From assembly GCA_934772525.1 (NCBI GenBank), contig CAKVMI010000002.1:6309-70308 (forward strand): DNA of 64,000 bases, written 5' to 3'. The notes below the pieces were generated by a model that ran no database searches, was not told the origin of the DNA, and saw nothing but the letters and a program-made list of their open reading frames with translations. This document shows, piece by piece, positions 1 through 64,000 of this stretch. Source of the DNA: an uncultured Clostridia bacterium. Its GTDB lineage: Bacteria > Bacillota > Clostridia > Christensenellales > UBA1242. Position 1 is the first letter of the stretch; each line of letters opens with the position of its first letter. The position numbers and the translations under genes are program-made.

Positions 1-25
1 GCTTGGTTTAGCGTGCTTAGTTCTT

Positions 26-856
26 GTGCCTATATTTACCACAATGTCTAATATGGATATATTGCTACTAGTCTTTTCGGTTTTAAGTTTGTGGCTCGGA
101 ATGACGGGTAACAATTTAGTCGCCAAAGGTTATAGGGTTGGTTTACTTTTAACTTGCATTAATATGGTGCTATATGTTGTCGTTTCAGCCTTTCAAAAGG
201 TTTGGGGCGAAGTTATTATAAATACATTAGTATATTTACCGCTTGCATTATATAGTTTCTTTAAGTGGAAGCAAGACGCCATCAAAAAAGCCGAAAAAGG
301 TGCAAGAATGGATGATGTCGAAAAAATGAACGGCAAGCAACTACTTTTACACATTTTGCTTTTAATAGGACTAACGGCATCCGTTTGGGCGGTTCTAAAT
401 TATGGATTAAACCAAGCCTTCGCAATTTTTAACGCAATTAGTATTGCAGGTTGCATAGTAGGTGATATTGCAAGAACAAAAAGATATATAGAAACTTGGT
501 TTTTCTATATGCTATGCAATATTGGTGGAATAGTACTTTGGGCGTTACAAATATTTGCAAGTGGAAATGTCAGCCTTGCAGTGCTTCCAGCAATGATTAG
601 TTTTATGGCAACACTTTCAAATAACTTTAACGGCGTTTATATTTGGGGCGTACTATATAAAAACACCCATAGAAATGGTGGCGTGTATCTTGCAATGCGT
701 CCAGTAAATATAAAAGGTGTTGCAAAACTAAAAAGAACTTACCGCAAAATGGTTTGTAATGAAACCGAAAAGTATGTAAGTCCAAGTGCGCAACCTAAAA
801 AACCAAAAGCAAAGAAAAATAAATCAATTAGCGAAGTAATAGATAGCGGTAACTAA
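26..856 (+). CDS. pnuC: PnuC-like nicotinamide riboside transporter (start uncertain; reading frame stays open to the left window edge)
   Basis: Multi-TM protein with PnuC-like motifs (FKWKQ after TM3; TKRYIETWFFYMLCNIGGIVLW) and a Lys-rich tail. No stop between position 2 and 26, so it may be 5'-truncated by the window. Confidence 0.55.
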   Translation: MPIFTTMSNMDILLLVFSVLSLWLGMTGNNLVAKGYRVGLLLTCINMVLYVVVSAFQKVWGEVIINTLVYLPLALYSFFKWKQDAIKKAEKGARMDDVEKMNGKQLLLHILLLIGLTASVWAVLNYGLNQAFAIFNAISIAGCIVGDIARTKRYIETWFFYMLCNIGGIVLWALQIFASGNVSLAVLPAMISFMATLSNNFNGVYIWGVLYKNTHRNGGVYLAMRPVNIKGVAKLKRTYRKMVCNETEKYVSPSAQPKKPKAKKNKSISEVIDSGN

Positions 857-861
857 AATAT

Positions 862-908
862 AAAATCTGTAACTAAAATTAGTTTTGGTTGCAGATTTTA
901 TTTTCTTT
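862..908 (+). terminator. Rho-independent terminator after pnuC-like gene
   Basis: Stem AAAATCTGTAAC / GTTGCAGATTTT followed by a T-run. Confidence 0.7.
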
Positions 909-1010
909 AAATTATTTTTAGTATCCTTATTTTTTTCTTTACATAAATTTTAAATTATGATAAAATAGGCGTGAGCCAAGTATTAATATGTGTTAAGTTA
1001 AAAAACTATT

Positions 1011-1165
1011 TGATGTTAGTTTGTAAGCATTACTCGCAAGTTAATTTACAAAAGCAAATTTGTTATAGTTAACACCGTCACATAGTTTTAATAATCATTA
1101 GTTGCTAAAAAGATGCCACTATGTGTCGCTTGACGACAACTTTTGATATTATAGAAAAATATTAT
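1011..1165. repeat. Noncoding repeat element, copy A (second copy at 44510-44660)
   Basis: By-eye alignment to 44510-44660, same orientation, roughly 70-75% identity in the core (..GCCACT-TATGT-GTCGC-TGAC..AACTT..). Stops in all frames. Confidence 0.7.
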
Positions 1166-1281
1166 ATAAATTTATAATGCTAGCCCTATATTTAATAATC
1201 ATTACACATAATAACTTATAATGGTAACATATAATTAAAACATAACTTATGGAAAAATCTAAACTAGGAGAGCATAAAAAT

Positions 1282-3462
1282 ATGATTTCAAAAGCAGAAG
1301 AGAGAAAAGAGTTAGACTACTTAAGGTCGGTATTATATGTCCTTGAAAAGGAAATCGCAAAACTTGAAGACGGAAAAGAACAATTGGAGTCCGACATTCA
1401 AGAATCTATGCGTTATATTTGGGAAGAAGGTAGCGTAGAAGCCGACGATTGGATAAATTCGCAAGATAGCGTTCGCCAACTAAATAGGGGCGTATTGCAA
1501 TCTGAAAAGCACTTAAAAGCATACCGCAGAATGGTCGGTAGTGCTTACTTTGCTCGTGTAGATTTTGATGACGGCAACGAAGTAACCCCAATCTATTTAG
1601 GTATAGCAAGTTTAAAGGACGGCACCAACTTTTACGTTTATGACTGGCGTGCTCCCATTTGTAGTCCGTTTTATGATTCCGAAATTGGAGAGTCTAGTTA
1701 CACCTTGCCCGACGGCACAGTAGTAGATGGCAAAGTTACTCTAAAACGCCAATATAAGATAGATAATGACAAAATTGTAGAAATTTTTGATACCGACACT
1801 CAGGTTGTGGACGATGTTTTGGCAAAAATTCTATCTACTACCGGCACTACCAAAATGCGTAATATCGTTGCAACTATCCAAAAAGAACAAAATAAAATTA
1901 TTCGAAAGGACGATGTAGATATTTTAGCCGTTCAAGGGCCAGCGGGTTCGGGCAAAACTTCGGTTGCTCTTCATAGAATTGCATATTTGTTGTATGCCGA
2001 TAAAGAAAATTTAAACAAAACCAATATGTTAATTTTATCCCCAAACGAAACTTTCTCCGATTATATTAGTGACGTATTGCCACAAATGGGCGAAGATAAC
2101 GTATATCAAACAACTTTTTATGATTATGTTCAGTCATATATAAAAGACTTCAAAATTAAAAACAATATGAACTCGGTATACGAAGAACTTTTTATAGGTT
2201 TAAAAACGCCATTCTTTAACTCAATCAAATTTAAGTTCTGGCCTGGGTATATAAAATTAATTGAAAACTATATCGATGAAATTAGATATAGTCTATTTGG
2301 TATAGATAGAGATATAGAAATTGACGGCGAAGTTGTGGCAAGTAGCGAATTTTTATGCAGATTTGTAGATAACAATTTAACCAACTCGAGTATCACACTA
2401 TTCGAACAGGCAAAGTTAATTAATGAAAAAATTATGGCTATTGCAGGTATTAAACTTCAAAAGAACCTAAAAGCACGCAATAAGTTAGAGCGTCAACTAA
2501 AAGCTAATCTAAAAAAGGTAACCGCCAGAGCTATCTATATGGGGCTATTTGAGTCTCTAGACGGCTTTACCAAACGAGTTCAAGACATATACAACGAACT
2601 TAGCGTAGAAAAATCTGAAAAAATGACCATAAAGGACTTAAAAGAAATTTATGAGTACACTATCGACGGACTTCAAAAGGGTATACTTTCATACGAAGAC
2701 GTAACTCCATTTATGTATCTAAAAGAAAGAGTTGTTGGCGTTACCGAACAACACGCTATAAAGCAAATTGTAATTGATGAAGCACAAGACTATACCTTAG
2801 TTCAGTACCAAATAATTGCAAATGTATTTAAGGGTGCAAGGATGACTCTTGTGGGAGATTTAAACCAAAGTATTATGCCGTTTGTTTTGTATGATGATTA
2901 TGATAGTATCCTAAGTGTATTAAAATCAAATAGAGCGAGAGACATTGTAGAAACTCAATATTTAACAAAAACTTATCGTAGTACAGTAGAAATTAATGAG
3001 TTTGCAAACAATCTAATTTCAACAAAGCAATTAATAAAAACTCAATTAGACCGTCACGGCGCTCCAGTAGAAATTGTAAAGGATAATGGCGTAGGCGAAA
3101 ATGCCGAATTTGTAAAGGATGCATTAAGATTAAAAAACGAAAATAACACCGTTGCAATAATTTTCAAAACTGAAAAGGAATGCAAGGAACTTCAACGCTC
3201 ATTGCAAAAATCGGCAAACTTTAAGAACTTCAAATTTATGGTAGAAGGCGAAAAGAACTTTGTAAATACTCATATAATGGTTATGCCACTATATATGGCA
3301 AAGGGTCTAGAATTTGATACCGTTTTAATACCAAAGGCAAATGAAGATAATTATAGTGCCGAAAATAAAAAGTTATTCTATGTTGCAGTAACCCGTGCTA
3401 TGAATAACCTAAAAATTTACTACGATGATATTCCAAGCAGTCTAATACTTTCAAAAGACTAG
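1282..3462 (+). CDS. helD: HelD-type (helicase IV/UvrD-like) RNA polymerase-associated helicase
   Basis: AYFARVDF N-terminal HelD signature, Walker A GPAGSGKTS, IDEAQDY, VGDLNQSI, TKTYRST, AKGLEFDTV, YVAVTRA. Start moved to ATG 1282 (AGGAGA 10 nt upstream); ATG 1249 has no SD. Confidence 0.85.
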   Translation: MISKAEERKELDYLRSVLYVLEKEIAKLEDGKEQLESDIQESMRYIWEEGSVEADDWINSQDSVRQLNRGVLQSEKHLKAYRRMVGSAYFARVDFDDGNEVTPIYLGIASLKDGTNFYVYDWRAPICSPFYDSEIGESSYTLPDGTVVDGKVTLKRQYKIDNDKIVEIFDTDTQVVDDVLAKILSTTGTTKMRNIVATIQKEQNKIIRKDDVDILAVQGPAGSGKTSVALHRIAYLLYADKENLNKTNMLILSPNETFSDYISDVLPQMGEDNVYQTTFYDYVQSYIKDFKIKNNMNSVYEELFIGLKTPFFNSIKFKFWPGYIKLIENYIDEIRYSLFGIDRDIEIDGEVVASSEFLCRFVDNNLTNSSITLFEQAKLINEKIMAIAGIKLQKNLKARNKLERQLKANLKKVTARAIYMGLFESLDGFTKRVQDIYNELSVEKSEKMTIKDLKEIYEYTIDGLQKGILSYEDVTPFMYLKERVVGVTEQHAIKQIVIDEAQDYTLVQYQIIANVFKGARMTLVGDLNQSIMPFVLYDDYDSILSVLKSNRARDIVETQYLTKTYRSTVEINEFANNLISTKQLIKTQLDRHGAPVEIVKDNGVGENAEFVKDALRLKNENNTVAIIFKTEKECKELQRSLQKSANFKNFKFMVEGEKNFVNTHIMVMPLYMAKGLEFDTVLIPKANEDNYSAENKKLFYVAVTRAMNNLKIYYDDIPSSLILSKD

Positions 3463-3648
3463 CATCCTAGATGGAATTAAGAAAAAATTGCAAATTGGGT
3501 GCAAACAAAAAAATATAACAAGTTACAATCAACAATCAAAGTAAGTAAAGTTGTATATAACTCATAACTCAAACTACTTAAAACTAAAAGTAAATGCTGG
3601 TTATAACTTTAAACTAATTACAACCAATCACAACTAAAAGTAAATTAA

Positions 3649-3686
3649 CACCGACGCAAATAACTAAGCATCGGTGTTTTTGTTTT
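3649..3686 (+). terminator. Rho-independent terminator about 190 nt downstream of helD stop
   Basis: CACCGA...TCGGTG stem followed by TTTTTGTTTT. Confidence 0.7.
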
Positions 3687-3691
3687 GAAAG

Positions 3692-3724
3692 ACAAAAAAA
3701 AGAACCGCTATATTTAGCAGTTCT
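3692..3724 (-). terminator. Terminator of tRNA-Gly transcript (minus strand)
   Basis: AGAACCGC / GCAGTTCT stem. The A8 run on the plus strand is a U-run on the minus strand. Confidence 0.7.
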
Positions 3725-3732
3725 TAAAATTT

Positions 3733-3807
3733 TGGAGCGGAAGACGAGATTCGAACTCGCGACATTTGCCTTGGCAAGGCAACGCTCTACCACTGAGCCA
3801 CTCCCGC
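3733..3807 (-). tRNA. tRNA-Gly (GCC)
   Basis: Cloverleaf GCGGGAG...; anticodon loop TTGCCAA; TTCGAAT T-loop; encoded CCA. Confidence 0.95.
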
Positions 3808-3838
3808 AAAAAATGTATTTGTCCTAACGACATAAGTA

Positions 3839-3867
3839 AGTTTACCATAATCTTTTACAATAATCAA
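3839..3867 (-). promoter_or_regulatory. Sigma-A-type promoter for tRNA-Gly
   Basis: Minus strand TTGATT-17 nt-TAAACT with TGG immediately upstream of the -10. Confidence 0.55.
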
Positions 3868-4001
3868 GTGTTTTTTACTAAATTTTTAATTTTTTTTATT
3901 TTTATAAAAAGTTGGGTTCATTAACCATTGTTCAATTGTAAAACCATAGTCATTGTGGTATAATTTATTAAACCCAAGTGAACTTAAAAATGGAGTAAGT
4001 T

Positions 4002-4679
4002 ATGAATAATAAATTTAATAACAAAACCGAACTAAAATATACCGATGTAATTTGGGATTTTGATGGAACCCTTCTTGATACCTATCCATATGTAATAAAA
4101 AGCATCCAAGAAGTTTTGTCTATATATGGCATTAATGAGCCAAATGAACTCATTTTAAAGACATTAAAACAAGAGTCCACTTCGGTGTTTGCAAATTTAA
4201 TGATAGAAAAATACCACAAGTTTACTATAGAAGAATTTTTTGCAAAATATAACGAGATAGATAGAACGCTAAAATATTATGTTGGTATGGAATTATTTGA
4301 TGGTGTCCAAAAAACTCTAGAAACCATTGTAAATAACAGCGGTCGAAATTTTTTGGTTACAAACCGCACCAGCACGGTATTAGAACTATTAAAGAAACTA
4401 AAAATTGACTATCTTTTTACCGATATTGAGTACATTGGTAAAGACGGAAAACGCTTTTGGAAGCCCGACCCAACAATGATGAATGAATTAATACAAAGAT
4501 ACAATTTAATTAAAGACAAAACTCTTTCAATTGGTGATAGACCGGCAGATGTTAAGGCCAGTAGCCTTGCGGGACTTCCAATTTGTTTAGTAAATGCCGA
4601 TTTGGACGGACTAGATTTAACCCCAGATTTTATGGCTTCGAATTATAAAGAAGTTATGAAAATTTTAATACAAAAATAA
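4002..4679 (+). CDS. HAD-superfamily hydrolase (phosphoglycolate phosphatase-like)
   Basis: DFDGTLLDT motif I, VTNR motif II, GDRPADV motif IV. SD GGAG upstream. Confidence 0.75.
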   Translation: MNNKFNNKTELKYTDVIWDFDGTLLDTYPYVIKSIQEVLSIYGINEPNELILKTLKQESTSVFANLMIEKYHKFTIEEFFAKYNEIDRTLKYYVGMELFDGVQKTLETIVNNSGRNFLVTNRTSTVLELLKKLKIDYLFTDIEYIGKDGKRFWKPDPTMMNELIQRYNLIKDKTLSIGDRPADVKASSLAGLPICLVNADLDGLDLTPDFMASNYKEVMKILIQK

Positions 4680-4682
4680 TAG

Positions 4683-4710
4683 TTGCAAATTTAATTTTGG
4701 GTGGTATAAT
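4683..4710 (+). promoter_or_regulatory. Promoter abutting the rarA start codon (candidate leaderless transcript)
   Basis: TTGCAA-16 nt-TGgTATAAT. The -10 ends 8 nt before the ATG at 4719, and there is no SD. Confidence 0.45.
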
Positions 4711-4718
4711 GTACGCCT

Positions 4719-6074
4719 ATGGAAAATAATTTATTTAATGTAAATTTGAGCAATAGTTTTTCTCCGCTTGCCGAAAGAATGCGTCCAACTACACTAGATA
4801 ACTTTGTCGGACAAACTCATATTCTAGGGGAAGGAAAACTTTTAAATAGACTTGTAAAAACTGGAACTATTGGCAGTTCCATCTTTTTTGGACCTCCGGG
4901 AACGGGTAAAACCACACTTGCAAGCATAATTGCAAATGGCACGGGTGCAAAGTTTGTAAAATTAAACGCCGTAAGCAGTGGCGTATCCGATGCTAAAAAT
5001 GTAATTGAGCAAGCAAAAAAAGACCTAGAAATGTACGGCATAAAAACGTATTTGCTACTAGACGAATGTCACCGCTGGAGCAAAGCACAAAGTGATTGCG
5101 TGTTGTCCGCCATAGAACAAGGAATAATTATTTTTATTGGTAGTACTACCGAAAATCCTTTTTATAGTATGACAAGGGCTATTGTGTCAAGATGTAGAGT
5201 GTTTGAATTTAAACCACTTTCAACAACCGATATAAAAAATGCAATCAATAGGGCAATTATTGACGAAACAAATGGTCTTGGTATGTTTAAGTTAAATATA
5301 TCTGACGAAGCAATCACTACACTGGTACAAAATTCGGGCGGAGATTTGCGTTTTGCATTAAATTCTTTAGAACTTGCAGTAAAAAGTACCCCTAGTGATA
5401 GTACTGGACTTGTTACAATTACTCCCGAAATTATTGCCGATTGCACAGGCGGAAGAGTATTAAGTATAGATGAAGATATGTATTATGATATGCTATCTGC
5501 GTTCGGAAAGTCGCTCAGGGGTTCCGACCCAGACGGAGCGCTATACTGGGCATACAGACTAATAGAGTCGGGGGTTGACCCAATAGTTGTACTAAGACGC
5601 TTAATTGCCCACACGTCAGAAGATGTCGGTCTTGCAAATAGTAACGCATTGGTGGTAGCAGTAAGTGCCTTAACGGCTTACCAAAACTTAGGTATTCCAG
5701 AAGGACTAATTCCTTTAACGCACGCAATAATTTGCACGGCGACCAGTCCAAAAAGTAACGCAGTAGTATTAGCTCGAGATAGTGCAATTAATGCGGTAAA
5801 AAGTACGATAACCGACCCTGTCCCCGACCACTTAAAAAACTATAATTTCCTAAACGAAAAGCGTGCAAAATACAAATATCCGCATGATTTTGGTGGATAC
5901 GTAAAGCAACAATATTTGCCAGATTCGTTAGAGGGTACCAAGTTTTATAACCCAACCGATAACGGAAATGAGCGTAAAATTGCCGAGTTTATGAATGCCG
6001 TCCAAGAACTTTTAAAGGAAGATGCAAAGAAAAACAAAGACACTTTTAAGCACGGAAATAATAAAAAATCTTAA
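4719..6074 (+). CDS. rarA: Replication-associated recombination protein A (MgsA/RarA AAA+ ATPase)
   Basis: PLAERMRPTTLDNFVGQ, Walker A GPPGTGKTT, LLDECHRW, C-terminal MgsA_C-like region. Confidence 0.9.
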   Translation: MENNLFNVNLSNSFSPLAERMRPTTLDNFVGQTHILGEGKLLNRLVKTGTIGSSIFFGPPGTGKTTLASIIANGTGAKFVKLNAVSSGVSDAKNVIEQAKKDLEMYGIKTYLLLDECHRWSKAQSDCVLSAIEQGIIIFIGSTTENPFYSMTRAIVSRCRVFEFKPLSTTDIKNAINRAIIDETNGLGMFKLNISDEAITTLVQNSGGDLRFALNSLELAVKSTPSDSTGLVTITPEIIADCTGGRVLSIDEDMYYDMLSAFGKSLRGSDPDGALYWAYRLIESGVDPIVVLRRLIAHTSEDVGLANSNALVVAVSALTAYQNLGIPEGLIPLTHAIICTATSPKSNAVVLARDSAINAVKSTITDPVPDHLKNYNFLNEKRAKYKYPHDFGGYVKQQYLPDSLEGTKFYNPTDNGNERKIAEFMNAVQELLKEDAKKNKDTFKHGNNKKS

Positions 6075-6291
6075 ATTTTTACAGAATAATATAATAAATT
6101 TAGTTTGATTTTTGCTTTTAATAATTAAAATTTTTGTTATATAATCATAAAATACTTTACATTGTTTAGTCAATAATGTATAATAAAATTCAAACTATGA
6201 AAAATTTGTGATTTTTCTGTCCTGTAATCATTTATTGTTTTAGTGTAAATGATTTTTGTTATTAAAATATAATTAAAGTGAGTGATAAAAT

Positions 6292-7017
6292 ATGAGTACA
6301 ATACAAAATTCTTGGTTGGTAGAAAGACCAATAGCACATAGAGGCTTACACAATAACGACACCGTTCCAGAAAATAGTTTAAAGGCTTTTAGTTTGTGCA
6401 TAGATAAAAATATCCCAATAGAACTAGATGTAAGGGTTACCAAGGATAACCAAATAGTGGTATTTCACGACGATAAACTTAGCCGAATGACCGAGATAGA
6501 CGGCTATGTAAATAACTTAAATTATGCCGATATTATAAATGCTAAGTTATTAAAGACTAACGAAACCATACCTCTATTTAGTGATGTATTAAAACTAGTA
6601 GACGGCAAAGTGCCAATCCTAATAGAAATTAAGAATATAAATGGCGTAAGTTTTGAGAAGGAATTATGGGAACTTCTTAAAAATTATAAGGGTGAATATG
6701 CAATTCAGTCGTTTAACCCACTAATTCTAGAATGGTTTAAGTTAAACGCTCCACAAGTAAAACGTGGTCAACTTTCTTCCTTCTTTAAGGGTGAAAAGGG
6801 TATTTCATTTGTTAAAAAGTTTGTTCTAAAAAGATTAAAACTTACCAAAAGAAGCGAACCAAACTTCATTAGTTATAAGTTAGAAGATTTGCCAAATAAG
6901 TATGTTAAAAAGTTTAAGGATATCCCAGTTTTGTGCTGGACGGTTAAGTCTAATGAAGATGTAGAAAAAGCAAAAAAAGTTGCCGACAATTACATTTTCC
7001 AAGATTTGTATAACTAA
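6292..7017 (+). CDS. Glycerophosphodiester phosphodiesterase family protein
   Basis: IAHRGLH..PENSL..ELDVRVTKDNQIVVFHD GDPD catalytic motifs. Confidence 0.8.
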   Translation: MSTIQNSWLVERPIAHRGLHNNDTVPENSLKAFSLCIDKNIPIELDVRVTKDNQIVVFHDDKLSRMTEIDGYVNNLNYADIINAKLLKTNETIPLFSDVLKLVDGKVPILIEIKNINGVSFEKELWELLKNYKGEYAIQSFNPLILEWFKLNAPQVKRGQLSSFFKGEKGISFVKKFVLKRLKLTKRSEPNFISYKLEDLPNKYVKKFKDIPVLCWTVKSNEDVEKAKKVADNYIFQDLYN

Positions 7018-7039
7018 AAAATCAATAAATTTATTAAAG

Positions 7040-7072
7040 GTCTATAAAGAATATGTCTTTATGGACTTTTTT
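7040..7072 (+). terminator. Rho-independent terminator
   Basis: 11-bp stem GTCTATAAAGA / TCTTTATGGAC followed by T6. Confidence 0.8.
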
Positions 7073-7169
7073 AAAGTCTAATTTACAGACGTCGCTAAAC
7101 AAAATTAAAGTTGACTAAATAGATTTTATTTAGTATAATACAAATATTAAGTATTAGGAGAAAACCATT

Positions 7170-7733
7170 ATGATGATTACACTTGCAGGTGCACCTTGTT
7201 CGGGTAAAAGCACCGTGGCTAAAACTTTTGCACTAAAGTATAATTTTGAAAATATCAGCACGGGTAAACTTATCCGTAAAATGGCTGAAGATATGGGACT
7301 AGATATTATTCAAATGCAAACTGTTTTAAATAACGATAAGTCCATTGATGCCAAAATTGAAGATATGCAAAAGGAAATGGGAAAATCGCGTATAAATGAT
7401 AACCTTTTGCTAGATTCTAGACTTGGTTGGTATTGCGTACCTGAGTCATTCAAAGTCTATGTTACTATTCCAGAAATGGAGATGGCACGAAGATTTTTGC
7501 AAGATAACGAAAGAGAAAATGACCAAAAGGTCGAAACTGTAGAAGAAGCACTAGATTGCTTAAATTATAGAAGAAACCAAGAAATAGAAAGATTTAAAAA
7601 GACCTACGGGGTAGATTTATCGGATACAAATAATTACGACTTAATAGTCGAGAATTATGGCAAAACTCCTGAAGAAACAGCCGATGAAATATATAGAGCG
7701 TATAAAGAGTTTATAACTAAAAAAGGTGTGTAG
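7170..7733 (+). CDS. Cytidylate kinase-like / P-loop NMP kinase family protein
   Basis: Walker A GAPCSGKST at the N-terminus; size and layout of the small NMP kinase fold. SD AGGAGA. Confidence 0.55.
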   Translation: MMITLAGAPCSGKSTVAKTFALKYNFENISTGKLIRKMAEDMGLDIIQMQTVLNNDKSIDAKIEDMQKEMGKSRINDNLLLDSRLGWYCVPESFKVYVTIPEMEMARRFLQDNERENDQKVETVEEALDCLNYRRNQEIERFKKTYGVDLSDTNNYDLIVENYGKTPEETADEIYRAYKEFITKKGV

Positions 7734-7850
7734 GTAATAAGTTAAATAGACCAAAAACCGCACCAAAAAGTTATCACATTAACTAATTTTTATTAAAACT
7801 TAAAAGAATAATAAGCCGACAATTTAAACGAATTTTAAAGGAACAAAAAG

Positions 7851-9647
7851 ATGTCAACAAAGTTACAAAATATTAGAAATTTTAGCATAATAGCACACAT
7901 AGACCACGGTAAAAGTACACTAGCCGACCGATTAATGGAAATTACTGGTACTGTTACTAAAAGAGAAAGTAAAGACCAGATGCTAGATAGTATGGACTTA
8001 GAAAGAGAACGTGGAATAACCATAAAGTTAACTCCCGTAACTATGAAGTACACATATAAAGGTGAAGAATACATTTTAAACTTAATAGATACCCCAGGTC
8101 ATGTTGACTTTACATACGAAGTTTCAAGGTCACTTTTAGCCTGTGAAGGTGCGGTACTTGTAGTAGATGCCAGTCAAGGTGTAGAAGCACAAACTCTAGC
8201 AAACTGCTATATGGCGCTAGAAAGTAATTTGGAGATTATGCCCGTACTAAATAAAATAGACCTACCTAGTGCAAGACCAGACGAAGTCAAAAAAGAAATT
8301 GAAGACGTAATAGGTTTAGACACTGAAAACTGCCCTATGGTATCTGCAAAAGATGGTACAAATTGCGAAGAAGTATTAAAGCAGTTAATAGAAAAAGTTC
8401 CAAGCCCCAAAGGAGATATTAATGCTCCACTAAAAGCCCTAATTTTTGATAGTTACTATGATAACTTTAAAGGTGCGGTATGCTTAGTTAGAATTATGGA
8501 TGGCAAGGTTAAAAAGGGCGATAAAATAGAGATGATGCAAACGGGTAAAGTTTATGACGTAACCGAAGTTGGTATGTTTACCCCAAAGCCTACCGAAACA
8601 AGTGTATTAGAAGTTGGCGAGGTTGGATACATTACCGCAAGTATCAAAACTGTAAGTGATATTCGAGTTGGTGATACGGTTACTTTAAAAGATAATCCAA
8701 CCGAAACACCTCTTCCAGGATACAAGGTTGTAAACCCAATGGTGTTTAGTGGTATCTTTCCGCTAGACGGCTCTAAGTTTAATGACCTAAAGGACGCACT
8801 AGATAAACTAAAACTTAATGATGCATCGCTAGTATTTCAAAAGGAAACTTCAAATGCATTAGGTTTAGGCTTTAGGTGCGGTTTTCTAGGACTATTACAT
8901 ATGGATATCATTACCGAGAGACTAGATAGAGAGTTTAACCTAGAAATAATTACAACTGCTCCAAGCGTTTCATATAATGTATATAAAACCAATGGGGATA
9001 TGCTAGAAATTAAAAGTCCAGCAAACCTTCCACCAACAACCGAAATAGATAGAATTGAAGAACCTATGGTAAAAGCCGAAATTTATACTCCACCCGAATA
9101 TGTTGGTGTACTAATGGAACTATGCAAAAATAAACGTGGCGAATACAAAAATTTAACATATATAGATAAGTCACGTGTAGCACTTGAATACAAGTTGCCA
9201 CTAAACGAAATAGTGTTTGATTTCTTTGATGAGTTAAAGAGTATATCTCACGGATATGCAAGTTTTGATTATACTTTATGTGGATACGAACCATCTGACC
9301 TTGTAAAGCTAGATATCCTACTAAACGGAGATGTGTGTGACGCACTTTCTCTAATAGTACATCGTGACCACGCCGTAACACGTGGTAGAGCAATATGTGA
9401 AAAACTAAAAGAGAATATTGATAGACAACTATTTGAAATTCCAATTCAAGCGGCAATAGGTGGTAAAATTATTGCACGTGAAACGGTAAAGGCACTAAGA
9501 AAGGATGTAACCGCAAAGTGTTATGGCGGTGATATATCAAGAAAGAGAAAACTACTTGAAAAGCAAAAGGAAGGTAAAAAGCGTATGAGAAAACTCGGTA
9601 CGGTAGAACTTCCAGCAGAAGCATTTATTAGTATATTGAAAAACTAA
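7851..9647 (+). CDS. lepA: Translation elongation factor 4 (LepA)
   Basis: [32 protein letters not shown], LepA C-terminal domain. Confidence 0.97.
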
Positions 9648-9664
9648 TAAAGAATAGTAAAGAT

Positions 9665-9712
9665 AAGTTCCGTATAATCTAAGTTAGGATTGGTGCGGAA
9701 CTTAACTTTTTA
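9665..9712 (+). terminator. Terminator after lepA
   Basis: AAGTTCCG / CGGAACTT outer stem with an inner AATCTAA/TTAGGATT helix, then AACTTTTT. Confidence 0.65.
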
Positions 9713-9749
9713 TAAAGAAATTAATTCCACTTAATACTTTCTTTACATC

Positions 9750-9778
9750 TTGACAATTACGAAAATCAGTGTTACAAT
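9750..9778 (+). promoter_or_regulatory. Near-consensus sigma-A promoter for the two unknown genes
   Basis: TTGACA-17 nt-TACAAT preceded by TGT. Confidence 0.65.
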
Positions 9779-9817
9779 GCTAATCCCATACCAACATATA
9801 AAAGGAGTTGTAAATAT

Positions 9818-10258
9818 ATGTTTTTAGGAATAAATTCGGATGTCGAAATAGATGAAAATAGAGATGTTGTAGTAGTGTATGCAAAGGGTTTTGCCTCCAA
9901 CAAGTATTATTTAATTAAGTATTGCAGAGGTAATGAACTTCCAGAAGTAATTTCAGTGTCAAGGGATAGAGGTTTAACATTAAATAGTTTGCAAAGATGT
10001 TTAACCCCAGGTTTTGGTTTTAATGGTAATTTATCTTTTGTAGAACTAATACCAGGAAGAGCCGGCAGAAATGTACATATGGTAACTATAGAAGACACTG
10101 CAGAAGAAAAGGCTTACAATTATTATTTTATTGCAAGAAAGGGTAGCGGAGTATCCTATAAAAGAGAAGTAAGGTCTATAAAGAGAGAATTAAATAGAAG
10201 AGCAAAACAACAAAAACCACAATTAGAAGTAGAAGAAACTGAAGAAGCCGAAATGTAA
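9818..10258 (+). CDS. Hypothetical protein (paralog of the next gene)
   Basis: SD AAGGAG 8 nt upstream. No motif I recognise. Shares EID..V(V/I)VY N-terminus and R(K/N)GSG C-terminal motif with 10289-10714. Confidence 0.6.
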   Translation: MFLGINSDVEIDENRDVVVVYAKGFASNKYYLIKYCRGNELPEVISVSRDRGLTLNSLQRCLTPGFGFNGNLSFVELIPGRAGRNVHMVTIEDTAEEKAYNYYFIARKGSGVSYKREVRSIKRELNRRAKQQKPQLEVEETEEAEM

Positions 10259-10288
10259 GTTTTGGCTTTTTTAATAAGGAGATTAATT

Positions 10289-10714
10289 ATGTATAGAGAA
10301 ATAGATGTTTTAACTATTGAAGATTGTCCAACTAAAATTATTGTATATCATCAAGAATCAAATAAAGGTGTTAAGTTTGGTTCTACCGATACGTGTCTAG
10401 AATCTATAAAGTTTGCTTTTGGTGCGGTTAATGTAGTAAACATTATAGAACTACCAGTTACCAATGGGTTTAGTAGTGAAAGTGCGTATAGTGTAGTATA
10501 TCAAGTACCATCATTATTCGGACGCAAAAATATTTGTAAGAGTATTTGGGTAGAAAGAAATGGTAGCGGTAAACCATGTTTTAAATCAAAGTACAAAATA
10601 TTAAGAGCAAAAGAAACTGGTGCGGGAGTTATTACAAAATATCCAAAGAATGCTATTTGCGAAATGGATGCAACTAAGTTAAAGGGTGAAAGCGACAACG
10701 AGTCACAAAAATAA
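10289..10714 (+). CDS. Hypothetical protein (paralog of the previous gene)
   Basis: Start moved to ATG 10289 (AAGGAGA 5 nt upstream); the TTG at 10262 lacks an SD. No recognised domain. Confidence 0.6.
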   Translation: MYREIDVLTIEDCPTKIIVYHQESNKGVKFGSTDTCLESIKFAFGAVNVVNIIELPVTNGFSSESAYSVVYQVPSLFGRKNICKSIWVERNGSGKPCFKSKYKILRAKETGAGVITKYPKNAICEMDATKLKGESDNESQK

Positions 10715-10772
10715 AACTTTTGTTGCAAATTAAACCTAATTGTTTTATAATAAAAAGCAGTAGGAGAGATAT

Positions 10773-11912
10773 ATGAGAAAACAACTAAGTTTATATATAC
10801 ACATCCCTTTTTGTAACTCTAAGTGCAACTATTGTGCTTTTGTTAGCCAAGTTGCAAGTGATGAGATGAAAGAACAATATGTAGATGCCTTGGTAAAAGA
10901 AATTGTAATGCGTTCTAAAACATATGGAGCAAACCGTGAAGTTACAACCATTTATATTGGTGGCGGTACACCTTCAAGTTTGCCACTTGGTGCGGTAAAG
11001 AAAATAATGAGTGCAGTTTACAATAACTTTGTAGTTTGTAACGATGCCGAAATTACGATTGAAATTAACCCAAATACAATCACAAAAGAAAAGGCGGACG
11101 AATATATGTCTTGCAACATCTCTAGGTTCTCAATAGGGCTACAAATGGCTCAATCACGCTTACTGAGCATTCTTGGACGCACCCATAAGTATCTAGATTT
11201 TAAAAACACTGTCCAAACGCTTCAAAGTGCGGGTGCTACAAATATAAGTGCCGATATAATGCTTGGGCTTCCAACTCAAACTAAAGAAGATATAGTGGAA
11301 ACCATTAAACTTATAGATAGTTTAAACATAAAGCATATAAGTGCGTATTTGCTTTCGGTTGAAGAAGGTACAAGGTTTTACACAATGCTTCAAAATAATG
11401 AGTTAAACTTACCAACCGAAAAAGCCACCATAGAAATGTATTATACAGCATATAATGAACTAAAAAAGCGTGGGTATGTCAGATATGAGTTTTCAAATTT
11501 TGCTAAAATTGGCTACCGCTCAAAACATAATACCGTTTATTGGGAGCGAAAGGAATATTTAGGGCTTGGCGTTTCAGCACATAGTTTTGTAGACGGCTAC
11601 CGTATGGCAAATACTTCAAGCATTCCAAACTACTTGGTACATATTCAAAAAAATGAGATACCGCTTGAGTGTAAAGACCTTTTAAATGAAACCGACGCAA
11701 AGGAAGAAACTATAATGCTTTCACTAAGGCTTGCAGAAGGTATAGACCTAACAAAATATCAAGCGGAGTTTAATTCGTCACTTTTAGACGAGAAAAAACC
11801 CGAAATAGATTTACTTGTAAAAAATAATTTTTTAAAAATCGAAGACAATCACCTAAAAGCAACTGGCGAAGGCTTTATGGTGCTAAATAAAATAATATCT
11901 ATGTTAGTTTAA
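10773..11912 (+). CDS. hemW: Radical SAM heme chaperone HemW (HemN-like, oxygen-independent coproporphyrinogen oxidase family)
   Basis: LYIHIPFCNSKCNYCAF CxxxCxxC radical-SAM motif, GGGTPS, HemN_C-like tail. Conserved position after lepA. Confidence 0.9.
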   Translation: MRKQLSLYIHIPFCNSKCNYCAFVSQVASDEMKEQYVDALVKEIVMRSKTYGANREVTTIYIGGGTPSSLPLGAVKKIMSAVYNNFVVCNDAEITIEINPNTITKEKADEYMSCNISRFSIGLQMAQSRLLSILGRTHKYLDFKNTVQTLQSAGATNISADIMLGLPTQTKEDIVETIKLIDSLNIKHISAYLLSVEEGTRFYTMLQNNELNLPTEKATIEMYYTAYNELKKRGYVRYEFSNFAKIGYRSKHNTVYWERKEYLGLGVSAHSFVDGYRMANTSSIPNYLVHIQKNEIPLECKDLLNETDAKEETIMLSLRLAEGIDLTKYQAEFNSSLLDEKKPEIDLLVKNNFLKIEDNHLKATGEGFMVLNKIISMLV

Positions 11913-11926
11913 ATATATTATAATTA

Positions 11927-11966
11927 TCCGTTTTGAAAACTAGTGTTTTAAAGCGGATTTTCTTTA
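11927..11966 (+). terminator. Terminator after hemW
   Basis: ATCCGTTTT / AAAGCGGAT stem followed by a T-rich run. Confidence 0.6.
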
Positions 11967-11999
11967 TCAAAAATTTTTTATTTTTTTATTTAAAAATAG

Positions 12000-12028
12000 T
12001 TGACAAACAATTTTGATAAGCGTACAAT
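12000..12028 (+). promoter_or_regulatory. Sigma-A promoter of the hrcA-grpE-dnaK-dnaJ operon
   Basis: TTGACA-17 nt-TACAAT, immediately followed by CIRCE. Confidence 0.8.
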
Positions 12029-12029
12029 A

Positions 12030-12056
12030 TTAGCAGTTGTTGGGTAAGAGTGCTAA
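12030..12056 (+). promoter_or_regulatory. CIRCE operator (HrcA binding site)
   Basis: TTAGCAGTT-N9-GAGTGCTAA versus consensus TTAGCACTC-N9-GAGTGCTAA. Confidence 0.9.
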
Positions 12057-12129
12057 CAACTATGTATAAATGAGTGCTAACTTGTATATACTTTAAATTG
12101 TAAATAACGAAATAGGAGGGAAACAAAAA

Positions 12130-13248
12130 TTGTTAAGTGATAGAAAGAAAAAAATATTACAAGCAGTTATAAATGAAAACATCAAAAGTGCTGAGCCTAT
12201 TTCTAGTAAAGATTTGCAAGAAAAATATTTTAATTCGGTATCTAGTGCAACAATTAGAAACGAATTAAATGGACTTGAAGAAATGGGGTACTTATCTCAC
12301 CCACATACATCAAGCGGAAGAGTTCCAACCACAACGGGGTTTAAAAAATACATTGCCGAACTTATGCCCGAAGAACAATTAACCAAAGCCGAAGTTGCCG
12401 AACTAAAATCTAACTTTAATACAAAAATTAATGGTATAGAAGAACTTGCTGTTATATCGGCAGGGGCAATTAGTAAAGCAACCAATTATGCTTCGGTGGT
12501 TTATATGGGGTTATCTCAAGACGCTGTTATAGAAAGTATAAAACTTGTAAAAGTTGTAGACGAAATGTGTCTTGCTATAATTGTTACCGATATGGGTGTT
12601 ATTAAAGATATTACAATTAGTTTACCAAAAGATGCAACCGATGACGATGTAATAACCGCTGGTAGAATAATAAGTGAAGCGGTTAGCGGTAAAACAATTG
12701 CCGAACTTGGTCAGATTGATATGGCGGAATTAATTAGTGATAATTTAGATAACTACCGATTGTTCTTTGAAGAATTAATAGATGCAATAATAGAACGTGG
12801 CGAGAAAAAGATTGTGAAGTACGATGGTGCAAGTAATTTACTTGACCAACCCGAATACAAGTCTATTGAAAAAGCAAAAAAAGCAATAAGTATTTTTGAA
12901 AACCGAAAGGTTTTGACTCCACTATTAGAATCTGGCAACGACCTAGAAATAAATATTAGTGTTGGTGCAAACGAAGACAACGATTGTTCGGTAGTCAGTG
13001 CCACATACAAAATAAATGGTAAAGAGATTGGAAAAGCGGGTGTTGTAGGGCCAGTTCGAATGGACTATGCAAAAGCCGTTAGCGTATTAAAAGAAATCAA
13101 TAATACCATTGCAGAAAATGTAAATATTGGTCATAATATGGGCAGATTGACAAGTTATGGCCAACAAAACGGAAACCAACAAAAATATGTCGGTTACCGC
13201 AACAAAAATAAAATTAAGAAAAGGGGAGATGTACCGAAAAATGGGTGA
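12130..13248 (+). CDS. hrcA: Heat-inducible transcription repressor HrcA
   Basis: TTG start with AGGAGGG SD. MLSDRKKKILQAVI.. wHTH N-terminus; operon context. Lys-rich C-terminal tail. Confidence 0.9.
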   Translation: MLSDRKKKILQAVINENIKSAEPISSKDLQEKYFNSVSSATIRNELNGLEEMGYLSHPHTSSGRVPTTTGFKKYIAELMPEEQLTKAEVAELKSNFNTKINGIEELAVISAGAISKATNYASVVYMGLSQDAVIESIKLVKVVDEMCLAIIVTDMGVIKDITISLPKDATDDDVITAGRIISEAVSGKTIAELGQIDMAELISDNLDNYRLFFEELIDAIIERGEKKIVKYDGASNLLDQPEYKSIEKAKKAISIFENRKVLTPLLESGNDLEINISVGANEDNDCSVVSATYKINGKEIGKAGVVGPVRMDYAKAVSVLKEINNTIAENVNIGHNMGRLTSYGQQNGNQQKYVGYRNKNKIKKRGDVPKNG

Positions 13249-13840
13249 AGTAGAAAAAGAAACAGCTGACAAAAATTTGAAGCAAAACAAAGAAAATCAA
13301 AAAGCAACATCCGAAAATGCAAAAAAGGCTGATGAAAGTAAGCCAACCGAAGTGTTAGATATAACAACAATGGCAGAGTACATAAAACTTCAAGACGAGT
13401 TAAAACTAGCAAAAGAAGCAGTTAAAGAAAGTATGGAAATGGTAAAGTCATTTAAGCAAGATGTAGACCGTATAAAGGAACGTAGCGAAAGAATGACCGA
13501 AGAACTTACCGAAAAAATCACAATAGGCCTTGCAGGAAAGGTTATCCCTATTTTAGATAACTTTGAAAAGTCGTTGGAACATATATCTAATGAAAATGAT
13601 AAAAAGGGCGTTGAAATGATTTTTAATGGATTAAAGAACGCTTTAAAGGATATGAAAGTTTATTCGCTTGAATTAAATTCTGGGGTGTTTGACCCCGAAA
13701 AAATGGAAGCCGTTAGTGCGGTAAACGCTGAAAACGACGACCAAGTCGGAACAATACATAGTGTTGTAAGAACGGGTTATTACTATGAGCCTACCGACAA
13801 GGTGATAAGATACACCCAAGTCGTAGTATACAATAAGTAA
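13241..13840 (+). CDS. grpE: Nucleotide exchange factor GrpE (start ambiguous: 13157, 13229 or 13241)
   Basis: Coiled-coil N-terminus and GrpE C-terminal beta domain (VxRxGYxxxxKVIRYxxV). ATG 13241 overlaps the hrcA stop (ATGGGTGA) and follows GGGGAG; 13157 would overlap hrcA by 92 nt with no SD. Confidence 0.85.
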
Positions 13841-13866
13841 ATTATTTTTTAAGGAGAATATATATT

Positions 13867-15654
13867 ATGGGAAAAATTATAGGTATTGATTTAGGTACAA
13901 CTAACTCGTGCGTAGCAGTTATGGAAGGTGGCGAACCAACCGTTATTCCTAACGCCGAAGGTAGTAGAACTACTCCAAGTGTAGTAGGTTTTACAAAGGA
14001 TGGCGAAAGACTTGTAGGTCAAGTTGCTAAGCGTCAAGCCGTTGCAAATGCTGAAAACACCGTACAATCTATTAAAAGGGATATGGGTAGTGATAGAAAG
14101 GTAAAAGTAGGTGGCAAAGAGTATAGCCCACAAGAAATTTCTGCAATGATACTTCAAAAGTTAAAAGCAGATGCTGAAAAGTATTTGGGTCAAAAGGTAA
14201 CTCAAGCAGTTATCACCGTTCCAGCATACTTTACCGACTCTCAACGTCAAGCAACTAAGGATGCTGGTAAAATTGCTGGTCTTGATGTATTGAGAATTAT
14301 AAATGAACCAACCGCAGCCGCACTAAGTTATGGTCTAGATAAACTAAATGGTGCAACTCAAAAAGTTTTGGTTTATGACCTTGGTGGTGGTACATTCGAT
14401 ATTTCTGTACTAGAAATTTCTGATGGTGTATTCCAAGTACTCGCAACTGCTGGTAATAACCGTCTAGGTGGCGATGACTTTGATGAAAGAATTATGAAGT
14501 ACTTAATTGAAGAATTTAAAAAGACAAACGGAATTGATTTAAGTACAGATAAAATGGCTATGCAAAGATTAAAAGAAGCAGCCGAAAAGACCAAAATTGA
14601 ACTTTCTGGTTGCATGAAGAGTACCGTTAGTTTGCCATTTATTACAGCAGATGCTAATGGTCCAAAGCACCTAGAAGTAGAACTTACAAGAGCTAAGTTT
14701 GAAAGTTTAATTGAAGACCTTGTTAACCAAACAATTGACTTAACCAAAAAGGCTATGAGCGATGCAAAACTAGAAAAGAGTGATATTGCAAAGATTATTA
14801 TGGTTGGTGGTTCTACACGTGTTCCTATGGTAATTGATAAGGTTAGAGAATACTTAGGTAAAGAACCATTTACTGGTATCAACCCAGATGAATGCGTTGC
14901 AATTGGTGCAGCAATTCAAGGTGGTGTACTTGGCGGTGATGTAAAAGATGTATTGCTACTAGATGTTACTCCACTAAGTTTGGGTATTGAAACTATGGGT
15001 GGTGTATTTACAAAGTTAATTGAAAGAAATACAACCATTCCAGCGAAGAAGTCTCAAATCTTCTCAACCGCAACAGATAACCAACCAGGCGTAGATATTC
15101 ATGTATTGCAAGGTGAAAGAGAACTTGCCGCATACAACAAAACACTTGGTAGATTTGAACTAACTGGTATTGCTCCAGCTCCACGTGGAGTTCCACAAAT
15201 CGAAGTTACATTTGATATTGATGCCAATGGTATCGTTCATGTATCTGCAAAAGATTTAGGAACTGGCAAATCTCAAGATATTACAATTACTGCATCAAGT
15301 AACCTAAGCGATGAAGAAATTGATAAGGCTGTAAAAGAAGCCGAAAAGTACGCCGAAGAAGATAAGAAGCGTAAGGAAGTTGTAGATACCAAGAATAGTT
15401 TGGATCAAATGATTGCTGGTATCGAAAAGGTTATGAAGGAAAGCGGAGATAAGCTAACCGAAGAAGATAAAACTAAGTTAACTGGCGAAATGGAATCTGC
15501 TAAGGAAGTTTACAAAAATAGTGATGATGTAGAAAAACTAAAAGAAGCACTAGAAAACTTAACAAAGGTTTCTAATGAAATATTTACAAAACTATATCAA
15601 AATGTAAGACCTGATGCAAATGCTGATGGAAACGGCTCAACCGAAAATAAGTAA
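13867..15654 (+). CDS. dnaK: Molecular chaperone DnaK (Hsp70)
   Basis: [17 protein letters not shown], full Hsp70 architecture. Confidence 0.98.
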
Positions 15655-15665
15655 ATAAAATCTAA

Positions 15666-15699
15666 TTTGTGGGGTAGGTGGAAGTTATCTACCCCCAAA
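15666..15699 (+). terminator. Intercistronic hairpin between dnaK and dnaJ (attenuator or stability element)
   Basis: GGGGTAG / CTACCCC stem extended by TTTG/CAAA. Weak U-run only. Confidence 0.45.
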
Positions 15700-15720
15700 T
15701 CTTTATAAAGGAACAAAAAA

Positions 15721-16866
15721 GTGGCAAATAGTAAAAATTATTATGAAATACTAGGCGTTAGCAAAACTGCAACCGATGATGAAATAAAGTCGGCGTATAG
15801 AACACTTGCAAAAAAATATCACCCCGATTTAAACCCGGGTGATGCAACGTGTGCAGAAAAACTAAAGGAAGTAAACGAAGCATACTCAGTTTTGTCAGAT
15901 AAGCAAAAGCGTGCCAACTATGACCAGTTTGGTTCCGCTGAAGGTTTTGCGGGTGCAAATGGCGGTGGTTTTGGTGGCTTTAGTGGTGACTTTTCAGGCT
16001 TTGGCGGTTTTGAAGACATATTCAGTAATATGTTTGGTGGAATGTTTGGCGGTGCTGGAAGAAGTTCTAGGTCTACGGGTCCAACTCCAATGCATGGCGA
16101 AGATATTGATGTTAAGGTAGATTTAACATTTACCGAAGCATGTTTAGGTGTAAAGAAAACTATTAAAGTCAATCGCAATGAAAATTGTGATGCTTGTCAC
16201 GGTACAGGCGCAAAAAACGGCACTGAAGTAGAAACTTGTTCTACTTGTCATGGGTCTGGTAGAGTAAGAGTTACACGTAACACAATGCTTGGTCAAATGG
16301 TTACCGAAACTACTTGTCCAGATTGCTCGGGTGCTGGTAAACGTATAAAAACAAAGTGCGATAAATGTAACGGCAAGGGTACTATAAGAGTAGGTAAAGA
16401 AATAGAAGTAAACATTCCTGCTGGCATAGATGAAGGTCAAGTTATATACCTAAAAGGTCAAGGCGAAGCGGGTAAAAATGGTGGGTCAAATGGCGATATT
16501 CGAATTATTACTCGCATTCAACCAAGTAAGGTTTATACCCGTCAAGGAGCCGACTTATTTATAGATGTATATATTCCATTTACGGTTGCATTAACGGGTG
16601 GCAAAGTAAATATTCCGCTAGTAACTGGCGAAAATTATTCACTAGAAATTCCAGAACTTGTACAAAGCGGTACCGTTTTAACCATTCGTGGCAAGGGTGC
16701 TAAGGTTTTAAATCGTGAAAGTTATGGTTCTATTTATGCAAAAATTTATGTCGAAATGCCGAAGTCACTCACACGTGACCAAAAGAAAATGGTTTCTACA
16801 TTCATTCAAGCATTTGACACTAAAGACTTCCCAAAGTCAAATGATTTTCAAAAAAAGACTAATTAA
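15721..16866 (+). CDS. dnaJ: Co-chaperone DnaJ
   Basis: GTG start. J-domain YYEILGV..KYHPD, G/F region, four CxxCxGxG zinc-finger repeats. Confidence 0.97.
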   Translation: MANSKNYYEILGVSKTATDDEIKSAYRTLAKKYHPDLNPGDATCAEKLKEVNEAYSVLSDKQKRANYDQFGSAEGFAGANGGGFGGFSGDFSGFGGFEDIFSNMFGGMFGGAGRSSRSTGPTPMHGEDIDVKVDLTFTEACLGVKKTIKVNRNENCDACHGTGAKNGTEVETCSTCHGSGRVRVTRNTMLGQMVTETTCPDCSGAGKRIKTKCDKCNGKGTIRVGKEIEVNIPAGIDEGQVIYLKGQGEAGKNGGSNGDIRIITRIQPSKVYTRQGADLFIDVYIPFTVALTGGKVNIPLVTGENYSLEIPELVQSGTVLTIRGKGAKVLNRESYGSIYAKIYVEMPKSLTRDQKKMVSTFIQAFDTKDFPKSNDFQKKTN

Positions 16867-16883
16867 TAGTATAATTTAAAAGG

Positions 16884-16923
16884 ATAGGTTATAAGTCTAT
16901 ATTAGATGCATAACCTATTTTTT
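16884..16923 (+). terminator. Terminator of the dnaK operon
   Basis: ATAGGTTAT / ATAACCTAT stem followed by T6. Confidence 0.8.
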
Positions 16924-17053
16924 AATAAGTAAATAAATACAATAGGTAGAAGCCAATAATACAGCCAATACCAAATTTTGATGAGCCATAATAAACTTTT
17001 ACGCCCCACCCGTTTTTCATAATTAGTAATTATATTTCATAATATTTAATATA

Positions 17054-17665
17054 ATGGCAAGGTTAATAAAGTCACGAGCAATAAAGGGTTTTATAGTTTC
17101 CAATAAGGTACTATTTGTAGTCGGATACATCTGTATTATTATTGGAATAGTTGTTGGCGTGTGCATTGGAGTTTCGGGCGAAAGTGCAGTTATATTCTCA
17201 TCTAGCACGGTAACTATTGAAGAATTAATCACGGGAGAATATAGTTCGGTTAGTTTATTCTTTTCAAGTTTTTTTAAAATATTGTTACCAATATTTATAA
17301 TATTTGTTTTTAGTTTAAATAAGTTTACTGGCGTGTTAGATTTTATTTACTTAATGTATCAAGGGTTGCTTTTAGGTTTATCTGCAACGGGTGTAATTCA
17401 GGAAAACGGACTAACGGGTGCATTAAATACCTTAATATTCATTTCACCCGTAAATTTGATTAATTTAACCATTATTAACTACGCTAGTGCATTATTTATC
17501 AAACGACGAGAATACGCCCAAAAATTCCACAAAAACTTTGTAGAAAGCACAAGTTATTATACAAGCGAGATAATTGGACTGATTATTGGTGTGATTATAT
17601 CAAGTTTTTTATATGGTGTAGTTTACCCTACAATTTTAAAATCTATGATAATAATAAATTACTAA
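17054..17665 (+). CDS. Polytopic membrane protein, SpoIIM/DUF95-like (tentative)
   Basis: About 5 TM segments. Layout and the ..SPVNLINL.. region resemble stage II sporulation protein M. No SD upstream. Confidence 0.4.
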   Translation: MARLIKSRAIKGFIVSNKVLFVVGYICIIIGIVVGVCIGVSGESAVIFSSSTVTIEELITGEYSSVSLFFSSFFKILLPIFIIFVFSLNKFTGVLDFIYLMYQGLLLGLSATGVIQENGLTGALNTLIFISPVNLINLTIINYASALFIKRREYAQKFHKNFVESTSYYTSEIIGLIIGVIISSFLYGVVYPTILKSMIIINY

Positions 17666-17704
17666 AATTCCGATGCTAAATACGAAAAAATGCTAAAAGT
17701 AAAA

Positions 17705-17745
17705 TTAAAAAAACTCCGTAAGATAATTCTTACAGAGTTTTTTTA
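17705..17745. terminator. Bidirectional terminator between convergent genes
   Basis: AACTCCGTAAG / CTTACAGAGTT stem flanked by an A-run and a T-run. Confidence 0.75.
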
Positions 17746-17748
17746 GTA

Positions 17749-18072
17749 TTAAAATGCAGTTGAGTGTAATTTTTTTCTTTCATTATATGTAGTAAATACA
17801 TTGCATCTGGTATCGTGGTCAGATTCTAATACAAGGTAAGGACATTCGTTTTTGTCATATTTTACAGCAAATACAACAACGGAATTTGCCTTTGCATTAG
17901 GAAAGTCTATAGGTGGCTTTGCAACCGAATAAAATCTACCGTCACTGCTTTTAATTAAGTCTAACATTGTAAAAGCAAACTTTTCGCCTTGTTTTGTTTT
18001 TAACATTATGTTATTGCTTTTTGTCATTTTAAGTTTGGTTAAAAATTCTTCTTTTAGTTTAGTTTCGTTCAT
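17749..18072 (-). CDS. Small cytoplasmic protein, DUF1292-like (tentative)
   Basis: 107 aa. Pattern ..GEKFAFTMLDLI...GRFY.. then ..VVVFAVKYD...YLVLESD resembles the DUF1292 two-strand repeat layout. Confidence 0.4.
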   Translation of the reverse strand: MNETKLKEEFLTKLKMTKSNNIMLKTKQGEKFAFTMLDLIKSSDGRFYSVAKPPIDFPNAKANSVVVFAVKYDKNECPYLVLESDHDTRCNVFTTYNERKKLHSTAF

Positions 18073-18233
18073 TATTTGCCCCCAATATAAAACTAAATTT
18101 TGCCCTTTACAAAATCTGTAAAATTATTATAGCACAATTTTGCAAAAAATCAATGGGGTCGGGTAATTTTTGTTATTTTTATTAGGTTGACTTAGGTTGC
18201 AAGTTGTGGTAACATTATTATCGGAGCAAAGTT

Positions 18234-19211
18234 ATGTTAGAAAAAATTATATTAAACAGTGCAAGTTTCAATAGACTAAAAACCGAAGTGCAAAACAATC
18301 GGTTGTTTCATGCTCTAATGTTTATTAGTGAAGATAAAGTCATTCAAGAAGAATTTACTAAATGTATATTAAAATTGCTCTTTTGTGAAAATTTAAAAAA
18401 TGGAGAGTTTTGCAATAATTGTAACAACTGCAAAAATGCCGAAAAACTCATCCATCCAGATATTTTAGTTTACGGCAAAGAAAAAACTATAGATATAGAT
18501 GATGCCGAAGAAATTGTAACAAATGCACCCGTAAGACCATATTCTGCAAACAAAAAGGTATATTTGTTGTACAATTTTGATGAAGTAAATAAAACGGTAG
18601 AAAATAAACTATTAAAGACTATAGAAGAACCGCCCGCTGACTGTATGTTTATATTGCTAGTTTCTAATACAAATAAACTTTTACAAACTACACTTAGTCG
18701 TACTCAAAAAGTATTTTTAGAAGCGGTTCCAGATTCGGTTTTGGTAGATATTTTAAAGAAAAATGGCTCTAGTGACGCCGAAATTATTGCCACTGAAAGT
18801 TGCGGAAACGTTCAAAAGGCGTTGGCGCTTGCTGGTAAATCGGAAGTAAAAGAGATTAACAACTTAGTTATTGATTGTTTACAAAATATGAATTCTACTG
18901 TAAAAATTTTAGATTATGCTGTAAAAATGCAATCACTTGGTGATATGCTTGAAGAAAGTATAGATGCGTTGCAGTTTACACTGCTTGATGTTATAAGAAT
19001 TAAGTCGGGTAATATTGACTTAGTTTCAAATAAATCAAATTTAGCAAAATTAAAGCAGATAGCGGATGAATTATCGTTTACCGCATTAACTAAAATCGTA
19101 GAACAAACCTACGAAGCAAAAGCAATGATAGATGCCAATGTTTCTAAGGTAAATATAATAGACCAGTTATTATTAAAAATTGTGGAGGTAAGAATAAAAT
19201 GCAAGAAGTAG
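18234..19211 (+). CDS. holB: DNA polymerase III subunit delta' (HolB)
   Basis: FHALMF, Cys-rich zinc module CNNCNNC, LLKTIEEPP, TLSRTQ. Followed by the PSP1 gene as in Bacillus. Confidence 0.85.
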   Translation: MLEKIILNSASFNRLKTEVQNNRLFHALMFISEDKVIQEEFTKCILKLLFCENLKNGEFCNNCNNCKNAEKLIHPDILVYGKEKTIDIDDAEEIVTNAPVRPYSANKKVYLLYNFDEVNKTVENKLLKTIEEPPADCMFILLVSNTNKLLQTTLSRTQKVFLEAVPDSVLVDILKKNGSSDAEIIATESCGNVQKALALAGKSEVKEINNLVIDCLQNMNSTVKILDYAVKMQSLGDMLEESIDALQFTLLDVIRIKSGNIDLVSNKSNLAKLKQIADELSFTALTKIVEQTYEAKAMIDANVSKVNIIDQLLLKIVEVRIKCKK

Positions 19212-20398
19212 TAGGAATAAGTTTTCGCCAAGCAACCAAAACATATTACTTTAGTCCAATAGACGAAGATGTTTTGGTAGGGGATGAAGTCGTTGTAGAA
19301 ACTGCAAATGGTCAAGCGGTTGGTGTCGTAACCAAAGCAAAGTTTCAAGTAGAAGACTCTGAGATTGAGCCACCACTAAGACCAGTTATTCGAAAGGTAA
19401 CTGCCGAAGATAAAGAAAAATTAGAGAAATTAAAGAAAAAAGCCGAAGATAATTTGCCAGTAATAGTAGAAAAAATAGAAAAACTAAATCTTCCTATGAA
19501 GGTAATAGAGGTTCAATATTCCTTCGATGGTACCAAGGTTACAATTTCATATACCAGTGAAGATAGGGTAGACTTTAGAGAATTGTTAAAGGTACTCGCT
19601 AGTGCATTAAAAACCAAAATTGAATTGCGTCAAATTGGTATACGTGATGAAGTTAAGGCGGTTGGAGCGCTTGGGCTATGTGGAAGACCATGTTGTTGCA
19701 CAACATTTTTGCAACAAGGTGAGCACGTTGTGGTAAAAATGGCAAAAACGCAAAATATGTCACTTTCTCCATCTAAAACAGGCGGAGCGTGTGGCAAAAT
19801 GATGTGTTGCTTAGCATACGAAGAGCCAGTTTACAGAGAACTGCTTGCAAAAATGCCAAAGGTCGGTTCAACTATTGAAACTCCCGAAGGTAAGGGGGTT
19901 GTTCACGCTAATGATATAATTCGTGGCACAATAACCGTTAAAGTATATTCTGATGATGATAGTTTTAAATTTGTAGATTACCGTTGTTCAGAACTTGGAA
20001 TAAATTTATATGGTGACGAACCCGTTCCACAAAGTTGTTGCACTAAAAGCGGATGCTTAGGTTGTGGCAATACTAATCAATCTTGCGAAAAGTGCAAAAC
20101 TGAAGTAACAAAAACAGAAACTAACGAAACTGAAAAAAGCGAATTTAAAAATTTTACTCAAGCCGAAAAAACTGAAATAATCAACAAGTTTAACGAAGCA
20201 AAATCAACCAACCAACCCGAAAATTTGCAAACTCAAACAAAAAAAGTTGATTTTAACGAAACAAATGTTTATAATAAAAAGGATGAAAGAGAAGATTCTT
20301 CGTCTAAAAATAATTTTAGAAAAAACAAAAAGGATAGACGAAATCGTCACAATAACTTTCATCGAAACTTTAAGCCTAAAAAAGGAGAAAATTTGTAA
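19199..20398 (+). CDS. ricT: PSP1-domain protein (YaaT/RicT-like) with Cys-rich, Lys/Asn-rich C-terminal extension
   Basis: PSP1 C-terminal domain with CGRPCCC and GACGKMMCCLAYE Cys clusters. Overlaps the holB stop. Stop overlaps the next start (TAATG). Confidence 0.85.
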   Translation: MQEVVGISFRQATKTYYFSPIDEDVLVGDEVVVETANGQAVGVVTKAKFQVEDSEIEPPLRPVIRKVTAEDKEKLEKLKKKAEDNLPVIVEKIEKLNLPMKVIEVQYSFDGTKVTISYTSEDRVDFRELLKVLASALKTKIELRQIGIRDEVKAVGALGLCGRPCCCTTFLQQGEHVVVKMAKTQNMSLSPSKTGGACGKMMCCLAYEEPVYRELLAKMPKVGSTIETPEGKGVVHANDIIRGTITVKVYSDDDSFKFVDYRCSELGINLYGDEPVPQSCCTKSGCLGCGNTNQSCEKCKTEVTKTETNETEKSEFKNFTQAEKTEIINKFNEAKSTNQPENLQTQTKKVDFNETNVYNKKDEREDSSSKNNFRKNKKDRRNRHNNFHRNFKPKKGENL

Positions 20399-20571
20399 TG
20401 GCATATAAAATTACCGATGCTTGTATTGCTTGCGGTGCATGTGCTGGCAACTGCCCAGTAGGTGCAATCACAATGGGAGATGGCAAGTTTGAAATTGACC
20501 CAGAAAAGTGCATTGCTTGTGGTCTATGCGCAAGTGTTTGCCCAGTTTCAGCGCCAAACCCTGCAGAGTAA
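20398..20571 (+). CDS. 2x[4Fe-4S] ferredoxin (57 aa; absent from the ORF track because under 60 aa)
   Basis: MAYKITDACIACGACAGNCP...CIACGLCASVCP: two CxxCxxCxxxCP motifs. ATG overlaps the PSP1 stop. Confidence 0.85.
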   Translation: MAYKITDACIACGACAGNCPVGAITMGDGKFEIDPEKCIACGLCASVCPVSAPNPAE

Positions 20572-20574
20572 TGT

Positions 20575-21222
20575 ATGAAAATGCTTAATCCAGAGCAAGT
20601 AGCAAAACAATTTGGATGGGAATTGGACTACCTAACAGATGGTAGCCCAATTTTTCAATGTGATAAATATTATACCTTTACAAGTGATAGCGTAAAACTC
20701 GCAAAGTTTGTAGATGAAGAAAATATAGATACACTTGTAGATTTTTGTAGTGGCAGTGGAATAGTTGGGTTGGAAATAATAGGTCGAATAAATACAAAGA
20801 ACTTAGTTCAGTTTGAAATTCAAAAAGAACTTGCCGAACTTTCGACCTATACCAATATGTTCAATAATGAAAAAACTAATATTGTTTTACATAATACCAG
20901 TTTGACCGATGCGAATAAGTATGTGCAAAATGTAGATTGCGTTTGCTGTAACCCACCATACTTTAAAAAGGGAAGTGGCAAAATTAATGAGCAGATTAGT
21001 AAATCAATTGCTCGTCATGAAATCTCGGTAACGTTAGAAGATATTATTGTAAGTGCAAAAAATATTTTAAAAACGGGTGGTTCACTATATTTTATTCATA
21101 TTATGGAAAGACAAAATGAATTGATAAAACTTGCAAAAAAATATCACTTTGAAGTTACAAAACAAGAAATTTTAGAAGGCAACAAACTAAGAAGATTTTT
21201 AATAAAACTTATTAAAAATTAG
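20575..21222 (+). CDS. Class I SAM-dependent methyltransferase, YabB/TrmN6-like (N6-adenine type)
   Basis: DFCSGSGIVG SAM motif and CCNPPYF (NPPY) catalytic motif. Synteny with Bacillus yaaT-yabA-yabB. Confidence 0.7.
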   Translation: MKMLNPEQVAKQFGWELDYLTDGSPIFQCDKYYTFTSDSVKLAKFVDEENIDTLVDFCSGSGIVGLEIIGRINTKNLVQFEIQKELAELSTYTNMFNNEKTNIVLHNTSLTDANKYVQNVDCVCCNPPYFKKGSGKINEQISKSIARHEISVTLEDIIVSAKNILKTGGSLYFIHIMERQNELIKLAKKYHFEVTKQEILEGNKLRRFLIKLIKN

Positions 21223-21252
21223 GTCTAATTTGTAGAAAATTTTTTCAACAAA

Positions 21253-21292
21253 AAATCTTACGAAATTTATATGATTTTGTAAGATTTTTGTA
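21253..21292 (+). terminator. Rho-independent terminator
   Basis: AAATCTTAC / GTAAGATTT stem followed by a T-run. Confidence 0.7.
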
Positions 21293-21571
21293 TTTTTAAT
21301 TATAAATAATCAATTTTTAGCCCAAAATTTGGCAGTTTTTGTTAAGTTTATCTCTTTTAGACTAATTATTCATCTAGAAAAGGCGAGCAAATTTTATACA
21401 GAAAAATAATTGCAATTTAGTGTAATATTTTATTAAAACCATTTCACCTTTTATATATTTCTGCCTAATAGTTTTCTAAAAATTTTCAATTTTTACACTC
21501 TAAAATTTTGAGTTGTTGAGTAAATTTTTAATTTTTAAAATTCATTTTTTAGTAGACTTTTACACTAATAT

Positions 21572-22078
21572 TTAACTAAATAATCTTACAAGTAAGCACG
21601 CACATATTGACCCTACAAAACACGCTATTATGCAAACGGGGATAATATAACGCATATTTTTAATGTTTATAGTGCTAAAGTAAACAGCAGTTACGTAAAA
21701 AATTGTATCACTCGCCCCAAGTACTACACTTGCACATCTGCCGACATAACTATCTGGACCATACTTTACAAATATATCTTTTACAATAGCAAGTGAACCG
21801 TTGCCCGAAAATGGTCGTAAAACTACAAGTTTAGAGAGTTCTACAGGTATGCCAACCAATTTAAGTATTGGTTCAGAAATTTTGCAAAGTATATCCGAAA
21901 TTCCACTTTTATCCATTAGTGTTACAAAAATAAAGATTGCACATAGGTAGGGAAGAATTGATATAACCAAATTAACCGCTTCTTTTGACCCTTTTACAAA
22001 ATAATCATAAGCGGGTATATTTTTTATAATGCAATAAATAAAAATAGTTACAAACAAAATGGGAATTACATAAATCAT
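21572..22078 (-). CDS. spmB: Spore maturation protein B-like (nucleoside-recognition/Gate-domain membrane protein)
   Basis: Polytopic membrane protein. Overlaps the upstream spmA-like gene by 4 nt; typical spmA-spmB pair sizes. Confidence 0.65.
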   Translation of the reverse strand: MIYVIPILFVTIFIYCIIKNIPAYDYFVKGSKEAVNLVISILPYLCAIFIFVTLMDKSGISDILCKISEPILKLVGIPVELSKLVVLRPFSGNGSLAIVKDIFVKYGPDSYVGRCASVVLGASDTIFYVTAVYFSTINIKNMRYIIPVCIIACFVGSICACLLVRLFS

Positions 22079-22665
22079 ACTTTTTCCTTTCTCTTTGCTC
22101 TAAATTTTGATACGCGTTCTAGAATTTTTGCAAGAACTACCCCAACTATTGTTGTGCAAAGCCCCGCGAGTATAGTAGGTAAAATTATGAATGACGCCGA
22201 CGTACTTCCGATTGCAACCATTAGTCCCATTACCGTTGTGGGTAAAAGTTGTACCCCAGAACTTGCAAATATAATTGTCATTATCATAGGAAAGGTTACA
22301 ATTCCCGTTTTGTTATCCATTTTTTCAATTGCTTTAATTCCAAATGGAACACTTGCCCCGCCGATTCCTAAAACGCTGGTAGAAAGTGAAAGTGATAGAT
22401 ATTTTTTTGCTTCGGGGTTCATATCTTTTTTGCCCCAGAGCCAATCTATTAACGGTGATAAAATTTTTGCTAAAAACAACGAAAGCTTTGTGTTTTCAAC
22501 AATTCCTAAAATACCAAGCCAAACCGCATAGATTGCAAGCAATTCAAATGATAACCTTAAAGCGTTGTTTGTTGCTCCAATTAGGTCGGGCAATATGCTT
22601 TCAGGACAAATAATTCCTAAAATTATACAAGAAATTGTACATACCATTAACCAAATTTTATTCAT
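22075..22665 (-). CDS. spmA: Spore maturation protein A-like (nucleoside-recognition domain membrane protein)
   Basis: Polytopic membrane protein with N-terminal MNKIW..; gene pair organisation. Confidence 0.65.
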   Translation of the reverse strand: MNKIWLMVCTISCIILGIICPESILPDLIGATNNALRLSFELLAIYAVWLGILGIVENTKLSLFLAKILSPLIDWLWGKKDMNPEAKKYLSLSLSTSVLGIGGASVPFGIKAIEKMDNKTGIVTFPMIMTIIFASSGVQLLPTTVMGLMVAIGSTSASFIILPTILAGLCTTIVGVVLAKILERVSKFRAKRKEKV

Positions 22666-22770
22666 ACTTAATTGTATTTTTGTAATTGTAAATTAATTAC
22701 TTAATGCAATTAAATTGACAAATTAGGCTAGTACCATTATAATCAATATGTAATTTTTTTGGAGCAAAAA

Positions 22771-23589
22771 ATGGATAGGATAGAATTAAACACCAATGGT
22801 ATAACTGAATATATGATTGATTCCCACGCTCATTTATCTGAGTTTGAAAATGCTGAGAATATAGCTAGAAATATGCAGACCGACAAATTGTGCAACATAA
22901 TAAATATGACGGGGTCAATCAAGAGTGTAAAAGATGCAGTAGAATTTAGTAAAATACACCACGAAGTTTATTATATGGTAGGGCTTCATCCATATGATAT
23001 AGAGAACTTTAATGATGAATTTGTCAGTTTTTTAACAGAACTTAGTAAAACGGATGACCATTTTGTAGGAATTGGAGAGATTGGGTTAGACTACCACGGC
23101 GAATATAAGGATAAGGAGCTACAAAAATATGTGTTTTTAGAACAAATTAAGTTGGCGGATAAATTAGCTCTTCCAATTTCTATGCATATAAGGGATGCAC
23201 ATGGTGACGCAATAATGTTATTAAATAATAACAAAAATTATTTAAAACACGGCGGAATAGTGCATTGTTTTAGCGGAACAGAAGAAGAAATGCAAAAGTA
23301 TTTGGCACTTGGTTTTCATATTTCTTTTTCGGGTTCGGTAACATTCAAAAAGAAAAGCGAGAGTGAATCTATTTTAGATAGATGTGCAAAACTATGTCCA
23401 CTAGATAAAATTTTGATAGAAACCGATTCTCCCTTTCTTTGCCCGGCGCCTTTTAGGGGTAATAGAAATGAGCCACGCTTTGTAGTGGAAACTGCAAGAT
23501 ATATTGCAAATTTAAGATGTATGGATGTAAATGATTTTATTAAAATTACAACAGCGAACGCTAAAAAATTAATAAAAAAATTTAAGTAA
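22771..23589 (+). CDS. tatD: TatD-family metal-dependent hydrolase/DNase
   Basis: DSHAHL, GEIGLDY, HCFSG, ETDSPF motifs. Start moved to ATG 22771 (GGAG 6 nt upstream). Confidence 0.85.
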   Translation: MDRIELNTNGITEYMIDSHAHLSEFENAENIARNMQTDKLCNIINMTGSIKSVKDAVEFSKIHHEVYYMVGLHPYDIENFNDEFVSFLTELSKTDDHFVGIGEIGLDYHGEYKDKELQKYVFLEQIKLADKLALPISMHIRDAHGDAIMLLNNNKNYLKHGGIVHCFSGTEEEMQKYLALGFHISFSGSVTFKKKSESESILDRCAKLCPLDKILIETDSPFLCPAPFRGNRNEPRFVVETARYIANLRCMDVNDFIKITTANAKKLIKKFK

Positions 23590-23753
23590 CAAGGTGGCTG
23601 TTACTTAAATTTAGATTTTCCTTCGTACTTTTGTTTTAAGTTTTGCTGGTGCAAAAACTTACGTACTTGTTTCTCATTTGTATGGTAATATTTTTGTTAA
23701 AGCAATGCATAATTATGTAAAAATTTTTAATATTTTTTGGAGAAATTTGACGA

Positions 23754-24605
23754 ATGCAAAAATCAACAAAATCAAAACCTTTTAATTCTCATGAATTTAA
23801 AAAATCACTTGGGCAAAATTTCATTAGTGATAAAAATTTACTTACAGCAATAGTAGGTGATGCCGAAATTTCTTCAACCGATATGGTTGTCGAAATTGGT
23901 GCAGGGGCTGGAACACTTACCGAAGTTATTGCAAGTAAATGTAAAAAATTAATCTCTTTTGAAGTTGATGAAAGTTTAAAAGAAGACCTTGCAAAAATTG
24001 AAGACGAACACAAAAACCTAAAGGTTGTGTTTAAAGATTTTTTAAAGGTGGAGCGAGATGAACTACTTCAATTATTTGAAGACGGTGAAAATGTTAAAAG
24101 CATTAAGGTAATTGCAAATATTCCATACTACATTACAACCCCAATTGTTTTTAAACTGCTAAATTGGTGTGGTTTGGTTAAAGATATTAGCATTATGGTT
24201 CAAAAAGAAGTTGGCGAAAGGATGGTTTCTGTTCCTAATAGTAAAACTTACGGTGCGTTGTCTGCAGTGGTTAATTATTATGGTAGGGCTACTATAAAAA
24301 GAGTAGTAAAAAAGCAAAATTTTTATCCAATGCCAAAGGTAGATTCGTGTATTGTGAATATTAAGGTCAGAGAAAATATAGACGAAAATTACGCTATTGG
24401 TGTTTCTAAATTTATTCAATCTTGTTTCTTTAATAGAAGAAAAACTCTTTGTAATAACCTAATGAGTGCATTATCTATTACTCGTGAAAGTGCAGAGTCT
24501 GCACTGAATCAATTATCACTTAATGCAAAAGTAAGAGCCGAAGAACTATCTAGCGAACAATTTGAGTTGTTGTATAAAGTTTTAAGCGGTTATAAAACTA
24601 AATAA
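23754..24605 (+). CDS. rsmA: 16S rRNA (adenine1518/1519-N6)-dimethyltransferase RsmA/KsgA
   Basis: KKSLGQNFISD, EIGAGAGTLT, NIPYYITTPI. Confidence 0.93.
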   Translation: MQKSTKSKPFNSHEFKKSLGQNFISDKNLLTAIVGDAEISSTDMVVEIGAGAGTLTEVIASKCKKLISFEVDESLKEDLAKIEDEHKNLKVVFKDFLKVERDELLQLFEDGENVKSIKVIANIPYYITTPIVFKLLNWCGLVKDISIMVQKEVGERMVSVPNSKTYGALSAVVNYYGRATIKRVVKKQNFYPMPKVDSCIVNIKVRENIDENYAIGVSKFIQSCFFNRRKTLCNNLMSALSITRESAESALNQLSLNAKVRAEELSSEQFELLYKVLSGYKTK

Positions 24606-24618
24606 ATTTTTAAGTTAA

Positions 24619-24645
24619 GCACTCGAAATATCGGGTGTTTTTTCT
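24619..24645 (+). terminator. Terminator after rsmA
   Basis: CACTCG / CGGGTG stem followed by T6. Confidence 0.65.
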
Positions 24646-24726
24646 TCCGAAAAGTATACGATTTAATTAAAAAAATGAATAATTTTCTCCAATTTGTCTA
24701 TTATTTTAGCAAAAAGGAAGTAAATT

Positions 24727-25674
24727 ATGTCAGAAAAGAGATTTATTGTTTTAGAAACGGTTGAAGTTATGAGCATAGAGCAAGGCTCGGTATATATAGA
24801 AAAAACATCCTTTGGTGTTGTTGTTATTGTTAATCTTTTTAATTTTGAGAATGGCAAAAATTATATAATCAGTTTGACTGATGCCGATGGGCATAATTAC
24901 ACACACCAATTTAATTCTAATTATATAAGTTTTTCGCTTGGTGGATTTATTATTCAAGATGACATATATGTAGAAATTTATAAAAACAATGAGTTGGTCT
25001 TAAGGGGATACTCAGAGTGTAAAAACGAGAATGACAACATAGAAGTTGATGGTAGTTTATGTGTGGCTAATGATTTTACCGATGATAGATTATCCGCAAG
25101 CGAATACGCCAAAGAAACTAATCAAACGGAGATTTTAGACGAAGCCCGTGCAATTTTGGAAAAGTATAAAAATTTAACTACTGCGACGCTAAATTCTAAA
25201 TTATGCACTAACGAAAATGTGGTGAATAATGGCAGTTCTAGTTCCGTTTCAGCTAAACAATTATTTAGTGATGAACTAACTGATAAACAAGTAGAGGATA
25301 CTTGCAACACTTGTAATTGTAGTGCAAGTGACAAAACTTTTTATGACACAATCAAAGACGAATTTGAGTTGCTTTTTAGTGCGGGTACAGACTTCCCGTT
25401 TTTATCTAAGCGTTTTGGTGGGGTATGGAAAAGGGTATCATCCCACGAAACGCTAATTCTAGCAAAGTTTTATAGCAAGCCCCAATTCCTTTTAAATACC
25501 GAACCTATGCCAGACATAGTAGCAATAGCAATGCCCATTTTGCTTTCAAATTCGCAAAAAAATCTTGGTATAAATTCCATAATTTATAAGGTCGATGAGT
25601 GTGGAGATTTTGCATATAACATATTATTTCAATACGCGACAGATGGAAAAGCAATCAAAATAAATTGTGATTAA
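24727..25674 (+). CDS. Hypothetical protein
   Basis: SD AAGGAAG upstream; 315 aa; no motif recognised. Confidence 0.55.
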   Translation: MSEKRFIVLETVEVMSIEQGSVYIEKTSFGVVVIVNLFNFENGKNYIISLTDADGHNYTHQFNSNYISFSLGGFIIQDDIYVEIYKNNELVLRGYSECKNENDNIEVDGSLCVANDFTDDRLSASEYAKETNQTEILDEARAILEKYKNLTTATLNSKLCTNENVVNNGSSSSVSAKQLFSDELTDKQVEDTCNTCNCSASDKTFYDTIKDEFELLFSAGTDFPFLSKRFGGVWKRVSSHETLILAKFYSKPQFLLNTEPMPDIVAIAMPILLSNSQKNLGINSIIYKVDECGDFAYNILFQYATDGKAIKINCD

Positions 25675-25769
25675 AATAATAGGAAATAGTTGTTGACTTT
25701 ATTAATTAAATTGTTGTAAAATAATTAAGTGAATATAAATAATTTTTCATTAGAAAAAGGGGAATATGC

Positions 25770-27026
25770 ATGTTTAAAAAAGTTATTAAGTCTATAAGTT
25801 TGGTACTTGCAGTATTTTTATGTGTCGCAATCTTTACTGGTTGTTCGCAAAAAGTTTCAAACTTTTCAACCGAAGGGGTTTCTAGTAATGGTAAAATAGG
25901 GGCAGTAAAAGGCGAATATATCTATTATGTTAATCGTATAACATCAGATAGAACACTTACCGGTTCTAGTGTAGACCCTATGGGTATATATAAATCAAAA
26001 ATTGATGGAAATGGCAATCTAACTGGCGAAGCGGAACTAGTTTATTCAGCACTTGCTGGTTACGCCGATGGCGAAATATATGTTTTTGGTGACTATATCT
26101 ATTTTTCTACACCAGCGCAAGTTACTTCCGCTAGTGCTACCAAACTTGTAAAGAGAGTAAGTTTTGCACGTGTTGGAATAGATGGTAAGCATTTTGAAGT
26201 TTTGTATACAACTGAAACTGAAGGCACTCCAACATATAGTTATTACAAAACTAATGATTGCTTGTATTTGGTTGTTTACGAAAATAAAACTTTGTATTCA
26301 ATCAATATGAAAACTCTAAAAAATGAAGTTTTGGCGGAAGAAGTTCAAAGTGTCGCACTTTCTTCATCTTGCGGTGAAGGTAGCGGAGCAGATACAAAAA
26401 TATTCTATTCATTAACCCCTAGCGAAAATTTTGTTACTCAAAGCGGTCAAAATATTTATAGCGTAAATCCAGATGGTTCAGATAATATCATTATCTCTGC
26501 GGGTAGCGATGTTACACTAAAACAAGTTAGCGGTGGATATTTGTATTATGTACTAGATAAAGATTTATACAGAACATCTGCAGTTGCAGGGCTTGGTACT
26601 GGCGAAAAAATTTACTATACAGTTCCAGATAGTTTCACTATTCTTTCAGATGGCACACTACTTATTAAGGATACTACCAACTCTATGTTTAGAAGTACCG
26701 GTTGGATAAATGGTGAATTAAAATATCAAAAGGTGTTAGCATCAACCGATTATGATTTCTTGTTTGAAAATAACGGCTACGCTTACTTTAAGTACACAAA
26801 GAGTGGTTCTAAGTCTGATGAACAAGTAATTTCAAGAATTTCTCTAACTGACACTAGTGCAAAACTAGAAAAAGTAACCGAAGAGCAAGCAGTAAAAGCC
26901 GGTTCATTTATGAATTGGGAAGTAATAGGTAATACACTTTACTATTATACCGAAGAAGTTCAAACTACCGAAGACGGAAAATCTTTAACATATAGCGTAC
27001 TAAAAACATTAGTTCTAACTAAGTAA
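25770..27026 (+). CDS. Lipoprotein with beta-propeller-like repeats (DUF5050-like, tentative)
   Basis: Signal peptide plus lipobox IFTGC. Recurrent G(E/D/G)Y(I/L)YY(V/F) blades. Confidence 0.55.
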   Translation: MFKKVIKSISLVLAVFLCVAIFTGCSQKVSNFSTEGVSSNGKIGAVKGEYIYYVNRITSDRTLTGSSVDPMGIYKSKIDGNGNLTGEAELVYSALAGYADGEIYVFGDYIYFSTPAQVTSASATKLVKRVSFARVGIDGKHFEVLYTTETEGTPTYSYYKTNDCLYLVVYENKTLYSINMKTLKNEVLAEEVQSVALSSSCGEGSGADTKIFYSLTPSENFVTQSGQNIYSVNPDGSDNIIISAGSDVTLKQVSGGYLYYVLDKDLYRTSAVAGLGTGEKIYYTVPDSFTILSDGTLLIKDTTNSMFRSTGWINGELKYQKVLASTDYDFLFENNGYAYFKYTKSGSKSDEQVISRISLTDTSAKLEKVTEEQAVKAGSFMNWEVIGNTLYYYTEEVQTTEDGKSLTYSVLKTLVLTK

Positions 27027-27032
27027 TGTCTT

Positions 27033-27066
27033 AAAACTCTACCTAAAAAGGTAGAGTTTTATTATT
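27033..27066 (+). terminator. Rho-independent terminator
   Basis: AAAACTCTACC / GGTAGAGTTTT stem with U-run. Confidence 0.85.
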
Positions 27067-27187
27067 GTAAATTTCCATTTTGTACAATCGGCTTGAAATA
27101 TTTGTTTTTATAATTCGTCAAAATTGGACATAATATTTTTCATAAAACAAGTGACTAAATAAACACTATTGATAGGAGATTAATTAT

Positions 27188-28390
27188 ATGAAGAAGTTTC
27201 TATCAATAATTGTAATAATTTTGGCAGTAAGTATGGTTATGATGTTACCTTCAACCAAAGATTTGGTATTCTGCTATAAAAAAATATCAGAAGCAAATGA
27301 AGTAACTAGTAGTGAAAGTGTGAAGTCTGCACTAAATCTTCAAGCGAAGTCTAGTGTATTAATAGACGCAAAAAGCGGGAAGATTATGTATAGCGACAAC
27401 GCTGAAACACACTTGGCGCCAGCTAGTATGACAAAGGTGATTACTTTACTTCTTGTAATGGAAGAAATAGATAAAGGTAATTTATCACTAAATCAACAAG
27501 TTTTAATTAGTGAATATTCTGCAAGTCAAGAAGGTTCGGAGTGCTTTTTGGACGCAAACCAAAACTATAGCGTACAAGAATTAATAAAGTCGGTAGCGGT
27601 AGCGTCAGCAAATGATTCGTGTGTTGCTCTTGCTGAATGTGTTTCGGGTGATGAGAAATTATTTGTAAAAAAGATGAACGAAAAGGCACAACAATTAGGT
27701 ATGACTAACACAAATTTTGTTAATTGTACCGGGCTTGATACTGCAGGACACTACTCTTGTGCAAAGGACTTATGTATAGCACTAAAAGCACTTTCTAAAT
27801 ATAATCTTATTTCGGAATTAGAAAAAACATGGATGTACGATATGCAACACGCCAATGGTAGAGTTACATCACTTACAAACACTAACCGTTTAATTCGTAC
27901 AAACCCAGATATTTACATGGCGAAGACGGGGCATACAGATGACGCTGGTTACTGCATTGTAGGTTTTGGCAAACGTAATAATATGGAATTAATTGCTTGC
28001 GTTATGGGGCTAAATGATAGTAAAGTTCGTTTTGACGAAGAAACCAAGTTACTAAATTATGGTTTTACAAATTTTGAAAGTAAATTAGTAATTGCAAAAG
28101 ATACTCCAGTAGAAGCAATTGCAATTAAAAATGGTAAACAAAAACAAGTTGAAGTAGTTGCAAAAGATGATGTATATATGTTAGTAAATAAGAATGAACA
28201 ATTACCAGTTACAGAAAACAAAACCGAATTAACATTTACAAAATTGGATGCACCTATATCAAAATCTACTGTAGTTGGAAAACTTAGTGTAATTGTAAAT
28301 GGGGTAGAAGTTGGCTCAACCGAATTAGTAACTAGTTCAGATATAGAGAAAAATAATTACAAAGATTTAGTTTTACAATTATTAGGCTAA
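27188..28390 (+). CDS. D-alanyl-D-alanine carboxypeptidase (PBP5/DacB-type, S11)
   Basis: Signal/TM N-terminus, SMTK (SxxK), SANDS (SxN), KTGHT (KTG), PBP5 C-terminal domain. Confidence 0.88.
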   Translation: MKKFLSIIVIILAVSMVMMLPSTKDLVFCYKKISEANEVTSSESVKSALNLQAKSSVLIDAKSGKIMYSDNAETHLAPASMTKVITLLLVMEEIDKGNLSLNQQVLISEYSASQEGSECFLDANQNYSVQELIKSVAVASANDSCVALAECVSGDEKLFVKKMNEKAQQLGMTNTNFVNCTGLDTAGHYSCAKDLCIALKALSKYNLISELEKTWMYDMQHANGRVTSLTNTNRLIRTNPDIYMAKTGHTDDAGYCIVGFGKRNNMELIACVMGLNDSKVRFDEETKLLNYGFTNFESKLVIAKDTPVEAIAIKNGKQKQVEVVAKDDVYMLVNKNEQLPVTENKTELTFTKLDAPISKSTVVGKLSVIVNGVEVGSTELVTSSDIEKNNYKDLVLQLLG

Positions 28391-28405
28391 TATTATTAAG
28401 TTTAA

Positions 28406-28437
28406 AGGTAGGTAATTTTAGTTTACCTACCTTTTTG
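28406..28437 (+). terminator. Rho-independent terminator
   Basis: AGGTAGGTAA / TTACCTACCT stem followed by T5. Confidence 0.85.
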
Positions 28438-28497
28438 CTTTTAAATAATTTGACTTATTTCTCTATTAATTATATAATTTATATAGGAGATGTTTGT

Positions 28498-29184
28498 ATG
28501 CTAATTAGTTTATTCAGAGCAAATTTATCTTTCGGACAATTTATGGCTATACTTGTGGCATACCTTGGGGTATTGCTTCTCAGTTTTTCAATGCATGAAT
28601 TTTCACATGCGTTTACGGCATACAAAAATGGTGACCCAACCGCAAAACTTTGTGGAAGAATGACGCTTAATCCGTTTGCCCACTTTAATTTATATGGCTT
28701 TGTGTGTCTTATAATATTTGGTTTTGGTTGGGCAAGCCCAGTACCTATAAATTATGAAAACCTTAAAAAGGGCAAGCGAAGTATGTTTGCTGTTGCAATT
28801 TCGGGTATTCTTAGCAATTTAATTTTGGCACTTATATTTACATTTGTTTATTCACTTATTGGTACATTTGCACCAATAGCACTTCAAAGTGATAGTTTTT
28901 GGACAATATTACTTCAATACTTTTTAATTTATGGAGTAGAAATTAATTTAAGTTTGGCATTCTTTAACTTGTTGCCATTCTACCCACTAGATGGTTATAG
29001 GGTTTTAGAACTTATACTAAAGCCAAATAGTAAATTTCTAGAATTTATGTATAAGTATTCAACAATCATTTTAATTTTGCTCTTAGGTTTTGGAATTATA
29101 AATATACTTATGCAATATTTGTTAAACTTTATGGAAATAGGAATGCTTACCATGTGGACTAGTTTATTTGATTTGTTTAGATAG
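28498..29184 (+). CDS. Site-2 protease family (M50-like) membrane metalloprotease
   Basis: HEFSHAF HExxH inside a TM helix, later LLPFYPLDG. Start moved to ATG 28498 (AGGAGA upstream); the longer ORF would run through the terminator. Confidence 0.8.
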   Translation: MLISLFRANLSFGQFMAILVAYLGVLLLSFSMHEFSHAFTAYKNGDPTAKLCGRMTLNPFAHFNLYGFVCLIIFGFGWASPVPINYENLKKGKRSMFAVAISGILSNLILALIFTFVYSLIGTFAPIALQSDSFWTILLQYFLIYGVEINLSLAFFNLLPFYPLDGYRVLELILKPNSKFLEFMYKYSTIILILLLGFGIINILMQYLLNFMEIGMLTMWTSLFDLFR

Positions 29185-29194
29185 GAGAATTTTT

Positions 29195-30004
29195 GTGGAA
29201 CAGGTAGAAGTACAATCTAACGAAGACTTAGAAAAATTAGGGATAGTTACCGAAGAAACGGATGAATCGGAAGAAATGTCGGAAAATGCATATAGCATAA
29301 AACTTGATAAATTTGAAGGTCCGTTAGATTTATTGTTGCATTTAATTAAAGAAGCAAAGATAGACATTAAAGATATTTTTGTTTCTACAATTACCGAGCA
29401 ATTTTTAGATTATATTAGCCAAATGGAAGAAATGCCGGTAGAAAAAGTTGGCGATTTTATTGAAATGGCGGCAACCTTAATAGAAATAAAATCAAGAAAA
29501 CTTCTTCCTCCTCCACCAAAAGAAGATGAAGAAGACGAAGAAGACCCAGAGAAAAAGTTAATTCGTCAAATTGAAGAGTATAAACTATTTAAAGAGCAAT
29601 CGGAAGTACTAAAACAATTTGAAGATATTGATAGTTTGTATAAAGACCCCGAGCCACTAGCAAATGGTTATAGATATGAATTAAAAGATTTTAGCTTTGA
29701 TAAACTGTTAGACGCATTTGCTATGATAATGCATAAAATTGAAGAAAAAGCCGAAGTTCCAGAAGCAAAGCAAATAGCAAAAGATAGATTTACAGTAGCA
29801 CAAAAAATAGCGGATATTAAGGATAAACTCCTAACTTCAGATAAAATTAAGTTTAGTGAACTATATTCGCTAGATTACAGCAAAAGCGAAGTAATAAACA
29901 CATTTTTGGCGTTATTAGAACTATTAAAAACACAAATAATAAAAGTTATTCAACCAGATACTTTTGGGGAAATATTTATAGAAAAACAAGGCGGTGAAAT
30001 GTAA
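29195..30004 (+). CDS. scpA: Segregation and condensation protein A (kleisin ScpA)
   Basis: FEGPLDLLLHLI, acidic linker, winged-helix C-terminus. GTG 29195 with AGGAGA 6 nt upstream. Confidence 0.9.
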   Translation: MEQVEVQSNEDLEKLGIVTEETDESEEMSENAYSIKLDKFEGPLDLLLHLIKEAKIDIKDIFVSTITEQFLDYISQMEEMPVEKVGDFIEMAATLIEIKSRKLLPPPPKEDEEDEEDPEKKLIRQIEEYKLFKEQSEVLKQFEDIDSLYKDPEPLANGYRYELKDFSFDKLLDAFAMIMHKIEEKAEVPEAKQIAKDRFTVAQKIADIKDKLLTSDKIKFSELYSLDYSKSEVINTFLALLELLKTQIIKVIQPDTFGEIFIEKQGGEM

Positions 30005-30728
30005 TATGGTAAATACCGATAAACTTGCACAAGTAGTTGAGTCTATTCTTTTTGTTGCGGGCGAAGCCGTAAACGAAAATGATATAATCTCAAAATTGGA
30101 AATAAAAAAGGAAGAACTTGAAGAAGCAATAGAAACATTGTCATTTAAGTATTCTTCTCCAAGCGGAATAATTTTAAAAAGATTTAATAACCATTTACAA
30201 CTAGCCACTTGCCCAGATTATGTAGAAGATATATCACTAGTACTAAACCCAATTAGAGAAAGAGCGTTGTCTAAGTCTACCATAGAAACACTTTCAATTA
30301 TAGCATACAAGCAACCAATTACTAGACTAGAGATTGAAGAAATTAGAGGTGTTTCGTGCGACTATGCCGTCAATATTTTAATGGAACACCATTTAATTGA
30401 GATTGTTGGTAAAAAAGATGTTGTGGGAAAACCTGTGTTATTCGGTACGACTGATGATTTTTTAAAACGCTTTAATCTTAATTCTATTGAAGATTTACCA
30501 GATAAGGAAAGTCTACTTGAAAGAATTAAAACCATTCGTGGAACGGATAGAGATCAATCATTGTATCGTCAATTCGATATTTCGGATGAAGAGATTGTTC
30601 CAGAGAAGATTAGAGAACAACAGGAAGCCGAAAAACAAAAAATTGCCGACTTTATTGAAAGTGAAAAAGCAAGCGTTGGTATGGAATCTGACAAAAATAG
30701 TTCTTCAAACAACGCAGATTTTGTTTAA
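29994..30728 (+). CDS. scpB: Segregation and condensation protein B (ScpB) with acidic C-terminal extension
   Basis: VESILFVAGE, IAYKQPITRLEIEEIRGV, GKPVLFGTT. Start is 29994 or 30006. Confidence 0.9.
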   Translation: MKCNMVNTDKLAQVVESILFVAGEAVNENDIISKLEIKKEELEEAIETLSFKYSSPSGIILKRFNNHLQLATCPDYVEDISLVLNPIRERALSKSTIETLSIIAYKQPITRLEIEEIRGVSCDYAVNILMEHHLIEIVGKKDVVGKPVLFGTTDDFLKRFNLNSIEDLPDKESLLERIKTIRGTDRDQSLYRQFDISDEEIVPEKIREQQEAEKQKIADFIESEKASVGMESDKNSSSNNADFV

Positions 30729-30780
30729 ATAATTTAACATATGAATAATTTAATATAAAAAAATAGACACTATTTGTATT

Positions 30781-31329
30781 ATGAAAGTAGTGTTTATTTT
30801 TTGTTTAGTTTTTTTGGGGTTGCTTGTATTATTGCTAATTCCTTTACCAGCCAAGGTTCAGTTTGTGCTAGATATAAAAAGTCGTAGTTTGTACTATAGT
30901 CTTAGTGCAATAAAAATTAATCTTAGTAAGGGAAAATTATACTTATTGGATGATTTTACAATTTCCCAAATTACTACAACTTCTAAAATTATGAAAACTA
31001 ATGACCCTAAAATTGTTCAGCAATTATTAATACAAAAAATGTTTTCATATTTCAAGATTAGAAAAGTCGTCTTTTTGTTAGATGGTGGATTGGTTTCGGA
31101 CGCTTTTTTAACTAGTATGCTTATTGGCACATTTCAGTCAATAATTTTAAGTTTAATTCCACAAATATCCGCGTCAAAGATTGATATTCAAATTAACCCT
31201 ACATACAACGAAAACAATCTAAACATTGCTTCAAAAATTAATATTACAATCAATGCACTTTCTATAATAATTTCAATTATTTACGCAAAAACTAAATATA
31301 GTAAAATGCAAAAAGGAGAAGTTAAATGA
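30781..31329 (+). CDS. DUF2953/YtfI-like sporulation membrane protein (tentative)
   Basis: N-terminal TM. Position immediately upstream of and overlapping ytfJ, as in other Firmicutes. Confidence 0.5.
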   Translation: MKVVFIFCLVFLGLLVLLLIPLPAKVQFVLDIKSRSLYYSLSAIKINLSKGKLYLLDDFTISQITTTSKIMKTNDPKIVQQLLIQKMFSYFKIRKVVFLLDGGLVSDAFLTSMLIGTFQSIILSLIPQISASKIDIQINPTYNENNLNIASKINITINALSIIISIIYAKTKYSKMQKGEVK

Positions 31330-31724
31330 GTAGAAAAGATAAAGATAATGATTTACAAAAATCTCAACCTATAGAAAATTTAATATCCAACACAATAAAG
31401 GAAATTAAATCTATGGTTGATAGTGATATTGTGGTTGGGAAAGAAATAAGTGATGAATTTTCGGGTAGGAAAATCTTACCAATTAGCCGAATAAGTGTAG
31501 GTTTTGTTGCGGGTGGTGGCGAATATTCTGAAAGCCTAGACAAAAGCAGATTTCCTTATGCTGGTGGTTCAGGTGCTGGTTTTTCGGTTATACCAATGGG
31601 ACTACTTGTAATAGAAAAAGATGATGTACAGTATTTAAAAATATCACAATCGGAACCACTTCTAAAACTTATTGACTGTATACCCGATTGTATAGAAGCG
31701 TTAAAAAAGAAATTTAAGGAGTAA
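31326..31724 (+). CDS. ytfJ: GerW/YtfJ-family sporulation protein
   Basis: ISRISVGFVAGGGEY ... GGSGAGFSVIPMGLLVI hallmark. Confidence 0.85.
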   Translation: MSRKDKDNDLQKSQPIENLISNTIKEIKSMVDSDIVVGKEISDEFSGRKILPISRISVGFVAGGGEYSESLDKSRFPYAGGSGAGFSVIPMGLLVIEKDDVQYLKISQSEPLLKLIDCIPDCIEALKKKFKE

Positions 31725-31727
31725 ACA

Positions 31728-33140
31728 ATGCTTAGTTATTCAGAATTCGATAATTTGGGCGGGGTAGATAGTTTCAGAAGTATTTTACCGAATAAGAAAA
31801 TTAGCGAAGACATTACCCGTGGTAGGTTTGAATACAATAAGCCCACAAGAGATTATAATGAGTTGGAAAAACCTCAAAACTCTGATAAGGGTAAAACCCG
31901 TGGAGATTGCGCAGAACCATATTACAAATCAAAGCACGTTAATGTTTTTGCATTATTTGTTTCTATAGTATTTATAGGGATATTAGTTGTAATTGCTTCA
32001 ATGACATTTTGCGAAACGGTTAGGTATACAACTTTTTTTAAGTCATTTGGTGCTGAAAAAACTAATGATAATAAAACTGAACCATATAAAGCGATGTGTG
32101 TTATAGAACAAAATTCCGGAAGGGAAATAATGGGGCTAAATGCTGAAGATAAGTTATGCCAAGCAAGCACAACCAAAATAATGACATTAATAGTAGCACT
32201 AGAAAACATAAGTGACTACGAAGCAGTTGTGACCATTCCAGATAGTGCAGTAGGCATAGAAGGTACTAGTACATATTTAAGACTTGGCGAAAACTTAAAA
32301 ATAATTGATTTAATGTACGGATTAATGTTGGCGTCTGGAAACGACAATGCGGTAGCACTTGCAATAATCACAAGTGGAAGTGAAGAAAATTTTGTAAAAC
32401 TAATGAATGAATATGCTAAAAAATTGAATTTAACTAATACTCACTTTGATAACCCACATGGTCTTCATGGTAGTACTCACTACACTTCCGCCCTTGACCT
32501 TGCAAAACTTACCGCATACGCTATGAAGAACGAAACATTTAGAAAGATTGTATCCACCAAACGCTACACAGTGGACGAAACTAATTGCACTAAAACAAAA
32601 CGTTACCTAAAGAATAAGCAAAAACTACTATTTGATGATAATTTAATAAATTCTGGTTTCGTTGCAACTGGCGTGAAGTCGGGGTTTACTCCTGAAGCTG
32701 GAAGATGTTTGGTTACAAGTGCCACAATTAACGGCAAGGAATTAATAGCGGTTGTGTTAAATTGTCCAGATATGTTCAATGAAAGCGCAAGGGTTTTAAA
32801 GGAAGCCGAAGCCAAGATTGAAAACAAAAGTATAATTGAAGCATACTCATTTATATCTAACTTGCCAGTAGAAAACTCTAAAACAACCAGCGTAAAGGTA
32901 TATACTAAAGCGGGTTTTGTTTATCCAATACTAAAATCGGGCGAAGATAAAATTAATGTAAATGTTAATTTGCCAGAAAAGTTAGTCGCTCCAGTAACTA
33001 AAGACCAAGTAGTTGGAAGTATTAGCGTAACACTAAATGGTAACGAAATTTTTAAAGCCGATTTATATAGTTTAGAAGATGCCCCAAGTATTACAACAAT
33101 GGATATTTTTAAAGATATTACAAAGCAATTTGTAGCGTAA
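31728..33140 (+). CDS. D-alanyl-D-alanine carboxypeptidase (S11) with N-terminal cytoplasmic extension and TM anchor
   Basis: STTK (SxxK), SGNDN (SxN), KSGFT (KxG), PBP5 C-terminal domain. Confidence 0.85.
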   Translation: MLSYSEFDNLGGVDSFRSILPNKKISEDITRGRFEYNKPTRDYNELEKPQNSDKGKTRGDCAEPYYKSKHVNVFALFVSIVFIGILVVIASMTFCETVRYTTFFKSFGAEKTNDNKTEPYKAMCVIEQNSGREIMGLNAEDKLCQASTTKIMTLIVALENISDYEAVVTIPDSAVGIEGTSTYLRLGENLKIIDLMYGLMLASGNDNAVALAIITSGSEENFVKLMNEYAKKLNLTNTHFDNPHGLHGSTHYTSALDLAKLTAYAMKNETFRKIVSTKRYTVDETNCTKTKRYLKNKQKLLFDDNLINSGFVATGVKSGFTPEAGRCLVTSATINGKELIAVVLNCPDMFNESARVLKEAEAKIENKSIIEAYSFISNLPVENSKTTSVKVYTKAGFVYPILKSGEDKINVNVNLPEKLVAPVTKDQVVGSISVTLNGNEIFKADLYSLEDAPSITTMDIFKDITKQFVA

Positions 33141-33147
33141 TACTTTC

Positions 33148-33307
33148 ATAATAAAACCAAATTTATGTTTTAAAATAATTAATTTTTATTAAAAAACTAA
33201 ATTTATGCCTTAAATTAATCAAATTCTATAATAAAACCAAGTTTTGCTTTAAATAAGTTAAATTTTACAAAAAAATTAAATTTGTACTTTAACATAATTA
33301 ATTTTTT
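33148..33307. repeat. Four degenerate ~40-bp tandem repeats in a convergent intergenic region
   Basis: Units start at 33148, 33188, 33228 and 33267. Shared pattern ATAAAACYAArTTTwTGyyTTAAAwTAAkTwAATTTT. Confidence 0.7.
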
Positions 33308-33315
33308 AGAAACAA

Positions 33316-33345
33316 AAGTCTATGCGAATATTCACGCATAGACTT
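33316..33345. terminator. Bidirectional terminator (dac gene / rluB)
   Basis: AAGTCTATGCG / CGCATAGACTT 11-bp stem flanked by A-rich and T-rich runs. Confidence 0.85.
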
Positions 33346-33359
33346 ATTTTATTTATTAT

Positions 33360-34100
33360 TTACTTTTTACTTTTTTCAAGTTTTATTGTGCCGTTACCTA
33401 AAAGTGCATACTTTGGGTCAAAGGTCTTTGTTGTACCACGAGCGAGTCCCCCAAGTCGTAGCATTCCAATTTGGGTACGCTTTAAAAATACGACATTTTT
33501 ACCAATAGATTCAAACATACGTCTAATCTCACGATTTTTTCCTTCGCTGATTATAACTTCAAGTTTTGTAAGTCCATTAGATACTTCAATAGGCTTAATG
33601 CTTGCAGGAGCGGTAATTGTGCCGTCGTCCAATTTTACACCCTTACAAAGAATAACAATTTCTTTGCTTGTAATTTCTCCTTCAATTTTTACAATATAGT
33701 GCTTTTGAATTTTATTTTTTGGGGAAGTAATCTTATTCGCAAAATCTCCGTCGTTGGTAAACAGCAAAAGTCCTTCGCTATCATAGTCTAGTCTTCCAAC
33801 GGGTTTTACAAGTTTTCTATACTTTTCGGGAATGAAGTCCATAACGGTCTTTCTGCCTTTCTCGTCAGAAACCGAAGTAATACATCCCTTTGGTTTATAA
33901 AGCATTAGGTAAACGTAATTATCGGTATATTCAACGTGCTTTCCGTTTACAAATACGGTATCATTATTTTCATCTACAGTTGTTGCAAGGTTTGTAACAA
34001 CCGAGCCATTTATGGTAACTTTTCCGCTTGTTATAAGTTCTTCAGCATTTCTTCTACTGGCAACTCCACAAGTAGATAAAAATTTATTTAATCTCATCAT
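33360..34100 (-). CDS. rluB: 23S rRNA pseudouridine synthase, RsuA/RluB family
   Basis: S4 domain MRLNKFLSTCGVASRR; catalytic GRLDYDSEGLLLFTNDG. Confidence 0.9.
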   Translation of the reverse strand: MMRLNKFLSTCGVASRRNAEELITSGKVTINGSVVTNLATTVDENNDTVFVNGKHVEYTDNYVYLMLYKPKGCITSVSDEKGRKTVMDFIPEKYRKLVKPVGRLDYDSEGLLLFTNDGDFANKITSPKNKIQKHYIVKIEGEITSKEIVILCKGVKLDDGTITAPASIKPIEVSNGLTKLEVIISEGKNREIRRMFESIGKNVVFLKRTQIGMLRLGGLARGTTKTFDPKYALLGNGTIKLEKSKK

Positions 34101-34190
34101 AAAAAATTTTCTCCTATTCGGGTTAATTTTACACTAAATGTAATATTTTTTCAAGTATTTTAGCTTTTTTCAATGCAAATAATAATTTTC

Positions 34191-34220
34191 TTGCAAAATT
34201 AAACTTATAAGTGATATAAT
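34191..34220 (+). promoter_or_regulatory. Promoter abutting the plsC start (candidate leaderless transcript)
   Basis: TTGCAA-18 nt-TATAAT. The -10 ends 6 nt before ATG 34227, and there is no SD. Confidence 0.4.
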
Positions 34221-34226
34221 TTAAGT

Positions 34227-34874
34227 ATGAAAAAATTTTTTAGAAAACTAGGCTCCTTTTTTGGATATATAAATAGATTTATTATTGCGTGCTTGCTCGT
34301 GATTTTTAGTTTAATTTTGTATATTCCATTTAGAATTTTATTTCCTATAAAGGTTTTGGGTAGAAAAAACTTAAAAAATCAAAAAACGGGGCAGTTGATT
34401 GCTTGCAATCACTACTCAAACTTTGATGTCTGGATGCTCCAAGTCTTATTTTTTAAACGCTTTTGGTTAAGAAAATTCCTTGCAAAAAAAGAACTCGGCA
34501 AAAATTGTTTTTCAAGAACTTTTGTGGGTGGGTTAGGTGCAATTTTTATAGACCGAAACAACTTAGATATTAAAGCGATGAAAGAGGTTTTATCCGAATT
34601 GAAAAAAGGTAAAAATATTATAATTTTCCCAGAAGGCACTAGAAATAAATCGGGGTCAGAAGATTTGCAAGATATTAAATCGGGCGTCATATTTTTTGCG
34701 GATAGAGCAAAATGCAATATAGTTCCAATGATTATAAAGCACCGCATTAAGCCATTCCACAAAAACCAAATCATTATTGGCGAAGGTTATAAAGTTACTA
34801 ATTCAGGTAAGGCTGGTCAACAAATAGAACTTGATATTTTAAATGACAAGTTCCAATCTTTAAGAGAAATGTAG
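34227..34874 (+). CDS. plsC: 1-acyl-sn-glycerol-3-phosphate acyltransferase
   Basis: NHYSNFD (HxxxxD) and FPEGTR acyltransferase motifs; N-terminal TM. Confidence 0.85.
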   Translation: MKKFFRKLGSFFGYINRFIIACLLVIFSLILYIPFRILFPIKVLGRKNLKNQKTGQLIACNHYSNFDVWMLQVLFFKRFWLRKFLAKKELGKNCFSRTFVGGLGAIFIDRNNLDIKAMKEVLSELKKGKNIIIFPEGTRNKSGSEDLQDIKSGVIFFADRAKCNIVPMIIKHRIKPFHKNQIIIGEGYKVTNSGKAGQQIELDILNDKFQSLREM

Positions 34875-34884
34875 GAGAAAATTT

Positions 34885-35244
34885 ATGTCTAACATTTTAA
34901 CTGTTACAATAGATTCGTGGGTATTATACACAATTATGGGTGTGTTGCTTTTAGGGAATATTGCATTCATCATTATGTTTGTAAAAAGTGTAATGCGAAA
35001 TAACGAATTAGAAGACCGTATTCAGAATGATTTAAGAGAGAAGATAGGAAAAACCGAGTATGATAAAAATAGGGCTCAGCCACTTGATGCTCAACCAAAA
35101 GAAAACGGCGATTGCAAATATAAAATTGTAGAAAGTGCAAAAAAAGATGGCTTTTTTGTAATAGATAAAAAGACGAAGGAAACTTTGAGTTTTGCATCTA
35201 CAAAAGCCGAAGCAAATGAAATTATAAAGGAATTATCAAGATAA
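34885..35244 (+). CDS. Membrane-anchored small protein with DUF2188-like C-terminal domain (tentative)
   Basis: N-terminal TM. C-terminus YKIV..DGFFVIDKKT..FASTKAEANEIIKEL resembles DUF2188. SD AGGAGA. Confidence 0.5.
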   Translation: MSNILTVTIDSWVLYTIMGVLLLGNIAFIIMFVKSVMRNNELEDRIQNDLREKIGKTEYDKNRAQPLDAQPKENGDCKYKIVESAKKDGFFVIDKKTKETLSFASTKAEANEIIKELSR

Positions 35245-35248
35245 ATAA

Positions 35249-35277
35249 AAACGCTACCAATCTCACGGTAGCGTTTT
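35249..35277 (+). terminator. Rho-independent terminator
   Basis: AAACGCTACC / GGTAGCGTTT stem with U-run. Confidence 0.85.
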
Positions 35278-35509
35278 AGTTTTGTGTAAAATTATTAGTT
35301 TTATTTTTTAGCAGATAGTAAAAAGTAAATTGGCTTGTACAATTCTAAATTTGGATGATAATGTATGGCTAGATTAATTATCGGAACATTTCAATTAAAA
35401 TATCGAAATAATAGTAATTATATTATATTTTTCATTATATATAACGCAAAAAACTTTACTCTTTAAAATAATACTTGTTTTTTTGTAAACTTTAGATTGT
35501 AAACGTAAT

Positions 35510-36034
35510 CTATTTTATTAAGCAAAAAGCAATGTTAGTAGAAAGCATATACATTAGCCAAAGCGTCCAAATTGAAGAAAGTATCCCAGCAATAATGCTA
35601 GAATTGTAATATCTATATACCATATAAATTGCAACAATTATGCTAGCACCCAAAATTGCACAACCAACAATAGGTAGATTTAGTCCAAAAGTAAAAAGTG
35701 GCCATAAAATAAATAATACCAAATGAATAATTAGCGGAATAAAGTTTTCTAAAATTTCCTTTTTAGGTCTATTGTCCGTAAATCTTGAAAGCCACATAAA
35801 GTAGGATGCAAGCCCAATTAGGTCTAGCCCAAACATAGTACTCCACATTAAAATTTTAAAGTCTAATGCAAACTTAGGTTCGTTTCCAACCTTAAACGAA
35901 TAAAAGTTGTTTCCGCACATTAAGTAGCAAATGCCTGCAATAGCCATACTACCAAGAATAAATATAAATACATAAAGCCAATAAATTTCGCCACGGGAAT
36001 CATTTTCGGTTTCTTCTTTTAAATTATATTCCAT
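35510..36034 (-). CDS. Five-TM Trp-rich membrane protein, TspO/MBR-like (tentative)
   Basis: Start moved to ATG 36034 (GGAGA 5 nt upstream). Spacing of TM segments and aromatic residues is loosely TspO-like. Confidence 0.35.
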   Translation of the reverse strand: MEYNLKEETENDSRGEIYWLYVFIFILGSMAIAGICYLMCGNNFYSFKVGNEPKFALDFKILMWSTMFGLDLIGLASYFMWLSRFTDNRPKKEILENFIPLIIHLVLFILWPLFTFGLNLPIVGCAILGASIIVAIYMVYRYYNSSIIAGILSSIWTLWLMYMLSTNIAFCLIK

Positions 36035-36206
36035 AGTAATCTCCAAAAAATTATTTTATTAGAATTATTTACAAGTATCGGGCAAATATTCATTTGCATG
36101 AAAATTTTCGAAATTTTATCCTGCTAAAATAAAGGGTATTCGGTTGACAAAAGAAACGATTAATAGTATCATTAATAAGATAATTATGGAATAATAGGAG
36201 AAAGAT

Positions 36207-37787
36207 ATGATTCAATGTACCAATGTAAGACTACAATTTGGAGCAAGAGTATTATTTGAAGATGTAAACATCAAGTTTACTAAGGGTAATTGCTACGGAA
36301 TAATAGGAGCAAACGGGGCGGGTAAGTCTACATTTTTAAAATTGCTTACCGGTGAACTTTCTCCTAGCAGTGGTGATATTTCAATTTCTAAAAATGAAAG
36401 AATGTCTGTTTTAGAACAAAACCAAAATGCTTATAATGATAAAACCGCTTTGCAAACCGTTCTTTTAGGTCATAAAAGACTAGTTGACATTATGAATGAA
36501 AAGGACGCTATTTACGCAAAAGCCGATTTTACCGATGAAGATGGTATTCGTGCTGGCGAACTTGAAACGGAATTTGCAGAACTTGGTGGTTGGGAAGCGG
36601 AAGGCGAAGCCGAAACTTTACTTAAAAATTTGGGAATTGATGAAACCGATTTTAATAAACTTATGGCAGACATCGAACCAAAGCAAAAGGTTAAAGTTTT
36701 ACTTGCAAAGGCACTATTTATGAACCCAGACATATTAATACTAGATGAACCTACGAATAACCTTGATGCAAAAACAGTAAACTGGTTAGAAGAGTACTTG
36801 ATTGATTTTGAAAATATTATCATTGTAGTAAGCCACAACCGTTATTTTTTAAATAGAATTTGTACTCATATTTGTGACCTAGATTACGGCAAATTAAATT
36901 TGTTCTCTGGCAACTATGATATGTGGTATGAAACTAGCCAATTATTACAACGCCAAGCAAAAGAGCAGAACAAAAAAGCCGAACAACGTGCTAAGGAATT
37001 GCAAGAATTTATTGCAAGATTTAGTGCAAATGCAAGTAAATCTCGTCAAGCAACGAGTAGAAAAAAGGAACTTGAAAAACTAGAATTTGCAGATATTAAG
37101 GTAAGTTCTAGAAAGTATCCATACATCGACTTTAGACCAGAAAGAGAAGTCGGTAACGATATTTTAACGGTAGAAAACCTAACTAAAAAGGGTTATTTTG
37201 AAAACGTAAGTTTTGTACTAAATAAAGAAGATAAAATTGGTTTTCTAAGTGATAAAAGTACTACAACCACAATGCTATTCAAGATTTTAGCAGGCGAAGA
37301 ACAACCAGATAGTGGAAGTTTTAAGTGGGGTAGCACAATCACAGTTGGATATTTACCAGAAAATAACGAAAAGTTCTTTGCAGGTTGTGAACTAAACTTG
37401 GTTCAATGGCTTGGTCAGTTTGCAGCAGAAAAAGACCAACGTGATGAAACTTTCTTAAGGGGCTGGCTTGGAAGAATGCTATTTACAGGAGAGGAAAGCC
37501 AAAAGAAAGCGTGTGTCATTAGTGGTGGCGAAAGAGTTAGATGTATGATGAGTAGGGCAATGTTAAAGGGTAGTAATGTGCTAATTTTTGACGAACCTAC
37601 CAACCACTTAGACCTAGAAAGTATAACTAGTTTAAATAAGGGAATGATTAACTTTAAAGGTCCGATTCTATTTACTTCACACGACCACGAATTAATGCAA
37701 ACGGTTGCAAATCGTATTATAGTTATAAACGATACAAAAGAATTTGACCGTCATACAACATATAACGACTATTTGGGTATTAACTAA
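36207..37787 (+). CDS. ABC-F family ATPase (two ABC domains, no TMD)
   Basis: Two Walker A / signature / Walker B sets (GANGAGKST, LDEPTNNLD; SGGERVR, FDEPTNHLD) and a charged inter-domain linker. Confidence 0.9.
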   Translation: MIQCTNVRLQFGARVLFEDVNIKFTKGNCYGIIGANGAGKSTFLKLLTGELSPSSGDISISKNERMSVLEQNQNAYNDKTALQTVLLGHKRLVDIMNEKDAIYAKADFTDEDGIRAGELETEFAELGGWEAEGEAETLLKNLGIDETDFNKLMADIEPKQKVKVLLAKALFMNPDILILDEPTNNLDAKTVNWLEEYLIDFENIIIVVSHNRYFLNRICTHICDLDYGKLNLFSGNYDMWYETSQLLQRQAKEQNKKAEQRAKELQEFIARFSANASKSRQATSRKKELEKLEFADIKVSSRKYPYIDFRPEREVGNDILTVENLTKKGYFENVSFVLNKEDKIGFLSDKSTTTTMLFKILAGEEQPDSGSFKWGSTITVGYLPENNEKFFAGCELNLVQWLGQFAAEKDQRDETFLRGWLGRMLFTGEESQKKACVISGGERVRCMMSRAMLKGSNVLIFDEPTNHLDLESITSLNKGMINFKGPILFTSHDHELMQTVANRIIVINDTKEFDRHTTYNDYLGIN

Positions 37788-37882
37788 TAGTTGTGGTAAA
37801 AAAATTATTTGAATTTAGGTTGATACATTTTAGGAGTGAAAAATAAAAAACATAAACTATTTTGGAAAATTTGAAAAAATAG

Positions 37883-37911
37883 TTGACAACACTCTTAAAA
37901 TGTAGTAAACT
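37883..37911 (+). promoter_or_regulatory. Promoter of the 6-tRNA operon
   Basis: TTGACA-17 nt-TAAACT. Confidence 0.6.
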
Positions 37912-37994
37912 TAATTATGTTGTTAGGCAAGCATAAAAACTTCTCTAATAATATTAATGCCAAGTTACTTTGACAGTACTTTGATTTAATTTGT

Positions 37995-38071
37995 CGGGGT
38001 GTAGCGCAGTTTGGTAGCGCACGTGGTTTGGGTCCATGGGGTCGGGAGTTCGAGTCTCTCCACCCCGACCA
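37995..38071 (+). tRNA. tRNA-Pro (TGG)
   Basis: CGGGGTG acceptor, anticodon loop TTTGGGT, encoded CCA. Confidence 0.95.
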
Positions 38072-38095
38072 TTAAGTTTCAATCCTTTGGGATTT

Positions 38096-38172
38096 GGACC
38101 TTTAGCTCAGTTGGTTAGAGCAACCGGCTCATAACCGGTTTGTCCGCGGTTCAAGTCCGTGAAGGTCCACCA
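38096..38172 (+). tRNA. tRNA with CAT anticodon, probably tRNA-Ile2 (lysidine) rather than elongator Met
   Basis: GGACCTTTAGCTCAGTTGGTTAGAGC..CTCATAA loop. Resembles Bacillus Ile2(CAU) as I recall it. Encoded CCA. Confidence 0.9.
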
Positions 38173-38179
38173 TTAATTT

Positions 38180-38256
38180 GGCTCCGTAGCTCAGTTGGTT
38201 AGAGCGATAGCCTGTCACGCTATAGGTCGACGGTTCGAGCCCGTTCGGAGTCGCCA
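38180..38256 (+). tRNA. tRNA-Asp (GTC)
   Basis: Anticodon loop CTGTCAC, encoded CCA. Confidence 0.95.
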
Positions 38257-38297
38257 TTACAAATTAAAGTACATCTAGTAACTTGGCATTCAATTTC

Positions 38298-38373
38298 GCC
38301 TTGGTAGCTCAGTCGGTAGAGCAGGGGACTGAAAATCCCCGTGTCGGTGGTTCGATTCCGCCCTAAGGCACCA
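38298..38373 (+). tRNA. tRNA-Phe (GAA)
   Basis: Anticodon loop CTGAAAA, encoded CCA. Confidence 0.95.
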
Positions 38374-38381
38374 CTTTTTAT

Positions 38382-38456
38382 GCTGGTGTGGCTCAATGGT
38401 AGAGCAGCTGATTTGTAATCAGCCGGTTGTTGGTTCGATTCCGACCACCAGCTCCA
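38382..38456 (+). tRNA. tRNA-Thr (TGT)
   Basis: Anticodon loop TTTGTAA, encoded CCA. Confidence 0.93.
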
Positions 38457-38461
38457 TATAT

Positions 38462-38547
38462 GGGTAGGTTGCAGAGCGGCCAAATGCAACGGACTGTAAA
38501 TCCGTCGATTCACGTCTTCGGTGGTTCGAATCCACCCCTGCCCACCA
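38462..38547 (+). tRNA. tRNA-Tyr (GTA), long variable arm
   Basis: Anticodon loop CTGTAAA, class II variable arm, encoded CCA. Confidence 0.95.
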
Positions 38548-38550
38548 AAG

Positions 38551-38577
38551 AGTTCAACTTTTAAGTTGGACTTTTTC
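38551..38577 (+). terminator. Terminator of the tRNA operon
   Basis: AGTTCAACTT / AAGTTGGACT stem followed by T5. Confidence 0.75.
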
Positions 38578-38662
38578 TTTTCTATAATAGTAATATAGAT
38601 GCAAATTATTGATTTTAAAAAATTTTAGTGTATAATAGTTAACCTAGTGGGGGAAAAAATAT

Positions 38663-39679
38663 ATGTTAACCGATGCAAGAAAAGAAGAAATACTTGGAAA
38701 AGATTTTTTAGTATATGCAGATAAAATCTTGACAGATAAAAATTTTAACAACTTTACTAAGTCGTGGATAATAGACTATATCGCAAGTTTCCAAGAGATG
38801 TTAAAGGTTTTTGTAGGTAAAGAACTTTATGAATTTAGTCCAAATGCCATAATTAATAGAATAGCGCGTAACTTATCTGCAGATATAAATTCGGAAATTC
38901 CTTGTAAAATGTCCGACAAAATTAAGTATTATTTTTTTACGCAAGGTGTTTACCATGTTACCGAATTTGGCGATGGGTACATATATTTGCAGGATAGATT
39001 AAAGCCAATAGAAAGAATTAAATGTGCATTAAAATCGGATATGCCATACCCTATGAGTAGTGAAAGATATTCTTACATTATGCATCACGAGTTATCTCAT
39101 TGTGCAAATTCTGATTTTGAAATAATTGATACACAATATCGCTTGCAACAATTAGCATTAAAAATTGAAAATTCTAAAAGAATGAAGGATAGGGTTAAAT
39201 CTCTTTCCGAATACAAATTTCTTCAGATGGGCAAAAAATATATTGTTTCTGCCACGGGAATGGAAATAAATGATTTATCACAAATGTTAATAGGTGTAAA
39301 TCTTGACGACTTGGAAGAGGGCATAGATGAATTAGAGCAAACATTAATTTTAATGGCAATAAATTCTGGCTATAAGCCTAAAAATGATTATGCGTTAAAT
39401 TTGTACACGGCAAAGCATATAGCAAAAATGGTCGGAGTTTGTGACACTTTACGTTGCAGATTACACCATAATTTTAGTGAATTGAATCATTTGTATAACC
39501 AAGTTACCGGGATAGATTTAAAAAAGGTAATTTTTATGCTAAATAAAATTAATGAAAGAAGTCTTGTTGACGATGCCGGTAAAATTAATGCAAAAAGTGA
39601 TTTTATTGATTGGCTATCAAAAATTGAAAAAGACAATAGTTTAAAAGTTTACAGAAACAAGTTAGAAGAATGTAAGTAG
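38663..39679 (+). CDS. Hypothetical protein with an HExxH motif (possible zinc metallopeptidase)
   Basis: SD GGGGGA. 338 aa; the only recognisable motif is IMHHELSHC. Confidence 0.55.
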   Translation: MLTDARKEEILGKDFLVYADKILTDKNFNNFTKSWIIDYIASFQEMLKVFVGKELYEFSPNAIINRIARNLSADINSEIPCKMSDKIKYYFFTQGVYHVTEFGDGYIYLQDRLKPIERIKCALKSDMPYPMSSERYSYIMHHELSHCANSDFEIIDTQYRLQQLALKIENSKRMKDRVKSLSEYKFLQMGKKYIVSATGMEINDLSQMLIGVNLDDLEEGIDELEQTLILMAINSGYKPKNDYALNLYTAKHIAKMVGVCDTLRCRLHHNFSELNHLYNQVTGIDLKKVIFMLNKINERSLVDDAGKINAKSDFIDWLSKIEKDNSLKVYRNKLEECK

Positions 39680-39839
39680 AATCTATTAAAAAATTATGAA
39701 TTTTTAGCGAAATGGAAATTTGCATACACAATTTCACATATTTTTAAAAAATTTAAGAATTTATAAATTGTGCTTGCAATATATAAAAAAAAATTGTATA
39801 CTATAATTACTTTAATTTTAAGTATCAGGAGGAAAACTT

Positions 39840-40067
39840 ATGGCAGAAATTAAGTATGAAGTTACCGAAAAGTTAGGTGCACTTTCAGAACCTGTAAACG
39901 GATATGTTAAGGAATTAAATATGGTTAGTTGGAATGACCACGCTCCAGTATTTGACCTTAGACCATGGACCGTATCTCATGATAGAATGAGCAAGGGCAT
40001 TACATTTAGTAAAGCAGAAGCTAAAGCATTAAGAGATATTTTAAACAGTTTAAATTTAGATGATTAA
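39840..40067 (+). CDS. YdbC-like / PC4-type ssDNA-binding small protein
   Basis: 75 aa. ..ELNMVSWN...VFDLRPW......MSKGITFSKAEAKAL matches the YdbC/PC4 pattern. SD AGGAGG. Confidence 0.6.
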   Translation: MAEIKYEVTEKLGALSEPVNGYVKELNMVSWNDHAPVFDLRPWTVSHDRMSKGITFSKAEAKALRDILNSLNLDD

Positions 40068-40071
40068 TTAA

Positions 40072-40104
40072 AAAATCCATAAGATATAGTCTTATGGATT
40101 TTTA
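40072..40104. terminator. Bidirectional terminator
   Basis: AAATCCATAAG / CTTATGGATTT stem flanked by A5 and T-run. Confidence 0.8.
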
Positions 40105-40169
40105 CTTTGTATAAATTTTTATAAGCGTTTTAGTAGAATCATTATTGATATTTAATGCTAGTGGTAGAA

Positions 40170-41552
40170 TTATTCAATCCACGTAGTTTCCTTTATTTTT
40201 TCTTGTAAAGATGCTTCTTCTTGCTTTAATTTTTCAACTTCTTTCCCTATTGATTTATCCAAAAGTCCTTCTTCCTTCATCTTTTCAAGCATTTTTATAG
40301 CGGTTCTTCTAGCGTCAACTTCGTCTGCATTTTTGGCGTATTCCAAATAGTTTTTAGCACCTAACATATCGGTATTGTTGCGTTCTTCGTTGGTTCGTGA
40401 CTCGTTTTGAATGGTGTGGTGTGCTTCGTGCAGTGCCGTTTGCATAAGTCTTAATGGAAATCTTGGGTCTTTACTATCTTTAAATTTATTTAAACCTTTA
40501 TTTATAACATCTTCATTAAAAACAACGGTATTAGTACTTGGATAGTTTGCACCATAAGTTACTTTGCCATTTTCTTCGCAAGGTAAAAATTGTCCAGCTG
40601 ATACAAGTGGTGGGGTAGCATTGCATTGTCTACAATACTCTGAAGTCAAATTGTTTAGCAAATTAATTATATCGTTTTTGTCTAAACTGTAAAAATTATC
40701 CGGTTTAAATTGCTCCGCTATAGTAGAGTAACCCATTTTATTAAATGACACAATTGGGTCAATTCTCTTTGCTTTGTTCCCGCTAAGTCTATTATTTACA
40801 CCCAAAAACTTTTGAATACCATCATAGGCTTGCATTCTTTTATATACATCTGCATTCATTTTAGGAGATACCAGTCCAACAACTCCAGTTGCGGTTCTTC
40901 CGCCACCACCGCCAATAAATGCACGTGTGGCTTTGTTTGATGGGTTAGACTTTAAAAACTTTATTAAAACCATTGCTTCTGCCATTAATGGTTTTAGTCG
41001 CTTTTGTTCTAACTTCTTTTGGTCCCAAAGTTGTTTTACATAAAAGACATATTGCTTTACATACTCACGCAATTTTTTAGCGAACTCTTTATTTGCTGCA
41101 AGAAGTATTGCTCCAAAAGTCATACATTCTTCGTCGGTTTCTAACTTTATGCCGTATTGATTAAAATATTCGTCGGCAATAAACTTAAAAAAGTTTATAA
41201 ATAGAAATGTTTTTTGTTCATCATCCATTTTATCAAAGTCAAGATTACTAAGTTTGCCGAATTTTTTTAATTGCTTTTTGTATAAGTTGAACTTGCTTAC
41301 ATCTATTTGATTTCCGCTTAGTATGGAATTATCTGATGTATTAGCCGAAAAACCTTCGGTAATTTTTGATAAATCAACGGCTGGAGCGTCATCACCTTGC
41401 AAACTTCTAACACTTTCTTCGGTTCCTTCATTAAAAACGGAAATAGATTGCTCATTCGGCATAAAAGAAATGCTATTTTGATTGTTTGGTTTATTGTATT
41501 CGGTAAAATCTTTAAAGTCATTTTGAAATTCATTAAATAAATTATCTGTCAT
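40170..41552 (-). CDS. Hypothetical protein; disordered N-rich N-terminus, Gly run, C-terminal HExxH (LHEAHHTIQ) zincin-like region
   Basis: 460 aa; SD AAAGGAAAA. HEAHHxxQ is reminiscent of DUF4157-type HExxHxxQ motifs (from memory). Confidence 0.5.
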   Translation of the reverse strand: MTDNLFNEFQNDFKDFTEYNKPNNQNSISFMPNEQSISVFNEGTEESVRSLQGDDAPAVDLSKITEGFSANTSDNSILSGNQIDVSKFNLYKKQLKKFGKLSNLDFDKMDDEQKTFLFINFFKFIADEYFNQYGIKLETDEECMTFGAILLAANKEFAKKLREYVKQYVFYVKQLWDQKKLEQKRLKPLMAEAMVLIKFLKSNPSNKATRAFIGGGGGRTATGVVGLVSPKMNADVYKRMQAYDGIQKFLGVNNRLSGNKAKRIDPIVSFNKMGYSTIAEQFKPDNFYSLDKNDIINLLNNLTSEYCRQCNATPPLVSAGQFLPCEENGKVTYGANYPSTNTVVFNEDVINKGLNKFKDSKDPRFPLRLMQTALHEAHHTIQNESRTNEERNNTDMLGAKNYLEYAKNADEVDARRTAIKMLEKMKEEGLLDKSIGKEVEKLKQEEASLQEKIKETTWIE

Positions 41553-41658
41553 ATTTTTTCCTTTAGTTGTTTAACTACATTTTATTATATCACATTTTAT
41601 ATTGTTTATCAAGTAAACAAATAAAAACAGCCACCAATTAAATAGTGACTGCATTAAT

Positions 41659-43632
41659 TTATGCGTGGAACTTTTTAGATTTATATAGCACTTCATAAAT
41701 TATAGTATGTAATGGGATATAGCAGGTACATATTGCTGGAAGCAACCACATGTAATGGTTATAGTCTTTTTGTGCAAAACTATAAAGCCCAAATGGAATG
41801 TTAACTGCATAAACAATTACAAGTGCTTGAATAAAGAATAACAACGAAAAGATAATTGCAATTTTAAAATTAAACTTAGCCTTAACTTTCTTCGTTTTGT
41901 TTAAACAGAAAATAGTTGTAAATACTGCTGGAATACAAGTCAGTACCACAGCAAATATCCAAAAGTAGAACCCTGCTGGCACGGCAGAAGAAATATAATT
42001 AAAGTCTACCAAATTGAATGATTGTGCAATTAAAAATCCCGTAATTAATAGTGCAAGTGTTATAGCATACGCTATCCAACTAGTTACACATTTAATTTTA
42101 TTACACCAGATATAATTTTTTGCTATTTTTGGTTCTTTTGGTCTTCGAACATATTCGGTAACAATAATACCCCTTTTGCCAAGATTGTCTTCTAGTGTAT
42201 CATAAGAAGAAGTAGATTCTTGCAATTTCTCGCTAGGTGTTGCTTGTTCAAAATTAGTAGACCCATAGCTAGATAAAGTGTTTAGCAAAGTTTTACTTTC
42301 GTTATCGGTAAATTGAGGAGTAAACTTTCGCTTGTTGTCGGTAAATAGTGATGCCGTTGCGTTTTCGTCTTTGCCGTATGGGTTGTAATAGGTTTCGTCT
42401 AAATTGTCATTTTCATTATTATAATCGTAATAGTGGTCAGTTTCTGCAACTGGCATATCTTCGTTTATGCTTGGTGAGTCGTAATTTTCTTTTACAATCA
42501 AATCGGTAGAATCGCTATATTCAGGATCTTTTTCTAACTCATAATTAAAGTTTTTATTATCGTCACCTTTTAGGGTAAAACCTTTATTCCAATAACTTAA
42601 ATCATTAATGTTAGATTCAGATTCATCAGTGCCAAAATTCAAATTAGACGAGTTGTCACTTTCATTAGTTGTGGTAGAAGAATAATAGTCTTCAGCGGTA
42701 GAGTATCCATTAGTGTCGCTAAAATTATAATGGTTGCTATCATCATTTTTTTCGTTAGAATAGTTATCATAATTGTTAGTATATGCGGTAGAATCAGCGT
42801 TTTCGGTAGTATCGGTTTCGTTATAATTATTTGTGGCTACATTTTCTTCAGCTTCGCTTTCACTATCTTCATTTAATAACTTGTCAAATGTACTAGAAGA
42901 AAAGTAATTTGGCATTGTGTGAGTGCCAATTTCTTCGGTAGAATCTTCGTGCTCAATATCTTTTACGCTATTAAAAAACGATGCTCCGTTAGACTTAAAG
43001 TTTTTGATATTAAACTTTGTTTGACCATTGGTTGTATTACCAACTTTAATTCCTTCAAGATTGTCAGTAGGTTGATTGTTAGAATCTACATTGGCATTTT
43101 CACTTTCTTTTTTGTTTTCTGGCTCAACACTATCAATGTAACTATCTATTAGTTTTTCGGTTTGAACTTGATTGCCGCTATTTGAAAGTGGGGTGGCGTT
43201 ATTATTCTCATTTTCTATCTCGACTTCACTATTAGTAGTTTCGGTATTAGTTGACACCCGCTTTGGAGCAACTAAATTATAATCTTTATCTTCGTATGCA
43301 GGAATTTCATTAGATATTAAATTATCTATAATTCCACGAGAAGATAACCATTCGTTCATATTATCGGTGTATTCTTTTCGACCTTGCTCGGTAAGTTTGT
43401 AGTAGTGACGCCTTCCGCCAATTTCGGAGTTTACCCAATATGCCGAAATAAAGCCTTGACCCTCCAATCGTTTTAAACAACTATAAAGAGTAGGTTGTTT
43501 TAATTCATAAGTGCCATTGCTTTTTGTTTCAATTTCTTTTATTATTTCATAGCCATATTTGTCACCATCTGCCAATGTCTTTAAAATGATGGTGTCAACA
43601 TGTCCTCTAATTAAGTCTGAATCTATTGACAT
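41659..43632 (-). CDS. PadR-family winged-helix regulator fused to a ~380-aa N/D/S/T/Y-rich low-complexity linker and a C-terminal multi-TM domain
   Basis: N-terminus RGHVDTIILKTLADGDKYGYEI...LKQPTLYSCLKRLEGQGFI..RRHYYKLTEQG is PadR. Four or five hydrophobic helices in the last ~150 aa. SD AGGAG. Confidence 0.75.
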   Translation of the reverse strand: MSIDSDLIRGHVDTIILKTLADGDKYGYEIIKEIETKSNGTYELKQPTLYSCLKRLEGQGFISAYWVNSEIGGRRHYYKLTEQGRKEYTDNMNEWLSSRGIIDNLISNEIPAYEDKDYNLVAPKRVSTNTETTNSEVEIENENNNATPLSNSGNQVQTEKLIDSYIDSVEPENKKESENANVDSNNQPTDNLEGIKVGNTTNGQTKFNIKNFKSNGASFFNSVKDIEHEDSTEEIGTHTMPNYFSSSTFDKLLNEDSESEAEENVATNNYNETDTTENADSTAYTNNYDNYSNEKNDDSNHYNFSDTNGYSTAEDYYSSTTTNESDNSSNLNFGTDESESNINDLSYWNKGFTLKGDDNKNFNYELEKDPEYSDSTDLIVKENYDSPSINEDMPVAETDHYYDYNNENDNLDETYYNPYGKDENATASLFTDNKRKFTPQFTDNESKTLLNTLSSYGSTNFEQATPSEKLQESTSSYDTLEDNLGKRGIIVTEYVRRPKEPKIAKNYIWCNKIKCVTSWIAYAITLALLITGFLIAQSFNLVDFNYISSAVPAGFYFWIFAVVLTCIPAVFTTIFCLNKTKKVKAKFNFKIAIIFSLLFFIQALVIVYAVNIPFGLYSFAQKDYNHYMWLLPAICTCYIPLHTIIYEVLYKSKKFHA

Positions 43633-43773
43633 GAAAAACTCCTAAAATTCAATTAATTACTCAATATCATTATAACTTTTTTTATTAAAATTTGTCAAAT
43701 AAAAACTACAATTGTGATGTATTTTATATTTTCTTTGACAACTGAATGTAATTCAATTATACTATAATATGAA

Positions 43774-44445
43774 ATGATAGAACCAAAGGAAATTACTCGT
43801 TCAAATAGAAAAACGTTGGCACTTACAATTAATCGTTCGGGGGAGCTTATTGTAAGGGCTCCCTTTAATTTGCCCGATTACGAAATATTTAAGTTCATAG
43901 AAGAAAAAGATGCTTGGATTAAATCTCGAATCAATAAAATACGTAACAAAAGCGTAAATAATCCCGATTTGGTTTCATATCAAGCCTTTTTACTATTTGG
44001 CAAAATGTATCAAGTCGTCGTATCAAAAACTGCAAAGTCGGTTCAGTTTGTGGGAGACGTATGTATTGTTCCAAGTGGTCTTTCAACTGCTGAAATGGTT
44101 CGTAAAGCAATATTAACTTACAAACGCCTTGCAAACAAGTGGCTACTTAAACGCACCGAAGAAATATCAAGTGTAACTGGTTTAAAATTTAACTCATTTA
44201 AAATTTCTGACACTAAGGGTAGGTGGGGTGCTTGCACCAGTAAAAAAGAGATTAACCTAAATTTTAGGGTGGTGTGTTTGGCACCTCCTCTAATAGATTA
44301 TATAATTGTACACGAACTTTCACACACCAAAGAAATGAATCATAGTGCTAAATTTTGGACAATTGTAGAAAGCATTTTGCCGGATTACAAAAAAAGACGC
44401 AAGGCAGTAAAAGACCTTAACATCCTTTTTGAAATATATAGATAA
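43774..44445 (+). CDS. DUF45/YgjP-type (M48-like) metal-dependent hydrolase
   Basis: IIVHELSHTKEMNHSAKFW hallmark (HExxHxxxxNH..FW). Confidence 0.85.
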   Translation: MIEPKEITRSNRKTLALTINRSGELIVRAPFNLPDYEIFKFIEEKDAWIKSRINKIRNKSVNNPDLVSYQAFLLFGKMYQVVVSKTAKSVQFVGDVCIVPSGLSTAEMVRKAILTYKRLANKWLLKRTEEISSVTGLKFNSFKISDTKGRWGACTSKKEINLNFRVVCLAPPLIDYIIVHELSHTKEMNHSAKFWTIVESILPDYKKRRKAVKDLNILFEIYR

Positions 44446-44509
44446 TGAAATGAAACTATCTGGTTACCGAAAATTTTATTATTAGTTTACTCTTTGAGAT
44501 TCTGTCTTG

Positions 44510-44660
44510 TGATGTTGCTTCCCAAAAGTATTAACTCTCAAATCAATTTGCAGATATAAAATTCGTTTAATTAACGCCATCACAGTTTGAATAACTTTCA
44601 GGTGCTGAAAATATGCCACTTTATGTCGCCTGACTAAAACTTCCAATAATATAAATTATA
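44510..44660. repeat. Noncoding repeat element, copy B (see 1011-1165)
   Basis: Aligned by eye to copy A, same orientation. Lies between convergent DUF45 and GT4 genes and ends at the GT4 stop codon. Confidence 0.7.
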
Positions 44661-45845
44661 TTAATTCGTTTTTGTGTTATTAATTAGATTTATGTACTTT
44701 TCGTACACAATTTTTGCAAGCCTATCAAAGGTAATGTAAATATCTTTATAGCAGTTTTCTCGTACTCTTTCGTATAATTGGTCATTACTGAAAATTTTAA
44801 TGATTTCATCCGCAAATGGAATTGGTTCAGCCTTTGCAGAAAAGCCATTTACATCTTTAATTATAGCACTTCCAGCAACGCTACCTTCAGCAAAAAGCGT
44901 TGGTAAATTAAATGCCGCCGCCTCAATTCTTACAATGCCGTCGGTATCGTAAAAAGAAGGGAATACATGTAGGTCTGCCGATGCAAAATATTTACACTTT
45001 TCGTTAGTGTCTACGACTTTTCCAACAAATACACAGTTGTTTTCTATTCCGAGTTTGTGAGTTTTACTTACAAAATAGCCCATATCCGAGCCATCACCAA
45101 TAATTAAAAGTTTGTACTTAAAGTTTTTATCTGTTAGAACCTTACAACTTGAAAGGGTCAAATCAATATTTTTAAGTTTGTTAATTCGTCCAATGCTTAA
45201 AAGTATTTTTTCATCATTTTTAATATTGTATTTTGCACGAATTTCCTTTTTAAAACCTTCAATTTCATTAGCAGTATAATTATTCACCAAATTGGTAGCA
45301 TTTGTAATTATATCTATAGGAATTTTCACCCCATACTCTCTAGCAACTTTTACACACGCATGGTTCATAGTCCATAATACATCACATTTGTTAAATACCT
45401 TAACTATAGATTTTAAAAGCATTTTAGTAATTAAATTGTTGTGCGTTGCCTTATAAAAATCTTGCTTATATTGACTATGCATAGTTGCAATTACTGGTAT
45501 ATTATGCTTTTTTCCATATGAAGATGCCATTTTGCCAATACCAAAAGGTGAATGAATGTGGATTATATCTAAGTTAGCATCTTTTATTGCCTTTTTAAAT
45601 TTACTTCCAAATTTTGGGGTAGGTAGATCATAATCAAAAAAAGGAATCCGCATACTTTTGCTTCTAACAACCTTATAAGGTAGGGTGCTGTCATCAAAAT
45701 CCCCTTTTGTGGTTGGTGCAAACACTGTAACATTCGCAAATTTAGATAGGTTTCTAGCATAATTATCTACAACCATTATAACGCCGTCTACCATGGGGTA
45801 AAATGTGTCTATAAATAGACCAATGTTTAATTTTTTTTCTTCCAT
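44661..45845 (-). CDS. Glycosyltransferase family 4 (GT-B; glycolipid synthase-like)
   Basis: N-terminal FxDTFxPxVDGV, C-terminal E(x7)E-type region ..RIEAAAFNLPTLFAEGS. Confidence 0.8.
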   Translation of the reverse strand: MEEKKLNIGLFIDTFYPMVDGVIMVVDNYARNLSKFANVTVFAPTTKGDFDDSTLPYKVVRSKSMRIPFFDYDLPTPKFGSKFKKAIKDANLDIIHIHSPFGIGKMASSYGKKHNIPVIATMHSQYKQDFYKATHNNLITKMLLKSIVKVFNKCDVLWTMNHACVKVAREYGVKIPIDIITNATNLVNNYTANEIEGFKKEIRAKYNIKNDEKILLSIGRINKLKNIDLTLSSCKVLTDKNFKYKLLIIGDGSDMGYFVSKTHKLGIENNCVFVGKVVDTNEKCKYFASADLHVFPSFYDTDGIVRIEAAAFNLPTLFAEGSVAGSAIIKDVNGFSAKAEPIPFADEIIKIFSNDQLYERVRENCYKDIYITFDRLAKIVYEKYINLINNTKTN

Positions 45846-46002
45846 ATATTGTATCTCACTTACTTTTACTATTAAAGTATATCATAATTTGTACACATTT
45901 ACAAATAAAATAGTTGTTGTAATATTGTATTATAAAGACAAACCTATAAATAATAATACAATATTTTCACATTTTGTGTCAAAATAAGTCAAATTTTTAT
46001 AC

Positions 46003-46031
46003 TTGACAAATTTTAATTGTTGTGGTATTAT
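46003..46031 (+). promoter_or_regulatory. Promoter of the three-small-gene operon
   Basis: TTGACA-17 nt-TGgTATTAT, about 120 nt upstream of the first ATG. Confidence 0.6.
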
Positions 46032-46151
46032 CTTAGTCCCCTAAAATTTGGGTGAGTTTTTAAATATATTTTTACATAAATAGATATAATTTTTGTTTAA
46101 TAATCATATTTTATTCTAAGCAATTAAATTAATAATTTTTTAGGAGTAAAT

Positions 46152-46442
46152 ATGAATAAAAAGCGACTGAAACAAAAATTAAAAGAAGTTAATGAACAAA
46201 TTGACACGACGAATGTTTTTATTAAAAGATGTATGGTTATTTATTATAGGCCAATAGAATATGATCCCGACACAAGGATGTGCTTTCCTGATGAAAGAAT
46301 GAGAAATTATGCGTGGGCTAGTGCCGAGAATATGATAAAAATACGTGCCGAATATATGCAAAAAGCGGAACGAATTAAAGAACTTATCCGAAAGGAAGAA
46401 GAGAGGGAAAAACAAGAAAAGCACCAACAAAACGATATGTAG
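46152..46442 (+). CDS. Small charged helical protein, unknown function
   Basis: 96 aa; SD AGGAG; Lys/Glu-rich predicted coiled coil at both ends. Confidence 0.55.
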   Translation: MNKKRLKQKLKEVNEQIDTTNVFIKRCMVIYYRPIEYDPDTRMCFPDERMRNYAWASAENMIKIRAEYMQKAERIKELIRKEEEREKQEKHQQNDM

Positions 46443-46499
46443 TATTTAGTTCTAAAATACACAATAGTCTAAAATTGATGTAAATTAATAGGAGTAAAA

Positions 46500-46790
46500 A
46501 TGGTAAATATAATGACAAAAGATGATAAAAATAATACTATGGAATATTTTAATTATCTTCAATTAAAACTAGAAAACATTAAAAGTCAAATGAAAGATAG
46601 TTTAATTGATATTTCAGCAATGACAGGCGTTAAGGGCTTTGAAGATGTAGTAGAAAGTATTAAAAATAATTTACGTTCATTAAAGTCAGAAAAAAGTCGT
46701 ATTGAAGCCGAAAAAACAGCCGTGGCAAATTCTATAATAGAACGAACATTGAATGATTTGCTTGAAAACTTTAGCGAAGACGAAAAGTAA
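46500..46790 (+). CDS. Small helical protein, unknown function
   Basis: 96 aa; SD AGGAG; heptad-like Leu/Ile spacing. Confidence 0.55.
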   Translation: MVNIMTKDDKNNTMEYFNYLQLKLENIKSQMKDSLIDISAMTGVKGFEDVVESIKNNLRSLKSEKSRIEAEKTAVANSIIERTLNDLLENFSEDEK

Positions 46791-46830
46791 TAGAGAACAA
46801 AAATATTTGACCAATTTAAAGGAGAACAAG

Positions 46831-47100
46831 ATGGTAAAATCAGAAGGTTTTTTAGTTAAACCAGATGGTCAGTTAAAAATGTTAAGAAAAAATATTGAAA
46901 GAATAGATGTAACTATAAAACGCCAAAGAGCGTTTTTAGAAATAGCCAGTGAAAAGAATAATGTAGATTTAAATAGACTTACTTCATTAGAAATGGCATT
47001 AAAATATTTTGAGTCATGCAAATCAAAATACGAACTAGAATTAAAACGCTTAACCGGAAATGCAATTGACCAAGAAAACGCAGAATCAGAAAACTGCTAA
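46831..47100 (+). CDS. Small helical protein, unknown function
   Basis: Start moved to ATG 46831 (AAAGGAGA 7 nt upstream); 89 aa. Confidence 0.55.
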   Translation: MVKSEGFLVKPDGQLKMLRKNIERIDVTIKRQRAFLEIASEKNNVDLNRLTSLEMALKYFESCKSKYELELKRLTGNAIDQENAESENC

Positions 47101-47270
47101 TATGTAAATAAGTGCACATTAGTTAAAAGTGTATATATACTTATTAAAATAGAGAATATGCTTATTTGAATCATTAACTAGCATTACAAACTTCTATCAT
47201 AATTTCAAAGTGATGGATGGTAGTGATTCAATATGCAAAATTATGAATTATTTGATTTCTAATAAAAGTA

Positions 47271-47332
47271 AAGGGACTACAATGAAGAACCCCCACGGGG
47301 TTCACTTCACAACAACTGTAGTTCCTTTTTTA
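47271..47332 (+). terminator. Long compound hairpin plus T6 (terminator or stable 3' element), 170 nt after the operon's last stop
   Basis: Outer 11-bp stem AAGGGACTACA / TGTAGTTCCTT. Inner helices TGAAG/CTTCA and AACCCC/GGGGTT. Then TTTTTT. Confidence 0.7.
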
Positions 47333-47497
47333 TGAACATAATATCATAATAAATAAAATTTAGATTAATTGTAAATGTAAAACAAATATATGGTTAAATT
47401 TATAGTTTGCATTTGACATTAACCTTTTTTCTAATCATTTGTTGCTTGCAACAGCTCATTGTCTAGTCGAAACAAAACTAACCAATGTTTTATTTGA

Positions 47498-47526
47498 TTG
47501 CAAATTAATTAGATTTGAGCTATAAT
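47498..47526 (+). promoter_or_regulatory. Promoter of the hydrolase-kinase pair
   Basis: TTGCAA-17 nt-TATAAT. Confidence 0.6.
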
Positions 47527-47599
47527 GAGTTTAACCAGATTTAATTCTTTGCCGATATTATATTTTTGGCTTATAAATTTAAGACAAAGGAGGCGAGTT

Positions 47600-48451
47600 A
47601 TGTTTAATAAAGCTGAGTACAAAATTAAATTAATTCAAAGAGAAGGAATTGAATTGAAAGGTTATTATTGCGAAAATAATAAAGATTCTTGCGTAGTATG
47701 TTTTGCGGGGCTTGGTGGAACTTGTGATAGTGTGTTTTGTGAAATAGCAGATGAAGTTATAAATAGCGGACTGAGTTTTTTGTTTGGAAATACTCAAGCA
47801 AGTTATATAATTAAAGAATTAAAACAAAAACTAAATGATGGTTCAAAACAACTAATAGTACGTGGCGGAGCATATGAAAACTATGACGAAACTATTAAGG
47901 ATATGATTGAATGGGTCGAATATATTTGCAATAAAGGATATAAGCATATATATCTAGTGGGAGCAAGTCTAGCTTGTAATAGATTAGTCAGTTTATTAAA
48001 CACAAAACAATTTTCAAGTGTAAACAAATTGGTTTTAATTTGTCCTCAAGATATGGAAGCTCAAGTAGACTATCAAATGCTAACTGAAGCAAAGGAAAAC
48101 ATCTCGAATTTTAAGGGTGATGAACTTCTTACACAAAAAGTGTTTGGATATTGCGAAAGTTGCGGAAGAACTTATTGTGATTTATTTACACGCAAAGATA
48201 TTAATAATCTTGCTTATTTATCAAAAGATGCAAACTTTGATATGTTCTCAAAAATTAATATCCCTATATTATCGGTTATAGGCGAATGTGACCAAGGTTT
48301 AAGCTATTCAAATTTATCAGCAGAAGAAGCGATGAAAATATTGCAACAACACAATTCTAAATTGCAGTATAAAATAATTAAAAATGCACGGCACTCATTT
48401 AAAAACTATGAAAAAGAATTGGCAAAGTGTGTTGTGCAATTTGTTAAATAA
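47600..48451 (+). CDS. Alpha/beta hydrolase fold protein
   Basis: Start moved to ATG 47600 (AAGGAGG upstream); the ORF-track start lies inside the promoter. Nucleophile elbow LVGASLA, later D and H candidates. Confidence 0.6.
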   Translation: MFNKAEYKIKLIQREGIELKGYYCENNKDSCVVCFAGLGGTCDSVFCEIADEVINSGLSFLFGNTQASYIIKELKQKLNDGSKQLIVRGGAYENYDETIKDMIEWVEYICNKGYKHIYLVGASLACNRLVSLLNTKQFSSVNKLVLICPQDMEAQVDYQMLTEAKENISNFKGDELLTQKVFGYCESCGRTYCDLFTRKDINNLAYLSKDANFDMFSKINIPILSVIGECDQGLSYSNLSAEEAMKILQQHNSKLQYKIIKNARHSFKNYEKELAKCVVQFVK

Positions 48452-48466
48452 GTTGGGGGGTATTAA

Positions 48467-49030
48467 ATGAAAAATGTATATATTGGCGGGGTGCCACGTG
48501 CAGGTAAATCTACACTCGCACAAATGCTTTATCATAAATTAAACTATAGTGTGTTTGAACTTGATACTGTCGTACATAGTTTTACTAAGATATTTCCAGA
48601 ATTAGGAATTAGTGAGAAGAAAAAAGAAGATTTGGACAAAAATTTTGCTCCATTTGCTTACGAAATGTTAAAGTGTTGTGATAAGGATAGGAAGTATGGT
48701 AATATAAAAGTTGTTATCAATGGTTTTCAGCTTTCGCCAGATACTATTTCTAAATTTTCTAAAGTAGAAGATATGATTGTCATATTCTTAGGTATGTCGG
48801 ATGTAACAAAGGAAGAACTGCTTGCAAATATAAAAAGTACCCAGGAAGAAGGCGATTGGACATTAAAATATACGGATGAACAAATGCTAAAGACTTGTCA
48901 GAAATTAATCGACAGGAGTATAAATATAAAGAAACAATGTGAACAATATGGGTTTATGTATTATGATACATCAACTGATAGAGAAAAAACGTTAAATGAA
49001 ATTGTAGATTTATTGCAAAAGATTAATTAA
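48467..49030 (+). CDS. P-loop NTPase / small-molecule kinase-like protein
   Basis: Walker A GGVPRAGKST at the N-terminus; 187 aa. Confidence 0.55.
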   Translation: MKNVYIGGVPRAGKSTLAQMLYHKLNYSVFELDTVVHSFTKIFPELGISEKKKEDLDKNFAPFAYEMLKCCDKDRKYGNIKVVINGFQLSPDTISKFSKVEDMIVIFLGMSDVTKEELLANIKSTQEEGDWTLKYTDEQMLKTCQKLIDRSINIKKQCEQYGFMYYDTSTDREKTLNEIVDLLQKIN

Positions 49031-49193
49031 AATTATGACAGTACGAATTTTATGATTGTATAAACCATTCTAAATTCAAATGAACAAATTAGAATAATAA
49101 ATAATATGCATTTTATATAATCATAGTAGTTATAATTGCATTAACCACATCCCTTATGAAACTAATTTTATTATTAAAAAAAACAGTAGTAAA

Positions 49194-49226
49194 CAAAAAA
49201 AAAGAAAAGTCAATTTGACTTTTCTC
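49194..49226 (-). terminator. Terminator of tRNA-Lys(CTT)
   Basis: GAAAAGTCAA / TTGACTTTTC stem. The A-run on plus is a U-run on minus. Confidence 0.8.
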
Positions 49227-49236
49227 TTTGTTTAGT

Positions 49237-49312
49237 TGGTGGGCCATCGGGGACTCGAACCCCGGACAAACAGATTAAGAGTCTGCTGCTCTACCAACTG
49301 AGCTAATGGCCC
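49237..49312 (-). tRNA. tRNA-Lys (CTT)
   Basis: GGGCCATTAGCTCAG..; anticodon loop CTCTTAA; encoded CCA. Confidence 0.95.
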
Positions 49313-49342
49313 AAAAGATATTTAACTGAATTAACAAAAGAT

Positions 49343-49370
49343 ATTATAACACATTATTTCTAAAATGCAA
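49343..49370 (-). promoter_or_regulatory. Promoter of tRNA-Lys(CTT)
   Basis: Minus strand TTGCAT-16 nt-TGtTATAAT. Confidence 0.5.
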
Positions 49371-49438
49371 CAATTTTTTTGAAATTTTTAAAAATTTGTG
49401 ATATAATTTTATTAATATTTGTAATTTTGGAGTAAAAA

Positions 49439-57029: not shown

Positions 57030-58088
57030 ATGAAAACTTATTTTGAACAACGTACAGCCAACACATTATTAAAATTAAGGCAAGTTATGTCAGAATTGCC
57101 AGATTTTGCATACAAGTATTTTGTAGGAATTGAGCAAACCACTTCCCCACTAACAAGACTAAATTATGCCTACGACATAAGAATATTTTTAGGTTACCTT
57201 GTGACAAAAACAAAAGTTTTTGGTGATAAAAAATTAAAGGAACTTGAAGTATCCGATTTAAACAATGTAACCGCGGATGATATAGAATTATTCTTAAGTT
57301 TTTTGACGCATTATGAAGTCGACAATAAAGAATTTAATAATAGCGACCTAGGAAAAGCCCGTAAGCTATCCTCAATTAAATCATTCTTTAGTTATTTTTA
57401 CAACAAAGGATACATAAATGAGAATGTAACTCAAAAAGTAAAAACTCCAAAAATTCACGACAAGCCAATTATACGACTTGAAACTGATGAAATTTCTAAA
57501 TTGATTACCATTGCGGAGAGCGGTAAATGTCTATCTGACCACGAACAAGCTTACCATGACAAAACAAAAGAGCGTGACGTTGCAATAATTACGCTTATGT
57601 TAGGAACGGGCATTCGTGTGTCTGAGTGTGTTGGGCTTAATATGGACGATATAGATTTTGAAACAAACGGCATTCGCATAACTCGTAAAGGTGGAAACCA
57701 AGAAATTGTATATTTTGGTGACGAAGTAAGAATTGCACTGCTTCAGTATCTTAGAATACGTTGTGAAAATAAAGAAGCTCGTAATGAAGATGCGTTGTTT
57801 TTATCATTACAAAATAGACGTATAACTGTACGCAGTGTGCAAAAATTAGTAAAAAAATATGCAAGCATCACTACCCCGCTTAAAAAAATTACGCCACATA
57901 AATTGCGTAGTACATTTGGTACCGAACTATATAGAGAAACAAAAGATATTTATATAGTAGCAGATGTTTTGGGGCATAAAGATGTAAACACGACAAAAAA
58001 ACACTATGCAGCAATGAGTGAAGATATTAGGCGTAATGTAGCAAACGTTGTTAAACTTCGTGATGACGGGGATACTCATAACGAGTAA
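57030..58088 (+). CDS. Tyrosine site-specific recombinase, Xer family (XerS-like length and N-terminus)
   Basis: Catalytic region ..GTGIRVSEC.. (R), HKLRSTFGT (H-x-x-R), LGHKDVNTTKKHY (H..Y). 352 aa. N-terminal core-binding domain with LTRLNYAYDIRIFLGYL. Confidence 0.85.
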   Translation: MKTYFEQRTANTLLKLRQVMSELPDFAYKYFVGIEQTTSPLTRLNYAYDIRIFLGYLVTKTKVFGDKKLKELEVSDLNNVTADDIELFLSFLTHYEVDNKEFNNSDLGKARKLSSIKSFFSYFYNKGYINENVTQKVKTPKIHDKPIIRLETDEISKLITIAESGKCLSDHEQAYHDKTKERDVAIITLMLGTGIRVSECVGLNMDDIDFETNGIRITRKGGNQEIVYFGDEVRIALLQYLRIRCENKEARNEDALFLSLQNRRITVRSVQKLVKKYASITTPLKKITPHKLRSTFGTELYRETKDIYIVADVLGHKDVNTTKKHYAAMSEDIRRNVANVVKLRDDGDTHNE

Positions 58089-58245
58089 ACATACATTATT
58101 TAGTTCTGTTATTATAAAATTAGACCTGTATTTGAGTTTTTATTAAAGACGTTATAAAACTTAAAAATAATAATTTAATTTAAAAATTAATAGTTTTAAG
58201 CTTAAATTTAAACAAAATAAAGTTTAACGTGTTATTAACCAATTA

Positions 58246-58300
58246 AAAAAGACCTATTTTGAAGTAACTTCTGTGTGGCGCTTCAGTATTAGGTCTTTTA
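58246..58300. terminator. Bidirectional compound terminator between convergent genes
   Basis: Outer AAAGACCTA / TAGGTCTTT, inner TGAAG / CTTCA, flanked by A6 and T-run. Confidence 0.8.
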
Positions 58301-58303
58301 TTT

Positions 58304-58909
58304 TTAATCGTCATCTAATCCATACATTTTATATAATTCGTCCAGACTCGTCCCTGATTTATCAATCTTATCAATTTTTATTTCAGCATATCCATCTTTA
58401 TCGGTATTGATAGAATCTAAACACATTCCGCAGTTATCACAAATTTTATTTGGGTCAAGTTCGCAAGTAAAATCGGTTTCATCGTCAAACTCAAATTCTT
58501 TATATTTAGACAACTTTTGTTTCAACTTCTCTTCACGTACCCTATTATATTCTTCTTCATTTGTATAGGAGTTATCTTCGCTTGTGTGGTCGTCGGCTCC
58601 ACACATGCAACTTTCATTATGATTATGGGTATGACAGCAATCGTCTTTTGTGTCTTCATCCCCGTTATCCGCACATTCTCCACAATTTTCATTTTCGCAA
58701 TCGCAATGTGCAGTTTTATGATTAAAATAATTTGAATAAAAATTATCAACGGTTGAAGTACCATTATTAGAACTTACTACGTTCTCACAAATTTCTTGAC
58801 TATCGTCATCTTCGGCTTTGTCACTTTCTTCATCTACAATATCATCATCTATTATCTCATCGTTAAAAACTATGTTATAATCTAATTCATTATCATCTTG
58901 TTTTTTCAT
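58304..58909 (-). CDS. Highly acidic Cys/His-rich protein, unknown function
   Basis: SD GGGGAGA. 201 aa. Clusters HCDCENENCGEC, CCHTHNHNESCMC, CDNCGMC in an Asp/Glu-rich background. Confidence 0.6.
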   Translation of the reverse strand: MKKQDDNELDYNIVFNDEIIDDDIVDEESDKAEDDDSQEICENVVSSNNGTSTVDNFYSNYFNHKTAHCDCENENCGECADNGDEDTKDDCCHTHNHNESCMCGADDHTSEDNSYTNEEEYNRVREEKLKQKLSKYKEFEFDDETDFTCELDPNKICDNCGMCLDSINTDKDGYAEIKIDKIDKSGTSLDELYKMYGLDDD

Positions 58910-58980
58910 AATATATCTCCCCTAAAATCTAACCTATTATACTACAAATTTGGTGCATTTTCAATAAAAAATACGAATCC

Positions 58981-58992
58981 AAACATTTGTTT
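58981..58992. promoter_or_regulatory. Degenerate SOS (Cheo-type) box
   Basis: AAACATTTGTTT versus GAAC-N4-GTTC (9/12). Abuts the -35 of the lexA promoter. Confidence 0.4.
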
Positions 58993-59020
58993 TGCAATTT
59001 TTTAAGATTTGTGCTATAAT
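58992..59020 (+). promoter_or_regulatory. lexA promoter
   Basis: TTGCAA-17 nt-TGcTATAAT. Confidence 0.6.
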
Positions 59021-59048
59021 AAATTCACTAATTTTGGAGAAAAAATCA

Positions 59049-59666
59049 ATGGCAAAGGCAACTATAGAAAAACTAAATAGCGTAATGAACTTCATCACAG
59101 AATATATAAATGAGCATAACTACCCACCTACCGTTCGTGAAATTTGTATTTCGGCGAAAGTAACTTCTTCTGCAACCGCCCAATATTACCTAGATAAACT
59201 TGAAGAAATGGGCAAAATTAAGCGTAGCACCGCAAGAAATAGAAGTATTGAACTTGTAGACAAAGAACCACTTAATAGAGTTGCGGTAAGCACCATCCCA
59301 CTTGTTGGAACTGTTGCATGTGGTAATCCGATTCTAGCAACTGAAAATATCCAAGATTGCCTAGCATTCTCCAAAAACATATTATCTGGAGATTCGGATG
59401 AACTTTTTGCACTAAAAGTACAAGGCGACAGCATGATAAATATAGGGATATTAAATGGCGATATAGTAATTGTAAAGAAACAAAACACCGCACAAAACGG
59501 CGAAATTGTAGTTGCTTTAATTGATGAAGGTGCAACAGTAAAACGCTTTTTTAAAGAGTCTAATAGCATACGCTTACAACCAGAAAACGACTATATGGAA
59601 CCAATAATTGTGCCAAATTGCGAAATTTTAGGCATCGTAAAAGGATTATTTAGAAATTTTAAGTAA
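59049..59666 (+). CDS. lexA: LexA repressor
   Basis: Start moved to ATG 59049 (GGAGA upstream). wHTH PPTVREI; cleavage site VACG; GDSM Ser and VKR Lys of the S24 peptidase. Confidence 0.93.
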   Translation: MAKATIEKLNSVMNFITEYINEHNYPPTVREICISAKVTSSATAQYYLDKLEEMGKIKRSTARNRSIELVDKEPLNRVAVSTIPLVGTVACGNPILATENIQDCLAFSKNILSGDSDELFALKVQGDSMINIGILNGDIVIVKKQNTAQNGEIVVALIDEGATVKRFFKESNSIRLQPENDYMEPIIVPNCEILGIVKGLFRNFK

Positions 59667-59690
59667 CCTGCTCTATTAAAAATCTAAAAA

Positions 59691-59746
59691 TTCAGATAAT
59701 TTTAAGTAAGTTTAATTTAATGATTTCCTTATTATCTGGATTTTTC
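59691..59746 (+). terminator. Possible terminator after lexA (long loop)
   Basis: TTCAGATAAT / ATTATCTGGA stem, 30-nt loop, then T5. Confidence 0.4.
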
Positions 59747-59843
59747 TTTTAAGATGAATAAAAAATGTATCTAATTTAACTTTTATAAAACTTCAAAACG
59801 ACTAAAATATTATTGTAATATAGCCCCTGACTGGCTCATATAC

Positions 59844-59872
59844 TTGACAAAATGGGAAAAAAGTAGTATAAT
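59844..59872 (+). promoter_or_regulatory. Consensus promoter of the DUF21-CBS gene
   Basis: TTGACA-17 nt-TATAAT. Confidence 0.65.
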
Positions 59873-59935
59873 TTTTAGAACAATATTCATTTGAGCATTT
59901 TGCCCAAATCACAATGAATAAAGTTTAGGAGTAAA

Positions 59936-61381
59936 ATGGTTGTCCCGAGTTTTAAACTCTTAGGAGAAATCTTAACTGGTAAATCGTTTGCCAATACCGA
60001 TGTTTTATTAATAATTGGCATTATCCTTTTAATATGTTGTTCAGCTTTCTTTTCTGCGAGCGAAACAGCATACAGTTCTAGCAATACGCTAAGACTTAAA
60101 ACATTAGCAGAAGAAAAGCAAAAAGGTGCAAGAAAAGCAATCTATATAACCGAAAATTTTGAAAAAACGCTTTCATTACTACTTACATTTAATAACTTAG
60201 TAAATATTGCGTGTACCTCTATTGCAAGTTATATGTTTGTAAAATTTATTGCAAATCCTACAATATCTAATATTTTAAACACCGTTATTCTAACAATTAT
60301 TATTCTTATCTTTGGTGAAATATTACCAAAGTCAAGCGCAAAAGTTGACCCAGAAAAAACGGCTTTAAAATTTTCAGGCGCAGTTTATTTTCTATTAAAA
60401 TATGCAGTTGTTTTATATTACCCATTCTATGCATTGCAAAAAAGAGCAACTAGAAAAAAGGTAAAATCTACAGCTCCAACTGTTACTGAAAACGAATTAG
60501 AAAGCATTATTGACACTATGGAAGAAGAAGGTGTAATAGACCATGACAATAAAGAAATTTTACAAGGTGCTATTAACCTATCCGAACTTTCAGCGTACGA
60601 TGTAATGACTCATCGTAAGGATGTTGTATTTGTAGAACTTGACCAAACTTTGGAAGAAGCCGAAAAATTATTCTTAGAAACACAATATTCAAGACTTCCA
60701 GTGTATAGCGAAACTATTGATAATATTGTTGGTGTAATTAACCAAAAGGATGTGTTTAGCACTATCCTATCCAACAAGCCTAAAACTACTATTAAAAACC
60801 TTATGAAGCCTTGTCACTTTGTTTCGGAAGTTATGAAACTTGATGACCTTATTAGAGAATTACAATCTGAAAAGAAACATATGGCAATTGTAGTAGATGA
60901 ACAAGGCGGTACAAGCGGATTAGTTACACTAGAAGACTGTATAGAAAGTATGTTTGGTGAAATTTATGATGAACACGATGAAGTCGAAACCGAAGAAAAA
61001 ATTGTTAAGCAAGAAGACGGCAGTTATATTATAGACGCCGACACCGAACTAACTGAACTTTTCGAAAAACTTGAAATCGAACATATTCCAGAATCTAATT
61101 ATTCTACCGTTGGTGGTCTAATATTCGAAAAAGCCGAAGAACTTTGTGATGTTAATGATGTAATAAAGATAGATACTATAGATGAACAAATTGATGAACA
61201 TGGTAATTACATCACAAAGCCAATTACATTAGTTTTTACAATTTTGGAAACTGAAAGCAATAAGATTGTGAAAGCAAAACTAGAAATTATTGAGCATAAT
61301 ATAACCGATAACGATGATGATACGACGACTAGCGAAGAAACAAAAATAAGCAATACCGAAGACACCGACCATAATGATTAA
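59936..61381 (+). CDS. DUF21-CBS pair-CorC/HlyC family membrane protein (putative divalent cation efflux, 'hemolysin'-annotated family)
   Basis: N-terminal 4-TM DUF21, CBS pair, CorC_HlyC C-terminal domain, acidic tail. Confidence 0.85.
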   Translation: MVVPSFKLLGEILTGKSFANTDVLLIIGIILLICCSAFFSASETAYSSSNTLRLKTLAEEKQKGARKAIYITENFEKTLSLLLTFNNLVNIACTSIASYMFVKFIANPTISNILNTVILTIIILIFGEILPKSSAKVDPEKTALKFSGAVYFLLKYAVVLYYPFYALQKRATRKKVKSTAPTVTENELESIIDTMEEEGVIDHDNKEILQGAINLSELSAYDVMTHRKDVVFVELDQTLEEAEKLFLETQYSRLPVYSETIDNIVGVINQKDVFSTILSNKPKTTIKNLMKPCHFVSEVMKLDDLIRELQSEKKHMAIVVDEQGGTSGLVTLEDCIESMFGEIYDEHDEVETEEKIVKQEDGSYIIDADTELTELFEKLEIEHIPESNYSTVGGLIFEKAEELCDVNDVIKIDTIDEQIDEHGNYITKPITLVFTILETESNKIVKAKLEIIEHNITDNDDDTTTSEETKISNTEDTDHND

Positions 61382-61384
61382 TTA

Positions 61385-61420
61385 AAAAATAGAAAGTATA
61401 AAATATACTTTCTATTTTTT
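61385..61420 (+). terminator. Rho-independent terminator
   Basis: TAGAAAGTATA / TATACTTTCTA stem followed by T6. Confidence 0.85.
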
Positions 61421-61540
61421 AACTTACAATATTTCTATTTTTCTTGCAATATAGAGATAACTTACTTATGATTAATAATTTCGCAAAAGCGTACAAATAA
61501 CTAGCACTATCTATCAATTAATTAGCCTACAACCTTAATT

Positions 61541-61573
61541 AAAAAGACTTCCTAAATTCTAGGAAGTCTTTCA
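61541..61573 (-). terminator. Terminator of the alpha-oxoamine synthase gene
   Basis: AAGACTTCCTA / TAGGAAGTCTT stem flanked by A5 (a U-run on minus). Confidence 0.8.
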
Positions 61574-61591
61574 TAATTATTAAATTGGAAT

Positions 61592-62782
61592 CTATCTATT
61601 TAATAAACCAAGTTCACTAAATACAGATTGAATAATATCTGCTGCTTCGTCCATTAACTCTTCGGTATGAGTTGCTGTATAACTTGTTCTTATTAAGCAT
61701 TCTCCCGGTGGAGTTGCTGGAGGCAATACTGGATTAACATAAACGCCTCTTTCAAATAACATTTTGCAAGCTTTTAATGTAACTTCTGGTTCGTATGTGT
61801 AAATTGGAATAATTGGAGTATTAGCCTCTTCCCTAATTTTAATTCCACGTTTTTTAAGTGCTTGACGCATATATTCGGTAATTTGCAACAAATGTTCTCT
61901 GCGTTCTGGTTCGGTCTTTATAATTTCCAACGCTTTACGAACCGCTGCAATACTTGCAGGTTGAATTGATGCACTAAATATAAATGGTCTAGAGTTATGA
62001 CGAATATAATCAATAATCTTTTTATCTCCTGCACAATATCCACCAAGACTTGCTAAACTCTTAGAAAATGTTCCAGCTATAATATCTACTTCATCTTCTA
62101 GATTAAAATATTCAGCAGTACCCCTACCATTCTTACCTAATATTCCAAGTGCATGAGCATCATCAATCATAATACGAGCGCCATACTTATGCTTAAATTC
62201 TACTAGTTTTGGTAGATTACAAATATCTCCACCCATACTAAATACACCATCGGTAACGATTAAAATACCCTTCTCCTTTGGTATATTTTTTAGTTTTTCT
62301 TCTAGGTCTTCCATATCTGCATGTTTAAATCTTACCATATCTGCGTAACTTAATCTAATTGCATCATAAATGCTTGCATGGTTTTCTTTATCACATACAA
62401 CAACATCACCTCTACCACAAAGTGCAGAAATAACACCAAGATTGGTTTGGAAACCAGTACTCATAGTAACGCAATCTTCTTTGTTTAGAAATTCCGCTAG
62501 TTCCTTTTCCATTTCTACGTGGCCAATTGTAGTACCATTTAAAAATCTACTACCACTACAGCCAGTACCATATTTTTCGGTAGCATCAATAGCCGCTTTA
62601 ATAACTCGTGGGTCACTAGTTAGTCCCAAATAGTTATTTGAGCCTATCATTATTTCTCTTTTACCTTCCATCTCGACAACTATATCTTGTTTGCTTTCTA
62701 ATGAATGAAAGTAAGGATAAATGCCAAGTTCTTTATATTTATCAGCCAATTCGAAATCGTAACATTTTTTAAATAAGTCCAT
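61592..62782 (-). CDS. PLP-dependent alpha-oxoamine synthase (BioF/Kbl/serine palmitoyltransferase family; subfamily unresolved)
   Basis: NNYLGL, GSRFLNGT, DDAH, GTFSKSLASLGG (PLP Lys), PPATPPGECLIRTSYTATHT. Confidence 0.85.
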   Translation of the reverse strand: MDLFKKCYDFELADKYKELGIYPYFHSLESKQDIVVEMEGKREIMIGSNNYLGLTSDPRVIKAAIDATEKYGTGCSGSRFLNGTTIGHVEMEKELAEFLNKEDCVTMSTGFQTNLGVISALCGRGDVVVCDKENHASIYDAIRLSYADMVRFKHADMEDLEEKLKNIPKEKGILIVTDGVFSMGGDICNLPKLVEFKHKYGARIMIDDAHALGILGKNGRGTAEYFNLEDEVDIIAGTFSKSLASLGGYCAGDKKIIDYIRHNSRPFIFSASIQPASIAAVRKALEIIKTEPERREHLLQITEYMRQALKKRGIKIREEANTPIIPIYTYEPEVTLKACKMLFERGVYVNPVLPPATPPGECLIRTSYTATHTEELMDEAADIIQSVFSELGLLNR

Positions 62783-63061
62783 TTTAGTTCTCCTTAAATT
62801 TATATGTTATATTTATTGTACCATATATTGCCCCTTTAAGACAAACAAATTGACATACTAATTTATAAAATTCACTTGTCGAAAGTTGTAATTTGTTACG
62901 ATTTTAACTTTTATTTCTCAAGTTTTTTAATTAAATTTACAAGTAAATAGATAAATATTTTACGCCTATCATAGAGACATTTAATACGTTCAAGCAAATA
63001 CTCTATCATTGTAAATCCCGCCAAAATCACCCCAAATTTAACGCAAATTATTGTTTTGCAA

Positions 63062-63117
63062 AAACAAAAAACTGCAAATATCAAGTTTCGTTTGATAATT
63101 TTGCAGTTCATTTTTTA
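63062..63117. terminator. Bidirectional terminator
   Basis: AACTGCAAA / TTTGCAGTT with inner TATCAA / TTGATA, flanked by an A-run and T6. Confidence 0.8.
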
Positions 63118-63309
63118 TATAAAAATATAAAATTTTAAGTTTATTTTTTAATCAATTTTTTAGTTTTAATTTAGTTTTAATTTAGTTCTCAGTATATTAG
63201 TAAATCTACCATTAAAGGTTACAAACTAATATAGCCAATGTAATTGATTTTTTTGTTTTATGAAAATTTATTAACATTATATTTAATTAAGTTTATATCA
63301 AAACGTAAA

Positions 63310-64000
63310 CTATTTTAATACTTTAATCATTTCATTTACAAAAATCTTTACATGTTCATAAGTTAGCCCGCCTTGAAAGTATGCAGTATATGGTGGTCTA
63401 ACTGGTCCATCCGCACTCATTTCTACGCTAGACCCTTGAACGAACCCACCAGAAGCCATTATAATTTTGTCGTCGTAGCCTGGCATGTCACTTGGGAAAG
63501 GAACCACAAAACTATCAACTGGAGAATTTTTTTGCACAACTTTAATAAAGTTAATCATTTTATCTTCGTTATTAAATACAATACGTCTAATCAAATCATT
63601 AGGTTTTGTTCCAGCCTTTGGAAAAGACTCTATCCCCAAATTTTTCAAAACTTGTCCTAAAAGTGTAGAACCTTTTAAAGCCCCCACTACTACAACTGGA
63701 GCAATAAATACACCTTGGAAATAATTTTGGTAACTAGTTGCGTAAGAACCGACTTCCATACCTAGCCCGACACCAAATAATCTGCCCGCAGTACGGTCTA
63801 CCAAATCTTTTCTTCCAACTATATAACCGCCACTAGGAGCAATTCCGCCACCTGCATTTTTCATCAAACTACCAACCACCATATCGGCACCAACTTCGGT
63901 TGGTTCTTGTTTTTCAGAAAATGTTCCATAACAATTATCTACAAAAACAATAACATTTGGAATAATATTCTTTACAAAAGAAATTGCTTCTTTTAATTCG
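63310..64000 (-). CDS. YnbB / 'aluminium resistance' family PLP enzyme (Cys/Met-metabolism fold); 5' end beyond the window
   Basis: The frame continues past Met 63882 to the window edge (..VDNCYGTFSEKQEPTEVGADMVVGSLMKNAGGG..), typical of this family. Confidence 0.75.
   Translation of the reverse strand, partial: ELKEAISFVKNIIPNVIVFVDNCYGTFSEKQEPTEVGADMVVGSLMKNAGGGIAPSGGYIVGRKDLVDRTAGRLFGVGLGMEVGSYATSYQNYFQGVFIAPVVVVGALKGSTLLGQVLKNLGIESFPKAGTKPNDLIRRIVFNNEDKMINFIKVVQKNSPVDSFVVPFPSDMPGYDDKIIMASGGFVQGSSVEMSADGPVRPPYTAYFQGGLTYEHVKIFVNEMIKVLK

Follow-up and report, generated by a model that had tools for sequence, protein, structure and literature searches.

Introduction

MITEs, such as the Correia/NEMIS elements of Neisseria, are small, non-autonomous, intergenic, and polymorphic, and they can supply −10-like sequence. 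The Listeria LhrC1-5 and the cyanobacterial Yfr2 families comprise multicopy or tandem sRNA genes, which have their own promoter and terminator and reside at conserved loci. The BOX, RUP, and SPRITE repeats of the pneumococcus are shorter than 200 bp, lineage-restricted, folded when transcribed, and co-transcribed with their neighbors, and they have been judged to be parasitic (Croucher et al. 2011, PMC3049150). BOX has a modular composition with an internal module that can be repeated, and terminal inverted repeats as well as target-site duplications are features of both BOX and RUP (PMC3049150).

Here, we describe a repeat from uncultured Clostridia that resembles BOX, RUP, and SPRITE in being short, noncoding, intergenic, multicopy, and confined to a narrow lineage, in having a predicted fold with compatible base changes, and in being variably present between related genomes. 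It has no sequence similarity to these repeats and differs from BOX and RUP in that its units have direct TATAAT-like rather than inverted ends. Unlike BOX, it is predicted to form a four-way junction and a separate long hairpin rather than one long stem, and it is the whole unit, not a sub-module, that is repeated head-to-tail. Moreover, its 3′ half is almost invariant across lineages in which iPGM is only 47% identical. It differs from MITEs in that no inverted ends, no parent IS, and no short target duplication of constant length could be shown. As in the LhrC and Yfr2 families, there are paralogous copies, some of which are in tandem, and a conserved structure with invariant single-stranded stretches; in contrast to these families, many units have no promoter and terminator and abut open reading frames (ORFs), and their positions vary between near relatives.

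Results

Two homologous noncoding copies in the window

In the window, i.e., the entire 64-kb stretch of DNA analyzed (32% G+C), two copies (A and B) of a noncoding repeat are homologous and have the same orientation. Using blastn against the whole window, 1025-1164 and 44526-44663 aligned on the same strand with 73.9% identity over 142 columns (E=2.3e-19), and a MAFFT alignment of 981-1200 with 44471-44690 gave 77% column identity in the core. These values agree with the ~70-75% identity in the same orientation given in a preliminary description made by eye, and the E value is far beyond that of the next match (E=0.013) and what would be expected for AT-rich DNA. That next match, at 62795-62946 on the − strand, was rejected as a third copy; it has 60% identity in a poor alignment, lies in the promoter region of the next gene, and was not matched by the covariance model described below. 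Using this model (R2, filters off), we identified the full unit of A at 999-1157 (109.4 bits, E 8.5e-21, model positions 1-157) and that of B at 44497-44657 (92.0 bits, E 4e-17). There is no third copy in the 64-kb window, the best match after A and B having 17.7 bits (E 0.2). Thus, the element is present twice, as originally described, and the coordinates given at that time are correct to within ~12 nt of the model limits. The window repeat scan detected no larger repeats or inverted repeats around A or B, and the copies are not the end of any recognizable IS.

Both copies are intergenic. Copy A lies between pnuC, for a PnuC-type transporter (26-856), and helD, for a HelD-like UvrD helicase (1249 or 1282-3462). 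Copy B lies between the ygjP-like gene for a YgjP-like metallopeptidase (43774-44445, + strand) and a convergent gene for a GT4 glycosyltransferase (44661-45845, − strand). No small ORF is conserved among A, B, and the copies at the loci L007 and L009, in line with the original description of the element as noncoding. A mini-ORF in A, B, and L007 could encode a small peptide (MPLCVA*/MPLYVA*), but this candidate was rejected, as it has no Shine-Dalgarno sequence and is absent from L009.

Several other features of the window were recorded. The repeat scan identified four head-to-tail AT-rich units at 33144-33315 with a period of ~40 nt and 68-77% identity to the reference copy (family D2). There are two tRNA clusters, at 37995-38544 and 50517-51234 (7 and 8 genes, respectively), and single tRNA genes at 3736-3807 and 49240-49312, both on the − strand. 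An unusually long protein of 657 aa, encoded at 41659-43632 on the − strand, has an N-terminal PadR domain (residues 16-89) as its sole Pfam match and is conserved in relatives (659-660 aa). Finally, three small ORFs (96, 96, and 115 aa) at 46152-47100 lie by the 5′ end of the GT4 gene; in relatives, three small genes (88-96 aa) with no Pfam match on record are found at the place adjoining the GT4 gene on the divergent strand.

The repeat belongs to a family in uncultured Clostridia

The strict core ATGCCACTNTNTGTCGCNTGAC matched nothing in the GTDB representative genomes or in IMG/VR and was found in three metagenome contigs, of which two are from the window species and one, L007, holds a third type with ~70% identity to A and to B. 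A degenerate core, WTKCYACTNNNTGWCGCNTGAMNAMWA, which was built to fit all four variants, matched 12 loci in GTDB genomes, and 11 of these were confirmed by nhmmer. A match in Velocimicrobium was not among the 11 and was dismissed as due to chance. All 11 loci come from MAGs that bear the name Clostridia bacterium or uncultured Christensenella sp. and originate from yak, roe deer, mouse, and other samples, with up to four loci per MAG despite the narrow pattern. Altogether, the degenerate core and two covariance models identified at least 19 units, which are distributed over ~9 uncultured Clostridia genomes or metagenome bins. The units are ~150-157 nt long with a G+C content of 26-39% and occur singly or in head-to-tail arrays of two to three, in which all members have the same orientation. 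Some arrays (L026 and L022) hold quite different units, a finding as compatible with old paralogous sRNA genes as with repeated insertion.

The genes flanking the loci are unrelated (HelD, NTP transferase, iPGM, gp30.3-like, MurA/EPSP-like, RecG, glycoside hydrolases, Rho, and MFS), and no protein family was common to the loci in the flanks examined. In 4 of 13 contexts, the downstream gene is convergent. No transposase, recombinase, or reverse transcriptase was detected near any copy within the ~8 kb examined per locus, nor a transposase within the ~8-20 kb of sequence around each copy. L007 and L026 represent one orthologous locus in two organisms, in which both the unit and its flank are conserved. 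Between lineages in which iPGM is 47% identical, the 3′ half of the unit has retained ~85-90% identity (by eye, alignment A13), which argues for strong functional constraint or horizontal spread.

Relatives in phages and plasmids were not found, i.e., there was no blastn match in INPHARED or PLSDB, and the core patterns had no match in IMG/VR. With a looser linker pattern, there were 107 viral matches, all of which we attribute to chance, as the model had no match in 82 viral loci (L033-L114, 699 kb). These matches include two at 3340-3580 of L049 (IMG/VR) that are 150 nt apart and represent an unrelated tandem duplication of ~150 nt, also with no model match.

All units share a predicted fold with covariation in five helices

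Folded alone, every unit gave one common architecture as its MFE structure. In this architecture, a closing helix (P0) around three hairpins (P1-P3) forms a four-way junction that is followed by a conserved linker (TTTGAATAAMCATCAG), a long interrupted hairpin (P4), and a tail. RNAalifold on a MAFFT alignment of all units recovered P2 and P4 alone. Because the variable stems were misaligned by MAFFT, we used a seed structure specified by hand and realignment with Infernal. Specifically, the covariance model was seeded with three near-identical units and the hand-written structure, all units were realigned, and the model was rebuilt; the first seed did not include the window copies.

In the resulting model-fitted alignments, which favor the structure, 90.2% of the pair cells were standard pairs for 15 sequences compared with 69.6% in shuffled alignments, 34 of the 44 pairs had changed on both sides, and the covariation score was 0.505 compared with 0.138; none of 500 shuffles reached any of the observed measures. 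Sliding the 3′ partners by 1-3 columns lowered pairing to ~36% and the score to ~0.06. For 19 sequences, 89.4% of the cells were paired compared with 70% after shuffling, and the score was 0.448 compared with 0.125, again with none of 500 shuffles reaching the observed values. All five helices contribute to the covariation. The sequences of P1-P3 are almost wholly different between subfamilies while pairing is kept, and in L001, L027 unit 1, and L022 unit 3, the otherwise invariant P4 has been swapped for a different sequence with the same shape. The frame of six codons (ATG CCA CT. ... TGA) is gone in these three units, in which the replaced P4 sequence still pairs. With compensatory changes in 35 of the 44 pairs of the modeled four-way junction and long hairpin, the evidence that the predicted fold is under selection is unusually clear. 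The strand on which folding occurs is weakly determined; there are 50 G-U versus 38 A-C cells, and for the 19 sequences, the fraction of paired cells in the same columns is 89.4% for the given strand and 87.9% for the complement.

The preliminary description had also proposed a small covarying hairpin (TTAG-TTG-CTAA in A and TTCAG-GTG-CTGAA in B). This hairpin is not supported. In the 19-sequence family alignment, 61% of its cells were paired compared with 59% after shuffling, with no significant covariation, and 95 of 500 shuffles reached the observed pairing. Instead, its bases make up the 5′ strand of the strongly supported P4.

In copy A (999-1157, + strand), a degenerate 5′ lead, TAAAAAA rather than TATAAT, precedes the four-way-junction domain at 1004-1087 (+ strand), which was mapped from the model alignment, the single-sequence MFE fold, and the family covariation. 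P0 pairs 1004-1015 with 1076-1087 (11 of 12 pairs), and P1 pairs 1016-1024 with 1036-1044 (9 pairs, 3 of which are G-U); P2 spans 1045-1058 (4 of 5 pairs with one A-C mismatch) and P3 spans 1061-1074 (TGTTA/TAACA). The remaining parts were mapped on the + strand using alignment A13. The linker at 1088-1099 reads TTTAATAATCAT, the family consensus being TTTGAATAAMCATC. In P4, at 1100-1141, the outer AGTT/AACT and the apical GCCAC-TAT-GTGTCGC are kept, while the three middle pairs are broken (GTC to AAA); this region takes in the TTAG-TTG-CTAA sequence as well as the core motif ATGCCACT.T.TGTCGC.TGAC. The tail at 1142-1157 is TTTGATATTATAGAAA, compared with the consensus CTTCCGATAATATAAT, and carries the 3′ TATAAT-like terminal repeat. 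Copy B (44497-44657, + strand; model R2 and alignment) is more eroded. Its P0 (44508-44514 with 44578-44584) is intact; P1, P2, and P4 (44600-44641) each have mismatches, and its tail is at 44642-44657. The canonical TATAAT at the 5′ edge is absent from both copies. Copy A is identical or near-identical in the same-species metagenome contigs L008 and L006, and copy B is identical in four such contigs (L017-L020).

TATAAT-like direct repeats bound the units

The units end in TATAAT-like direct repeats, i.e., ATATAATCTATG... at the 5′ end and ...CTTCCGATAATATAAT at the 3′ end. Within one genome, the similarity between copies spans from (A)TATAAT to GATAWTATAA(T), and the sequences beyond are unrelated. 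These sharp limits support that a TATAAT-like motif bounds every unit and is common to neighbors in an array. Incomplete units were found at three loci. In a truncated unit in L027 (~3700-3740, − strand), the 5′ lead is immediately followed by the final ~26 nt of a unit; in L028 (6048-6163), the first unit is without the four-way junction; and in L031 (5696-5980, − strand), the second unit breaks off after P2.

Promoter-like sites in which the 5′ TATAAT of the unit is the −10 element were identified in L023, L021, and L025 with 11, 10, and 11 of 12 matches, respectively. In all three, the −35-like hexamer is in unrelated flanking sequence 16-17 nt 5′ of TATAAT. Hence, these sites are either promoters that drive the unit or −10 boxes of promoters in which the element landed. 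The TTGACG/TTGAC inside the unit was considered as a −35 element and rejected because the spacing to TATAAT is 14 nt, and the alternative −10 element at 16 nt, TAATCT, is poor; moreover, TTGAC is replaced in structurally intact members, supporting that it is part of the P4 helix and not a −35 box.

The 3′ contexts of the units are similarly mixed. A terminator is located directly 3′ of the L023 unit (scan match), the L021 unit is followed by a hairpin with a T run (by eye), and a terminator-like hairpin that adjoins a convergent gene lies past the L026/L007 array. By contrast, L032, L025, and L027 have no terminator, and a ribosome binding site (RBS) and a start codon lie 15-35 nt past the tail. 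The L023, L021, and L001 units begin 5-13 nt after the upstream stop codon, and some units abut ORFs on both sides. Altogether, a bracket of own promoter and terminator is present in L023 and L021, partial in L026/L007 and L025, and absent in L032, L027, L001, copy B of the window, and the internal units of arrays.

Presence of the repeat varies between close relatives

An intrinsic-terminator-like hairpin at 860-901 (+ strand; terminator scan) 3′ of pnuC separates this gene from the helD leader. A promoter-like site with the sequence TTTACA-17-TAAAAT and a TG extension was identified by the promoter scan at 938-966 (+ strand), 33 nt 5′ of copy A. Because the latter site follows the hairpin and is 5′ of A, copy A is most likely part of a ~300-nt helD leader if this candidate promoter is used. 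As other copies adjoin unrelated genes, the link to helD is incidental.

The HelD homologues form an identity ladder, all in uncultured "Clostridia bacterium" assemblies. In the relative with 95% identity in HelD (L009), the flanks of the element are ~90% identical to the window, while the central ~155 nt are ~57% identical and score 18.7 bits with the family model, which gives 109 bits for A, supporting that this relative has a decayed copy. The relatives with 92% and 84% identity in HelD have kept the promoter-like block and the proximal helD leader, and the upstream element is absent. Accordingly, the promoter-like site at 938-966 is kept both in L009 with its decayed copy and in L001, the 92% relative, without the element at that position. 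L001 has a good copy (89.7 bits) elsewhere, 13 nt past the helD stop codon, a position at which the window has no copy. This copy is inside a 193-nt block between 20-nt direct repeats (7794-7813 and 7987-8006) that take in the helD stop codon and have a 15-nt identical core, TTAATTTTGTAAAAA. The 3′ extension of the block is A-rich, and a terminator-like hairpin with a T run comes after the second repeat. The single tRNA gene downstream of helD is kept in L001 and L009.

At the B locus, relatives with 93% and 90% identity in the GT4 protein have the same gene order, and their convergent stop codons are 10-14 nt apart compared with 215 nt in the window. Thus, B is within an insertion/deletion difference of ~205 nt, and the block at 44456-44660 (+ strand) is present in the window species and absent in the relatives. 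The first ~25 nt of this block (CTATCTGG TTACCGAAAATTTTATTATTAG) look like a unit start joined to a unit tail and, judging from this sequence, are possibly the remnant of a second unit. The empty site in a relative, GATAATGAAATAAAA, is similar to the unit's own tail. In total, presence/absence polymorphism was observed at three loci, with one clean empty site (the B locus) and an extra flanking duplication at one site (L001), and this turnover was seen between relatives with 90-95% identity in the flanking proteins.

Comparison of the family with catalogued RNA and repeat classes

At the gathering score, Rfam 15 identified tRNAs alone in the window and in 11 family loci, and a literature text search using the core string and general terms retrieved no published description of the element. 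Together with the lack of phage or plasmid relatives, these results are in line with the original description, in which the element was not recognized as any known riboswitch, sRNA, or REP/MITE family. Rfam scans of A, B, L025, L023, and L001 at relaxed E values gave weak matches. The best was to RF02713 MCS4, a Mycoplasma small RNA, with 30.9 bits (E 0.006 in a search of 200 nt), well short of the gathering score of 56. It covers the unit in L023 together with its terminator (6347-6494), with much of the score coming from the terminator, and was not obtained for A and B of the window, L025, or L001. Both MCS4 and the L023 unit have, in this order, a hairpin, a linker with AUUG..CAGU, a hairpin, and a terminator; however, the Rfam consensus is shown without the four-way junction of the present family, and we regard the resemblance as only a lead.

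With MITEs, the family shares the small size (150-157 nt), the lack of coding capacity, the multiple copies, and the insertion polymorphism. However, its ends are direct (5′ ATATAAT..., 3′ ...ATAATATAAT) rather than terminal inverted repeats, and therefore, it falls outside the classical MITE definition. As these AT-rich ends come close to being self-complementary (8 of 10 by eye), a weak inverted-repeat reading is possible. In a check for target duplications, every unit was flanked by TATAAT-like sequence, the L001 copy had an additional duplication of 15-20 nt, and one clean empty site was available. This flanking TATAAT-like sequence either represents a specific target or belongs to the element itself.

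Four additional classes were considered and rejected. REP/BIME, which are associated with RAYTs, consist of alternating G+C-rich palindromes of 20-40 nt, while the units here are ~155 nt with 26-39% G+C and in one orientation. A riboswitch class is contradicted by the unrelated downstream genes and by the 4 of 13 contexts with a convergent downstream gene. For a type III toxin-antitoxin array (ToxI-like), no common gene is found downstream of the arrays; known type III antitoxin repeats are also about four times shorter than the present units. Finally, a type I toxin-antitoxin system, which calls for a conserved small hydrophobic ORF, does not fit, as A, B, L007, and L009 have no small ORF in common.

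Discussion

The reading that we favor, with about even confidence, is that A and B are diverged and partly eroded members of a mobile or duplicative family of structured intergenic repeats of ~150-157 nt. This family is found in uncultured gut and rumen Clostridia and is uncatalogued, being absent from Rfam and from the literature retrieved. The sharp boundaries, the several copies per genome at differing loci, the turnover between relatives, the unrelated neighbors, and the truncated copies all point to a non-autonomous repeat. The unit would then be a small mobile or duplicative element comparable to pneumococcal BOX, RUP, and SPRITE that inserts into AT-rich, TATAAT-like sites by the ends of genes. 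Its fold may be needed for propagation, through recognition by a trans-acting enzyme, or for tolerance or function once the unit is transcribed. An inserted unit would be transcribed with its neighbors as part of a 5′ leader or 3′ untranslated region (UTR), or from a promoter in which its own 5′ TATAAT serves as the −10 element. Of the two window copies, A would belong to the helD leader, and B occupies the space that separates the convergent ygjP-like gene from the GT4 gene.

A serious rival, which we consider possible and hold tentatively, is that the units are a multicopy family of genes for trans-acting or protein-binding small RNAs. The 5′ TATAAT would be the −10 element, transcription would start at the G of GTRATG with P0 at the 5′ end of the RNA, solitary copies would end at the downstream intrinsic terminator, arrays would be clusters of paralogues, and the conserved linker, P4 loop, and tail would form the functional surface. 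The invariant 3′ half and the promoter/terminator brackets at some loci are what keep this explanation in contention. It also agrees with the strong covariation in five helices with stems that vary next to the invariant 3′ half, the retention of sequence across lineages with 47% identity in iPGM, and the retention of unit and flank at the orthologous locus in L007 and L026. The near-consensus promoters of L023, L021, and L025, with hexamers 16-17 nt 5′ of TATAAT, and the terminators after the L023 and L021 (by eye) units and the L026/L007 array are as expected for such genes. However, the −35 hexamers are outside the repeated unit and not conserved, several units (L032, L025, and L027) have no terminator and run to an RBS and start codon, others (L023, L021, and L001) start 5-13 nt past the upstream stop codon, and the internal units of arrays have a poor promoter alone (TTGACG-16-TAATCT). 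Also, positions vary between close relatives, and one copy has decayed.

We think it improbable that the unit is a self-propagating RNA element, or one with an ssDNA copy, that resembles SINEs or retrozymes and is recognized by an enzyme acting in trans, or alternatively, the amplified RNA subunit of a ribonucleoprotein (RNP). In the former case, an RNA of ~155 nt would be recognized by its four-way-junction head and 3′ hairpin and copied into TATAAT-like sites. This process would yield insertions that are multimeric or slightly longer than the unit as well as 5′-truncated copies (L027 and L028), and it would account for the 15-nt target duplication and the A-rich 3′ extension in L001 as one product. 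In the latter case, the RNA subunit of an RNP would have been amplified in these small genomes.

An explanation that we rate as unlikely is a single-strand-DNA element of the IS200/IS605 "PATE" type, or another type mobilized by HUH/Y1 enzymes, that inserts 3′ of a TATAAT-like target. The hairpins would fold in DNA, and the 3′ end of the element would recreate the target and thereby permit tandem insertion. The lack of inverted terminal repeats, the strand-specific and hairpin-rich unit, the TATAAT-like sequence at the left flank and right end of every unit, the head-to-tail arrangement, and the resemblance of the empty B site, GATAATGAAATAAAA, to the unit tail match this explanation. Nevertheless, the left (P1) and right (P4) hairpins are dissimilar, while the TnpA model expects similar subterminal hairpins; no flank examined has tnpA or tnpB; and the 15-nt duplication around the L001 copy is of a kind that IS200/IS605 elements do not make. 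The G-U and A-C counts do not discriminate.

It is very unlikely that A is a cis-regulatory, riboswitch-like leader that controls helD. Although A is structured and located between the conserved promoter-like site at 938-966 and helD, no gene lies downstream of copy B in its orientation, the genes before or after other copies are functionally unrelated, and the relatives with 92% and 84% identity in HelD are without the element upstream. Lastly, chance similarity of AT-rich sequences or attL/attR-type boundary repeats of a 43.5-kb island between the copies, which the 32% G+C of the window and the direct repeats 43.5 kb apart might suggest, can practically be dismissed given the E value of 2e-19 in the window, the 92-109 bits against a model first seeded without the window copies, the occurrence of the unit in unrelated contexts of other genomes, the tRNA clusters and housekeeping genes in the interval, and the relatives that are without B and keep the same flanking genes in the same order.

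Good descriptions of small interspersed repeats come from a handful of cultured pathogens, while the uncultured Clostridia dominant in gut metagenomes have scarcely been covered. The family described here combines a constrained fold and a nearly invariant 3′ half with behavior like that of a mobile element, and a partner enzyme was not seen near the copies. The covariance model and the core pattern make the family annotatable in MAGs, in which an unannotated family of this type could inflate calls of "novel sRNAs" or break assemblies. If the element is selfish, its fold would point to an unrecognized mechanism of mobilization that favors promoter-like TATAAT sites, and its insertions would rewire leaders and 3′ UTRs such as the leader of helD. 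If it is a functional RNA, it would represent a new candidate class of structured bacterial noncoding RNA.
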